A stretch of 63,835 bases of DNA, counting the filler, from Lenisia limosa (lineage: Eukaryota; Protista; Breviatea): assembly GCA_001655205.1 (NCBI GenBank). It is 11 parts of 11 records of this genome, joined end to end, with 100 filler letters (N's around TTAATTAATTAA, not from the genome) between each part and the next. Parts side by side here need not be neighbours in the genome. Positions count along the whole stretch, not along the records: positions 52,859 to 60,219 come from LPNZ01001347.1; 10 more parts are not named here. One strand, written 5' to 3'. How positions within the stretch are numbered: the first letter of the stretch is position 1; the number at the start of each line of letters is the position of its first letter. Both the position numbers and the translations under genes were made by a program. Under the pieces are notes generated by a model. That model saw only the letters and a program-made list of their open reading frames with translations. It did not search any database and was not told where the DNA came from. Positions 1 to 63,835 of the stretch are shown in pieces.

Positions 1-184
1 TATCCTTTGACTCTAACCTCAACGCCATGGGATGGGTTCTTCTTCTTGTACTCCTCTTCATAGTACTAAACCAGTAAAATCAAACTCTCAAACAGAAACG
101 CTCAAGAAGATGGCAAACCTTTCCTATTTTTGACGAATGGGATCTTGTCACACGGGCAGAGGTATAAATAAAAAGGACCTTCAT
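1..184 (-). CDS. azoR: FMN-dependent NADH-azoreductase (Flavodoxin_2 fold) paralog, 5' part only (runs off the window)
   Basis: Spliced translation MKVLFIYTSARVTRSHSSKIGK|YYEEEYKKKNPSHGVE| closely matches the gene at 931 and has GT-AG introns at the same two positions. Confidence 0.75.
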
Positions 185-930
185 TGATAGTAAGAAACAG
201 TTATATGATCAAAGCAAAATGTAAGATGGGATGACTTTCTTGGACAATAATCGAGAACAAAGTGTTAATGTAGTACTTTACTACTTTATATTGTGTAACT
301 ATTGCATCCATAGTGCACTTAAAAGGGGTAATAATACGCAAGGTCGACAGTAAAAGGCGAAACCAAGGAATTATAATAGTTGATATTTACTAAAGATTTC
401 ATAATATTTTCTTGTTATTAATATTAATTAGGGATTGTATTGTCTTATTTTAACATATTACAATAACTCACATCCAGTCATTAACAACACTAGAATCACT
501 AAGTGCTACAAATAGATTTGAATAGCATTACCAATGTATTTTTTATATTATTAAAGTTTTTATTTAAAAAAGCAAGGAATAAGCTATTTTAGAAACAATA
601 TTGTCTATAATTATCCAGTCAAGTATTTAAAAATTTATATTATGATAATTGACTAACATATAACTGACGGATTAAAGATAATATATCCAATATATGAACA
701 TTTATGATTTATTAACATACATAATAACTCTGAAAATGTTTTTAAATAATGATTGCATTTGACTAAGAGGATTTGGAAAATTCTCTGTCGCCAGATCTCC
801 TTGACGTCCATTTTTAAGTACACTAGGCTTTTAATTTATTAATAATTGATTAATAACCAGTATATAACAAACTAAATTATATACAGCAGTTCACCCCACC
901 ACAATCACATCAGCAATCAGTCAGCCAGTC

Positions 931-2090
931 ATGTCTATGAATGTTTTATTCATTTACACTTCCGGGCGGGTTGAAAGATCTAAGTCTAACCAACTTGGGA
1001 AGGTATGATTGGGTGAAGCTTATTGAATGATGATGATGATATTTTTTTTGCAATAGAGGTTGTTCTAACCTTCTCACCTGTAGTACTATGAGGAGGAGTA
1101 CAAGAAGCACCATCCTTCCCACAATGTTGAGGTATGTACATTTAATATATCGAGTAAATGTTTTAAAATTCTAATTTGTTTAGACTATCAACCTTTACGA
1201 GAAGCATTTACCTATTTTAACTGAAAATGTATTGAATGGTCAGTCGAATTTGCTTGTTGAGTTCATAATTCACCTCAATCTTATTATCCTCATCGTTACC
1301 ATATTTAGGGCGTTTCAAGGACGGCACTGATGGTGTGTTCAGCGAGGAAGAAAAAGCTGAGTGGAAAGTATGAGGGGAATATGCTTCTTTGTTTAACACT
1401 TGGGTGAATTGTTGTAATGTCACTTTAGGTTGTGAAAGATATGTCACTCTGGTTTGCCAAATTTGACAAGGTTGTCGTGTCCACTCCAATGGTACGCTGT
1501 AATGGTTGCCTGTACGATTTATTTGATACCACCAGTCAATATTCTGTCACCATCCAGTATAACTTTGGACCTCCTGGAATTCTGAAGCAGTTTTTTGACG
1601 TGGTTATCCAGCAAAACATTACCATCAACTACTTTACACCACTTCTGACCAATATGAGGATGCATGTCATGTGAGGGGTCGCTTTTGCCTTTAACGGCTT
1701 ATTCATATGTTGTTGGCCTACTAACATTGTCTAGTGTTGCATCCGCAGGTGATTACACCAAATCTTCATGGGATAGTTTGTGGGACTAATGATCACAATT
1801 GACAAATGCAACAGACGCCCTGAAACCTATTACTTATCATATTTCTAGGCCTCAAGCCAGGCATGAACACCATTTGCAAGTTTATGACTGGTCGTGAAGC
1901 TGAATTTATTGACTTTGTTGTAAGAGGGCTTGTTGGATATATTCATTTTTTTTATGTATTTGACTTGGGTGTAATCTTTATTATGGTTCTCCTCTCACAG
2001 TCCCAGGGAACCATGAGCGCAGGTGTCGAAGAAAGAGCAGCAATGCATAAGAAAACCATTGACAAATGGATTCTGGAGGTTGTCGTCTAA
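931..2090 (+). CDS. azoR: FMN-dependent NADH-azoreductase / NADH:quinone oxidoreductase (AzoR/AcpD family), 8 GT-AG introns
   Basis: Manual splicing gives MSMNVLFIYTSGRVERSKSNQLGKYYEEEYKKHHPSHNVETINLYEKHLP...FDKVVVSTPMYNFGPPGILKQFFDVVIQQNITINY...KKTIDKWILEVVV*. The N-terminal S-x-R-x-x-x-S-x-S segment and the PMYNF...LK..FD motif are typical of bacterial AzoR. Confidence 0.8.
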
Positions 2091-2488
2091 TTTTTTGTTG
2101 AATTGTATTTGTCGTAGGTCTCTGTATTATCCGCAGTTGTAACTGATTTCATGTTTAATTTTGATAGATTTATTATGTGACTATCTGTTGCCTTATTCGA
2201 ATTTATGTATGCGTTGATGAGGCATATTACGTTAATCTGATGAAGATATATCAAAAAGTGAGCATTATTTAGCACAAAACAAAACACCTTCATTCCGTTG
2301 TGGGTAAAAAAAAAACAAAGAGTTCATCAATCCTGGCGTTTACTCAGTTTGTTTCTTGAGGGCGAAGCAGTGCTCTAGAATGATTAGCAAAATGAAGGTA
2401 CAAAAGATGAAAGTTGCAAAAACTGAAAGAGGGGGGGGGGGATTTTACTAATAGATATCATATTCAGAATAGCACAGTTGGCTAACCT

Positions 2489-3114
2489 TTAGGAAGAAGT
2501 GGAGGTAGAGACAGGGTCAGAAGGACCCATGGTGAAAGCCCAAGATACGGCGACCTCTTGTCCAAGAAGATCCTTTCCGTCAACAGTCTGGATGGCCTCC
2601 ATGGCTTCAGCCTTAGTGGCGTACTCAATAAGAGCATAACCCTAAGCAATAAAAGAGAGCATTTAGCATGAAAGTAGTTCAGAAGACAGCATTGACATTT
2701 ATTAAGAGAGCATCCATATTATTCATACCTTCACAAAACCGGACTTTCTGTCAATGTTGAGGTGAAGGTTCTTCACTTCACCAGCATCAGAAAAGAGATC
2801 AGTAATATCTTCCTCAGTTGATTCGGCGTGGATGTTAGTAGCCATAATGACCCATCCTTCGACCGCTAAAGAATATTAAAACAAAATGATATCTCAAAAA
2901 AGCTGAGGAGGGAGAAGGAGGCCACAAGGAACGCAATGTGAAAAAAAAAAAGTCCCACAAATCCATTTGCTTGCTCTTTTCCTCACGTACATTTCATTGG
3001 TCCATACTGTTCTTCTAAAATGTAAGAATTGGAGAAAACAACGGTTAATGAGAAAATTTCTAAAAGAGGACCCTGAACGCATTGGTTTTACTCACCTCTT
3101 CCACGTCCTGCCAT
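2489..3114 (-). CDS. RBM8A: RNA-binding protein 8A / Y14 (exon junction complex), 3 introns
   Basis: Spliced product ...[57 protein letters not shown]...QEVAVSWAF matches the Y14 RRM signature (GPxxSVEGW, [18 protein letters not shown]). Confidence 0.93.
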
Positions 3115-3530
3115 CTTGTTGCTAGATTAGAGGAAGATTTATGAAAAAATAATTCTAAAAAAGCGCCTCTACACTAGTAACACCAGTTACAGTTTTTAAG
3201 AGACTAATTGGGTGACCTATATGAACTGAACTTTTGCCTTTTTATATTTTTTTTTTTCAAATTTTCTCTCCTTTTATTGCATAGTTTTGCTAACGTTAGA
3301 CGAGGTGCGTTTTTGCAACATTTTGTTTATGTTGTTTGAAGACGTTAACTGAGGACTCTTCCTGGTATTTCTTTGTAAAGATCAGAGTCTTAGATTTACT
3401 CTAAGACATTCTTTATGGCTGTCTTATTGTATTGGCGGCGTCTGTGCTTTGTAAAGGATGGATCTAGGGAACGTCCCAGTTGACTCTTCATCTACTGTTG
3501 ATGTTGATGATTCTGTGTTTTCTTTTCTAA

Positions 3531-4058
<528 letters not shown>

Positions 4059-4315
4059 ACTGTATATTTTCATTAATATACTTTACTTGCGAGAATCAGG
4101 TTTTTTGGTTGTGTTTGAATCAAATATTATTATAAGTCACATTTGAACGAACGGTCAGGTCAATTCACCCCTGTAAACGTAATCTATCAACATCATTCTG
4201 ATGCTAGTCTATAGTCTGTCATTATTATCCCTGTTCAGTTGCGTTGATTACAATTTTCCTTTTGTAAAATCAAGTATTAAATAAAATCAGTCAGAAAGAT
4301 TAAAAAGCAGCCAAA

Positions 4316-5817
4316 TTAAAGGGTTCTCTTGAGAGCAGTGAGGGTGTTTTGCATGAGAATGGCAATGGTCATTGGACCAACTCCTCCAGGAACAGGGGTG
4401 ATCTGAGAGGCAACTTCCTGGAAATAGTGAGTGGCGAAAGATGAAATCCCATTAAGAAGTGAGAACTACTGGAGGGGGGGGGGGTTCAAGAGATCTTCTC
4501 ACTTTGCAGGAGTTGTAGTCACAATCACCACAGAGTCTGTAGCCGCGCTTCGCAGTTGGGTCATCAACACTGTTGATGCCAACATCAATGACAACGGCAC
4601 CCTTCTTGAGCCATTCACCCTATATGGTAAGTACACCACATACAGGTCCATGAGTTAAGATGGTTTTTATCATGTCATTTTGTCATACCTTAACAAAGTT
4701 GGCGCGTCCAATAGCGGCCACGACAATGTCAGCCTCACGGACAACAGAGCCAATATCCTGATAAATAAGAAGACAGCATTTCAGATATAACAGCATCACA
4801 TTATATCAACCGGCTTTACCTGGGTCTTGGAGTGGCAGATAGTGACGGTGGCATCAGCGTTGTTAAGGAGCATGGCCATGGGGATACCAACAATACCAGA
4901 TCGTCCAATGACAACAGCTCTCTTTCCTGGAGGGTGATTGAAAGCAATAATAATAAAAATAATACTAATAATAAAATCGCATACTTCCATCAAAGGAATA
5001 AGCGCACCGTGCTATTAACTTTCCGCCTACCCTTAGTTTCAACACCAGATCTCTTGAGGAGCTCCATACAACCAGTAGGAGTGCAAGCGGTGAAGAAAGG
5101 CTCGCGGTCCTTGATGGCAAGGAGCCCAACATTGATGGGGTCGAAGCCATCAACATCCTTCTCAACTGAGATCTAGGGGGGGGGGGNNNNNNNNNNNNNN
5201 NNNNNNNNNNNNNNNNNNNNNNNNNNNNNNNNNNNNNNNNNNNNNNNNNNNNNNNNNNNNNNNNNNNNNNTAGCTCTGGTATCCCGCTTACCAGTTCAAG
5301 AACAGACTTCTCGTTGACACCATCAGGGAGGGGAAGTTGTACGAGAATGCCATGGATAGCAGGGTTGTTATTGAGCTCGCGAACAGCATCCTTGATCTGA
5401 ACAGATTAAGAGAAAAGAAAGTTCTAGAACATCTCAAGTAAGGGCCAAAAGAGCAGTAATATCTTTGATTGTGCCTATGAAATGGATTATTTCAAATCAG
5501 CAAGAAACATACTACCCAAAAGGAAGAGAAAGGGGACAAACCTGTTCTTCGGAGGCGTCACCGGGAAGCTTAACATCAGTAACTTCGATGCCACACTCAT
5601 CACAGGCCTTCTTCTTGGAGCGAACGTAGGTAGCTGAGTCAACACGTCTAATATGGTAAAAAAAAATCTTTTCGGGAAAGTTGTTTGCCTACTCTCCAAC
5701 AAGAACCACAGCAAGTCCGGGGGATTTTCCGCACTTCTCCTTCAGAGCAGCAACTTCCTCCTTAACCTCAGAGCGAACAAGGGCAGCAATTGCCTTTCCG
5801 TCGATGTTAGTCGCCAT
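4316..5817 (-). CDS. folD: Bifunctional methylenetetrahydrofolate dehydrogenase/cyclohydrolase (FolD-like), multi-exon, N gap inside
   Basis: Exons translate to [100 protein letters not shown] and [21 protein letters not shown]. Confidence 0.95.
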
Positions 5818-6110
5818 AGTTAACAATTATTGGGGTTGAAAAAAAGAGAAAAAAAACCATCTTCTGCCACTCTTATATTTATCGTAATATATCGAAAAAT
5901 TTATCGAATATTTGTATTGTTTGCTTTTTGCAAGTTCTGCCATGAAAACAGCAATATTGCAATAAAAATAAAAAGCAGTACTGCAATATTATCCAAAGGT
6001 GAAGTGCTTTCTAAGTTTTTTTTTTAGGGAAGCGTTTTCCATCTTCTTTGACACCTGGCTTCATGCATTCATAAATAAATATTGAGTTAGAGTTTATCTG
6101 ATTGGTCCAC

Positions 6111-8042
6111 ATGCCCCGTCGACTCTCCCCTCAAGCTAAGGGGTCAAAGCCCCACTCCCCTTCACGGAGATCATCAAGTCCCGGTTTGTTCCGAGACTCA
6201 GGCAGAGGTACGTCATCCCCAACGACAAGGTCTCGAGCACGTTCGGAAGTGTCGTCATTGACCTCATCGGCGGGTCTTGGTGGCAGCCAGCAGCCAGGAT
6301 ACCTACAGTCTACTTCAGCGTCCAGGGCTCGGATGCTGACGAAGGAGAACATCGGCTCGCTACTCGTAAATGAAGCTCTTCTGTTTGAGTGTGCTCTTCA
6401 AACCGAAAAGGCTATTGCTGAGTTCGTCATTAGGGGTTTGTGGAAAGGGGTATGTTGCATGAGTATGTACACGGTTAAACAGAGTAGAGTTGTACAGTTT
6501 CATTTTTATTTCTCAGAAAAGGAGTTTACACGTGATTTGCAGTTTAAGCAAGAGCAAAGGGAGCAGATCGAAGAGAGTATTGGAGATATTGTAGGGGTAC
6601 AGATCATTTTCACAATATTTAGTCACTTTTGTTTTTTACGGTTCGTCCATATGTTTGAAATAGGATTGGTGGTACTTTGACAAAGATGGGTGTATCGTGA
6701 ATTCTCAAACGATCTGGACCATGTTTATTCCTTCAGACGAACCATCGTAATGCTCTGGCGCAAGCCCACTATATGCAGTCGGGTGAGGAGCTTGGCATTA
6801 GCCTGAAGAAGGACTATCTCAAGAGTCTTGGTAGGCTCGCTTGTTTTTTATTTTAGTTAATAGAGCCACCCCCCCCCCCCNNNNNNNNNNNNNNNNNNNN
6901 NNNNNNNNNNNNNNNNNNNNNNNNNNNNNNNNNNNNNNNNNNNNNNNNNNNNNNNNNNNNNNNNNNNNNNNNNNAGACATCAGAAATTTGGCATTTACGT
7001 TCTCAGAGTCAGTGCCACCTATGGCACCAGTGCTGGACCCCCTCAAGTCCACATGGCAACAGTATAAGGATCGTGTCACAACGCTGCGCATCAAAGAGCG
7101 TTTGGCAATAGACGTTGGGGGGTCAGCTTGGAGCTTAGTCTTAGACTATTTTTTTGTTTCAAATATTTAACGAAATGAACCAGAAAGAATATATAGATAT
7201 GTGACGATATGTATTATTTATGATAATTCATTTTTAAATTACAGCGCTGTGTATTACTAAGCAATCCTCACACTCAATATCTCCTATAAGCGTGATGTGT
7301 AGACAGCTTCGGCCAAATACTATCTAGTATACATATATTTTATTATTTTGCACTATCTTGTTTTGTTAACATGGGCGTGATGACACAGGAGATATCTCGG
7401 ACATCCTCAAGAAGGATGAGTGACTTGTGCACATCCCTTGTTGACAGCCAGCGTCAGAAGTCCAAGCAGAAAGTCGCCCTCCGCCATCGTCGAAAGGTCT
7501 GTTCCAAGGCCGCACTTTTGCATGCCTTGTTTTCGCACAAAGAATTGGTGTACTCACAACTCGCAGATTGAAGAAGCGTTTATTCTAGGCCCCGGCCCGG
7601 TGAAATATTTCGAAATCCACAGCCCCCCAGAGACCCCCACTGACCCCTTTTCTTTACCTTTCTTACAGTATGCAAAGTGGACTTTGTAAAAATCCTCCTT
7701 TTTGTACAGCTTTTGTTTTGCTTGTGACGCAGCTAATGACGTTGGCCTGACAGCCCCTATTGGAATGGCCAAACTCTAACAGCTTTCAGAACAAAATTCA
7801 AAGCTTCATCATCAACGTCGTCTCTTGGAATGGTAATCACCTCTCCCGAACCCTCACCCACTACCCAGGTTTGGGGGGAAGTGGCTGGTTGAAAATAGCA
7901 TCTTCTCAAGTTTGCATCACAACTCTATTGTTCTGCTAGAGTTGATATCGCGGTACATCTACCAGCGTACATTTCCGGTCTCTCTTTTGAGCTGAAGCGT
8001 ATTGATGAACCTTTCTTATTTGAGAAATGGAAAGCACTCAGT
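6111..8042 (+). CDS. Hypothetical multi-exon protein (Ser/Arg-rich N-terminus); exon chain uncertain, may be more than one gene
   Basis: Long first exon MPRRLSPQAKGSKPHSPSRR...EFVIRGLWKG ends at a GTATGT donor. Further protein-like exons such as HLLKFASQLYCSARVDIAVHLPAYISGLSFELKRIDEPFLFEKWKALS follow. No family recognised. Confidence 0.4.
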
Positions 8043-8734
8043 NNNNNNNNNNNNNNNNNNNNNNNNNNNNNNNNNNNNNNNNNNNNNNNNNNNNNNNNNN
8101 NNNNNNNNNNNNNNNNNNNNNNNNNNNNNNNNNNNNTGGTTCACCAATTTTCCAATTTTACTCCCCCCCCCCTCCCCCAGAAGCACGGACCTTCTCTCCC
8201 AACACACCCAGAGGAGTCACCGTCTGCGATAACCCCAAATCAACCAGCACAGCCTGAGCTGGAGCCAGTGAAAGGGCCGGAACTGGTACCAGAACCTAGC
8301 ATAGCCCAAGGTTGGCTCTTTGGTTGATTGTTACAAACACGTTGACGTTTGGGATGGCTGAGATTGAATTGGTGATTTTGCTGTATATTGTTCCGAAGAA
8401 ATCATGATGGGTATGTATTTTATGTTTACTAACACATGCATCTGAGTCATTACCCCTCCCCTTATTCCTTTCTGTGTAATTTCCCAGAGTTACCGAAGCC
8501 ATCAGAGACAGTCCCAATGGAACCTGTACCAGTGCAAACACCCGAGCCTGTTCCTGCCTCAGTTACCAGCCCCGTTATCAGGTCCCTTCCGCCCCAAGGT
8601 GTGTTTGGCTGCTTGCGGTGAGTGTTTGGCTGCTTCTTGAGGTGTGTGTTTGGTTTGAGGAGTTTATCCACGCGGAAAGCTGTGTGCACAGAGTTGTAAG
8701 GCAAATGATTGGGTGAATTAATACTATACTATAA

Positions 8735-8834
8735 NNNNNNNNNNNNNNNNNNNNNNNNNNNNNNNNNNNNNNNNNNNNTTAATTAATTAANNNNNNNNNN
8801 NNNNNNNNNNNNNNNNNNNNNNNNNNNNNNNNNN
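8735..8834. other. Artificial contig linker 44N-TTAATTAATTAA-44N (first of 10)
   Basis: The same 12-mer (stops in all six frames) lies between N runs at 8779, 19799, 29279, 32407, 36772, 41608, 48561, 52803, 60264 and 62454. Confidence 0.97.
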
Positions 8835-11023
8835 GGCGTCCTTGAGGGCAGCAATGGTACTTTCGATTTGCGTGGCGTTGACAACCACTTGCCGCACTTC
8901 AACTGCAGGAATGAAAACTCGGAATGAATCATCATACCATAGCATATGACATGATTACATAGAAAAACTCACAACAGAAGGGATTAAGACAATCAGTAAA
9001 GAGTAATGTGTCATACATGAATTACGTCAAAGATCTTGCAACCGACAATGCTCTGTTGCATTTATATCGTTACACATCATTCCCGATACTACACATCGAT
9101 CTCGTAACATAACTTTCCTCAAGTAAGTAAATTTGGAAACAAAGGAGAGAAAAGCTGAGCTACTATTCTCCTTCGTTGCATTACTATCCATCGAGCGAGA
9201 ATTACATGAAGTATTTTATAAATCAAGGTCATTATGTAATATAGTATAACCCATCCTTAATTAACACTTCCCATAAGGTGTAAATACCCTTGTTACATAC
9301 CCAGATAGGCGTTATTAAATGAAGGTTTCCCGTTGTGGACTGATCGGTACTCCGGGAGCTGAAATGGTCAAAGAAAGTGTCCTCTCAAAATAGAAATGAT
9401 GAGAAGAAGAGATGGAACAATCTCTTATACTTTTGACAGAGGATGATTTCAATACGATGACAGTTTTTTTAAATGAACATCAGCAGTCTTGAACAAAACA
9501 AAACAAAAAATAATCCTTCAGACAAATCGCTAAGACTTTATATGGATAATGAATGAATGTTAAAAGTCAAGCAACAAACTGCTTTCCATAGCGCATAGTG
9601 TACATCCACACAATATGACATTGGACCACCCAGAAGCAAACCTCAAAAATTTGATAAATAAAAATTTCAACTCCAGACATGAGTGTAAAAGACCACCCCT
9701 TCTTGGTGAACTAAAAAGTGAAGCCCTGTTCGTAATGTCACAAGTTTTGAAGGTTTGCATGAATATTGTTTCTATTGCGTATTGTTCACCCCGGGATTCT
9801 GTGCTGCAGAAGCGACTNNNNNNNNNNNNNNNNNNNNNNNNNNNNNNNNNNNNNNNNNNNNNNNNNNNNNNNNNNNNNNNNNNNNNNNNNNNNNNNNNNN
9901 NTTTGTTTCATCAATTCTCCAATTCCCCAGATAGATGTTTTTCTGTTTAACAGCTCCAAACCGGAATAGTACCCTGTCGCAGCTTACATGGGTAATGGGG
10001 CGATATCCAAGACAAATGAAAAACTCGGATGGATCCGAAACAAACTAAATAGGGTGAAAAAGGGGTGAAACAGTGATTCATTTTGTTTCGAAAAAGACCG
10101 ACCAGAACTCCATTTCAGACACTTTCATTTCAAATTTTGTCAATTATTTCTTCAAAAAATTAATTGCACGGAGCCCTAAAAATATCCATATTTTCGAGGA
10201 TTTATCGAAAAATTCAGTCTTTTCCAAACCAAAATCACGCCCAATTCTAATACAGAACCGCCCCACTGTGGATGAGATGTAAAGCCGAACAGACGCCTGC
10301 TTGTACTTCCGCTGCAAACTGCCCAAATTGGCACCACTCCTGTCCCCATCAGAACTGGTTCAAGAACAAGGGTTTTATATGTTATAGGTGAACTCAACTG
10401 TTCAATTGTAGGCTACTCTAGCAGAAAGCTACCACCCCCCCACCATTGTGAAGTGTAGAGATCACAGCTACAGACTGCACGTGTCATCTTTTTGATTCCG
10501 CTCTCAACTGGATGGTTAACAGAAATGTTAATCTCAGTTTACTCCAAGTTTTAGTCCTAGAAGTGGCTCTGCTTTTTTTCAGTTTGTGAAGCGAGCGAGT
10601 GTTTTCCTCAAGAGAAAACTCCGAGTAACAGAAGGAAAACAAACACGTGGGGAAAACAAAGGGGAATTCGAATGTAAAACAAACACTATAGACGAGATAT
10701 TTCAACTTTTTCAGTAGTTTTTCAGGAATAATGCAGTATATTCGTGGAAAAAAGTTGATACGATATCAGCCTATGCTAGACTCCAAAACTCACAAAGGAA
10801 GATATTATGCAGACACAGCCATATACATGTATATATTCCTCTCTTATTGGAGCGAAATATTTTATTTATCACAGGAAGCACCTCCTACTTTTGTGCTGAT
10901 TTTGAATTGCTACCATCTCAAATCGAGTCTCCAAGACGTAGTAATTGGGGTCAAGCACAGTTGTGGAAGACTAAACGATCAGATAATATCGAGCGAATAG
11001 GGGGATGGTAAGGAGTGTAAGTT

Positions 11024-11100
11024 GGGCTTCACTTCGGTTCGAAAAAAATACTAAACTTCTCGATAAATCCTCGAAAACTATCGATATTTTACCAGACTTT
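11024..11100. mobile_element. MITE family A, partial (one TIR plus core)
   Basis: GGGCTTCACTTCGGTTCGAAAAAA...TCTCGATAAATCCTCGAAAACTATCGATATTT. Confidence 0.7.
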
Positions 11101-11219
11101 TGAGATTAAGTTATTTCTGTCTTGGCAAATTCCTTGAAATCAAGCAACACTTATGGTGGTATCCCTTTTTAATTCTTGGTTACATTTCATGTATTTTCTA
11201 GTTTTCAGTCTTTCATGGT

Positions 11220-14200
11220 GACACTCACCTCAGGAACCTGGCTTGAAGGCGGCCGTGAATGCGCCTTCTTATCACCTGAAAATAAGAAGAGAAGAAACGA
11301 TTGAAGAGACCGTATCAGCAGAAGTCTTTCCGATCACAATATTCACATTGAAAATAACACACAGTATATGAGTTGTTATCATAGCTCTAAAAAGTGTAAA
11401 GCAAAATTATTTCCAAAAGGTGTTAGCTTCTACAAGGAACATGGAAACATCAACAACAAAAATAATCATATCTGTAGCTTAGCAATTCAAAAACGATGAC
11501 ATTTTACTGTCAGTATTTCTTCTCTTGATAGAACCCATTATAAGCCCCCTATACCACAACACGCTCTAAGTCTTTGAAGGATGTCTTTCAGTGCAGAAGG
11601 GGGGCAGATTCCTGGTAATATAAATGTGGTTAGCAGATCATATCGAATATCGAATACTCGGGTTTCAAATCAATACGAGTTAGATTTTCGCCATTTGATA
11701 AACATAACCCAGATATATTCGGCCACTTCGGCAGAGGTCAGAGAAGCTGGGAATGCAACGTTGTGACGGAGAAGACATGATCCTACCATAGAGAGCAACC
11801 TCATAGCTCTGCTTATCCGGGGCTGCCATGATAGTAGTCTTGAAGTTCCTCTGTTGTTCTGTTGCTGTTCTGTGCTGCACTACTGGCAGCACTGGCTAGA
11901 GAGCAATTGGAAGAGAGATCTGGGTTGGATTATCAGTGGAACTAGGAGCGTGCTTTTCTTTTTTGCAGTTTTATTAGTTGTTGTTTTATTGTTTTACTAG
12001 TTGTTAGTCTTGTGCAATGGCCAAGGGACCATGATAAAAAAAAAAATCAAATATAAAAGTCGATCAGTAAGATCGTTCGGTCAGGTTGTCATCTTAATTG
12101 TCACTAGTGGGGGTGGGGGTATTCGTGTCTTATGGTAAAACCAAAAAGATGAACTCAATTACCAGGAAACCTTCGGTTGGTGGGTTGGTGAACCTGCAGT
12201 GAACTGTTGAATATATATAATTCATTAAATAAATCAAAACAAACTTCTCAACCAAACACGACCATGTTTCCATGTTAACTACCTGAAACCCCCTAAATAC
12301 TAACACTCAAAAAGGTCTAGTATTGAGATTGAGTGTTCATTGATAATCTCGAGCGCTGGTGTAGATTGGCTGCGAGGTCAAAGGCGGACAAGTTTTATTC
12401 TGGGAGAGATATGCTATGATTATCTCAATGAGATACTACACCCACACACCAACTGAATCATGGTACGTGGCAGGGGCTGAAGTGTCAGAAGAAAAGAGCA
12501 ATAGGTACAATAAAAGGATAAATAGCTGTCCAACACAGTCATGCTTAAAATGGATTTACTATGGATACATACATATATTTTGAGAATACAACCTTATTTT
12601 TTTCTTACTCATTGCAATATTATATCATTATATATTCAGAAGAAAAAAAAAAAGACTCACAGGTTTGGGGCGGGACAAAGACCAATGGCTTCGTTGGGGG
12701 AGCAGTGGAGTGGTAAAGGGGCCTAGAAGATAAGGTTATGGACTCCAAAAAGGGCTCATCTAAAAAGGGAGTGGCAGCGTCTGTAGTTAAAAAATAAAAG
12801 TGGTATTTTTATGAACAAAATTTTTATAATAAAAGGTGAATTTTAGCAACTACAGACGTTTTTTTATAGAGTCACCTGGATCTTTCGTGAATTGGACAGT
12901 AGAAGGAAGGGGAAGGGNNNNNNNNNNNNNNNNNNNNNNNNNNNNNNNNNNNNNNNNNNNNNNNNNNNNNNNNGAAAGACTGTTTGTTGATGGTAGCCCT
13001 ATATAAAAAGAGAAAAGAAAAATAAAACCCCAGGAAGACTGTTTGTGAATGATATCCTCCCTATGTTTTCTTTTGTATCACCAGATTTCTTTTCTTGATC
13101 CCAAAAAAGATCCCCCGCCGCCGACTGTGAGGACCTGAAGGAAGCTCCAAGAGGCTTTGGGAGGTACTTTGACGGCGATGCCATTGTGCGTGACGGCGCA
13201 TGAAGCACGGCGGATGATGCGGCTGGGTCGTTACTAGGGCTTCACTTCGAATCGAAAAATACTGGTGAAATATCGATAGTTTTCGAGGATTTATCGAGAA
13301 ATGCATTTTTCGAACCGAAGTGAAGCCCTAGACGTTACAGTGTCATTAAGTATCACATTCATATGACATGTCCCTATGGTCACAAACAAAAAAGACTGTC
13401 AGAGTCTATTGTCTTGTTCTAATTACTGCCTGTCATGATTTGTATTATAATATCATATGAGCAGCATGTCAAAATTCTACCACAACATTATAAAACATGT
13501 ATTATGTATACATGTGAGAAGCAATGAAAGGATCCGCAAAGCACTCTCAATTTGACACTTACCCGGTCTGACAGCGGCAGAGGGGGGAGGCGGCACAAGT
13601 CCGGCACTCGGCCTGGAAAATAAAATGCTGGTACCCTTTTGACTTCTGTTGTATCTCAAAAAGCGTGTCATGCTTATTAGAAGTAATTTAAATCACCATA
13701 AAGGCTTCTTCAAAAACAAAAAAACATTCAAATGACAGATTTGCCCCAAATAGAAGACTTCAAAGTGCTTGTGTATCTCGTTCTATTGGTCATTGGGAGA
13801 CCGTAATTATAGTGAGTATGTACTCAGTTCACGGTGGTTATAAATCTAGAAATTATTTGGCCTCCTTTTGTATTGCTGTATTCTTTGGCCTCCCTTTGTA
13901 TTGCTGTATTATTTGGCCTCCCTTTGTATTGCTGTATTATTTGGCCTCCCTTTGTATTATCTGCAGTATTGGGACCGACCTGGGAGGTGTGGGAGGGTAG
14001 CGTAGAATAAAGCGTTCTGGGTGAGATGCTGTTACTCCTAGAGAATCAGTAAACGGCTAGGACTATGTCAACTATCCTTGACAAAAAAAACAGTCCACTT
14101 TCATCCCTGTTCAGACTATGGTGTTTTGACCAATATTTATTGCACTTCGGTTCAAAAATAAAAGCTGAAATTCTCGATAAATCCTCGAAAACTATCGATA

Positions 14201-16420
14201 TTTCCGGGTGAAGCCCTAGATACTGCACATGGGCGCTTCACTTTTGTCCGAAAGCCCAAAAATATCGATATTTCGGGGAATTATCGAGAAATCAGATTAC
14301 CCTGATCAAGATAAGTCGTCAGGATATCAGATAGGGAAAACAATCAAAATTAACAAAATGTATGACGAATTGATCCCCGCTATCCCTTAAAATGCTCCTA
14401 CCTGAAGTGATTCCAAAGGGCAAAGCCACCGTGTGTGAATGTTCTAAACGCATTAGTTACAGTGCTGGTGTTACTTAAAGACCTTCCTAACGGTCCAAAA
14501 AACATGATTCCCAGAAGAGTCACAAGTCTGAGTATTTCTACAAAAAAGAGAGGTAGAATATCAGGGATTGCTCATGAATGATCAAAGGGACAGTTAGCCT
14601 CCCCCCCCCCCTCTAACCTACACCACTTGAACTCGATTGGTACTTTAGAGGGGAGGTGTATCGGGTGCGTGTTGGCGAATGGGATCTTATCCTGAGAATA
14701 GATGAAGTCTGTTTTAGGAAAGACAAAATATATCATATACTAGCTATATCACACCGTCCATATATCTGTGAATTTTCCTCTATCTGTGAATTTATTTGAA
14801 CTATNNNNNNNNNNNNNNNNNNNNNNNNNNNNNNNNNNNNNNNNNNNNNNNNNNNNNNNNNNNNNNNNNNNNNNNNNNNNNNNNNNNNNNNNNNNNNNNN
14901 NNNNNNNNNNNNNNNNNNNNNNNNNNNNNNNNNNNNNNNNNNNNNNNNNNNNNNNNNNNNNNNNNNNNNNNNNNNNNNNNNNNNNNNNNNNNNNNNNNNN
15001 NNNNNNNNNNNNNNNNNNNNNNNNNNNNNNNNNNNNNNNNNNNNNNNNNNNNNNNNNNNNNNNNNNNNNNNNNNNNNNNNNNNNNNNNNNNNNNNNNNNN
15101 GTTCATTTGGCTTTTTTTCACAGATAGAGAAAAATTCACAGATATATGGACGGTGTGATATGATATGTACAAAAAAGGACCAAATCTCACAATTGCGGCG
15201 ACACGCGTGACGGGCTTGAGTGAACTGAACCGTTGGGGGAGAGCCCTGCTTTTGCGGCAAGAAGGGCAGTTGTGGGGGACTTATACGCTCCGGGGCTGGC
15301 CGAATATCCGACAGGAGAACCCGGGGACAGGGAAGGATGCTGTCAAATAAGAATGGCAAATGTTGAATTGGTTGGAAAATAATGAATAAAGAAAGAATAT
15401 GGACATTGGATGAATACACCAGTGGACTTTGGTATTAAAATTTCTCTATAAATAGATATTGTAATGTGTTGCTGAAGTGGTATCACTCAGGCTTCACTTC
15501 GGTTCAAAAAAGACCGTCAAAATATCGATAGTTTTCGAGGATTTATCGAGATATTCAGTCTTTCGAACCGAAGTGAAGCCCTTGGTACCACGAAGCGGAG
15601 CAAACCCTGAGTCCTTTTGAAGCGGCAAAACTGGCTGCAGGGCTACTGGAGTACAGTAGAGGCCGAGGGAGCACGGGAACACTGGCCTGGCATGTGACAA
15701 GAACGGTATTACGATCCTTTTTGATCGAAAAACGTGTGAAAAGGAAAGATCTTATGTAATACCGAAAAGTTATGTATACTACATGTATATCTAGGGCTTC
15801 ACTTCGGTTCAAAAAAAAGACTAAATTTCTCGATAAATCCTCAAAACCTATCGATATTTGACCGGTCCTTTTCGAACCGAAGTGAAGCCCTAACTATATC
15901 ATATGACATGTATAATACGATATGGGATTTCTGGAGTATGAAAAACAATTCGCCATTTGCCCACTCGGCTATGTGGGGCTGGAGACCTAGGCTCAAACTT
16001 TGGCGGACCGGTCTGGGTTGTTACTAAATGAGAAAAGAAATTATTCGTGCCCGGCATCCAGCACATTGCTTCTTTTTTGTAGGATATTACGAAACCACCC
16101 AACTATTTGACCGTTGACAAAATTAGAAATAATTCAACAGGTAGCGTTTTTAGAAGGAAAAACATGCTTATTTGTCATATGGCTGCAGATAAAACCGAAT
16201 AGCATATTCTTTCTTCATAAAAACAACTTTGTTAAGTTTTGAATCCTCACCATAATCCTTAGATCTGTTGACCCAAAAACTCCAAAGCTCACTTTGCTGG
16301 GGGATGGAAACAGCTGGGATGACGGGAACATTGGTGACGAGTAAGTTGGTCGAATTCGTTTGGGGGTTACAGGAGATCTTGGTCGTAAATTAAGGACGTA
16401 TTCAGATAGTATGAACATGT
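11220..16420 (-). CDS. Scattered Ser/Pro-rich coding exons of one or more hypothetical genes
   Basis: GC-richer exon-like blocks with GT/AG flanks at ~11230, 11770-11890, 13100-13230, 13560-13620, 15190-15345 and 16280-16410, e.g. QHPSLSPGSPVGYSASPGAYKSPTTALLAAKAGLSP. No homology recognised. Confidence 0.3.
13237..13328. mobile_element. MITE family A, full copy with TA on both sides
   Basis: TA-GGGCTTCACTTCGAATCGAAAA...TTTTCGAACCGAAGTGAAGCCC-TA, with core ATATCGATAGTTTTCGAGGATTTATCGAGAAA. Confidence 0.85.
13853..13960. repeat. Minisatellite, 28-bp unit, ~3.7 copies
   Basis: TTATTTGGCCTCCCTTTGTATTGCTGTA repeated. Confidence 0.9.
14143..14292. mobile_element. Two adjacent partial MITE family A copies
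   Basis: CACTTCGGTTC...core...GTGAAGCCCTA followed by GGGCGCTTCACTTTTGTCCGAAA...core. Confidence 0.65.
15490..15581. mobile_element. MITE family A copy
   Basis: Both TIRs and the core are present. Confidence 0.8.
15794..15890. mobile_element. MITE family A, full copy with TA on both sides
   Basis: TA-GGGCTTCACTTCGGTTCAAAA...TTTTCGAACCGAAGTGAAGCCC-TA. Confidence 0.85.
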
Positions 16421-17568
16421 ACATATCATATAGCTATATGTATGTAAATCATATGCATGAAAAGAGGGACAACAGGATAGATGAAAAGAGGAGAGATTGC
16501 ACCCCTCCCGAAAATTAGTTTGGTGTAGAATATAGTGCTTTTGGTTAGCTTGTCAGCATCATCTTGCTATTGGGTGTTTCGGATGTAGTCGTAACACACG
16601 AAGATGGAAGAAAGCAATCAAAGGTATTTCAAACCGGGTTCAATCCTACCTTGATGGAGGGGCAGAGGTGTGCGTATACGGCAAAGGAGACATCCCTCCA
16701 CGCTATTCAATAAGTGGACCGGTAAAAAAAAAAAAAGGAAATGTGAAGAAGAGAAAAAAAATAATAAAAACCCACATTAAATCTGTGGGTTGAAAAAGCT
16801 AAACAATTTCATATACCAGCATCAAAACATATCACAATAACCAAAAGAGAAGGAAAAGAGCACATCATCAAGAACTCCAAACAAACTAGAGGAACAGTAG
16901 ACGCAAGGCCTCCTGGAGAGTAGCGGTTGATGGGTGGGCCAGCACTGCTACTAACAACACTACAACATTAGACCTTCAACCTGCACCTCAAAATGTTCGC
17001 TTTCAATCTTGGAAAGTTTTTTTTTCAGAAGAGGCTTAATGTACTGTTGAAATTGTATGAATGGCATTATGAAAGCCAAGAGGGAAACAAATCGAGAGTA
17101 AGGTGACAGTCATCCTCTTACAATGGGGCTGTTCGAGAAAGTGTTGGATCCATTGTTTTGTCTTCTTTTGTTTGCCAAAAGAGATATTAGGGGTCTTTTT
17201 TAAGACCAAATCATATATATGATTGATATATCAACTTAATTCCCAAATAGATGTGTTGTTACGTTGTTTGTATTGTGGGAGTTGTTGGTTGTAGATGCGC
17301 TCGGCTTCTTCTGTGACGGGCAACGTAAGGGGGGTTAAAAGGGCGCGAATTGCGTGTACAACATATAATGGGTATGGGTTATATGGTAAGTTGGGAACAT
17401 TATTCCCCCCCCCCCCTATTTTGTATTAAAGGAAACACACTGTATTAATCACATAGTTATAGGCTTACAAGACAAAAACTTATTACAGGGTGTTGAAGAC
17501 TATGCTAGTTCACCCAATTTTCCGTTTTTAAGTCGTATTATGTGGTCAACAGAAGTTTAGATTAAATA

Positions 17569-19627
17569 ATGAATAGGTATAAGATATCCCGTAAGCTGGG
17601 AGATGGAACCTATGGGTCTGTCCTGAAAGCTCAAAACATTGTCACTGGTGAAACGGTAAGTCTCTGAGTGAGCCTGTAAGTCACTTCATTATTAAGGTGG
17701 CTATTAAAAAAATGAAAAAGAAGTATTACTCTTGGGAAGAGTGTCTTCAATTGAGAGAAGTCAAGGTTTGTTTTCCTCTCGGCTTTTTTGAGCAATCTTA
17801 TGCATTCAGACGCTCAGAAAGATGAACCATCCTAATATTGTGAAGCTTAAAGAAGTTATTAGGGAGCCTACTGATGAGCTCTTCTTCGTCTTCGAACACA
17901 TGGACGAAAACCTCTATGAAACTATGAAAAAGAGAAGAAAATTGTTCCCAGAGCCCAAAGTTCGGAACATTTGGTACGCGTGGCCCTTCCTGTTCATTAA
18001 CCTCCCTCTAGCTACCAGATCCTCCAAAGTTTGGCTTATATCCACAAACAAGGTTACTTCCACCGCGATATCAAGGTTTGAGAGTCTTGCTCTCCTGATC
18101 TCAATCGTAATTTTCACCATGTCCTGCTATGCCCCTGTTTTTTTTACCATTTAGCCGGAGAACATGCTTGTTAAGGGAGATGTTGTAAAAACAGCTGATT
18201 TTGGGCTTGCAAGAGAAATTCGTTCGAAGCCCCCTTACACCGACTATGTGTCAACAAGATGGTAAAAGGGTCCTTTTTTTATGATTATATCGGCATTTTC
18301 TTCAACTATGTTTACTTGATTCTACCACATTTCTCGTTTGAATATGGAGATTGAGGATCTGGATACCCCCCCCCCCCNNNNNNNNNNNNNNNNNNNNNNN
18401 NNNNNNNNNNNNNNNNNNNNNNNNNNNNNNNNNNNNNNNNNNNNNNNNNNNNNNNNNNNNNNNGAGCCCCTGAAGTTCTCCTCCGGTCACGGACCTACAG
18501 TACCCCCATTGACATTTGGGCTGTCGGCGCTATGATGGCCGAACTGTTCACCCTGCGCCCGCTGTTTCCCGGTACTTCCGAGATTGATACCTTGTTCAAA
18601 GTGGGTTTTTGTGGGGGTATACTTACATATTTCGGTAGATGTTGTTCTTCGGGGCAGTTTCGAGCTCCCAGCTTTTTGCGTGTAACGAAGGCCAAAGCTT
18701 ATCACAATTTTTTCTCTCGTTATTTTGTTTTGTCACCTGTAAACTGGGACCTTTGATGAACGGATCTAATGATCTAGGTGTGCAGTGTGTTTGGCCCTCC
18801 ATCACCGCAGGATTGGCCCGAGTCCATTAAGCTGGCCAAATCCATGAACTACACTTTCCCTCAGGTAAGGCCACTGTTAGTTTTGAGTCTTTAAGTTGCA
18901 AGAGTTGTAAGAGACCAAGGAATAAGGATTCAAACTAATATATAGCAAAATAATAATAATAAGTTCAGACTAATAACAATATATACATGTATGTCATACT
19001 CCTTACTTATCCCGTTTGCATTGAAGTCACCTCATTTTCAGTGCAAGTCAGTCCCTTTGAAGCAAATTGTACCAAACGCGTCTGACGAAGCCATTAACCT
19101 CATGGAGGTATGCGATTGTTTTCAAGGCTAGTGAAACCCCGAATCTTTTTCATTGTTTCATTTGTTAATTTTTACTTTTTGTCTGACTATATGCTATCGA
19201 TTTTTTATTATCCATTTTCGAACCAAAGTGAAGCCCCAGTGCCTCCCTTTCGCAGTGCTGATTTATTCAGGAAATGATGGCATACAACCCATCAAAGCGC
19301 ATTACCTGCAGCCGGGCATTGCATCACCCCTTTTTCCTTGACAAAATGGTCGTACCTGCCCCAATGGCGAGTACCACCACGGTAGCCCCGGTATCGAGTC
19401 AGACCCCCACGGCCGCGCACACCTCCTCCATTTCCAACCAACAGCACCACCCGCAGCCGCAAGCTCATCAGCATTGTGGGCTTTTCTATCAGTTTCTTCC
19501 AAATACCAAGTTTTGTGTTGTCCGCTAGCCCCCTCTTTTTTTTAACATAGTAGCAACTGGGTCTTCAACACTCCCGAGTATGTCCAAGCAGCAACAGGCG
19601 CGCAGAACGCAGGCACCAACAACCCAG
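17569..19627 (+). CDS. MAK: MAK/ICK (RCK family) CMGC Ser/Thr kinase, 3' end missing
   Basis: [21 protein letters not shown]...[23 protein letters not shown]...[13 protein letters not shown]...HRDIKPENMLV...[23 protein letters not shown]. The TDY activation loop is diagnostic. Introns are canonical. Confidence 0.93.
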
Positions 19628-22600
19628 GTAAGCAGAACCCGACTCATTTTGATGTGGTCTGGTATAATCTGTGGAAATGGAAATGTGACCGAGATTACTT
19701 GAGATAGCAAGGATTAATGAACCAAATGGGATCTCTTTTAATGCTAGCCCCTCGNNNNNNNNNNNNNNNNNNNNNNNNNNNNNNNNNNNNNNNNNNNNTT
19801 AATTAATTAANNNNNNNNNNNNNNNNNNNNNNNNNNNNNNNNNNNNNNNNNNNNTTTATTTTTTATTACATGCGGTGTCTTCAGAGTTGTAAGGCAAATG
19901 ATTGGGTGAATTAATATTATACTATAGTTTAATATCTCTAATAAGCGTGATGGTGGGTCGTATTTGGCCATACCATATAATATAGTAATCGTATGTACTT
20001 GTGGTATAATATGCCATAGTATTATATGAAACATTCAAAATTCAAAACAAATGTGCGTATGTGGTGAGATTCAAAACAAATGTGCGTATGTGGTATGTGG
20101 TGAGAGGGTATGTTAAAGAACACATACCAACACATCTTATTACCCCTTAGACGAGAATACAAAGAAATGGCTACGAGACAGTGTGCATGAGTGGAAGGGC
20201 TTTACTGACTTCACCCGCATGAGCTGGGGCACCGCTAAGAAGCTAGAAAACGAGAAATGTGTTAATGTTAAGTGGTGAGGGGGGGGGGTAATACGGGGGT
20301 AATAAGAAATGTNNNNNNNNNNNNNNNNNNNNNNNNNNNNNNNNNNNNNNNNNNNNNNNNNNNNNNNNNNNNNNNNNNNNNNNNNNNNNNNNNNNNNNNN
20401 NNNNNNNNNNNNNNNNNNGTCATCCTTTATAATTACCTAAAGAAACCCTCGATGAACTCTGACCTTTACAGGAGAGAAGATGAAGATGAGAAGAAAAAAC
20501 GTCTCAAAAACCAGACCAAAGTCAATGCTATAAAAGTAGGAGCTTCCCTTCTTATTTTGGGTTTTTTTGTTTTGTTTTGTGGGGGGGGGGGTGAAATGCT
20601 TTTTGGTATTTTTTTGATGTTTTGTTGTTTTACCCAGGTTTTACCGTTGTGCTNNNNNNNNNNNNNNNNNNNNNNNNNNNNNNNNNNNNNNNNNNNNNNN
20701 NNNNNNNNNNNNNNNNNNNNNNNNNNNNNNNNNNNNNNNNNNNNNNNNNNNNNNNNNNNNNNNNNNNNNNNNNNNNNNNNNNNNNNNNTTGTTATTAACT
20801 CTCGTGTGTTATCAACAGAATTGATTTGGGCTTTTTTTATTTTGTTTTGTTGTTTCATTAATTTTCCTTGTTTAACCCTCACCCAGCCCAAGCCATATTG
20901 CCGATTTTGGCGCAAGTCAGGGTTCCGACAATCCGTAGCTTCCGACACAATCCGGGGGATGAAAGTGGCTTCTTTTTAGAGTAGAATACTGAGGTTCTTT
21001 TGTAAATTAGTTGATGGTATTATTTAGTTTTTCATTTTGTAAAGCCTGGGGTGTCTGTACTTCCCGACTATCAAAGACACAGATAGTCCAGCCATCAACA
21101 TTATGCTTATCAGAGTTTTTGGAAGAGAAGCCTATCAGAGACTGTATCTGGCTGAAGCGTCCAAACCATCAAATGTATTATTTGGGGGGAGGGTACATTA
21201 AACTTCTTAAATACGAGGGAACAAAGAAAACAACTAAAGAGGAGCGATAATGCAGGTCAGAGCCATGTCTGAATTGTTGAGATGAGGTTATTTTATTTTC
21301 AGAAAGGAATTAGGAAGTTTGAGAGTTTAGCAAGTACTTATGTATTTCAGGTAGTATACAATAATGAGTTTGGTCAAGAATCCCCCCCACCGTCCCATAA
21401 CTTCCCTATCACCCTCTAAATTTCAATACGACGTATTATTTAAGCAAACCTTTTCTTTCTCCAGTGGTCCAGAGGAAATTCGACAAATGTACGTTATTTC
21501 AGTGTTTCTTGGCACTTGGGCGCTTAACAGCAGGGAGAACCGCCCTTAATTCATTTAAAAGTCGGTGGGAGACCCCATTAGATTGTCTGTCAGCATGTCT
21601 GTCAACTTGTCTGTCATCTTTTCTTTGAGGGTAATCTTTGGACATCTCAATTCTGGCTTGGCGCTGCCGTAGGAAATCTTCCCCTCTTTCCAGAGCTGAA
21701 AAATCAATATGATTGTAATATGCAGAGGATGAGAATAATCCGAACCCAATAACGGCTTTGTACAAGTAGGTTCAGCTCTGAAAATAGGGTGGTTTTCAAA
21801 TATGATTTTTATAAGAGCCCATTAATCACCCAGATACCTTCTGAAAAATCCGGGGGTGGGGGAGGAGGTGGGCACCCGGGTACGAGCGGGGTAACCTCCT
21901 GCACATGAGAAGAAAATACTCATTTGTTGTGATTCGAAAAAAGGGAATTGGGAAAATACTTCAGGGTCATCATCATCATCTCAGACCTAAAGCCCTTTGA
22001 TCATTTTATTCTCCAGAACTGCCTTCCTGTCACCCCAACTTCAACCAGACTCTACACACCACCCACCATCACAGTATCGAGGTCATGGACAGCTGTTTCG
22101 TCAATAGGAAGGCTTCGATCTTCTGGTCCTGATAATGTTGGAGATTTCATTGTGTTTTACACAGATATTCAGTATTCTAAGTAAGGTGTATTTAAATATG
22201 ATATTTGATATGATGAACGAAGACAGCACGAGTGTTCATCCCTAGTGTATCAGAGTATCATTGAGGCATTATCAAATGAGTTTATATGAGGTATCCAATC
22301 ACTGCGTCGAAAATGAGACCCAAAAGGTGATTGATATTATGAGAGTGTTTTGCCTTTAAAAATTAAAAATCCTGGGAGTTCGAGAGCTCACACCCCCACA
22401 AACTCACATCCCCCCCTCTCCCCAATTTTCCTAGCACTTAGAAACAAAAAACAAGGTTTTATCTGACCGAAGCCGTCCATACCATCACACTGAAACGAGA
22501 TATTGAATTATAGTATCTGGCCGAAGCCGTCAACACCATCGTGCTGCAACTAGATATTGGATAATAGTATAATAGTAATTCACCCAGTATACCAACCATA

Positions 22601-23661
22601 TCACCCCTACATACCCACAGCCACAGTTTCATATTCCTGGGGGTCCATGACGGGATCATATGGCCTTTCACACTCCTCTCCGGTTGGGGAAAACTCCATA
22701 ACGTCATCTTTACTACGGGGAATCTGTGGTATATTAAGGGCGCGGAAGGCTTTTGGGAAAGTGAGCAAATGTTTGGAAGAATATCAAAACAACTAAGATG
22801 AATATTATAAAACCACCACTCCCACCGGTTGTTGAGGTTTGGTAGGCTCCTCGGGGGATATGACGCCCTAATAAGATCAATAGATCCATTATCAACTCTA
22901 AGATTAGTGTGGGCTAGGGATGTAGAATGGGAAAATTTATGAAACAGAAAAAAATCCAAATCAACCCTGTTGGCTGACAACACACAAGGGTTGATAACAA
23001 CAAAACAAATACCCAGGCCAGTCGCTTCTGCTAAAATTAATGAAACAATATGAAAATGACACGCCACCCCCTTCCACCAACAGAGTTTATTATGGGCTTT
23101 TTTTTTCTTTTCTATTTTACCTCCCCCCCCCCCCNNNNNNNNNNNNNNNNNNNNNNNNNNNNNNNNNNNNNNNNNNNNNNNNNNNNCACGGACCGGGCAA
23201 GTTGGGCCGCTACATCTTCCGTCCCCTCCGTCCCCTCAACCACCAGGGTTCTCGTAAGTCTAAAAAAATAATAAATTGTGCTGGTGTACTAGGCGTATCC
23301 CTAAGTTCTCTTTATTGTATTGTCGCGTTCTTAAAACAGACCGCTAAAACAGAATAAAACCTCGGAGTATAGGAGTATAAGGCTTTCCCCTTGAATTTGG
23401 GGTACAGCTTTTGACAAATTTTGAACAAAATTCATGGATTTGAGGCTTGGTTAAATGAATGAATCTGGTTTGGAGATCTGTTTTAAAGCAAAGATACCCC
23501 TCTGCATATAACCACACCATCTCACTCTGCGAATAGTTTCGATGACTCTCCCAGCCAGTTACTGAAAGTTGCCACGGAGTGCGTTAATGCAAGAGGCAAA
23601 TTGACTGAATCTATAGGTTTTTAGAGATGGAAAACGGGGAAAATACAACAAAGCTACACTT

Positions 23662-23757
23662 GGGCTTCACTTCGGTTCGCAAAATACCAGTAAAACATAG
23701 ATAGCTTTGGAGGATTTATCTAGAAATTCACTCTTTTTTCGAACCGAAGTGAAGCCC
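23662..23757. mobile_element. MITE family A copy
   Basis: Both TIRs present, core slightly diverged. Confidence 0.8.
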
Positions 23758-25144
23758 TACATCACAGTCATAGAGAAGTTCTCATATCAACAGAATAATG
23801 ATATTGCCAAGATTGAGAACGTCTTCGTGCTCCCCAAACCTGCTACTGACGCTATAGAATCGGCAGTACCAGCTTTTAGCGAGGTTAAACCCTGGTGGGT
23901 TAGTCGGGCAAACGAAGCAACTCCGAAAACAATAATACTATTATTTAATATCATATCACTCTTTTTGGATCATTTTTGCACTGGTTCAGTGATATGCTAC
24001 CTCATATCTACTACTGTGATAATTGACCAAGTCTCAAAGATACTCTGGCTTCAACCAATACTGTTCAACGAGTTAGTAACCTCCTTGAGCAAACACAGTA
24101 TCATGGACAAACAAGAGAAGAGCAAGCCAAACAAAGGACCTTCCCCCAACATTGAAATGCGATTTACTTAAAAGTTGAAGGGAGATTGTGGCCTTTCGAA
24201 GAGTGACACAAGAGCCTGTCAAAGTAAAGGAAACTGATGGGGGGGGGGGGGGNNNNNNNNNNNNNNNNNNNNNNNNNNNNNNNNNNNNNNNNNNNNNNNN
24301 NNNNNNNNNNNNNNNNNNNNNNNNNNNNNNNNNNNNNNNNNNNCAAAAACCCAGAATCTGATGGCTGAACATTTGAGGAGCACACAAGGGGTTGAAAATA
24401 AGCATACAAACAAAGCCCAGACCGATCGCTTCTGATGCATGCACCGAACCACATCACTTGGGGGAGGGGAGTGTCATTGGAAAAATAGGGAGTGTCATAT
24501 AATAACAGGTGAGTGTGAGCGGCTGACAAAATCTGCATCATCATCAATTCATCCCCTCACCAGTACCCAGAGCCAAAGACACAACAACAGCAGCCGAACT
24601 GAGCCTGTTCCACAGAAGAAACTCTAAAATATAAAGTGTAAGTAGCGGTCTATACCCCTGTCTACACCCCTGTCTATACCCCCCCCCCTAACCAAGACNN
24701 NNNNNNNNNNNNNNNNNNNNNNNNNNNNNNNNNNNNNNNNNNNNNNNNNNNNNNNNNNNNNNNNNNNNNNNNNNNNNNNNNNNNNACTAAATGGCGATGT
24801 TACAAGAGGGAGGAAATAAGACTGGCGCTGTTAGAAGAGAGAGGAAATAAGACTGGAATCTCTGCAATTAATTGTAAAATATAATATTAAAATTTGAAGT
24901 GTGACAACAAAAGAATAACGAAAAGTAGTCTCGCAAAATCCTAATCCTCATACAGCAGCTGAAATGGGGGTCCTAACACCCAAAGATCGACATATTTCTG
25001 GCAAATCTTCTCCCAAACAGTCGGAATGGTCCCGAAATACTGAGTCATCAAATGAGGAAATGGATCATGAAGCGGAATTACATCATAGTATGAACTAATT
25101 TAACAACAAGGAGTATAATAATGGCAAATACAGTGACCGCAACG

Positions 25145-25200
25145 ATAAGTCCTGACACGATTGACTAAATATACCATACCTGTGTCAGCAGGACTTATCG
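25145..25200. repeat. Hairpin mini-element family E (~55 bp)
   Basis: GATAAGTCCTGACAC...GTGTCAGCAGGACTTATC inverted ends. Related copies at 61503-61560 and 63683-63790. Confidence 0.65.
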
Positions 25201-25404
25201 CGATCAATGTATAAGTTACGATATAAATTAAGTTCGTACAAAAAAGATAAAATGAAGGAGTCTCATCGAAGCCAGCCACATTATTACGTGTATAAGGGAT
25301 GGTGATGAATAGTATCATAATAATCACTGTGTACGTTGAGTTGGTATGAAACAAACTAGTACCCAATCTCCCCTCATAATCACAATACAAAAATACAAAG
25401 TTGC

Positions 25405-25575
25405 TTTTTTCTCTCAAAGGACAACCTTTTTTCTCAAAAGACAACCTTTTTTCTCAAAAGACAACCTTTTTTCTCAAAAGACAACCTCTTTTCTCTCAAA
25501 AGACAACCTTTTTTCTCAAAAGACAACCTCTTTCTCTCAAAAGACAACCTTTTTTCTCAAAAGACAACCTTTTTT
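25405..25575. repeat. Minisatellite, ~20-22-bp unit, ~8 copies
   Basis: TTTTCTCAAAAGACAACC(T)n repeated. Confidence 0.9.
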
Positions 25576-25789
25576 GTTAATTTATCGAAGATTTTTTTTT
25601 TGCAGATTTAGCCTATTTTTGGGACCGTCTAATATGATATCATATCATAAGATACCCATTTATATAGTAAATGAACATAACAACAGTCTACCTTTCTTCT
25701 GTACGATAATTTGGGAGCGAACCACCTGGCGGAAAAGGGTTTCTTCAGAGAGGGACTGGGGAGACGATAGGCTGGAACGTCAGATAGTG

Positions 25790-25885
25790 GATGATGATGA
25801 AGAAGAAGAAGAAGAAGAAGAAGAAGAAGAAGAAGAAGATGATGATGATGATGGTGATGGTTATGATAGTGGTAATGATGATGGA
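25790..25885. repeat. GAA/GAT trinucleotide microsatellite
   Basis: (GAT)n(GAA)~13(GAT)n run. Confidence 0.9.
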
Positions 25886-28735
25886 TAACATATGCACAAA
25901 TGACAAATGAAAATTAAGAGCAGCGTAAAAATCTCACATCTTGGAGTTTCTGTTGAGAAGACTGAGTTGACGGTGTTTGAGGAAACCCTCAATCGTAAAT
26001 TAAAAAAACGAGATCCTTTGCACTCACTTCACTTCGATAATAATTGTAAATTTCTAAAAAGGGGGGGAGGGGGGGGCTGACAGGGTATTATTTTCTTATC
26101 AATTGATCCACTGGAAGTCAGGGTTTCACCCAGGTTGCAAGAGAAAGGAATGAGAAATTATCGAGGAATTGAGTCTTTTTTGGAACCAAAAGTCTTAACA
26201 GTGTACATTGCAGTCTTCCAGTCCGAAAAAATACCCTAATGTAAAAATAGGCATAAATTATGTTCAAATTATTAACCATGCCACTCGAAGGCTGTACGTA
26301 TTGAATATGCCAACCTCTGTTTCTTTGATGAGCAGATTGGAGTTAATGAGGAACCTAAACTCCATTAATGAGCAAAAATTGGAAATGAAAAATAAAACAA
26401 GGGAGAATGATTCGAAAAAATGAATCCATATAGTATATCCACTAGTGATATCGAGTGATAGAGTTTCATTGAGATTTTTCTCTCAATTATCTCAAGCGTG
26501 ATATGGTGTATCATGTTACTTCGAAAAAAAAAATAGTTCACACGTGTGAAATGTACCAAAAATTTAAAAGAGAAACAAAAAGGAGTTTACGGATCACCCC
26601 AAGATACAAAAGCGGTCTCAGAATCCTCTCACCCAAATAAAGGTGCCAAAAACTCGTCTTTTTCAGTTCCAAAAAGTGGCGGTGGTGATAAGCTATTTCC
26701 TGAGGGTGAGAATTCCAGAGGGATTTGGAATCATTTGCCTGCAGGGATTTTGTTTTGAGTTGGTTTTCCCAGCGATTTTTATCCCAGGGAAAATGACGAA
26801 AGTGAAAATCCCTTGGACACATGATCTATTGGGTGGGTAGAGGGGAAGGGGTAAATCGTTTGATGAAACAACTAAAAACCGGCACCTAGCACATATCGAT
26901 ATCATAATATATCTAATACAGAAACCCCATAAAATAAAAATGATAACAATTACTGCAACTCCTACCTCCAAGTGAAAACCTGAAATTTGCAACAGCAAAA
27001 CTGGGGAGGTTAATGTGTTCTAACGCCTCATTTTTCGACTTGAAAAGCCATGAGGAGGCAAAAACTGCCCAATTCCTCGCAGAACCCAGGAAGAATAGCC
27101 ACGACACAATCCAGGAAAATAATGACGAATCTGAGGGGTGAATTTACACCTCATGTGACAAGACAGTTAGCGGGATTGAAAGTAGTCAAATAAGCTGTAA
27201 TGTGAACAAATAGTTGCCCAACACCCATACATTTCAGTTTCCTGTTGTTTTCACATGTGCAAAACACATCATCAGGAAGACTCGAAATATCGATCCAGCC
27301 TAAATAGTTACTCAGAACAACTTTTTAGACTAGGCATGTTATAAACATCATTGGATGCAGAGTTATTATACTAATTTTTAAGTATCATAGGAAGTGGAGA
27401 TATTATACTTATCTTGTAAGTATCATAGAATGCAGAGATATCATACTTATCTTTTTTGTGAGATGTATATACATATTATAGGTACACGGTACAATACTCC
27501 CACGTTCATGAACAGGCTGAGGATTGACAAGTGCATTTTGCAGACAGGCGGAAGCGTATAAAACCCTCAGGTCACAAGAGGAACATGAATGATTCTGCTG
27601 GGTGAAAGAGACGGACAGGAAAATATAGTTTTATGAAACTTTATGACAAACTTTGATTAGAGGATTTGAAATGACTTACACTATAGTATAGCAAAGAGAA
27701 ATACAAATTAAGGTTGTATCTGACCGAAGCCGTCCACACCATCACGCTTTTAAGAGATATTGGATTATAGTATTTCAATAAGCACCATCGAAATTCATAC
27801 CCCACCTTGTCCATTTGCTCCGTTTCCATTTCTCCAAGCAAGGTCATCTTAACTAAGTGATGAACAGGGTGAGTAGAGAGATGGAGGGAGGGGGGGAGGA
27901 AATTTGGAAAATTTATAAAACTGAATAAAGCCCAAAATCAACACTGTTGGTTAACAACACACGAGGGTTGAAAACAACAAAACAAAAATAGGCCAGTAAG
28001 AGATGTACGGCCAATTTATCAATGAGGAGACAATAAAGTTCAATATGGCAAAAAGGGCGATTTTCGATTGTTGTGGGTAAAAGGCTGTTCAGAACTTTGA
28101 TCATCATAAGAACTGGTGCTTTTGCACTGAAGCCACCACCTGCCCTCTGAAACAACCAGAAGCTACAAAAGTAGTGGCTGAGAGGGACAAATCAAACAGA
28201 CTTAGAAAGATGATATAATAGTGTGTTCAATACCCACCAAAACTAGTTAAGAAAAAAAAAAAAAAAAAATCCCAANNNNNNNNNNNNNNNNNNNNNNNNN
28301 NNNNNNNNNNNNNNNNNNNNNNNNNNNNNNNNNNNNNAATATTGCTTATTACAGTTTGTAAAAGAAAAACCTATTGGATTCTGGAAGAAGAACTTATAAG
28401 CAACTACAGAGGGAAAGGGGTGGAATTGTAATTGTACAAAGGGGGGGAAGAAATATTTCGCCTATTCACCAAACAAACTTACAGTTTAGTATTGTTTTAG
28501 AGTCTTTCACGCAGTCAGGGGAGATGGGAAGCTCCTGCAATACACCGCCAAAAGACAACCAAAGTAGTTCAGCTCTTCACCATAATTGATTCTTGTCAAA
28601 CCATCGTCAAAACACCATAATACAACAGCGAAACAATCAGATTCATCAGATTGAGATTTCATAAAACATAAAATATTACACAACCTGAAATATTCAATCA
28701 AGTACGGGAATCAAAATGAAAGCCAAATACATATA

Positions 28736-28807
28736 GGGTGGTTAGCTCAGGGGTAGAGCAATCGACTGCAGATCGATAGGTCTCGAGTTCAATTCTCGAA
28801 CTGCCCT
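28736..28807 (+). tRNA. tRNA-Cys (GCA)
   Basis: Cloverleaf: acceptor GGGTGGT/ACTGCCC, D-arm GCTC-AGGGGTA-GAGC, anticodon arm ATCGA-CTGCAGA-TCGAT, T-arm TCGAG-TTCAATT-CTCGA. An oligo-T Pol III terminator follows. Confidence 0.95.
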
Positions 28808-29060
28808 TATTTTTTTAGTTTCAATCTTCTGTCATATTTTTCTTGGGTACAAAAAACTTGAACTCTAATTTCCACAAATGGACGCGGAAAAACTTCCCTT
28901 ATTTGGAAAGAAATGGTATGTTCAGTGTGAGGCTTACCACCACTTTCATTTGAAATCCTATAATTTACAGCCTCCCCCTAGCCCCTAACTTAACAACAGT
29001 TGCAATCTTTGGTCATTTGATATCTCTTATTAATGGGTTGTTCACCTTTGAATTAACATT

Positions 29061-29156
29061 ATGACAGATTCAAGCGAACCCCAAGAGGAGAATGAGGAAG
29101 TCATTTCCCTGGATGAAGAAGCACAGAATGCCCTTCTTGAAGCGGAATTGGCCGAG
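29061..29156 (+). CDS. First exon of an acidic hypothetical protein (segment ends shortly after)
   Basis: ATG...MTDSSEPQEENEEVISLDEEAQNALLEAELAE followed by a GTTGAG donor. Confidence 0.45.
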
Positions 29157-32100
29157 GTTGAGTTAGGTTGGTGGTGGTGGTTGTGGTTGTAGGAGTGGTG
29201 ATGAATATGGTGATGGTGGTTGTGGTTGTAGGAGNNNNNNNNNNNNNNNNNNNNNNNNNNNNNNNNNNNNNNNNNNNNTTAATTAATTAANNNNNNNNNN
29301 NNNNNNNNNNNNNNNNNNNNNNNNNNNNNNNNNNTCCCCTCATATATACAGTGACCCCGGGATGAGTCTTGCTTGATTTCCTTGGGAAGTCACATAGCAA
29401 ATCGGTCAAGATTTATTCTGGTCCCTGTATATTTTGCACCCCTCTCACTGCTTGCATAAATGACGTTCCTCTCAGGGATGTGCCCTCGTCATTGTAGCAG
29501 TAGAGGACAACTAGGAAATTAAAAATATTACCTGTCTGAGAAAGTAAGGAAAATGTATATCAGAGAGTATAAAAAATAATGCCACTTTAAAACATAAAAA
29601 TACTGTAAATACGCTTTTGAAGCAGCTTTCAACATTCGTGTCACCTTTTATTACTGAAGAATATTGCAATGAGAATTTATTTAAATTAGATTGTATCCGT
29701 CCACACCATCACGCTTATAATAGATNNNNNNNNNNNNNNNNNNNNNNNNNNNNNNNNNNNNNNNNNNNNNNNNNNNNNNNNNNNNNNNNNNNNNNNNAAG
29801 AACCAAAATGAAGCCCTAATTTGCAGAAGAGAACAACTGGAGAAGAATAAGCTGAGTTAAAAATCAAAAAAATATATATAATATCGATACACAGTGACCT
29901 CATTAGCATATTATACAAATATATCATACATATATGATTGACATATGATGATATAGAATATCATATACAATGAAATATACATTTCAACATACCCGCCTCC
30001 TTCTCATACAGTCATTCTCCCCCAAAAACAAAACAATAATTACCCTCCTACTTTGCTGGAAGGCTTTGTTGATCGGGCCGATATAACCAGGTACTGTCAC
30101 ACTGAGGGGTCAGAAAATGATTGCTATTCTAGTACACTGATGATTGATATATAGTTATGAGAAATGAAAAATAAGGTTGTATCTGACCGAAGCCGTCACG
30201 CTTATAAGAGATATTAGAATATTGCATTATTAATTCACCCAAAATAAGGTACACACCATCATGCATATAAGAGATACTGGTAGGTAGTCTATATGCTTGC
30301 TTGATTTTCCTCCATAGGGACTTACAGTATCGATATAGTACCTGTGCCAATTTTTTGAAAAAACAAATTACAAAGGAAAAAACAAAGCGGAAAAATTAGA
30401 GAAATAGAAGAAATGCTCTCAAAAACCTTTTTTTTTTCTTTTCTTTTATTGTTTCTCTATACACATACTGGCATGGATTTCCTCTAGCAGCGCATTGGGT
30501 CATATAGTACTTATGTCCGCAAAACGCTGGGGGCAAGTCGCCTCTTTCTGTGAAANNNNNNNNNNNNNNNNNNNNNNNNNNNNNNNNNNNNNNNNNNNNN
30601 NNNNNNNNNNNNNNNNNNNNNNNNNNNNNNNNNNNNNNNNNNNNNNNNNNNNNNNNNNNNNNNNNNNNNNNNNNNNNNNNNNNNNNNNTGAGAGATGCGA
30701 AGAAAAAACAGTTTTAAATGCAGAAGTGTGTTTAACAACGGTTTTATTTCAGAAATAACAAAGGTTGCGTGGAGACAAAACAATAAGAAATAAGGTTTAC
30801 CCTTATTTCGAAAATCAATTCACGGACTATCCAAGTCACCCTACCCTGTCTTGATTTCTACTTTCATATTCTCTTTTAGAACCTCTATCGTCAAATTGTT
30901 AGAATCCCACCTGAAGCTTTGAAAACGAGGTCCTTTGGTTCGCCCTCAATCATAAACGTCTCAAATCCCTCCACGCTGTAAAGCGAAGGGTTCCCTGTGT
31001 TTGTAAAATAAACAAATGCACAAAAAAAAAAGGGTTTCTTGTAAGATAAACAGATTCACATCAAACGAGGGTTTCCTATTTGAGTTGAAACTCATGATAA
31101 ACCGCAAAGAAAAAGAAACCTCCCAAAATTTACTAACCCCTCCTCCCGCCCTCACTTAGACACTGTTTCGGGTAACTCGCAGATTCGGGTGCCTGAAACT
31201 CCCCAGTGCCACATGCAGTTGTACATTGCGAGCCCGCAGCGTTCAGTAAGAATCCCTGTTAAGTGGTGAGGGAAAATAAATGGAAAGTGTGAGGAATTTG
31301 GAAACCACACCATCACGCTTAGAAGAGATATTGGATTATAGTGTACTATTAATTCACCCAATCATTTGCCTTCTGTGCACTCAGCTTTCTACGTACCTCC
31401 CCAGCATACATGCTATTGTTATTATATACATTATATAATGTATATAGGTCATCTCTTATCCTGGTAACTGTACATATGCATCACCCCCCCCCCCACAGAT
31501 GAAGAACTGCATTTATTACATTCCGAAGGGACATTTAGTCCGGNNNNNNNNNNNNNNNNNNNNNNNNNNNNNNNNNNNNNNNNNNNNNNNNNNNNNNNNN
31601 NNNNNNNNNNNNNNNNNNNNNNNNNNNNNNNNNNNNNNNNNNNNNNNNNNNNNNNNNNNNNNNNNNNNNNNNNNNNNNNNNNNNNNNNNNNNNNNNNNNN
31701 NNNNNNNNNNTTATTATGGGCATTTTAAGGGTTATTAGGGAGGCATAATGGGGCTCATCTATAAAGTGGGTGGCAGCGACTGTAGTTAAACAATAATAAA
31801 AAAATATATGGTAAAAGTGGTACATATACAAATATATTTTTTTTTCCATGTTTATGAACAAAATTAAAAACAATAAAAGGATAATTTGGGCTCCATAATG
31901 GTTTGTTTACGATGGTGGTGGTGTCTGTGTGTAATAGGTAAAAACATGTTAAAAACTCGTAAAAAAACTCATAAAACCCGTAAAAAAAAAAAAANNNNNN
32001 NNNNNNNNNNNNNNNNNNNNNNNNNNNNNNNNNNNNNNNNNNNNNNNNNNNNNNNNNNNNNNNNNNNNNNNNNNNAAAACTAATAAAACCCCCACAATAT

Positions 32101-32201
32101 TATCCCCGCATACGAACGCAGCCCTCCGAGCCAACGAAGAAACCCGGAGCACATCCCGAAATGCATGTCTGAAAGTGTGAAAGGAGTCAGGGGGGTGGGT
32201 A

Positions 32202-32295
32202 GGGCTTCACATCGCTCGAAAAATTCGGTTGTAAATATCGATAGTTTTCTAGAATTTATCGAGAAGTTCAGTCTTTTTCGAACCGAAGTGAAACC
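32202..32295. mobile_element. MITE family A copy
   Basis: TA-GGGCTTCAC...CGAACCGAAGTGAAACC. Confidence 0.75.
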
Positions 32296-32538
32296 AGCAG
32301 GGAAACTTATAGCGCACCCATTCACCTCCACTTAGTGTTAATTTCTACACAAAAATCACCCANNNNNNNNNNNNNNNNNNNNNNNNNNNNNNNNNNNNNN
32401 NNNNNNTTAATTAATTAANNNNNNNNNNNNNNNNNNNNNNNNNNNNNNNNNNNNNNNNNNNNTTCCTTCATTCCACCCCACTCCCCTCCATTGTGGGCCC
32501 TTTTTGTTGCATAAATGCTCCAATTTTACCCCCTCCAG

Positions 32539-33845
32539 CCCACAACTCCTCCATGTGCCTTGCCGCTCCCGGACAGGAGACTCAAGTCATCAAGCACTCC
32601 GACCTCCCCTTCCGTACCTGCCTCTTCCTCTCTGAGGACCAGGTTCGACCGTCCTCAAGTATCCGCTTTTTTTTTTAGTTTTGAAGGCTATTGATCGTCA
32701 TTTCGTTGGGGGTTTTAATCCAGTTTCACTCCCCCCCCCCCNNNNNNNNNNNNNNNNNNNNNNNNNNNNNNNNNNNNNNNNNNNNNNNNNNNNNNNNNNN
32801 NNNNNNNNNNNNNNNNNNNNNNNNNNNNNNNNNNNNNNNNNNNNNNNNNNNNNNNNNNNNNNNNNNNNNNNNNNNNNNNNNNNNNNNNNNNNNNNNNNNN
32901 NNNNNNNNNNNNNNNNNNNNNNNNNNNNNNNNNNNNNNNNNNNNNNNNNNNNNNNNNNNNNNNNNNNNNNNNNNNNNNNNNNNNNNNNNNNNNNNTGTTG
33001 CTGCCGGCTACGACAACCAGCCCTATCTCTTCAAGAAGACTGGTGACGTTTGTGGGGCGTCAAAGCGTCTTTTTTCAGCAAAGTCTCTTGAAACTAAAAT
33101 CATTCAGATTTCTATGATCCTTTTCAATAGAGAGCAAAAAATAAATAAAATAATAATACTAAAAAAAGATTCGGCGGTTGGACTATACTATATATCGATA
33201 TTTGTCGCGAAATTAAGAGCAAAATACGTTGATTATGTAATCAATCCTTCACCACCCTGACCGGGCGTAGAAGTGGGCCTTCGCTGCCAAGCTCGACGCC
33301 AAGAAGAAGGCTGCTGGTCCCGCCAAGACCGGAACCCGTGCCGCCTTCGCAATGTTCCAGAACACTGCTCGCACTGGCGCCACCGGAGGCAAGGTTTGCG
33401 TGGATTCAATAAAAGCTAGGAGTGATGACGGGTAACGAGAAATGACTCCTCTTTTAGGATTTGTTTGATTTCTTGTCACAACAATTTCGTTTATTTTTAT
33501 TTATTTTATTTTTGCACTCGTGTGTTTGTCAAATGATAAGTCAACTGAGTTGATTTTGGTTTTTATCCATGACCGAGTTGAATTTTGTTTCAATTTTTTT
33601 TTCACATTGACCAATTTTACCTTTATTTTATTTAATTTTTTTTCGTAAATTGACCAATTTTACTCCCCCAGGCCACAGAGACCAACCTTGAGACCACCCA
33701 CCAGAACGCCATCACGTCCATCACCGCCCTCAAGAAGGACGCCGCCGGCAAGGTCACCTCCTTCTCGACTTCCGGTTATGACGGCCGTATCGTTGTTTGG
33801 TCCGTTAAGACTCTTGCCGACCAGATTGACGAGCTGACCCTCTAA
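32539..33845 (+). CDS. ARPC1: Arp2/3 complex subunit 1 (p41-Arc, WD40), C-terminal part
   Basis: Exons AHNSSMCLAAPGQETQVIKHSDLPFRTCLFLSEDQ, VAAGYDNQPYLF, RAAFAMFQN and LETTHQNAITSI...FSTSGYDGRIVVW match the ARPC1 C-terminus. Confidence 0.9.
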
Positions 33846-34237
33846 GTTTCGGTCTTATAAGTTATCAATATAATGTTAATACGTTGTTATCTCTTTCGGT
33901 CCTTCGGTCCATATTATATCATATCATATGATATGCTATAATCTGTGTGCTCAGAGTTGTAAGGCTGGCTGAATTACTACGATAATCTAATATCTCTTAT
34001 GATTGTGTGGGAGTTGTGTGAACGGATTCGGCAGGATGATGCAACCATTTTATTTCTCATATTACACTATAATGTTTACATTGTTTCACTACTTGCAAAA
34101 AATCCAGATTCAAAAGTAGAAGATAGAAGCGTTCCATAATATTAAACAAATCTGATGTACCACACCAGAACAGAAACAGAAAAACAAATAAACAGTCCAG
34201 ATAGATACCAATAACTTAGAGATAATAGAAAGCCCGC

Positions 34238-34880
34238 TCATGATTCCCCGAGTGCAACTTCAGCCAGAGTTGACAGACATGATACGTCCATAATGTTGCG
34301 TGTGGGGGACTCCTTCTTAAAAGTGGGCGCTGGGGGCTTGCTGGGGGCCTCGGGAGTATCCGGGTGCCCGCGGGGGAATTCGTCTGGATCCATGGAGATC
34401 TAAAGGATGAGCCCACATGTAGCTGAAACATCCTTTTTACCGACATTGTTAGAGAATCAAGGTTGATTCTCTAACTAATACCACTGTCTATTTCCACCAA
34501 TTATTATATTATTCCGAATTACACAACATACTGGGGTCCAATCGTAATATTCTTTATTATACAATATACTAACCTTAATATTCTCCATTTGTTCCAGTGC
34601 CTGCTGGGAGTCCGACAACTCCAAAGCAAGTGCCGTAATATGCAGCCTAAAGCAGATAAATAAAAATATCAAGAAGATCATGCACCTCTTCACTCCAAAG
34701 ATCACCCCTCACCCCTCACCCCCAAAAAAAAGTCACGTAACCCCCTCTCAACGGTTCATTGCCTGAGACGTTCTCCTTTGCCCGAGTGCTTCGTCGCCTG
34801 AATCGCTGCCCCCGTCGGATGGAACTCTCACTCGAGCATTTCACCATTGACGTGAATCCCTCTCTGAAGACGTTAGTGCT
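34238..34880 (-). CDS. 3' exons of a hypothetical protein
   Basis: Terminal exon ISMDPDEFPRGHPDTPEAPSKPPAPTFKKESPTRNIMDVSCLSTLAEVALGES* plus a coiled-coil-like exon LHITALALELSDSQQALEQMENIK, with GT-AG boundaries. Confidence 0.35.
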
Positions 34881-35024
34881 CGGAAGAAACGAGGAATTGA
34901 GAAAGCCGTGAAAAAAAAAAGGAGTGTAAGGAATCGGGGATATTGTTGCTCCTTTTGACCAAAATCTTGAATTTGGGGTTCGGTTAAGATGACAAGAATC
35001 TAGTTTGAATCTTGCTTTAACAGA

Positions 35025-35097
35025 ATAACACAGTACCATTATATGACAATAACACAGTACCACTATATGACAGAATAACATAGTACCATTATATGAC
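35025..35097. repeat. Tandem repeat, ~25-bp unit, 3 copies
   Basis: AATAACACAGTACCATTATATGAC repeated. Confidence 0.85.
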
Positions 35098-35289
35098 ATC
35101 AGATGATACAAGGGAACCAAAAAGAATAAAAAAAGCAATAGGTCAACAGACCTTGGATCAAATATAGAGTACTGAACTATTCATCTAAAACTCTCGAATA
35201 TTTACACTGAACGCGATAAGTCCTAATACGAATGTTTTTCTTAATATTTTTTAAAATTTACTTCATTTTTCAAATCAAAAGTGGGATAT

Positions 35290-35950
35290 ATTAGTCAAGG
35301 TGTTCAAATTTATGTTTGAAACTTTTTTTCTAATATGGATTATTTAGTGAATCCTTTCACTAAATTCATTAAAAATGACAATATTTGGGCTGTTTTAGCC
35401 AAATATTATTTCAAATTGTCAATTATACAAAAAAATAATAAATAAAATAAGGTTTTTTTATCCTTTTTCAAGTCAATGAAAGGAATACTGTTTCATATGA
35501 TATCATAAATAAATGTCAAAACGAAAAAACCATTTCTTAAACACAGAAAAAAAGCGTTTAGTTGTGAGTTGAGCAACCCAAAGTGGCGATGACGTCACGG
35601 CAGCATTGAGACATGGCTGACCAGAATGGCGATCATCTCATGGTTAATTGAGTCCCATGCGATGTTGAGATGCTATCAAGGGTCTTCTTAACATCTTCTT
35701 GTTCTGCCCAGGATGCACCAGGCATTCTCAATCAATTTAACATCGAGATTGTTCTTCAAATTCTGGTGAATACACTTAGCCAGTGAACATTGGCACTCAA
35801 AATACAAGCCTATAGGTTTCACTAAATTCAATAATGACAAAATAGTATCAAATACTGTCAATTTTGATGAATTCAGTGAATGGATTCACTAAAAAATTTG
35901 TAGACTGAAAAATGGTGGAAGACCAAAATTTGGACACTTTGTCTCATAAA
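35290..35950 (-). mobile_element. Internally deleted, decayed Tc1/mariner-like element
   Basis: Minus strand 35558-35810 reads, with stops and frameshifts, HWLS.SPEF..LIENAWCILGR...AWDSINHEMIAILVSMSQCCRDVIATLGCSTHN*. This resembles the Tc1 C-terminus (WPSQSPDLNPIEHLW...SMPRRCQAVIDANGYATKY). Imperfect inverted repeats flank it (35343-35380 vs 35856-35892, extending to ~35290 and ~35950). Confidence 0.65.
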
Positions 35951-36914
35951 CCCAACTTTTAATTTGAAAAATACATGAAATTCCGTTTAAATATTGGAAA
36001 ACATTCGTGTCAGGACATATTGCGGTCAGTGTACATATGTTGATCTGTAGCCCCTTACCCAAAGGATGGTTCAATACTATCGTGTGACTGGGCTTTCTCC
36101 ATTTTGGCCTAAAGGGATAAGAGCAATGTCAAGCGAAGCTACCCTTGAATTTTCCCCCAGATTTGATTTAAAGGGTTTCAAAAAAATATCACTTATGATG
36201 TTGAATTTCTACAATCTACATTAAAAAAGATTACACTAGATTGTGCTTCAGAAATTATAAAAGATAAATAAAGAAGATTCTCATTTTTTCGACAAACAAG
36301 AAAACACCCTCTTGCCCACCGTGAACGACGAGTGGTTGTTTGATGTGCCTAAAGGAATTAAAACCAATCCAGTGGGTAAGAGTGGTAGACGGGAAATGGA
36401 AACAAAAATTCCACAACAAGAGAAAAAGTGCAACAACAGAAAGATTAATATATCGATATGATATGTGTAGTAGTATATAATACATATATTTACTATACTA
36501 TAATATAATATAATATCATGATCCATTNNNNNNNNNNNNNNNNNNNNNNNNNNNNNNNNNNNNNNNNNNNNNNNNNNNNNNNNNNNNNNNNNNAGTCAGA
36601 TTTCACATTAATTTTTAATTATTGAAAAAAACATGCATAATTCAAGGCAGGTTGAGAACTTTACAAACATCCAAATGATTAGATTCGATATAATTACATA
36701 ACTATTTGTATGTAATAACCCAGATAANNNNNNNNNNNNNNNNNNNNNNNNNNNNNNNNNNNNNNNNNNNNTTAATTAATTAANNNNNNNNNNNNNNNNN
36801 NNNNNNNNNNNNNNNNNNNNNNNNNNNGGGGGGGGGGGGTAAATATGGAAAATTTACGAAACAAAAAAAAAGACCAAAATCAACTCTATTGGTTGACACT
36901 GCACTGCAGTGAGC

Positions 36915-36981
36915 CCAATATCGATAGTTTTCAAGGATTTATCCAGAAATTCAGTCTTTTTTTCGAACCGAAGTGAAGCCC
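36915..36981. mobile_element. MITE family A, partial
   Basis: Core plus right TIR TTTTCGAACCGAAGTGAAGCCC. Confidence 0.7.
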
Positions 36982-36999
36982 TTAGTGAGCCGCCCCTCG

Positions 37000-38676
37000 T
37001 ACCTCATGGGCATCCTCGGGGACTCCGTCATCTTCCACATAATCTTCCTCCTCTGAGTCCGATACATCATCAATATGGCTGCGGGAGGGGGGGGGTTAGA
37101 TTGAGAATATGAGATTTCAATTATATCTTGCTTGAAGAAAGAACAAATCCTCTGTGTAGAACTAGACAATCCCTGGTCAAAAACTTGCTTTTTGGGTTCA
37201 AATCATTACAGCGGGATGAATAAATACTTGCATTTCTGAAAACTAAAATTGGGGGTACATAATAAAACAAAACATTGCACAAAATGTATCCCATCATCCC
37301 CCCATACCCCGCCTCTTGTGCAGCCTTCTTCCACTGGTCAAACTTCTGACCTTCAGCAACCTGCGAAGCAAAATTAAATTTGAAGATTTATCTATAATTT
37401 ATTATCCAATATCCAATATCGATATATGTATTTATAGATGATATCCAATATCAATATATGTACTATATTGGCGTAAAGGNNNNNNNNNNNNNNNNNNNNN
37501 NNNNNNNNNNNNNNNNNNNNNNNNNNNNNNNNNNNNNNNNNNNNNNNNNNNNNNNNNNNNNNNNNNNNNNNNNNNNNNNNNNNNNNNNNNNNNNNNNNNN
37601 NNNNNNNNNNNNNNNNNNNNGAGAACTTCAGCCCCATTCACCTCACTCTGCACGAAATCCAGTTTCTTCTCGAGGCGATCCATCCAGGCCTCGCAGAAAG
37701 CCTTGTGTCTGTATGCAGCAGCCAGGTCCTGGAGTGAGCCTTGGAGGGCCTCCTCCGCCGCCGCCATCTCTTTGCCAATCTGGGGGGGGGTGAATTTCGA
37801 TGTAGCGTAAAAGGAGGGGGGGAGGGTAAAACGAAGGAAATTCTGATGAAGAATATTGGCGAAACGGTACAATCACGAATGAATAATCTGAAACTTCAAA
37901 TAAAAAAAAATAAAAAACAATAAACATGAGCAACCCACGTAAAAACAAGACAAAAAAAAACAGGCACAAACACAAACACTTCGCCCAAGCCAGCCGATGG
38001 GTGNNNNNNNNNNNNNNNNNNNNNNNNNNNNNNNNNNNNNNNNNNNNNNNNNNNNNNNNNNNNNNNNNNNNNNNNNNNNNNNNNNNNNNNNNNNNNNNNG
38101 CATCACCACATCCCATTACTCCAGCCTATCTTAGCCTGTCACATTTCAGTACTTAGTACAAGCTTAAATGTTTTTAACTACTTTTGAGTATTATCACTGT
38201 TAGAAAACGTTATACACATTTAAGCCCTGTAAATCAAGTTAGGGAAAAGTCTCCAAAATCCACCTCTCGAGCAGGATTAAGCTGAGTACAAAAAAAGAAA
38301 ATTGCCAAATTATTTTGCTGCGTACACAAGAGGCCAAAGACAAGTTCAGTTCCGAACTGGACCTTCTTGTCTGTCCAAAGATCACATCACAATTCAAACT
38401 TTGTAGTGAGCTACCTTTCTGCTCTAGGTTCCCAGGTCCATTTATTACCTGATAGGAGCGTGGAAAACAAAAGCCCACTTTAGAATCCTTGAATTTGAAA
38501 ACAGAAAGAGCCCCACACACCTTCATGATCACTCTGTCGCTTCTAACAGCCTTTTTCTTCTTACTACCAACCTGAATTCGGATTAGAAAGGGCAGGAAGA
38601 CCAAAGTCGTCCATCATTGAAAGAATACTGTCCCGACCAACGCCCAAATTACCATCTTAGCACGTTTGTCCACCAT
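37000..38676 (-). CDS. Hypothetical coiled-coil protein, multi-exon, gaps inside
   Basis: MVDKRAKM|VGSKKKKAVRSDRVIMK| ... IGKEMAAAEEALQGSLQDLAAAYRHKAFCEAWMDRLEKKLDFVQSE| ... VAEGQKFDQWKKAAQEAG| ... DDVSDSEEEDYVEDDG, with canonical splice sites. Confidence 0.4.
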
Positions 38677-39797
38677 TTTGTTTACCTAAACTGGACTTAA
38701 ATAAATCAGTGGTGATTGGAGCAGCCCGTTACACCCAGATCTCTGGATCTCGATTAGATCGGGGTTTCATCCAGTATTTGGCGCCGCCGCATATTAACTG
38801 GCCCCGCCTTTTCAGGCTCTTTGCACCTCCTACCCTCCCACCGCCTCTCTGCTTAAATCAGTAATATAAGGTTACCTACCTGGGGTATAGACCGGCATTC
38901 GGGAAGCCGAAGACTGTCTCGTGATGATCCCTGCCATATTGGCAGTATTAGCTTGGTATTATTAGCAAAGATTATGCAGAAATGTGGCAGAAATGATTGA
39001 AATGATGGAAATGGAGCCGCCAGTGACGCCACGGACGCCTCGATCTAGACGACGCAAAAAGTAGGAAGATACCTTGTTGTGTTTTAGACGTTGATTGGCT
39101 TTCCATGTGCATCATATACAGCTTGATTGGTTTTCCAAGTGCATCATATACAGCTTAACGCAAGCGGACTTTTTCCAAAGTGCTCGTTCAAGATGATGTT
39201 GAATGGACTGGGATAAAATCTTTATCAAAAAAGGGTTTCGGCATAAATATAAAGAAAAAATGCGAACGTGTTGCCTTTAATTGCTCAATATTCGTAAATG
39301 GGTTTGTGAGATTGCTATCCCAATTTCCAACCTGTTTCTTTTCCAACATATGTATGTTGGTAGCTATAAAATTGTTCTTGACAGTCCGTACACTTAATAG
39401 GAATGTCGTCAGATAAGATAAGCTGATAAGCCGATCTTTCTCTTCCCCTTTTCCAAATGATAGGATGGGAAATTATATGCTCTTGATAGGTGGACGGCTT
39501 CGGAAAAATTAACTTGAACTTGATATGAATTGGTTGTGATTTTTTTTAGTAGGTTCTGATTTTTTTTGAACCCTTGAGTGTCTCTCAACTCTTCGGCCAA
39601 CAGAGTTGATTGGACCCCCCCCCCNNNNNNNNNNNNNNNNNNNNNNNNNNNNNNNNNNNNNNNNNNNNNNNNNNNNNNGCTGCCAGACCCTATGGTGGTC
39701 CTTTCGCCTCTGGATGAACCAGCCTGTCCATCGCATTATCCTTATCACGGTCTTCGATTGCATTGCCTGGGTGGGGGAGGGGGGTATCTTATTGGTA

Positions 39798-39892
39798 GAG
39801 CTTCACTTCGGTTCGAAGAAAGACTGAATTTCTTGATAAATCCTCGAGAATCCTCGATATTTACCGGTGTTTTTCGAACCGAAGTCAAGTCC
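39798..39892. mobile_element. MITE family A copy
   Basis: TA-GAGCTTCACTTCGGTTCGAA...TTCGAACCGAAGTCAAGTCC-TA. Confidence 0.75.
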
Positions 39893-41924
39893 TACTTATT
39901 GGTGATGATGGTAATGATGATGATGATGGTAAATATTTTTGACCCAAATATTGTTTGTATATGATAATAAAGAAAAAGAAGAATCTATTCTATTACGACC
40001 ACCATCATCATCCCTCACAACCAAAGTAAATAGTCAAGTATGTTGTAAAAGAGGTATCAATGTGCGGCTTATTTCTGCCTTTATCATTCATTATTCGTTC
40101 AATTACTTGAGAAATTAATTTTGGAATTTGAATTGGGATTTATTGTAGCGAGAACTCCATTTCAGTCCCCTTTTCTTTTACATTTTCAATTAACTTCAAC
40201 AATTAGACCCTAATTCCTTGGATAATCCTTCAGTCGGTTTGGTTCAACCAGTTCTACTCGAGGACAGTGGAGGTGTACAACATTACGTGTTCCCCACTAT
40301 GGTAGGTAATACCTACTTGCTCTGTATCTCAATGGTATTAGTGTCTAAAAATACTTGGTTCCAACCCTGGTGTGTTTTCAAACGTTCAGCCAACATAGTT
40401 TATTTTTTGTTTCATACATTTCTATTATCACATCAGGCGTATGATTTTTTTAAAATACAGATACAGATACAGTGACCAAATAAGTTTTGACCGATTTGTT
40501 ATATGATCACTGTCCATATGTATCGTATAATATATCATCATATCATCATATGATGTATTTTGTAAATATTTATGTATTTTGTCACCCGCCCCTCGCAGGA
40601 GCAATAGATTGTGTCAACAGTGGGTGTTCCAACATTCCTTCTGGATTATCGCCGTTTACGTTCTCCCTTTGACCCTTTGGATTGTGGTTGGTGTGGGTTT
40701 TATTGGGTGTATGCACAGTTAGACGAAGGAATGTTTAATGTGAGTGTATGTGTGTGTGCGTTTGAGAAAGGAGGAAAAGAGGCAAAAGTGGCGTGATTCA
40801 CGTTCAATATGACGCGCAGTAAAGAATACCGTGCTTCGGATATCCGAGACAACTTTCCCATTTGAAACCCTGCTTTAAACCCAAGTATATACTACATGGA
40901 TTTGGGGTGGGGGGTACAATCCTAGTTTCAATAGAGATTTACTGCAAATAATTATTGATATCTCACCGTGCAGTACACCTGGGTGGCTATCCGGTGCATC
41001 CAGGACATTTCGACGCTCAATCGCTTCCTCTCCATCCTCTACTTCAAGCAGTATATGAACCTCATCTTTACTGGTGAGATTGGATGAGTAAAGGGCTTTT
41101 TCAAAAAATGACAAAACGAACAGATGGGGGAAAAATAAAAATAAAAAAATCCGTATTTTTACCTGGGCACAACCCTTTGATCTTAAGCGTCGCCACCATT
41201 TGGCCACCCGTTATCAAATATAAGGGTCGATTTTAGAGTCGAGTCTTGGGATATCAATTTCCAAGGTCTTGCTACTTCGATACCGAGAATCCTGTGAGTC
41301 TAATAGGAGGTGCACCGATTTTCCACGCTGTATGCTTCACCTGGCTTCCAAAGATCTATTCTCTCAATCCACTAAAAACAAAAATATTCCTGATCGTAAC
41401 CCTCCGCTTTTCTCAAAAACTCAAATAAAGACCACATCCGTAATTTAAGATGACTCTGGGGTTTTTCTTTTCTTTTATAACACCCTTAGTTACCTGTATT
41501 GCTCAGCGATTTTGGACGGCTTTCGCGTTCAATCTCATCATCAACTTCCTTGACGCCTACTATNNNNNNNNNNNNNNNNNNNNNNNNNNNNNNNNNNNNN
41601 NNNNNNNTTAATTAATTAANNNNNNNNNNNNNNNNNNNNNNNNNNNNNNNNNNNNNNNNNNNNGTAGCCTCTTCTCTTGCAACTGTCACTTTGAGAAATG
41701 AGAATATTTTTCAGCAGCTCCCTAACATTATATTTTAAAGTGAATGATGGGAATATTACACCTCTCCCCTTTTGGAGCATACTTCTCCCAAATGTCGCAT
41801 TAGCGACTTGGTACGTGGATATTGAACACTACATTTTTCTTCACAACAATATACCATAACTAGGAAACAAAAAACCAAGAATGAACTTTTGTTAAAAACA
41901 GTAAATAGAAAATAATCGGATATA

Positions 41925-42700
41925 ATATGCTGCTGCGCAGAAACCGTGTAACTTATGATTTTTTGATAACTTCACCATTTTTACTTTGGAAATAACGGTT
42001 TTACTCTAAAAACTGCCATGATACAACACAGGTACTTCACTGACAACTCTTTGAGGTAAACTCGTCACAGCTGAAAGAAAAATATTGTATTTCAACAAAG
42101 TTACGGTGACTTTTTCGTTTTCTTTCTTATTTTCTCAGTTCTTTCAGTGGTAGGGATAAGCACTCCTCCTCTAGTCANNNNNNNNNNAACAGATACGGTG
42201 ATGAAACAAGTTCGTTTCTTCGTTTTGGAAAAAGGAGAGAGAGTGGCAATTTTTACTTGGCCAGGTTTGACAATTTTATTATGCAAATAACCTCATGTGG
42301 ATAGCCTTTCGTTTTTATTTGCAAGTCTCCCTGGCTTACCTACATGATTAGTTTGAAGAATAAAGAACAGAGGCATCTGATTTAATGCTAATTTATTAGG
42401 TTATTGCGTCGCTTGAAGAGCTAAAGCCTGATCGTACAAGAAATATGAAAGTGAATAGAGGAGTGCTTACCCCTACCACTGAAAGAATTGAGAAAATGAG
42501 AAAGAAAAAGAAAAAGTCACCGTAACTTTGTTGAAATATAATATTTTTCTTTCAGCTGTGACGAGTTTACCTCAAAGAGNNNNNNNNNNAAAAAACCGTT
42601 ATTTCAAAGTAAAAATGGTGAAGTTCCCCAAAAATCATAAGTGACACGGTTTCTCAAAAGTTTCACGGTTTCTGCGCAGCAGCATATGTAATATCAATAG
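41925..42700. repeat. ~250-bp inverted duplication around a ~280-bp spacer
   Basis: 41925-42177 is the imperfect reverse complement of ~42455-42700. Both arms contain a GVLxPTTERxEKxRKKxKKSP* coding end. Confidence 0.8.
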
Positions 42701-43835
42701 TTTCATATTCTCGAATCCGTACTAACCTTTCCATAGATCGATTCAAAATGGTTCCCGGTGTGAGTTAACGCTATTATTAAATCATTGATATCTCGGGTGT
42801 ATTTTATTTCCATTTAGGATTTCCATCAAGCTGCATACACGAATTGTTGCGGTTGAGGCTTTTTTTGGTAAGGCGGAATGACATACATTCTACTTAACAA
42901 AACGATCTCTACTTCACGACTTACTTCTGGAAGACTGAAATATCATTGATGATTGAGAGACATTCTATAACAAAAGCATTTCCAGTGATGTCTCTACTGA
43001 AATGATTTCCTGTCTTTTTAATGTTGGAGATTAATCGACGGAAAAATGCTAATATGCGGATTGACACGCTCACGTATTTAATATGACTGATATTAGGGTA
43101 GCAAGAAGTGTCATTGGCTCCCGATATCAGCCCTTTGGAGACCCAGGTACGAGAAAGTAAATTAACCCATTTTTATCAAACCCTGACTTTGTAGCACCAG
43201 CAAAAACAGGCATGATTCCTGGGGTGTACAGCGATTCTAACAATGCAATTAATCTCAGTTTCTGATCCAAGTTTCTTTTGTTATGATGATACATGTGAAT
43301 AACATGTCCAATGAAGCTCTGGAATTATTGAACATCAATTCATAATACTATAAAACCCAGTAATAATACACAATGCTGATACCAGCCAGTGCAACCTTCT
43401 TCCAATAACAGAACCTGGAACATGAACAAGGTAATGCAGACAAGTCCAACCTTTGTAGAGAACTCCAATGGGCCCTTATTATTTGCCTTCATAGCCTTAT
43501 GTAATTTGATGAAAGTTATGAGTAATTTTAGCAAGAGAGATTGGCATAGTTGCAGAAGGCGAATACAATGAGTGTTTGTTGTACTCGTCATAATACCCTA
43601 ATGTGGAAGGCAGCGTGTATAATTGTGGATGTATAAGCTGTACGGTAAGGGGATATGAACTGCAATGCTCCAATAAAATCCAAGCACTCACAAGAAATTC
43701 ACATCAAATATCGATATACAATGTATAAATGATATTCTACATATATATATTATACATATAATCTATTGTCTTTATATCTTATCATATGGTATAGATCGTA
43801 CATGTACATTAAATACGTGAGTAACACTTCCTTAG

Positions 43836-44439
43836 CCCGATGAAGGAGAGTTCCGTCTTTTTCGGTCTTCAGGAGGTTGCTATGACTCTCACACCCAAAA
43901 CTTCACCGCTGAGATGGTCCCGCAGATGATCCGCAAGAACATTGTCCTTCGGGAGATTAAATATCGTGTAAGCTCTTCAGCAGATTTTTTACTTGATGCA
44001 CTTTTTTTACCATATTATAGCCTTACCTTCCCGCTTTATATTCAACAGGGTCTTCTCAAGGATGGACGGCACAGAAATCGTGCTTCCACTTTCACCTCGT
44101 CGAACTCACATCTCCCTCACGGTTCCCGAGATCGAAGCCTGTGTCGCTCAAGGCACCAAGCGGGCTTGGACGTCGATCAGCTCTTTCCTCACCGACATGA
44201 CTCCTTCGGAGTTGAACACAATTGCATACCGTCACAGTTTGGGTAAGGTGTTCGTTGAGGAGGATGAGGAGGATGACGAGACGCTCGTTCAAGACGGCGC
44301 AGCTGAGGCTGTTTCCACCGAGCAGATGATTTCGACTTTTGAGGAAGGTAAGCTTTTTAAGCAAGATACCATGGACACCCCTACCGGCCGCCGTCCAATT
44401 CGCCACGTCATTAAGGAGATCTGGTCAGCACCCAAGAAG
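43836..44439 (+). CDS. Internal exons of a hypothetical protein
   Basis: PDEGEFRLFRSSGGCYDSHTQNFTAEMVPQMIRKNIVLREIKYR|VFSRMDGTEIVLPLSPRRTHISLTVPEIEACV...KEIWSAPKK|, with GC-rich third positions and canonical introns. Confidence 0.55.
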
Positions 44440-44524
44440 GTTGGCCAAAAAAAGTATAGATTAATAATACCTCACAAAATTAGTAACATAAAATATGGCA
44501 TGAAAATAGGAACGCAGAGAGCTG

Positions 44525-44640
44525 TGTACATAGATTTGTAAGGCAACTGTTTGGGTGAATAAAATTTTACAAAAATTCAGTATTCCTAATAAACGTAATG
44601 GTGTGGACGGCTTCGGCCAGATACAAACTTGTTTTATTTC
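44525..44640 (+). repeat. Dispersed repeat family B (~115 bp)
   Basis: TTGTAAGGCAA..TTGGGTGAAT...ATGGTGTGGACGGCTTCGGCCAGATACAA. Related copies at 8685-8734, 19875-19975 and 33945-34040 (+), and 22445-22600, 27700-27790, 29685-29725, 30165-30245 and 31290-31380 (-). Confidence 0.75.
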
Positions 44641-45199
44641 TCATATCTGTCTAATATAAAAAAACATAAAAAGTTTGATGACACCATTAGGTTTCGCATC
44701 GCCACCAGAGATACCGCCAAAAGGGAGTAGCGTCTTCTGACATGGCTCCAGCAAGCTTGCCCACGCTTAGCAACGTCTTTAGATCTTCCACAACCCCTCT
44801 CACCAACAGAGGAATGCCAAAGTATCCCGAGCCCCGGCGTCGACTCCATAGACGTTAATATCACCCGACTTCCCAGTTGTGTATTTTATTTTGTGTACTT
44901 TTCTTATTCTGATTTTTCGAAATAGTATTATTGAATTAATGTTTTCTACTCCCAGTAAACTGGGTTATATTTTTTGAGCTTCATTTTAAGTTCTTTAAAG
45001 CCATAAATTATTGATATTTAGAGATGCCATGTCTCCAATGAAAATCAACAAAACAGCTTTCCTGGCTTTTCACAGATCAACTACATCAGCCAGTTTAAGG
45101 GCAGATCAAACAGATCAGGGAAATCAGACATCAGGCCTGGCACCCCACCTCAGCGGCCCCTTGGTCCAGAGTGATTAGAAGATTGGAAGTGAAAGAAAA

Positions 45200-46792
45200 A
45201 TGGGTATGGATCCATCAAAGTCATACAGAACACTAGTCGGAATTAATGGTCCACTAATTGTTCTGGATAATGTAACAGTTTTCAATCTATTTAACAAGTT
45301 TCCTAAGTTCGCTGAGATTGTAAATATTCAGCAACATGATGGGACAATTAGAAAAGGTCAAGTTTTGGAAGTACAGGGAAGAAAGGCAATTGTTCAGGTA
45401 TTTGAAGGTACTGCTGGGCTGGATTCCAAATCATCCGTTGTAAAATTTTCTGGGTCTACTTTTAAGTTTGGAGTTGGTGAAGATTGTCTTGGCAGAATGG
45501 TTCTTTTTTATTTCTCATAGTTTAATGGTAGTGGGGCTGTAATTGACAGGGGACCTTCTATTATTCCTGATGATATCTGTGATATCCAAGGAATACCTAT
45601 AAACCCTGTTCAAAGAGTATATCCACAATCCATGATTGAAACTGGAATCTCTTCTATTGACTTAATGACTTCAGTTGCACGTGGGCAGAAAATTCCTATA
45701 TTTTCAGGTTCTGGTTTGCCCCACAATGAAATTGCTGCACAAATTTGCAGACAAGCCTCTCTTGTTAAAAATTCATTGTCAAAATCTGTTCGTGATGATC
45801 ATGAGGACAACTTTGCTATTGTATTTGGAGCTATGGGGGTTAACATGGAAACAGCCAGGTTCTTTAGAGATGTATGTTTCTCTCTCTCATCCAGAATTTT
45901 GAACAGTCAGGTTCTTTGAGTAGAACAAGTTTCTTTTTGAACCTTGCTAATGACCCTACAATTGAGCGAGTTATTACTCCAAGGTTGGCTCTTACTACAG
46001 CCGAGTTTCTTTCGTTTGAAGTTTTCTTTTATATTAACCTTGCTTGAAATGCATGTATTGACGATCCTTACAGATATGACAGCATATGCTGATGCAGTCA
46101 GAGAGGTATCAGCAGCCAGAGAAGAAGTGCCAGGTAGACGAGGATACCCAGGTTATCTCTATACGGATTTAGCAACAATATATGAAAGAGCCGGGCGAAT
46201 ACTCAATAGAAATGGTTCTCTCACACAAATTCCCATTTTATCAATGCCAAATGATGATATTACACACCCCATCCCTGATCTAACAGGTTACATTACAGGT
46301 TTTTATTATTATTCATTGGAGGGCCAGATTTTTGTGGATAGAGCTTTGAATAATAGAGGAATTTACCCTCCTATTAATGTTTTGCCATCCCTCTCAAGGT
46401 TAATGAAATCTGCTATTGGTGAAGGTTTTACACGTAATGATCACCCTGATGTTTCAAATCAACTAGTTTTCTTAGTTTACATTATCAGTATGCAAATTAT
46501 GCAATCAGTCAAGATATTTTATCAATGAAATCTGTGGTTGGAGAAGAGTCGCTATCCCAAGGTTAAGAGTTCTTTTTTTTAATCATTTGTTTAGAAGATC
46601 ATCTTTATTTAGAGTTTTTAAAGCTTTTCGAAGAAAGTATTTTACAACAAGGTTTTAATCATTCCCATCATAGAAAAAACCCAAAGTCGCTGTATTGAAG
46701 AGTCTCTCAATATTTCTTGGGAAATTTTAAGGCTGTTTCCTAAGCAAGTTCTCAAAAGGATACCGCATTTAGTTCTCCAAGACTATTATTAA
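45200..46792 (+). CDS. ATP6V1B: V-type H+-ATPase subunit B with 8 tiny introns (21, 21, 23, 22, 21, 23, 33, 22 nt), two with non-AG acceptors
   Basis: Conserved motifs [91 protein letters not shown] and [18 protein letters not shown]. Introns: 45278-45298, 45500-45520, 45872-45894, 46021-46042 (GT-TG), 46299-46319 (GT-GG), 46466-46488, 46562-46594, 46652-46673. Confidence 0.97.
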
Positions 46793-49064
46793 TTCATTTC
46801 ACACTTTAGAAATACATGTTAAGGCATATGCATATAGTTTACAGTCAAACGGATATATTTTGGAATAAAGTTTTCTCTTTGTTTCAGAAGCTGTTTATAA
46901 CGTTGCCAATTTTTTAAACGGCATTTTGAAGCTCATATTTGAGAATTTTGTAATAAAATGGGTCTAGGAGGAAATATGGGGACCTCTTTTCAAATTCGAT
47001 CAAAGTTATACAGTTGTTTAAGTTGTAATTTAAGTGGGTCTAAAGGATCTGAAACTGGAGAAGGTTTATCACAGCGATGACGTCAGTGATGGAGTTCATT
47101 CATTCCACCTCCGAGTCGTCTTTTTTTTTTTTTTTTTTTTTTTNNNNNNNNNNNNNNNNNNNNNNNNNNNNNNNNNNNNNNNNNNNNNNNNNNNNNNNNN
47201 NNNNNNNNNGCTGGCGGTGCTGTTAGCTACAGTGACATCCTCAGCCATGCTGTGCACATTAGCGGCCTTGTGGGGCAAGGAGCTCACCTTAAGTCGTATC
47301 ATTAGGGGAAGCTATTTTATACAATTTTATGCTCCTTTCCTAAAACATGTGCATCATAGGTTTGATATGTAGTTATTCACCATCAATGAAACAAATTTTC
47401 CGTACTTGGAAGGAATGGTTGGAGTTGAAAAGCAAGAATGCAGTGGCTGTAGTCAAGTTGTAGGCGCTTTTGAAGCGAGGCACTCATCGGGAAAAGGGAA
47501 GACTGCAGAGATTTCGTTGATGAAGTTACAAGTAATTTATTAGTATGCTGAAAAAAGCCGTAAAAGAACGAGAACGTCCGGACTTTTTCTTGTTTTTTCA
47601 GTCTGGCCTTTGTCTTTTTTTATCTTCTTTTTTCCCCCTTCTTTTATTTTCATCTAAGAAATGGCTTAATTTGACAGAACCATCATGATTACACCACGTC
47701 AATTCATTTGTGTTGGCAATTTTTCCTTGATTATCAATATGTGTCACGCTCTAAATCTCCAAACCTGGCGAGTGTTTTATAAGGGAACCGTTATTTTTGG
47801 AACTCTATTCTAATCTGAGTTGAAGTCGGTTACTTTATTGTATAAGAACTTGAGGAAGTTCAATTAAGTCAAGGAAGATCGAAAGGAAGGAGACTGTATT
47901 TTAGGGAAGAAACTGTGATGGCTGTAAGCGTGACATAGCGATGGTTTCTACAGTCAACTCAAGGACTCACCCAACCGACTACTTACTTCACCTCCAGCAT
48001 GAATCTGGGTTTGTTTTTTTGTTTTCTATTTTGCATATATTTTGAGTAATAGGTGAAGGTACATAATTGTGTCCAGTCACATTATTGTGTCCACTTTTTC
48101 ATTCTTTGAATTTTTTGCTTTAAAAACCCTTCGGATAATTGTAGATAAATGTAGTGATGTAATAATTTTTTTGGGGTAAGGCCTGCTTCCACGATGTCAT
48201 TATTTGACTCCTAAATTGTGATATTAAAGAAAAATAATTAATGTTGCATATTTACTCTTGCCTCAACACACTCTTTTTCTTGACTCGTAACGTTGTGAGC
48301 TTTTGGGCTTCTAAATGTTGTTAGAGAAGAAGAAAGAATAGTGATTCTATGGAACAGTTCTCCCCACTTTTCGATCTGCAATTTCCTTCTTTTTCTCTTG
48401 CAACAAGACGTCAGCCCAGTGTTTTTAGGTCTTCGGAGCGATTGATTTGCGAGCTGTGGGAGATGGCTCAAAAGCGAAGTTTGGGTCAGTGCCAATTAAA
48501 GGATTCCCTTCCCAAGNNNNNNNNNNNNNNNNNNNNNNNNNNNNNNNNNNNNNNNNNNNNTTAATTAATTAANNNNNNNNNNNNNNNNNNNNNNNNNNNN
48601 NNNNNNNNNNNNNNNNTCGCCACAAACCGTCCAGTTCACGCACTAGTACGGTAAGGGAAGAATGGATGGACGTTTCGGCGTCGTCAAGAGAGTGAAGGGC
48701 AACGGCACTGGAACTGAGGAGACGGTCGAGAAGGCCTCCTGTCACGGTCTTGGGGAGGCCTTGGGGGGGGGGGGTCAAGGCAAAGACGGAGGGGGAGTTC
48801 TCCTCTTCATTGTTAAAACTGAGTAACCATGCCATCCACAACGCCTTTACCCCGCCATATATTCTAATTACCCCGCCATCTAATTGTGTCATTGGAAAAG
48901 TCCCACGTTAGTGCTAATCAGTTTCTCATGCTATCTTTAGGAAGGAAGCGACAACAGCACCCAACTCACAGCAGGCAGCCAGCATGATCATCAGAGACAG
49001 CAGCTCTTGGATGCGGTGCGATTTGGGGCATTTCGGGCAATCGGGACGACTATAGATGAGGGAT

Positions 49065-49170
49065 GAAAAAATAAACCCAAATCAATCTATTGGCTGACAA
49101 CACACGAGAGTTGACAAAACAAACAAAGACCAGGCCAGTTGCTTCTGCAGCACCGCATCCCATCACTCCA
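49065..49170 (+). repeat. Dispersed repeat family C (~100 bp)
   Basis: CCAAATCAA.CT.TTGGCTGACAACACACGAG.GTTGA...AAACAAA...AGGCCAGT.GCTTCTGC. Related copies at 22940-23035, 24345-24450, 27905-28000, 36850-36900 and 20790-20850 (-). Confidence 0.7.
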
Positions 49171-50173
49171 GCGTATGCGGGGGGGGGGGGGGNNNNNNNN
49201 NNNNNNNNNNNNNNNNNNNNNNNNNNNNNNNNNNNNNNNNNNNNNNNNNNNNNNNNNNNNNNNNNNNNNNNNNNNNNNTTCCCGAAATGAATAATCTGAA
49301 ACTGCAAAAATAAAAAAAAAGCAAAAACACCATTATCATATAGTAATATACATGTAGTTATGATCATAAACAACAACCTACGTGATAGAGACAGCCAGGA
49401 TGAACGCAGTTGCAGCGAACCCTTCAGAACCTAAATCGAGCCACTGAAGGGTGACTTTGAGGACAAAGGGAGGGAGGGTGACTATGTCAGCATCATATCA
49501 AACCTGTTGAGGGATCTTGGAACGAGTGACAAGGTCGGTTTTCATGGCAAGGGGAGTTGAAAGCTGCGAAACTGAATACGTCAAAATATCTTCTCTTAAA
49601 GTTATCCCCTACTCAAGTTGTCTCCCGCCAGAATGTGATTCAAACTAAGTGCAACACCAATCTAGAGAGTAAAGAAATGTCAATTTCTCAGCGCTAATAA
49701 ACACAGTTCACAATAAAGCAGCATTGCCGTCCCAGCCCACAGCAGCTTTCATGTGCTTTTCAGTGACTTTCTGGGGCACTGCTGCAGCCGAAACAATGCC
49801 AGTTTTGAGGGGGACGAAGAAAGTGTTGATTTCGGGAATGAGGAACAGCTTCTGTTTGTCTTCTGAAAATGGTTACTGAGACACGGGTTCTGGATGTAGG
49901 CAGTTATTTTACGGGTATCTATTTGAAATCATTTCTGCAAGAATCTGAATAAACAATGAATCCTTCAACAATATTAATATTTTACCTCTATATGATGATT
50001 GCTATTCCGGCTATCTCCTTCCTCTATGTTAGGTAAATAATATATTTGAGATGCTCAAGATGTAGGGAAAGGCCGAAGCATATACAGCGACTCTAAGAGA
50101 TTTCCCCCATATTGTACACAAATTACTCAAGGAATGAAATACAATCTACTTACTCAGAGATAACAACATAACA

Positions 50174-50958
50174 TCAGCCCCACCATATTCGGGGAGGCAC
50201 ACAAGACACATCAGCCCCACCGTATTCGGGATGACACGCAAGAAACGCCGCGTTATACAGGTGATCAGCCGCCTCAAACACCTCCGAAGCCTTTGCTGCC
50301 ATCTTTGGCTTTTCGCCAATCCTGATCCGTGAGGGCAAGAGGATCATTCTTGAGAAAATGAAAAAGGAGAAACGTGTCATGTAGTACTACAACATCACAT
50401 AGTATATAAACTGGATCCATTGAAACTGTGACGTTAATATTTACTTTCTAAGGAGATAATCTGAGACAACAAATCTGCAAAAGCAGAAATTAAAAATTAT
50501 TTTGGATTGTATATCTTACAGTTGATAAAAGAAGGCTTTGTACTGTATTGTTTAAAAATAAAGATTCTGTGTATTATTTTTTAAAAAACATCTGAAATCT
50601 CCCCACCATCCCTTGCCGTTAACAACCGAAGAAGTTGCGGCAATGAAGTGCTCTTCAGGCTTATTTGACATTTTACCAAGGAAAGCAGCCAAGGCTCCAG
50701 GGAACATACTGGAATCGAAATTGGCTTGTGCCTTAAGAGTAAGAAATCTGGAGGAAGAGAACCGTGGTTGACAATAATACCTTCCAAGCCTGTTTAAAGA
50801 TCATGTTGCTATCACAATTATATTTTGGTTGAGAGAAGGCAGGAAGTGGGTCCCACCTGCTTCATTGCGTTGATCTCTTTCACCAGACGCTCAACTTCCT
50901 CTGGCTGCTCCTCCATAAGACGTTTAACATCTTCCTCATTTAATGATGGTTGTCCCAT
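50174..50958 (-). CDS. Hypothetical spliced gene divergent from FDXR
   Basis: MGQPSLNEEDVKRLMEEQPEEVERLVKEINAMKQ| ... FLTLKAQANFDSSMFPGALAAFLGKMSNKPEEHFIAATSSVVNGKG ... KMAAKASEVFEAADHLYNAAFLACHPEY. No family recognised. Confidence 0.4.
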
Positions 50959-51149
50959 AGTGATACGCCTTTTTGTTCAGCCTTGGTTCAGCCCCTGAAA
51001 AATAAATGTGATATATAATGGTTTTTATTGGGGTTACGTACTCTCAAATATTTGCTTATTCACCAGTTTTTCTCGTTATTCTCTCTTTTTGCCGGTGACT
51101 TGCTGATAGTATTGCTTTATAGCTTTATAAGCATTATTTTGAGACAAAA

Positions 51150-51460
51150 ATGCTTGGAGCACTTTCACGAATTTCAGTGAGGTCGTTTTCCTCTGTTCCG
51201 CCTTCTCTCCGCGTTGCAATTGTCGGCACAGGGCCTGCAGGATTCTACACTGCCGATGGACTCCTGAAGAAGCTAGACAATGTCCATATTGATTTTATTG
51301 AGAAGCTCCCCACCCCCTACGGTCTTGTTCGGTGCGTGTGGATCCATGTTTAACATATTATAACTGGATCATAGGAAATTTGAGTTGAAATTGACATTGT
51401 AGCTCGGGAGTTGCTCCTGATCATGAGGATATGAAAATCGTCATCAACACTTTCTCAAAG
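51150..51460 (+). CDS. FDXR: NADPH:adrenodoxin oxidoreductase (mitochondrial ferredoxin reductase), first two exons only
   Basis: Presequence-like [15 protein letters not shown], then [15 protein letters not shown] (FAD-binding GxGxxG), [12 protein letters not shown]|SGVAPDH. Confidence 0.88.
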
Positions 51461-54400
51461 GTAAGCAAGATTAAGTCTTCTCCTTTGCAGTTGTTGAATT
51501 ATGCATTGATATCACGCATTGGTGTTTGATTGTTCAACTTCTCGGAGAGTTACTACTTCGTCTTTTTGAACTTCCATTTATTTCGAATTATTCCTTTTGC
51601 TCTATCCTCAAAAAATTTAAGACTGCAATTTACGACTGAGGTAACAATTTACAACCCAAATAAAAGCATGACGATTCACGAGCAAGACAATTTCATGGCT
51701 TATCAAAAGTACAGGCACAAGAAGAAGGAATAGTGCGATTACGTTATTGGGTCTGTATGACTGGAAATATTCAAGACGCCTGCTTCAACACACCTCAATA
51801 AAGCGAAGGACCTTGGGGCCGGTAAGCTCATCCCGAGTAAACATTAGTCTTGAGATTGTAGCCTTTAAAAAATGAATCGAAACCCACAAAAGTACAAATC
51901 ATGATTTGAATATAATGCCATACCACTCTTGCTGTCCCCTGGTCCTCAGCAATGCTCAGAAAGTTTTGCAGCGCCTCAATTGCTTTGAGGCAATGCGGGT
52001 TCTTGTTGTACTAAGTGGATTAGGGTTTTTTTTTTGAATTTTGGCTTTTTTTCGATTTTTGAAAAACCCAATTTTAAAAAATCGGTTTTTCAGTGTAATT
52101 GTCAATTAGATAAGTTTTAGTAGCGTTTGCTCTGGTCAACTCGTGACGAGTGTCTGCTTCCTGACATCAAAACAAGTCGTTCGGCTTCTTTTTCCATACC
52201 ATAAAGATGGCCTGCGCTGTGAGTATAGAAGATTGACATACAATAAGGGTCTCAGAAAAATCGGGAACTTCCTTGTGGTACAACATTGAAAACATATATG
52301 ATATTGAAGGTGGGAAAACTGAATAAGCTGAACGGGCTTTTATGTGATTGTCGCCGTTGTCACCATAACCGTTAAAAATGTGCAGTTTCAGTAGGGGGGT
52401 TATTCATTTTATTATGACGATCAAAGGCTTGGGCCAACGTGGATATTAGGGAATGTATATTTTACATGGGGGAGCCTTTGCTGCAGAGGCTAAGTCCTCC
52501 ACAGTGGTGTCAACCCATATCAAGAATTTCCAAGGGAAGAGTCTGGGCTCCTTGCAACAAACAATAATAACCCAAAAAATTTCCTGAGAAAACAATGCTT
52601 CCCTCGTATAGTTTCAAATGATACCAATACGATGAAGCCCGTACACTAAAATACTGCACAATGATCCCACAATGAAAATTGTATTCTTTTTTTTTGTTTC
52701 ATCCATTTTTTGTTGACCATTATCTTGTTCTTTTTTTATCATGCTAACCATTTTGCTGNNNNNNNNNNNNNNNNNNNNNNNNNNNNNNNNNNNNNNNNNN
52801 NNTTAATTAATTAANNNNNNNNNNNNNNNNNNNNNNNNNNNNNNNNNNNNNNNNNNNNTCATCCGCTGAACACCCCAAGAAGAAAGCCAAAAAGGATAAG
52901 GTATGTCCAGATGTGGTTGTATCCAATAATACACAGTATCTACTTTTCCATAATGATATTGTGTAACATGACTGACATCAACCCACGAACTGTACACACA
53001 AACAAAAACAAACACACACAAATCCAACATTACCATCACACCACCAAAACCATACACACAAATACACCCATACACACACTAATCACATCACCATTGGGGG
53101 CATCAACTCTCAGCTTATCATAAACTTCAAAACCACCCATTATTTTAAGTTTATTTGATTATGTTGCATTCTTAGCAGGTAACCTTTAATTGATAAAAAA
53201 AAGGACTAACTTGTTTGAAGAGCAAAGTGTCCATAATTTGTACATTCCAGGTTTTCATTATCTACCCTGTTAAGGATGCAAATACCCCAAAATGGAGCAA
53301 GTTCAGTTTCTAAGGTACTGTGCGCCAAACACCTTCGTTCCGGAAGCCCGCAATTGCTGTATCCAGGTATTTTTATATATTGGTGGATATATCGTTTTGT
53401 TTGACGTATATATTTTTTGTCCTAAATTTGAAGAAGAATGTAATTGTAGACATCTCTCAACAACTGGTCGATATCTCGACAGCACCAACCTTTCTCCACG
53501 AATTGTATCCGCAGCCCTAGCAGGCAAATNNNNNNNNNNNNNNNNNNNNNNNNNNNNNNNNNNNNNNNNNNNNNNNNNNNNNNNNNNNNNNNNNNNNNNN
53601 NNNNNNNNNATAAAATTACGTTCTTGTATCATGATGTGATAGGTAAGAGGATATGATATTATATTTGCTTCCGCAGCCTTCCTTTGGTTTGTTTATTGTC
53701 ATACTTCAGGTCCACATTTACGTCAAGGGCAAGCCGCTGTTCTTTTCGCTGAGATACCGTACCGTCTTCTTTCTTCATTTCGTTTTGATCGACCCCAAAA
53801 TCCGTGAAGCCTTTGAGAGGGCACATGTCATTCAACTGGCGTCCGTACAACACCAGATAAGAAAGCCAAAACCAAAAAGAGGTATGTCCATTTGTGGTGT
53901 CACTATGCTCTCACCATCATCCCATGGGATAACATGACATATGATTATATTTTTAATGTTATCATCACATTGTGGTAACTGCTTCTTTTTACCCCTTTTT
54001 TTCAACTTGCACTCATCATTGCTCATCAATACAACTGTCCGATTTGAGCTCTGACGCAATACCTAAAAGAGGCAGTCATTCATTGACGATTTGGTTAAAC
54101 CTCTCGGCTCCAAATGAGACCCGTCGACAACTGTATTCGCAATTGAGTAGCGCCCAAGCTGTGACTCAGCACGTCAGCTGCACCAAGGCTACGGTGAAGT
54201 GCCGCTATGCTGGTGGTCCATAGACTGGATTTATTAGTAGTTAGATGTGTTTATTTTATGGCTTTTTATGTATATCTCGTTTGTCCGTTGAGTTAGAAAT
54301 GAACCAATGTTCCTTGTCATATAAAATTTATGATAGATTCGCTTTTTTTCTCTTCAGTTGTGAGGTGAAGTGCCATGCACACACTTCTTGAAGTCGCCTG

Positions 54401-55754
54401 GTTTACAATAAAAATAGAACCAGAAACAACATTCAATAACATGAATGATTCAAAACAACACCAAAACACAATAATAACGCATCAACACAATCATAACACA
54501 TCAGAAACTATGCAGAATAACATCCTTGGTTTAATGGGGCAGAGATCCATTCGCTTCAGGTACGCGAGCCCTGTTCCATCGCACGGTCTGGATTAGAGTT
54601 CTCAGTCGGTACTGGGTGGCGCAAGGGTTCAAGAGGCGATGCCTCAAACAAAACAGAGATCAATTTAAAGATTACATTACCTACAAAATGTATTTTCCGA
54701 TGTGGCCAGGTGCAGCATCCTGTTCATGCCCTCCAGGTTCGAAATATAGTGGGGTGTATCAACTAAGATGGTGAATGAAACTCTTATCGTGGGAGAATCA
54801 AAACTACAAGTGGGACCCCTATTAAAACTGGATCCAGTGGAACAACCAAAAAATGACAACCAAAAAAAGGGGGGGGGGACTCTGGTTGTGTAGAAATGAG
54901 AACTGCTTCACTTTGATAATCACGCTTTCATATTCAGAACAACGGCAGTCTTTCCTTGGCAACCGTCATCATGAACTTGAAACCTCTAATTCAGTTGGCT
55001 TATATTTTGTGAAAATTGAAGGTCAATACGTTCTTTGATGAAATTGATAAAAAAGGGAATGTGAGTAAAATATAGCAAGAAGCAAGAAAGTGAAGGTTGC
55101 CACACTTCTTGCATGCGGCTGTTTCAATTGGGGTTTAGACTTCAAAACAGAAGTGATGCAAGGTGAGCGTATTTTATATTCCATTACCCACTATAAATAT
55201 TTATTTGTGAAAATCATAAGTTTTGTGGTTCGATTTTATCTCAAACATGTAGAATTGCACCTTTCCCTCAATGATGCGGTATTTGAAGTTGAGAAGAAGG
55301 CAAGTGCAACGAGATCTGCAAGGAAGAAGAGAGAAGAAGTTAAGGAGAGAAGACTTGTAGTTAGAATAATGAAGAGAAAGGCAAGTGTTGAAAGGATGAA
55401 GAAAAGCAAGGGTACTGATACAAGCAAATTATTGAGGAAGAAGAGGTCATTGTGCACGTCATGCCCCTGTTGATAAGTGAATTATGGTATTTTCTCTGGT
55501 GACTATTTATGAATATTGTTTCTGGAATGTATTATACTATGTGATGAGGGTGAAATTCAATCACTAATCAATCCAAAAGAGTAAAGAAAAAAAGTAGATG
55601 TATTAACGAAATCTTACTCAAACCGAGCACGAACAGCATCAATAAGAGGAGCTGGCAGAGGAGATCTTGACAACAGCCCGAGGGCTTCACTCAGGGTGCG
55701 ATAGATCTCCTTGTCAATCCAGTCGTGGTCAGGGTCGACAAGGTCAGTATGAAT

Positions 55755-55830
55755 ACATAAGTTCGTACTTTGATGAGAAAAATAAGTTCGTACTGTGATG
55801 TAAAATAAGTTCATACTCCGATGTAATTCC
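55755..55830. repeat. Degenerate tandem repeat, ~24-bp unit, 3 copies
   Basis: ATAAGTTCGTACT.TGATG.. repeated. The TAAGTTCGTAC word also occurs at ~25228 next to a family E hairpin. Confidence 0.7.
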
Positions 55831-56408
55831 GTGAACTATAATCAAACGTAAGCGGGAGAATGGGACTTAGTGTTGTGTGAGTTCGCACATCTGTTCTGTC
55901 CGGATATTTCTTACTCGGTACATTTTATCATCAAGTTATTAACGCTCCAGCTCCGTGAAAGGAAGGGGAAAAAAAAAGAAGTCCATTTTCTGTACCAGGA
56001 TCTCTACCCCGCCCCATCTTTCTCATCAAGCTTGATCATTGGATGAAAGTCGACTTTGAGGCGTCACATTAGGGCACCTCATTGTAGAGCAGGGTTCTAC
56101 GGCTCTACTTGTGAACAGCAGAAGATAAGAACAAATCCTAAAGGGGCAAGTTTCGATATAAAGGCAAACAAGGGCAGTCACAAGCTTTATACAGCTTACA
56201 CACAACAAACACAATGCAGCTGTTAATCAAATGAGCAAATGACACTGCCTTCACTAAAAACATTTACAGCTATAGGCCCTCCCTTGTTGCTCTTTACTTC
56301 TGTCTAACACTCTAACAGCAATAATCGTTCCTGTGAAGACGCCCCCAGGCTTAACTTAATACACAACCCCATGATAGTGAGAAGCAGAGAGTCAGTTTTA
56401 CATAGGTT

Positions 56409-57036
56409 TTATAGTTCTATTGTAAGTTTAGAACTTAAATCATGCACATCAACAACTTCACAAAACTGAAGAAAAGAAACACAACCATTGTCACATTTTG
56501 AAAACATTAGAGATTTGTCAACAATTTGTTGAAGTTGAACATCTGAGAGATTGGATCCAACTACATTAAATGAAGAAAAAAACCCATTAGTTTTAGCACT
56601 TGAAAAAGCTCCCCATTAGAAATTAAACCGTCACCATCAACATCAAATATTGCAAATGCAACAAAATTAAGCTCCAAAGAAAACATTTCAGCTTTTCTTC
56701 AATTGATGAAGAAGAAAAAACAGACAATGACTTTAAAAACTCGCCAAATTGAATTTCATTATCATTATTACTATCAAAAACTGAAAACACTCTTGAAAGT
56801 AAGGGGTTGAGTTGGAGTTCAGGGAGCAACAATTACAATCGTAACAAAAAAAACAGTGTTGAGTTCATTCACCGTAAGTGTATTTGATCCATCAATGTCT
56901 AATTGCTGAAATCTTTTGAATAGCTTTTTGACTTCTTTTGATGAAACAAAATGAAAAAAAACCAAAAACATTGTGTTTCAACTTGTATTAGTGATTCATC
57001 AATACCACAAGAAGTTTTAGATATTTCCTGCCCCAT
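56409..57036 (-). CDS. CNB1: Calcineurin B (EF-hand regulatory subunit) with 4 tiny introns, three of them GT-TG
   Basis: Spliced MGQEISK...TQFSSKEVKKLFKRFQQLDIDGSNTLTVNELNT(L)[90 protein letters not shown]...IEL* is colinear with human PPP3R1 ([45 protein letters not shown]). Confidence 0.95.
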
Positions 57037-57564
57037 TATATGACACAAATTCTGCACAAACTTCAAATAAAAAAACTTTGAACAGAAGTTGTTTTTCCCG
57101 GGGCGCCCCGGGTCTCAAAATAACACCCGGGCAACTTTCAAAGCCATTTTGTAGAGATTGGCTCATTCAAGCGGCAGTAAGACATTCCATTGGTCATTGA
57201 TAAAAATTAAGAAAAGAAGAGCTTTAGGGAGGGTATTGTGGATACTAGTGGCTCTTTCAAAAGCCGAGATTGCTGCAAGGTTTACGTCGCTTCCCGCCCC
57301 TTTGCTTATAATAGTAATAGGTTTCGTTGAAAAAGTTGTATTTCACTAATATTCTGAAGATCACACAAATAGTTTGTCACTCATCATATTTTACCATTAC
57401 ATCGTATAATTATGGGACTTTATCACCCTCAACGTACTCAATTGTTTCCTTGATTAACTTTTTGACTAGAATGAGTGCTATAACATGAGCGTCACTGCAA
57501 GCTTATAATAACACCGAGTTTGGCTTCGAAAATATCTCCCTTACTATTGATATTGTAGCTGTTG

Positions 57565-58190
57565 ACGGACACATTCGCTACAGTGTTGTGGACGAATTAT
57601 TTCCTGCATTCTCAAGCTTTGTCACCCTTGCTGCCTTTATCAAACACCATCTCAAAATTGATGTCAAAATTTTGGAATGGTCAAGTATCTTCCTAACGGA
57701 AAAACAGACCGAACTTGTTTGTTACACAGTTTGTTTTANNNNNNNNNNNNNNNNNNNNNNNNNNNNNNNNNNNNNNNNNNNNNNNNNNNNNNNNNNNNNN
57801 NNNNNNNNNNNNNNNNNNNNNNNNNNNNNNNNNNNNNNNNAGGACATTTCTAAGAGTTAAGCCTGTCTATGAAATCGACCCACTCACTTTAAAACTCTTT
57901 ACGGACTATGTAAATATGGAGTACGATCGGTTGGTGTTCCTTTTCCCTAACTCTCCAGCGAAAGCCATTCAGTAGCGATTTCTCGCAACGAATGAATGAT
58001 TACGCAATCAAAATGGCAGAAAAAATCCTGGGTATGCTGGAATTTGTTGTAACATATACCTATTTGTAGAAGGGGAAGTTGCTGAGCTGTTTGCTGTCTC
58101 AAAAAAGTCACTGTTTATGCCAACAACCGATGAGCTGAAGAAAAATCCTGATTTGTTGTCGCAGAGAATGAAGCTGGAGCTTGGAGGTGA
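57565..58190 (+). CDS. Hypothetical spliced gene fragment
   Basis: Exon-like frames VDGHIRYSVVDELFPAFSSFVTLAAFIKHHLKIDVKILEW, RTFLRVKPVYEIDPLTLKLFTDYVNMEYDRL|RKPFSSDFSQRMNDYAIKMAEKIL|EGEVAELFAVSKK..., joined by phase-compatible GT-AG introns. Confidence 0.35.
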
Positions 58191-60329
58191 GACTACTTCA
58201 TTTAATTGTGGCATACTTGTTCCAAAAATCTCATCAAGCCAGTTGTCAAAGACCGAGTGAAGGCAACAATGCCATATTTTGTCAAAAAAAATGGAAGTTC
58301 AGAAGAATCAAGCCGTTGATGACTGGGATGATGTTTCATAGTTCGTTTTTCTTACCTGTATACGTGAGCGCAAACACCAGCGGCTGTCCCTGAAGTCGTA
58401 CGCCTTCAGCATCTACCTGAAGGGTCAAGGAGTGGCCAGCAATGTTGGTGCATATTTCATTTTTTGGGACTATTAAGGTGATTGATTCTCTGTCCAAAAC
58501 CCGGATGACAATGACGTCTGGACAAATCAACAAGGTCCACACCTGCATTGCTCGTCTGAAGACCGGAGCTGACGTGATGTCACACTGAAGGACTACCACA
58601 TGGCGATATGTTACGATAATCTTAGTATTGCAGGCGTTTGAGGGGCAATTTATGACACATGAGTACATATCATATCATATGCATATTACATATTATAATA
58701 TATTATAGCATCTGATATATTATACATATCATATGTATGTGTATATGATATGTACTACATTAGATGATCATACATATCATATAGAGTATGTATGTAAAAT
58801 AACTCTTCTGTGATATGATACATATAACTACTGATAATATCAGCTGTCGAATCTTACTCTCTAGAAAAATTTCACTCACATGTTTCTGTTTGCGATTGAT
58901 GAGATCATTGACCTTGATCACCTAAAGGATGATGATGGTGGTGAGGTGACTGAAGGGGCTGCGGTAGACATCGTCTTCCCCAGTGATCAGGAGTTTGTTT
59001 TGTTTTGTCATTTTATTCACATCTAGATACCAAGAATATCATTATCGCCACATCGAGATGCTTCGAGACGGTTTACTTGAACTGGAAGGCTTTAGAGCAT
59101 ATGCTCGTTCGCGTTGTTTGTGGGTAGACTTTATTACCAATCAGACATTTTATTGTTATACTCTTATCAGATTCCAAAGAGTAATTGTTCAGCTTACTAC
59201 TTCAACACCCAAAGCTCAAAACAAACCCTCATTTGCAACCAAGCTCTCATTCATGAGAATGAAGGTACAATTAACGGTATGCTGTTTTCATTCTTTGGAT
59301 AAAACCACATCTTTCCCAGGCTCAATCAAGCTCAACCAGTTGATCAAATTCATTGCGGAATCAACAAGCGTCATTTGTTCATCATTTTATTCACAAGAAA
59401 CACCCAAAATTGAACACAAAGATGACCACACAGATAATAAGGTTTGGAGTTCCTTATGTTAAATCTATTGTGAATTGCTTGTGGCACGACGAATACCACC
59501 ATACCCCCCTCTCCTCTCTTCTGTTCAAGCAAGAAAGAAGTCCTAGATTTTTATAAATAACTGTACATGAATAGTTTTTTAACCAAGAACGACCCATTAT
59601 CACCGCTGAGCGCCGTCCGGTTACTTCCCGTTTTGGAAGGCTCAGGAAGCCAAGCCGATGGATCACCAGAAGATGACCCTTTTTTCTTGTAAATTATTAT
59701 ACTTCCTCAAAAATCAATAGCATTTTTTTGTTATAAAAGGGACAAAAGGTGATACAGAAGTAAAGAAGAAACAAAAAGGCATATATTTTTAGTGTGAAAA
59801 AATAACTTGGATATTTAGAGCCAGGTTCAGAGAATTAGAGCAGGACCCCCGTATGAGAAAAAAAATTGAAAAAATGAACCTGGCAGAAAAATTCAGACTT
59901 TCTGAACTCAACTATCAAACCACTTCAGACTCCCATCTTATTATCATTTTGTACATCTTTAAGAGCTTAACAGTAAGTAATTTCGGCGGCATAGCCTAAA
60001 TAAAAAGAAGCACATTTTGAAAACATTAATTAATCTCAAGGTTTGTAATTAATCCCAAGGTTTATGCGGAACAGCATATATTCCTAAATGAAGTCATTAA
60101 TTCAAAACAATTTATTTTTCTTCTTTTTTATTATTTCTTTACTTTTTTACAGCCCAAAATTGTTTTTTTGCAAAAACTCCAGATTTCAAATCATGAAATA
60201 TATTAAAACAGTAGTTACANNNNNNNNNNNNNNNNNNNNNNNNNNNNNNNNNNNNNNNNNNNNTTAATTAATTAANNNNNNNNNNNNNNNNNNNNNNNNN
60301 NNNNNNNNNNNNNNNNNNNATAGTATATA

Positions 60330-60361
60330 CCATCGTCATCATCATCACCACCACCACCACC

Positions 60362-60392
<31 letters not shown>

Positions 60393-60430
60393 CCACCACC
60401 ACCACCACCATCAACAACAACAACAGCAGC
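60330..60430. repeat. CAT/CAC/CAA trinucleotide microsatellite
   Basis: Mixed (CAT)n(CAC)n(CAA)n run. Confidence 0.9.
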
Positions 60431-62169
60431 ATAACTCACCCTCCACAGCAAGGAGATGTTCCCATCCCGCCCGGACCCTCAATAACGTTCGAATACTCTC
60501 CAAATGAAGATGGCGTGCCCCTTCAAGTTATGGAGGATCGACAGGTGGGATGATAGGGAATTGTAAGCTGATTTCGGGTCAATTCCCCAAGTGAAAGNNN
60601 NNNNNNNNNNNNNNNNNNNNNNNNNNNNNNNNNNNNNNNNNNNNNNNNNNNNNNNNNNNNNNNNNNNNNNNNNNNNNNNNNNNNNNNNNNNNNNNNNNNN
60701 NNNNNNNNNNNNNNNNNNNNNNNNNNNNTCATAAATATTCAAATTTACTCCTCCAGCATGCCTTAGAAGTTCTCTACGCAGCTCTCCCCCCCGTCCGTAA
60801 GCGGGTTTTTGAGCAAGGGTTTTTAGCAACAAATTTTTAGCAAATAATTTTGAACGAGGGTTAATAAACAGAAAGTGTTCAGCAAGATATTTAACTTGGA
60901 GCTATGGGCCCGGGGTGTGGGGGGTACTGACTTGATGGCTGTAACTTGGAAGATTGTTTTGTTTTTGTTTTATCTATTCGCCCTTTTTATTTTTTTATTT
61001 CTGTATGTGTTTGTTACTTCACTGTTATTTATTTACACAGCTTCCTTCACCCGCTCCTACGCCGCCATAGCTTTGGCCATGGCTTTTCCCACAGCATCGT
61101 CGTCATCTCCCCCCGCAAACGTGGCCGAATCCCTTCTCTTCGAGGTTTGTGGCTAATTGGGGGGAGGGGGAGTTGAACAAGAGAAATAATATGCATTGGA
61201 AATCTAGGCAAATATTTATATACATAGGGATACCATAAACAAATTACCATACTTCCCCGCCCACGCTCCTCGGCGCCCTCCGCCTGAAACACGCATTATA
61301 TTGTTTCATACATTTTCCAGTTGTACCCCCTCCCCCATTTTACATAAATTTTCCCATTTACTCCCCTCTCCCAGGCCCTGTACAGTTTAGACGCTATTTC
61401 CGCCCCAGTTAACCCGAAGGAATCCCAGGAACAACTTGCAGTACGCTTTGTCTCGTTTTATTTCGGGAATTTTTGTATATTTCTAGCAAATTACACTGAT
61501 AGTGATAAGTCCTGACACGGATATTGAGCTTTATCTTGTCAATCGTGTTGGACTTATAGTGGATATTAGGCTTTATCTTTAGTGTTTTTGTCAACTGGTT
61601 TTTGTCTAGTTTTAGCGTTGGTTGCTCGTGTTGTTTATTGCTTGTTTTTTTTTTTTTNNNNNNNNNNNNNNNNNNNNNNNNNNNNNNNNNNNNNNNNNNN
61701 NNNNNNNNNNNNNNNNNNNNNNNNNNNNNNNNNNNNNNNNNNNNNNNNNNNNNNNNNNNNNNNNNNNNNNNNNNNNNNNNNNNNNNNNNNNNNNNNNNNN
61801 AGTTTGCGACATTGTGCGGCAACAAGCCAGCCTACGCGGTGGCGGCGCTAGAAAGTGCTGCTGCCAACCCCAGGGTAGGGGGAGTTGTTGATATTTATCG
61901 AGAAATATCGAGAAATTGAGGTTCAATCGGGGGTTTTTGTGAAAATCACTTTCTTTTTTTGCCCTCTCCTCTCCACATCTTTTCGATAAACTCGAATTAA
62001 GCACCTTCAAACAATGCTAATACCCCCCCCCCCAAGATACACATTTACATATAATAGCATTTATTAGATCTACTGTATTGTATATAATTAACCATCTTCT
62101 CCACCACCTTAAATCCTATTACTTACCCACTGCTCCGGATATGTGTTTTGTTTTGTTTTACGCTATTAG

Positions 62170-62409
62170 GCCCTTCCAAGTCACGAAAGAGACGCCCTCC
62201 TTAGACGGGTGGCTGTGACGTGTAAATCTTGTGGCGACTGGCAGCGCGCCGTCCACTACTATTCCCTCGTAATTCAAAGGGCAGCTCAGACTAGGAAGAA
62301 AACTGAGGTTGGGTGGGGGGGCATATTTATATATAGTACCTTTAGGCCAATATTTTTCATCGAAGTTTCTTTCGTTTTACGCCCACGATGGGATGCGGTG
62401 CTGCAGAAC
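62170..62409 (+). CDS. Fragment of a helical-repeat (TPR-like) protein
   Basis: HERDALLRRVAVTCKSCGDWQRAVHYYSLVIQRAAQTRKKTE| ... RWDAVLQN. The GDW..A..YY pattern is TPR-like. Confidence 0.3.
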
Positions 62410-63139
62410 NNNNNNNNNNNNNNNNNNNNNNNNNNNNNNNNNNNNNNNNNNNNTTAATTAATTAANNNNNNNNNNNNNNNNNNNNNNNNNNNNNNNNNNN
62501 NNNNNNNNNCGGTTCTCACATCTTGCACTATAGCATGATCTTCGTGAGATAGGCGTGTTTGTGTGTAGAATACTATATTATATAATATGATAAATATATT
62601 TTTTGTTAGTTCACTCAATCTTTTTTGTTTTGAACATAAAATAATCACCAAGGGAAATAATAAATACAGAGGGATGCAATATAATCATTTCGGTGCTCTC
62701 GATATCGGACATACAATAGTTTGACATCTATCCACTTGTGATATGATTAGGGCTTAAATTCAGTCTTTTTTTGAACGAAGTGAAACCCTAGATATGATTA
62801 TGGCCAGCTTTCTAGTCGATGATGAAGAACACGAGGATCAATGGTTCTCAAGCGTTTCAGACCCGATGAGGTGTCGTGTGAATGATCGATCCAAGTGATG
62901 ATGTGCGTCTCATTTTTTGGGGTTTCAAGACTTTCAATTGTTCTTCTCAACACAGATAAAATGGCGGATTTTTCATTTTTGCAGATAGTTTCTTCCTTAG
63001 CAAGTCTGTTGATCTCGTTTGAAGATCACTCGCTTGATTCCGATACCCTTTAACTATTACGAACCAACCTCCCACTCCGGCCCTTCGTTACTATCACAAA
63101 AGTACAACCATCTTTCCCACTACGGTTGCAAAACAGACG

Positions 63140-63203
63140 GATTTCTCGATTAATCCTCGATAAATGTCGATATTTTACCGGAATTTTCGAACCGGTGAAG
63201 CCC
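63140..63203. mobile_element. MITE family A, partial
   Basis: Diverged core plus TTTTCGAACCGGTGAAGCCCTA. Another remnant lies at 62748-62790. Confidence 0.6.
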
Positions 63204-63379
63204 TATTTCCCACGCTTAAAGACTTAAAGATAAACCTAGTATACATTCACCTTTGGTGTCGCAAGAAAATACAGAAACAAGACTACTCAGGGGGTTTGGG
63301 GGAGGGCGCGGCCACGTGCTTGGTTCCGGGCCTCTACAACCTCAGGTCGCGGACCAGATGGGGACTCGGACTGGGTGGA

Positions 63380-63425
63380 GTAAAACGAAGGAAATTTCGA
63401 TGAATAATATTGGCGTAAAGGTACT
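63380..63425 (+). repeat. Dispersed repeat family D (~45 bp)
   Basis: GTAAAACGAAGGAAATTTCGATGAATAATATTGGCGTAAAGGTAC. Also at 37825-37870, 37460-37479 (partial) and 62335-62385 (-). Confidence 0.65.
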
Positions 63426-63467
63426 AATTTAAGATGATATCTTGAGATGGACAATATCAAACACAAA

Positions 63468-63580
63468 AAAGCCCAACATCTGATAAACAGAATAAGAAAG
63501 CCCAACATCTGATAAACAGAATAAGAAAGCCCAACATCTGATAAAAAGAATAAGAAAGCCCAACATCTGATAAAAAGAAT
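63468..63580. repeat. Minisatellite, 29-bp unit, 4 copies
   Basis: AAAGCCCAACATCTGATAAA(C/A)AGAATAAG repeated. Confidence 0.9.
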
Positions 63581-63835
63581 TTCCGTACTTCGGTGACAAT
63601 TTCCGTGTGTGAAAATGGACACCCCCCCTCCCAACAAACAAACAATTGAAATAAATAAAGGAGAGTTGACATAAGGACCGTGATTAGTCCTGACACGGAT
63701 ATAGAGCTTTATCTATGGTTAATCGTGTCAGGCAGGACCTATCATGGATTTTGGGCTTATAGTATAGTCAATCGTGTCAGGACTTATAGCAGTCAGTGTA
63801 CAATTGACAAGAGAGGCTTGGAGGGGGGGGGGGGG

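Follow-up and report, generated by a model that had tools for sequence, protein, structure and literature searches.

Eight short introns in a V-ATPase subunit B gene of Lenisia limosa, two of which are very probably removed without a 3' AG

Few signals in eukaryotic genes are as constant as the AG that closes an intron on its 3' side, which the spliceosome reads directly in the second catalytic step. Lineage-wide relaxation of the GT-AG rule is known from Fritillaria, Oikopleura, euglenids and copepods (GA/GG donors). Lineage-wide non-canonical splicing has also been described in Amoebophrya (PMC7789003). In humans and model species, GT..TG and GT..GG junctions accompanied by otherwise normal U2-type signals are very rare (PMC4176328, PMC1557818). 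Tiny spliceosomal introns are described as GT..AG in several lineages (PMC13644364, PMC4986447, PMC6543705, PMC10245619, PMC13685798). The median intron of the myxobolid Myxozoa Thelohanellus kitauei and Myxobolus rasmusseni is 22 bp (PMC13644364); in T. kitauei the majority of introns measure 20–25 bp and the average intron 240 bp (PMC4986447), and the introns of Dicyema are about 27 bp long (PMC6543705). Introns of about 25 nt are found in Paramecium and Nyctotherus, of 15–16 nt in Stentor and Blepharisma, of 16–17 nt in mikrocytids, and of 18–21 nt in chlorarachniophyte nucleomorphs (PMC5014332, PMC9505925, PMC10245619, PMC13685798). Among the tiny introns of ciliates, stop-free multiples of three are disfavoured (PMC13685798, PMC5014332). 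Literature searches returned no account of tiny introns in which non-AG acceptors recur.

The window, a stretch of 63,835 nt joined from 11 parts of the L. limosa genome, carries at 45200–46792 (+ strand) a V-ATPase subunit B gene with nine exons and a product of 468 amino acids. The gene starts with the ATG at 45200 and terminates with the TAA at 46790–46792. Removal of eight short segments yields a 1407-nt frame whose translation contains no internal stops; TAA, TAG and TGA are all absent in frame from the spliced sequence, and TAA serves as a stop here. The exons, placed by the spliced frame and by homology, lie at 45200–45277, 45299–45499 and 45521–45871 (exons 1–3), 45895–46020, 46043–46298 and 46320–46465 (exons 4–6), and 46489–46561, 46595–46651 and 46674–46792 (exons 7–9), all on the + strand. 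Once translated, the exons align with solved subunit B chains of yeast, mammalian and plant V-type ATPases at E values from 1e-16 to 4e-71. Exon 2 corresponds to residues 46–112 of yeast Vma2, exon 3 to residues 113–226 and exon 4 to residues 228–269, while exon 5 begins at residue 270. The colinearity with eukaryotic subunit B (Vma2/ATP6V1B) extends over the full length and includes the N-terminal beta-barrel and the nucleotide-binding alpha/beta domain; PF00006 was matched in the gene and PF02874 on its first ORF. Searches for protein homologues turned up no near relative: the closest, the gene's own ORF excluded, stood at about 84% identity for a query reading through from exon 5 to exon 6 and at about 60% identity for the first ORF. 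The locus is a single-copy, expressed V-ATPase subunit B gene, its frame intact and its poly(A) transcript assembled at a word depth of 133.

Reads from two public runs of one study, one DNA-like (X1) and one of poly(A) RNA (X2), were examined as assembled contigs aligned to 45000–47000, a level of evidence that does not reveal minor isoforms or rare variants of the DNA. The X2 RNA contig (1475 nt) lacks exactly the eight segments and has no mismatches in the exons. The skipped segments begin, in order, at 45278 (21 nt), 45499/45500 (21 nt), 45872 (23 nt), 46021 (22 nt), 46298/46299 (21 nt), 46466 (23 nt), 46560–46562 (33 nt) and 46650–46652 (22 nt). The contig extends on the + strand from 45184 to 46844, being placed on 45184–46559 and 46593–46844 with no other letters, and it provides a 5' UTR of at least 16 nt and a 3' UTR of at least 52 nt. 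A second placement of RNA contigs, at 95% likeness, did not place the spliced contig again, and the junction evidence therefore rests on the first X2 placement. In the DNA, a contig of 1762 nt at a depth of 44.5 is identical to the window and retains all eight introns, and no DNA form devoid of the intron segments was seen among the X1 contigs over 45000–47000 (depth 0). The ENA contig NODE_2079 (8506 nt) likewise shows 100% identity to window positions 42590–47143 over 4554 nt. The intron bases are identical across three assemblies (the window, Logan, and the SPAdes-style ENA contig), which makes base errors unlikely, although all three probably derive from one read set. All eight segments are thus present in genomic DNA and precisely absent from mature RNA, as spliceosomal introns are. 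The initial annotation, made from the sequence alone, had read the gene as V-ATPase B with eight introns, seven of 21–23 nt and one of 33 nt, and had named RNA junctions as a check. The first point is borne out by a residue-for-residue match to yeast and mammalian subunit B and the second by the RNA contig, which omits exactly those segments, so that at contig level the junction check is favourable across all eight.

Six of the eight introns can be placed as GT..AG when their boundaries are slid along the alignment, in which four of the eight positions carry an ambiguity of 1–2 nt. These are introns 1 (45278–45298, 21 nt, phase 0, divisible by three and free of in-frame stops), 2 (45500–45520, 21 nt, phase 0), 3 (45872–45894, 23 nt, phase 0), 6 (46466–46488, 23 nt, phase 0), 7 (46562–46594, 33 nt, phase 1, with an unused internal TTTG at position 28) and 8 (46652–46673, 22 nt, phase 1), all on the + strand. 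A GT donor is available to all eight introns, intron 5 allowing GG as well, and the AG acceptor is lacking from introns 4 and 5 only. Intron 4 (46021–46042, + strand, 22 nt, phase 0) has unambiguous boundaries, with GT..TG as its only placement. The 50 nt that follow its donor contain no AG; the nearest one beyond would give a 53-nt intron and a stop, and retention of the intron leads to a stop at codon 261. Intron 5 (+ strand, 21 nt, phase 1) may be placed at 46299–46319 as GT..GG or at 46298–46318 as GG..TG, and neither placement ends in AG. An AG does occur at 46320–46321, two bases past the intron, and it is unused in the RNA contig; splicing there would produce a 23-nt intron, a frameshift and a stop at codon 344. 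Reading through intron 5 meets no in-frame stop and inserts seven residues inside the invariant TGYIT|EGQI. Alternative AG choices and the retention of intron 4 thus destroy the frame, the seven-residue insert from retained intron 5 being the exception. Several of these points had been anticipated from the genomic sequence: that intron 4 lacks an AG and that its removal restores a colinear protein, which agrees with the single placement and with the Vma2 alignment across exons 4 and 5; that intron 5 splits TGYIT-EGQI; that the downstream AG shifts the frame into a stop; and that the acceptor of intron 5 is GG or, with a shifted donor, the pair is GG-TG, both of which the alignment allows. Introns 4 and 5 are therefore very probably real non-AG introns that are precisely removed, a reading to which we assign a probability of roughly 0.9.

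The best surviving alternative, which we nevertheless regard as unlikely, keeps the AG rule. Intron 5 would be cut mainly at the AG at 46320–46321, the product would be lost to nonsense-mediated decay, and the 21-nt junction would be a stable by-product. The 23-nt intron that this AG defines falls inside the normal length range, and contigs show the dominant stable RNA only, both of which suit such an explanation; some frame-shifted 23-nt product may thus be made and degraded unseen. However, the explanation is inapplicable to intron 4, where no AG follows the donor for 50 nt, it would require a housekeeping gene to lose most of its transcripts, and the mRNA contig is well covered.

Precise removal of two non-AG introns would also be illusory if the real genome had AG at both acceptors and the RNA came from AG-bearing copies, the T read at 46041 and the G read at 46318 being errors of sequencing or assembly, or else marks of a minority allele. 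Contigs drop rare variants, the three assemblies probably share their reads, and the flanks contain sequence variants at about 4%, all of which lend this idea some room. Nevertheless, three different assemblers agree exactly at a word depth of about 45–52, a single contig at single-copy depth covers the gene, with no variant contig appearing even at 90% likeness, and the RNA exons show no mismatches to the DNA over about 1.4 kb. Moreover, two independent errors would be needed, each at acceptor position -2, and the flank variants stop at 45163 and belong to a second copy, which is joined to other sequence and is no allele of this gene. We consider this explanation very unlikely.

The two non-AG introns share a sequence signature with their neighbours. 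Six of the eight introns start with GTTTT, including introns 4 and 5 and four of the six canonical ones, and the third base is T in seven of the eight. Internal positions are 58% T, and G occupies only six of 170 of them against a background of 19% in the piece (binomial P ~1e-9). Past position 10, the terminal G is the sole G in all but one of the seven tiny introns. Every intron has an A at positions 16–19 (in intron 3, position 18 is the sole internal A beyond position 3), and to judge from the sequence this A is the putative branch point. Introns 4 and 5 are indistinguishable from the six GT..AG introns in start motif, length and composition, and RNA folding around the two revealed nothing significant (z -0.9 and 0.0).

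Introns removed by the minor spliceosome, the U12-type, accept varied terminal dinucleotides and place the 3' cut according to its spacing from the branch site, and introns 4 and 5 might be suspected to belong to this type, the more so as a TTAAC near the 3' end of intron 4 recalls the U12 branch-site core. Yet the long conserved U12 5' motif is absent, the 5' ends being GTTTTC and GTTTTT. The TTAAC stands alone in intron 4, about 5 nt from the end, whereas the branch-to-end spacing typical of U12-type introns is 10–15 nt, and intron 5 has no such core and no TCCTTAAC-like element. The two introns accordingly show neither the extended 5' motif nor a TCCTTAAC-like branch site at 10–15 nt from the 3' end, and a U12-type nature appears slightly less probable still than an AG hidden in the genome. 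Least probable of all is that introns 4 and 5 are cut non-spliceosomally, by an endonuclease and ligase of the HAC1/XBP1 type or through DNA deletion in the transcribed nucleus, for although their ends are non-canonical and their size is near that of the XBP1 intron (26 nt) and of the smallest ciliate eliminated sequences, stem-loops around the cut sites are not prominent, DNA contigs without the segments number zero, the ends are GT..TG and GT..GG in place of the TA..TA of ciliate-type internal eliminated sequences, and the likeness to the six GT..AG neighbours speaks against a separate pathway.

The locus shares its 21–23 nt length class with the myxobolid Myxozoa, and it resembles both these and Dicyema in its reduced splice-site motifs and in weak A residues ahead of the 3' end. 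As in T. kitauei, a few longer introns (251 and 38 nt here) occur beside the tiny ones. The repeat-rich, gene-poor flanks, the orphan genes and the coding G+C of about 37% are also reminiscent of myxobolid Myxozoa and, to a lesser degree, of Dicyema (PMC6543705). In contrast, the introns of both groups have AG acceptors and a 'GTa' donor, while the donor here is GTT and two of the eight acceptors are non-AG. The narrow length distribution near the physical minimum, the AT-richness and the branch-like A near the 3' end are shared with the tiny introns of ciliates, mikrocytids and nucleomorphs, all of which, unlike introns 4 and 5 here, are reported as GT..AG. Compared with the ciliate set, TAA is a stop here and the piece contains long introns as well. 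The gene also differs from ciliates in having two stop-free introns that are multiples of three, introns 1 and 5 (45278–45298 and 46299–46319, 21 nt each), whose retention would in either case add seven residues silently and trigger no decay.

With respect to known non-canonical junctions, the non-AG sites of humans and model species make up a minute fraction of introns and are often alternative sites beside an AG, whereas here they close two of the eight constitutive introns of a single essential gene, far more than the rarity of such junctions in model organisms would suggest. The lineages with relaxed rules (Fritillaria, Oikopleura, euglenids, Amoebophrya, copepods) differ in another way, in that they mostly change the donor or both ends, have longer introns, or rely on pairing of the intron ends. 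In the gene described here, acceptor position -2 alone differs and no pairing is evident.

The signature common to the odd and the canonical introns, together with the lack of a significant fold, of a U12 motif and of DNA excision, points to one spliceosome for all eight, and from their likeness to the six GT..AG introns we infer that introns 4 and 5 are removed spliceosomally. We favour, with moderate confidence, the view that distance and a terminal G set the 3' cut in the tiny introns through the ordinary major (U2-type) spliceosome. One such spliceosome would remove all eight introns; in mini-introns so rich in T and poor in G, the position of the 3' cut would depend mainly on a short, constant distance from the 5' splice site and the branch adenosine. 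The terminal G would also contribute, while the A at position -2 would be preferred and yet dispensable. Splicing would accordingly stay in place after an AG has mutated to TG or GG, and the AG two bases past intron 5 would lie too far away to be used, and is not seen in use. The preference for AG where one is present is suggested by intron 7, in which the TTTG at position 28 is passed over in favour of the AG at 32–33. This distance rule is drawn from eight introns of one gene, with putative branch points guessed from their sequence, and it leaves unexplained the skipped G at position 20 of intron 5 and that at position 28 of intron 7, save on the assumption that splicing favours AG and that unproductive products do not persist. 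A branch A only 3–6 nt from the cut, if such is its position, would be a geometry unlike that of well-studied spliceosomes.

A bolder reading, possible though somewhat doubtful, is that the acceptor of the major spliceosome has been relaxed throughout the lineage, from AG to any base followed by G, a genome-wide rule that a single gene is too little to establish. An intron of about 22 nt would then be cut at a distance measured from the 5' splice site or the branch point, and perhaps 10–25% of constitutive introns would end in TG, GG or CG. Accurate, constitutive AG-less splicing in an essential gene, if true, would provide a handle on whether the 3' site is chosen by a ruler or by sequence near the minimum intron size, and would reveal changed or lost splicing factors, such as the small U2AF subunit, Slu7, Prp18 or Prp8. 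It would also mean that predictors restricted to GT-AG miss or distort many genes in tiny-intron genomes. Were the phenomenon confined to a few introns, it would still constitute a clean, RNA-supported case of tolerated acceptor decay.

A degenerate pattern scan of a metagenome collection for relatives sharing intron 5 returned 18 matches, none of which was a V-ATPase B. The closest metagenome fragments (L003, L004) were rejected as relatives, since they belong to other eukaryotes with introns of 40–110 nt. A further metagenome contig (L024) proved to be from a ciliate, the breaks in its ORF being reassigned stop codons and not introns.

Around the subunit B gene, a Pfam scan of the flanks and Rfam and tRNA scans of the piece returned nothing. 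The run of N at 47144–47209 is bridged by 89 real bases in the ENA contig (L001 4945–5033). The left end of that contig (L001 216–455) matches window positions 42177–41939 in reverse at 95%, which indicates an inverted duplication at the left of the piece; no telomere repeats were found at the contig ends. The gene calls stored with the ENA contig (L002 610–1302 and 5773–6723) read through stop codons, and one of 316 amino acids runs across introns 3–6 and an in-frame TGA. The gene caller evidently used a non-standard code, and as they read through stops these calls are no evidence for gene structure.

The 2.5 kb upstream (42590–45163) is present in two copies about 4% apart, with variant letters at about 45 of a depth of about 87. 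The two copies diverge at 45163, 37 nt before the ATG, past which unrelated sequence follows in other contigs of DNA and in an RNA contig of 645 nt. A 38-nt GT..AG intron at 43157–43194 is spanned by an RNA contig with three mismatches, which probably comes from the second copy. Also upstream of the V-ATPase gene, an expressed orphan gene on the + strand occupies 43993–44439 and 44691–44858 (start approximate), interrupted by an RNA-supported GT..AG intron of 251 nt (44440–44690). Its exons have a G+C of about 53%, against 37% nearby, and encode an acidic stretch; it contains no Pfam domain, and a search of 5.8 billion clusters returned no homologue apart from the ORF of the contig itself. The tiny introns and these introns of 251 and 38 nt in one piece indicate that the organism mixes tiny and ordinary introns. 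Within the 251-nt intron, the segment 44594–44652, where Rfam returned nothing, reaches a summed DNA word depth of about 25,000, compared with about 45 for single-copy sequence, and about 500 contigs pile up on it. In one DNA contig the 25-nt core at 44600–44624 recurs beyond a spacer of 30 nt, and the contigs' loose ends are alike, which suggests that this segment is a single unit of a satellite about 55 nt in length and very abundant.

What the first reader, a model, noticed from the sequence alone, without database searches (positions are those of the whole stretch)
56409..57036. Calcineurin B gene with three tiny GT-TG introns: apparent non-AG 3' splice sites
Seen: the EF-hand protein is colinear with known calcineurin B only if four short inserts are removed. 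On the minus strand these are i1 56947-56969 GTTTTTGGTTTTTTTTCATTTTG (23 nt), i2 56830-56854 GTTTTTTTTGTTACGATTGTAATTG (25 nt, or 28 nt to the next TG), i3 56662-56684 GTTTTCTTTGGAGCTTAATTTTG (23 nt) and i4 56561-56583 GTTTTTTTCTTCATTTAATGTAG (23 nt). None is a multiple of 3, so retention frameshifts the gene. i1 and i2 contain no AG at all, and the only AG in i3 gives the wrong product. Removing them restores TQ-F-SSKEVKKLFKRF, NELNT-LPEL and [12 protein letters not shown]. Known: tiny spliceosomal introns occur in chlorarachniophyte nucleomorphs, heterotrich ciliates and Paramecium but end in AG, and TG acceptors are otherwise rare exceptions. Inference: this organism routinely splices ~23-nt introns with a relaxed acceptor (NG).
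Basis: partly seen in the sequence, partly recalled or inferred. Interest (0 to 1): 0.92.

Follow-up and report, generated by a model that had tools for sequence, protein, structure and literature searches.

The report
Tiny introns ending TG, not AG
A complete calcineurin B gene is interrupted by four 23-28 nt introns, three of which end in TG instead of the near-universal AG; two of these sit at intron positions shared across eukaryotes, so this organism's splicing machinery probably accepts TG, although no spliced RNA could be inspected directly.

Summary
On the minus strand, 57036-56409, lies a complete calcineurin B (CnB) gene of 176-177 aa. It is readable only if four T-rich inserts of 23, 25 or 28, 23 and 23 nt are removed. 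All four start GTTTT; three end TG and one ends AG.

Two TG inserts (i1, i3) sit at exactly the position and phase of canonical introns in 8 of 9 and 9 of 9 CnB genes from animals, chytrid fungi, Amoebozoa and Naegleria. They are therefore old spliceosomal intron positions whose AG is now TG. The junction codons restore residues conserved in 75-96% of 174 relatives. A separate assembly of DNA reads shows the same letters.

Canonical GT-AG alternatives exist only for i1 (38 nt) and i3 (50 nt), and both delete conserved residues. i2 has none under 91 nt.

A poly-A RNA run holds words from the coding span only, but no junction-spanning contig could be displayed. Use of TG in mRNA is therefore inferred, not seen. 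"Routine" genome-wide NG usage is untested: this is one gene, and only TG and AG occur.

TG acceptors have precedents (human alternative sites; small AT-rich Micromonas introns), so this is a new variant of a known kind.

The parts
56970..57036 (-). CnB exon 1 (67 nt): ATG at 57036-57034, MGQEISK...VETQ plus the first base of the Phe23 codon
   Evidence: The MGxxxS N-terminus aligns with CnB relatives.
56947..56969 (-). Intron i1, 23 nt, GT..TG, phase 1 inside the Phe23 codon (T|TT). It contains no AG.
   Evidence: Same column and phase as canonical introns in 8 of 9 surveyed CnB genes. Phe at this column in 75% of 174 relatives.
56855..56946 (-). CnB exon 2 (92 nt): SSKEVKKLFKRFQQLDIDGSNTLTVNELNT, EF-hand 1
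   Evidence: Pfam EF-hand matches; alignments A1 and A3.
56827..56854 (-). Intron i2, phase 0, GT..TG. 28 nt is preferred. A 25-nt version ending at 56830 also ends TG, giving a tandem TTG|TTG. It contains no AG, and the nearest AG is 35-38 nt downstream.
   Evidence: The extra Leu of the 25-nt version is a gap in 174 of 174 relatives. The position is not shared with the 9 surveyed genes.
56685..56826 (-). CnB exon 3: [47 protein letters not shown] plus the first base of Phe, EF-hand 2
   Evidence: PDB phmmer best hit CnB, 1.3e-11; Pfam EF-hand.
56662..56684 (-). Intron i3, 23 nt, GT..TG, phase 1 inside the Phe of KLK-F-AF. Its single internal AG gives a 13-nt intron and a stop.
   Evidence: Same column and phase as canonical introns in 9 of 9 surveyed CnB genes. 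Many unrelated genomic gene calls read '...KL[KRQ]C...' into an intron at this site. Phe in 96% of relatives.
56584..56661 (-). CnB exon 4 (78 nt): [25 protein letters not shown], EF-hand 3
   Evidence: Pfam EF-hand_1 at 27.6 bits, above the cut-off.
56561..56583 (-). Intron i4, 23 nt, canonical GT..AG, phase 1 inside the Val of LM-V-GSN
   Evidence: Val in 96% of relatives. The position is not shared with the 9 surveyed genes.
56409..56560 (-). CnB exon 5 (152 nt, including the TAA stop at 56409-56411): [15 protein letters not shown]..., with a degenerate EF-hand 4
   Evidence: PDB phmmer best hit CnB, 1.1e-8, aligned to the C-terminus. No Pfam EF-hand hit.

Best explanation
This is a functional, expressed calcineurin B gene with four ultra-short, U-rich spliceosomal (U2-type) introns. 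Three of them use TG as their only 3' splice site.

Proposed mechanism: in introns this short, the 3' cut site is set mainly by distance, not by recognition of an AG. The three 23-nt introns share G1-T-T-T-T5, an A at position 18 inside [A/C]AT (a likely branch adenosine) and a terminal G at position 23. A single rule picks the correct junction in all four introns, taking i2 as 28 nt: use the first G lying at least 5 nt downstream of that A. Only the last G would be needed for exon ligation, and -2 may be A or U.

Shown: the gene structure, the DNA letters, the homology of the i1 and i3 positions to canonical introns elsewhere, the conservation of the restored residues, and RNA signal confined to the coding span.

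Inferred: that the mRNA is joined at these TG sites, the branch A, and the ruler rule, which rests on four introns.
For: (1) Removing the four inserts gives a stop-free 534-nt ORF, while all unspliced frames are broken.
(2) The product is CnB along its whole length: 58% identity to P0172 over 177 aa, E 8e-67; PDB best hits are CnB.
(3) i1 and i3 lie at the same alignment column and phase 1 as canonical GT/GC-AG introns in Sycon, Ixodes, four chytrids (three of them for i1), Dictyostelium, Pelomyxa and Naegleria. Those exon structures were rebuilt so that they translate exactly to the annotated proteins.
(4) Junction codons restore F23, F102 and V128, conserved in 75%, 96% and 96% of 174 relatives. 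The residues just before i3 (K99, L100) are 100% and 93% conserved.
(5) The inserts are 63% T against 36% T in the exons, and all start GTTTT. i1 and i3 have the same 23-nt length as the canonical i4.
(6) A DNA contig of run X1 matches with 0 differences.
(7) The poly-A RNA run X2 holds 25 of 62 sampled words of the coding span and 0 of 26 in the flanks (P = 2.4e-5). No colinear, unspliced X2 contig lay on the gene at 90% likeness or better. A fully spliced contig would score 85% if gaps count as differences.
(8) Precedents that spliceosomes can ligate at TG: PMC2374985 (human) and PMC3879977 (Micromonas).
Against: No RNA read or contig across any junction was seen. The X2 contigs that hold the gene's words were not displayed, and a filter rather than splicing could be the reason. 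X2 holds 40% of words, below the 64% expected for a complete spliced transcript.

EF-hand 4 is degenerate, with a one-residue deletion and lost acidic ligands, which could signal relaxed constraint.

In-frame canonical alternatives exist for i1 and i3.

Published splice-site logos for the known tiny-intron animals show 'GTa...AG' (PMC13644364), unlike GTTTT...TG here. Those logos derive from canonical-only annotation, and the organism here is not identified.

The ruler rule was fitted to four introns after the fact.
Confidence: 0.7

Rival explanations
1. The gene is a decaying or non-functional copy. The acceptors were AG and have mutated, the inserts are no longer removed correctly, and no full-length CnB is made.
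For: EF-hand 4 is degenerate and gives no Pfam hit. No junction-spanning RNA was seen. The gene lies in a short single-copy island between high-copy repeats.
Against: There is no stop or frameshift in 534 coding nt, and long stretches are identical to relatives, for example [13 protein letters not shown]. Random decay would have to hit the same -2 position with the same A-to-T change in three introns while sparing all exons. The RNA words are confined to the coding span.
Confidence: 0.12
2. Splicing is canonical but uses other boundaries. i1 would be a 38-nt GT-AG intron (56969-56932) and i3 a 50-nt GT-AG intron (56721-56672), giving a shorter CnB.
For: Both alternatives are in frame and stop-free. 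The 50-nt one also starts GTTTT.
Against: They delete in-frame residues that match relatives: S24 49%, E27 70%, a hydrophobic residue at 28, K99 100%, L100 93%, F102 96%. They also move the introns off the positions shared by 8-9 of 9 genes. i2 has no canonical solution under 91 nt, and the shortest ones delete EF-hand 2, so a non-AG site is still needed.
Confidence: 0.07
3. The inserts are removed or bypassed by a non-spliceosomal route: IRE1/XBP1-type cleavage of 23-26 nt introns, germline-limited DNA elimination as in ciliates, or translational bypass.
For: The 23-28 nt size resembles XBP1-type introns and short ciliate eliminated sequences (own knowledge).
Against: There are no CNGCNGN loops, and i1 has a single C. 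The boundaries are not TA. All four inserts start GT, i4 is plain GT-AG, and i1 and i3 are homologous in position and phase to spliceosomal introns elsewhere. The inserts are present in the DNA run at normal depth.
Confidence: 0.03
4. The TG is a sequence or assembly error, or a rare allele, and the true letter at -2 is A.
For: None found. X1 may be the same sample as the assembly, and contigs drop rare variants (tool notes).
Against: The X1 contig covers the whole gene at depth 34.8 with 0 other letters, and no variant is listed between 56409 and 57036. The same error would have to occur three times.
Confidence: 0.02

Closest known systems
Small AT-rich 'BOC1' introns of Micromonas with TG or CG acceptors, and its IE-B/IE-D introner elements with GT-TG ends (PMC3879977)
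   Same: They are short, AT-rich, GT-starting introns in which TG serves as the acceptor of the intron rather than as a side product of an AG site. Most are EST-validated. They have no discernible branch motif.
   Different: Micromonas is a green alga with a GC-rich genome, where these introns are confined to one low-GC chromosome region and only 34 of them are non-canonical. Here the introns are 23-28 nt, in a roughly 38% GC repeat-rich genome, and 3 of 4 in a single conserved gene are TG, two at pan-eukaryotic intron positions.
TG alternative 3' splice sites of human U2-dependent introns (PMC2374985)
   Same: U2-type introns ligated at TG, including TTGTTG tandems like the one at i2. TG is the preferred non-AG acceptor.
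   Different: In human, TG is never the sole acceptor and lies within 28 nt of an AG that defines the intron. Here TG is the only workable site. i2 has no AG within 35 nt, and the nearby AGs of i1 (+12 and +15 nt) and i3 (-10 nt) give a stop or delete conserved residues.
Ultra-short introns of dicyemids and myxobolid myxozoans (PMC13644364, PMC6543705, PMC6736024, PMC2222250)
   Same: Median 22-27 nt, narrow length range, reduced splice signals, weakly conserved A residues near the 3' end. The piece's GC, gaps, repeats and gene density fit the Dicyema japonicum genome statistics.
   Different: The published logos are 'GTa' and 'AG'. They come from TopHat/AUGUSTUS/BRAKER models, which as far as I know admit essentially only canonical sites, so non-AG introns could not have been seen. 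This protein's long N-terminus looks non-animal, so the organism may be neither.
Tiny introns of mikrocytids (16-17 nt), heterotrich ciliates (15-16 nt) and chlorarachniophyte nucleomorphs (18-21 nt) (PMC10245619)
   Same: Extremely short, length-constrained spliceosomal introns, which suggests a physical ruler in the spliceosome.
   Different: The length classes differ, and I found no non-AG acceptors described for these groups.
U12-type (minor) introns, whose 3' dinucleotide is variable and whose 3' site is set by distance from the branch site (own knowledge, not checked here)
   Same: The concept of a distance-defined 3' site with a relaxed terminal dinucleotide.
   Different: The defining U12 5' motif (A/G)TATCCTT and the branch motif TCCTTAAC are absent. 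All four introns start GTTTT.

Membership tests
U2-type spliceosomal intron | 5' terminal GT (or GC) | tested here: met
   All four inserts start GT, specifically GTTTT.
U2-type spliceosomal intron | 3' terminal AG | tested here: not met
   i1, i2 and i3 end TG; only i4 ends AG.
U2-type spliceosomal intron | Positional and phase homology with accepted introns of orthologous genes | tested here: met
   i1 matches 8 of 9 genes and i3 matches 9 of 9, same column and phase 1. i2 and i4 are not shared.
U2-type spliceosomal intron | Branch adenosine upstream of the 3' site | tested here: inconclusive
   A at position 18 within [A/C]AT in the three 23-nt introns, and AAT at positions 21-23 of i2. This is a motif only; no lariat data.
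U2-type spliceosomal intron | Precise removal from mature mRNA | tested here: inconclusive
   The RNA run holds words of the coding span only and no unspliced contig was laid, but no junction was displayed. The spliced product is absent from the protein collection.
U12-type intron | 5' (A/G)TATCCTT and branch TCCTTAAC motifs | tested here: not met
   Read directly from the sequence: neither motif is present.
Human-type alternative TG acceptor (PMC2374985) | TG used only beside a functional AG acceptor within 28 nt | tested here: not met
   For i2 the nearest AG is 35-38 nt away. For i1 and i3 the nearby AGs give a stop or delete conserved residues.
IRE1/XBP1-type unconventional intron | Twin stem-loops with CNGCNGN cleavage loops | tested here: not met
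   No such motif is present; the inserts are 63% T and 6% C.
Calcineurin B (PPP3R) protein family | About 170-180 aa, N-terminal MGxxxS, four EF-hands, colinear with CnB and best hits to CnB | tested here: met
   EF-hands 1-3 have intact loops; EF-hand 4 is degenerate.

The most novel reading that the evidence does not exclude
In this genome the ~23-nt introns are spliced by a ruler mechanism that needs only a terminal G, with T or A at -2. TG acceptors would then be common genome-wide, even at introns inherited from the earliest eukaryotes. Published annotations of tiny-intron parasites rest on tools that, as far as I know, admit essentially only canonical sites. They would have missed such introns, which breaks gene models and inflates apparent gene loss.
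Probability: 0.35. Interest if true: 0.8.

Novelty: new variant of a known kind. Interest (0 to 1): 0.6.

Why it matters
The 3' AG is among the most fixed signals of U2-type splicing. In human, TG works only next to a real AG. A conserved gene in which TG is the sole acceptor of three introns, two of them at positions that carry canonical GT/GC-AG introns in every gene surveyed that has one there, would show that an ultra-short intron can dispense with the A at -2. It would also give a natural system for asking how the second catalytic step chooses its site, by distance or by sequence.

There is a practical side too. The genome annotations of tiny-intron parasites were built with aligners and gene finders that, as far as I know, allow essentially only canonical ends. 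If TG acceptors are common there, genes like this one are mis-modelled or counted as lost.

Tried and rejected
(1) Direct view of junctions. Read laying with the DNA run X1 and the RNA run X2 at 90% likeness laid no X2 contig on the gene, although the index says X2 holds 40% of the gene's words. In hindsight a lower likeness setting might have let a multiply gapped contig through.

(2) Fetching the spliced transcript through the protein collection. I ran a profile of six CnB relatives plus the exon pieces, the exon 3 ORF alone, and a profile weighted towards the window's exons. The organism's own product was never returned; the best match was 58% identical.

(3) The representative search with exon 3 was dominated by long multi-EF-hand proteins and did not return the organism's own protein.

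(4) An alignment of one relative plus the exon pieces (A2) stacked the EF-hands on each other and was discarded.

(5) A junction pattern allowing a 0-30 nt gap, scanned against metagenome contigs, gave 0 matches.

(7) Other genes in the piece that could add introns: none by Pfam and no Rfam family.

(8) Organism identity. Dicyema-like by GC, gaps, repeats and gene density (PMC6736024). Myxobolid considered (PMC13644364). Mikrocytid and other ascetosporeans rejected on intron length, GC and genome size (PMC10245619, PMC11069148). The long N-terminus of the protein argues against an animal. Left open.

(9) Ogino 2010, the cDNA-versus-genome comparison of dicyemid introns, is not held in the library.

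Structure prediction and exact-sequence look-ups of the spliced product were therefore left out.

Full report
WHAT IS THERE

Four inserts interrupt an otherwise perfect reading frame: 56969-56947 (23 nt), 56854-56830 (25 nt), 56684-56662 (23 nt) and 56583-56561 (23 nt). Removing them gives 534 nt with no stop, encoding 177 aa from MGQEIS to TIEL. Each of the three unspliced frames has many stops. All four inserts begin GTTTT. The first three end TG and the fourth ends AG. The inserts are 63% T, against 36% T in the exons.

THE PROTEIN

- Exon 3 and exon 5, searched alone against solved structures, hit calcineurin B first (1.3e-11 and 1.1e-8).
- Exons 2-4 carry EF-hand matches.
- The spliced product is 58% identical over its whole length to a protist CnB (P0172, E 8e-67), and 52-53% identical to sponge and tick CnB.
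- The N-terminal MGxxxS and the C-terminal end are both in place, so the gene model is complete.
- EF-hand 4 is degenerate: one residue shorter, with acidic ligands lost.

ARE THE INSERTS INTRONS?

I rebuilt the exon structure of nine annotated CnB genes, accepting only chains of GT/GC-AG introns that translate exactly to the annotated protein. The genes come from Sycon, Ixodes, Powellomyces, Geranomyces, Chytridium, Blyttiomyces, Dictyostelium, Pelomyxa and Naegleria.
- An intron in phase 1 inside the Phe codon just before the first EF-hand helix is present in 8 of the 9. This is exactly i1.
- An intron in phase 1 inside the Phe of KL-x-F-AF is present in all 9. This is exactly i3.
- Many unrelated genomic gene calls among the representatives read '...KLKC' or '...KLRC' straight into an intron at the i3 site, where T|GT reads as Cys.
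- i2 and i4 are not shared with these nine genes.

So two of the three TG inserts sit at intron positions shared across animals, fungi, Amoebozoa and Discoba. In every surveyed gene that has an intron there, my reconstruction, which accepted only GT/GC-AG ends, closed exactly.

ARE THE JUNCTIONS RIGHT?

In an alignment with 174 full-length relatives:
- The residues recreated by the split codons are conserved: F23 in 75%, F102 in 96%, V128 in 96%.
- The two residues before i3 (K99, L100) are conserved in 100% and 93%.
- The extra Leu produced by the 25-nt version of i2 is a gap in all 174. i2 is therefore best read as 28 nt (56854-56827), ending in the second TTG of a TTGTTG tandem.

An exhaustive scan of alternative boundaries shows:
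- i2 has no canonical solution shorter than 91 nt, and the shortest ones delete EF-hand 2.
- i1 has an in-frame 38-nt GT-AG alternative that deletes SSKEV.
- i3 has an in-frame 50-nt GT-AG alternative that replaces [13 protein letters not shown] by LNFV.

For i1 and i3 it rests on the conservation of the residues that the canonical alternatives would remove and on intron-position homology. Both point to the TG junctions.

DNA AND RNA

DNA. A DNA-type run (X1) holds 98-100% of the sampled words. One of its contigs, 1382 nt at depth 34.8, covers 55783-57164 with no difference and no gap. The T at -2 is therefore not an assembly slip, although X1 may be the very sample that was assembled.

RNA. 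A poly-A RNA run of the same study (X2) holds 25 of the 62 sampled words within the coding span and none of the 26 in the flanks (P = 2.4e-5). That argues for a transcript rather than DNA carry-over. A fully spliced transcript can hold at most 64% of the words; 40% was observed.

No X2 contig was laid on the gene at 90% likeness or better. An unspliced contig would have been laid. A fully spliced one would score 85% if gaps count as differences. This fits splicing, but it is indirect, and a filter could also explain it. I could not display a single junction. Three searches of the protein collection did not return the organism's own product, and a junction pattern found nothing in metagenome contigs.

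MECHANISM

The three 23-nt introns share G1TTTT5, A18-T19 within [A/C]AT, and G23. i2 has AAT at positions 21-23 and G at 25 and 28. One rule picks all four junctions: the first G at least 5 nt after that A. It skips the G two nt after the A in i4 and the G three nt after it in i2, which gives 28 nt, in agreement with the protein alignment.

I therefore propose U2-type splicing in which the 3' site is measured from the branch or the 5' end, and only the terminal G is needed. From established structural work (own knowledge), the last G of the intron pairs with the first G of the intron, and the A at -2 contacts the branch adenosine during exon ligation. Tolerance of U at -2 would be the derived feature. 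The rule is fitted to four cases and is an inference.

COMPARISON WITH WHAT IS KNOWN

- Introns under 30 nt are documented in dicyemids and myxobolid myxozoans (PMC13644364, PMC6543705, PMC2222250), and in mikrocytids, heterotrich ciliates and nucleomorphs (PMC10245619).
- The piece's 38% GC, N gaps, flanking high-copy repeats and lone small gene in 7.3 kb fit the Dicyema japonicum genome statistics (PMC6736024). The protein's long N-terminus looks non-animal. I leave the organism open.
- The published 'GTa...AG' logos come from TopHat/AUGUSTUS/BRAKER models, so they may not be able to reveal non-AG ends.
- In human, TG is a proven acceptor, but only as an alternative within 28 nt of an AG and never as the sole site (PMC2374985).
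- In Micromonas, 34 small AT-rich introns have TG or CG acceptors, mostly EST-validated, and two introner families use GT-TG (PMC3879977). This is the closest precedent.
- I found no report of non-AG acceptors in dicyemids, myxozoans or other tiny-intron lineages.

VERDICT

The gene almost certainly needs TG acceptors, and two of them replace ancient canonical sites. The mRNA junctions have not been seen, and nothing shows that the organism does this routinely or accepts any N at -2. I rate it a new variant of a known kind, with interest 0.6.

Noticed in passing
window 55905-57116 versus its flanks 55602-55904 and 57117-58400: The CnB gene sits in a single-copy island of about 1.2 kb (X1 word depth 34.8). 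Both flanks are sequences present at 4-14 times that depth, with many variant contigs and internal joints, so they are high-copy repeat families. The RNA run has contigs on some of these repeats (55646-55831 and 57181-57356).
   Followed up: partly
window 57097-57112: A perfect 16-nt GC-rich palindrome (CCCGGGGCGCCCCGGG) lies about 60-75 nt upstream of the ATG, close to where the high-copy repeat begins. DNA contigs diverge at 57118 into a related CCCGGGG-containing sequence. It may be the end of a mobile element.
   Followed up: no
window 55757-55828: Three head-to-tail copies of a 23-25 nt unit (ATAAGTTCGTACT...), 71-88% alike, inside a repeat that is covered by an RNA contig.
   Followed up: no
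window 56827-56832 (minus strand): The i2 acceptor is a TTG|TTG tandem, the TG counterpart of NAGNAG acceptors. Both sites are in frame, so two isoforms differing by one Leu are possible. The same TTGTTG motif appears among the human TG acceptors listed in PMC2374985.
   Followed up: partly
window 56460-56500 (minus strand), exon 5: EF-hand 4 of the CnB is degenerate: SKCD-NGCVSFLQ where relatives have D-x-D-G-D-G-x-I-S-F-x-E. It is one residue shorter and lacks the acidic ligands, so the fourth calcium site is probably lost.
   Followed up: no
window 56970-57036 (minus strand), exon 1: There are 22 residues before the conserved Phe, as in protist and fungal CnB (177-178 aa). Sponge and tick CnB have 15 or fewer. 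The gene also lacks two intron positions that both the sponge and tick genes have (columns 84 and 166). Both points question an animal origin of the genome.
   Followed up: partly
window 55090-55473 (+): A 127-aa Lys/Glu-rich ORF with no Pfam match. Its 3' part (55400-55504) is covered by an RNA contig at depth 9.7 and by DNA at about twice single-copy depth.
   Followed up: no
window 53530-53609 and 57739-57840: Two runs of N (80 and 102 nt) are scaffold gaps inside the piece. ORFs listed across them are artefacts.
   Followed up: yes
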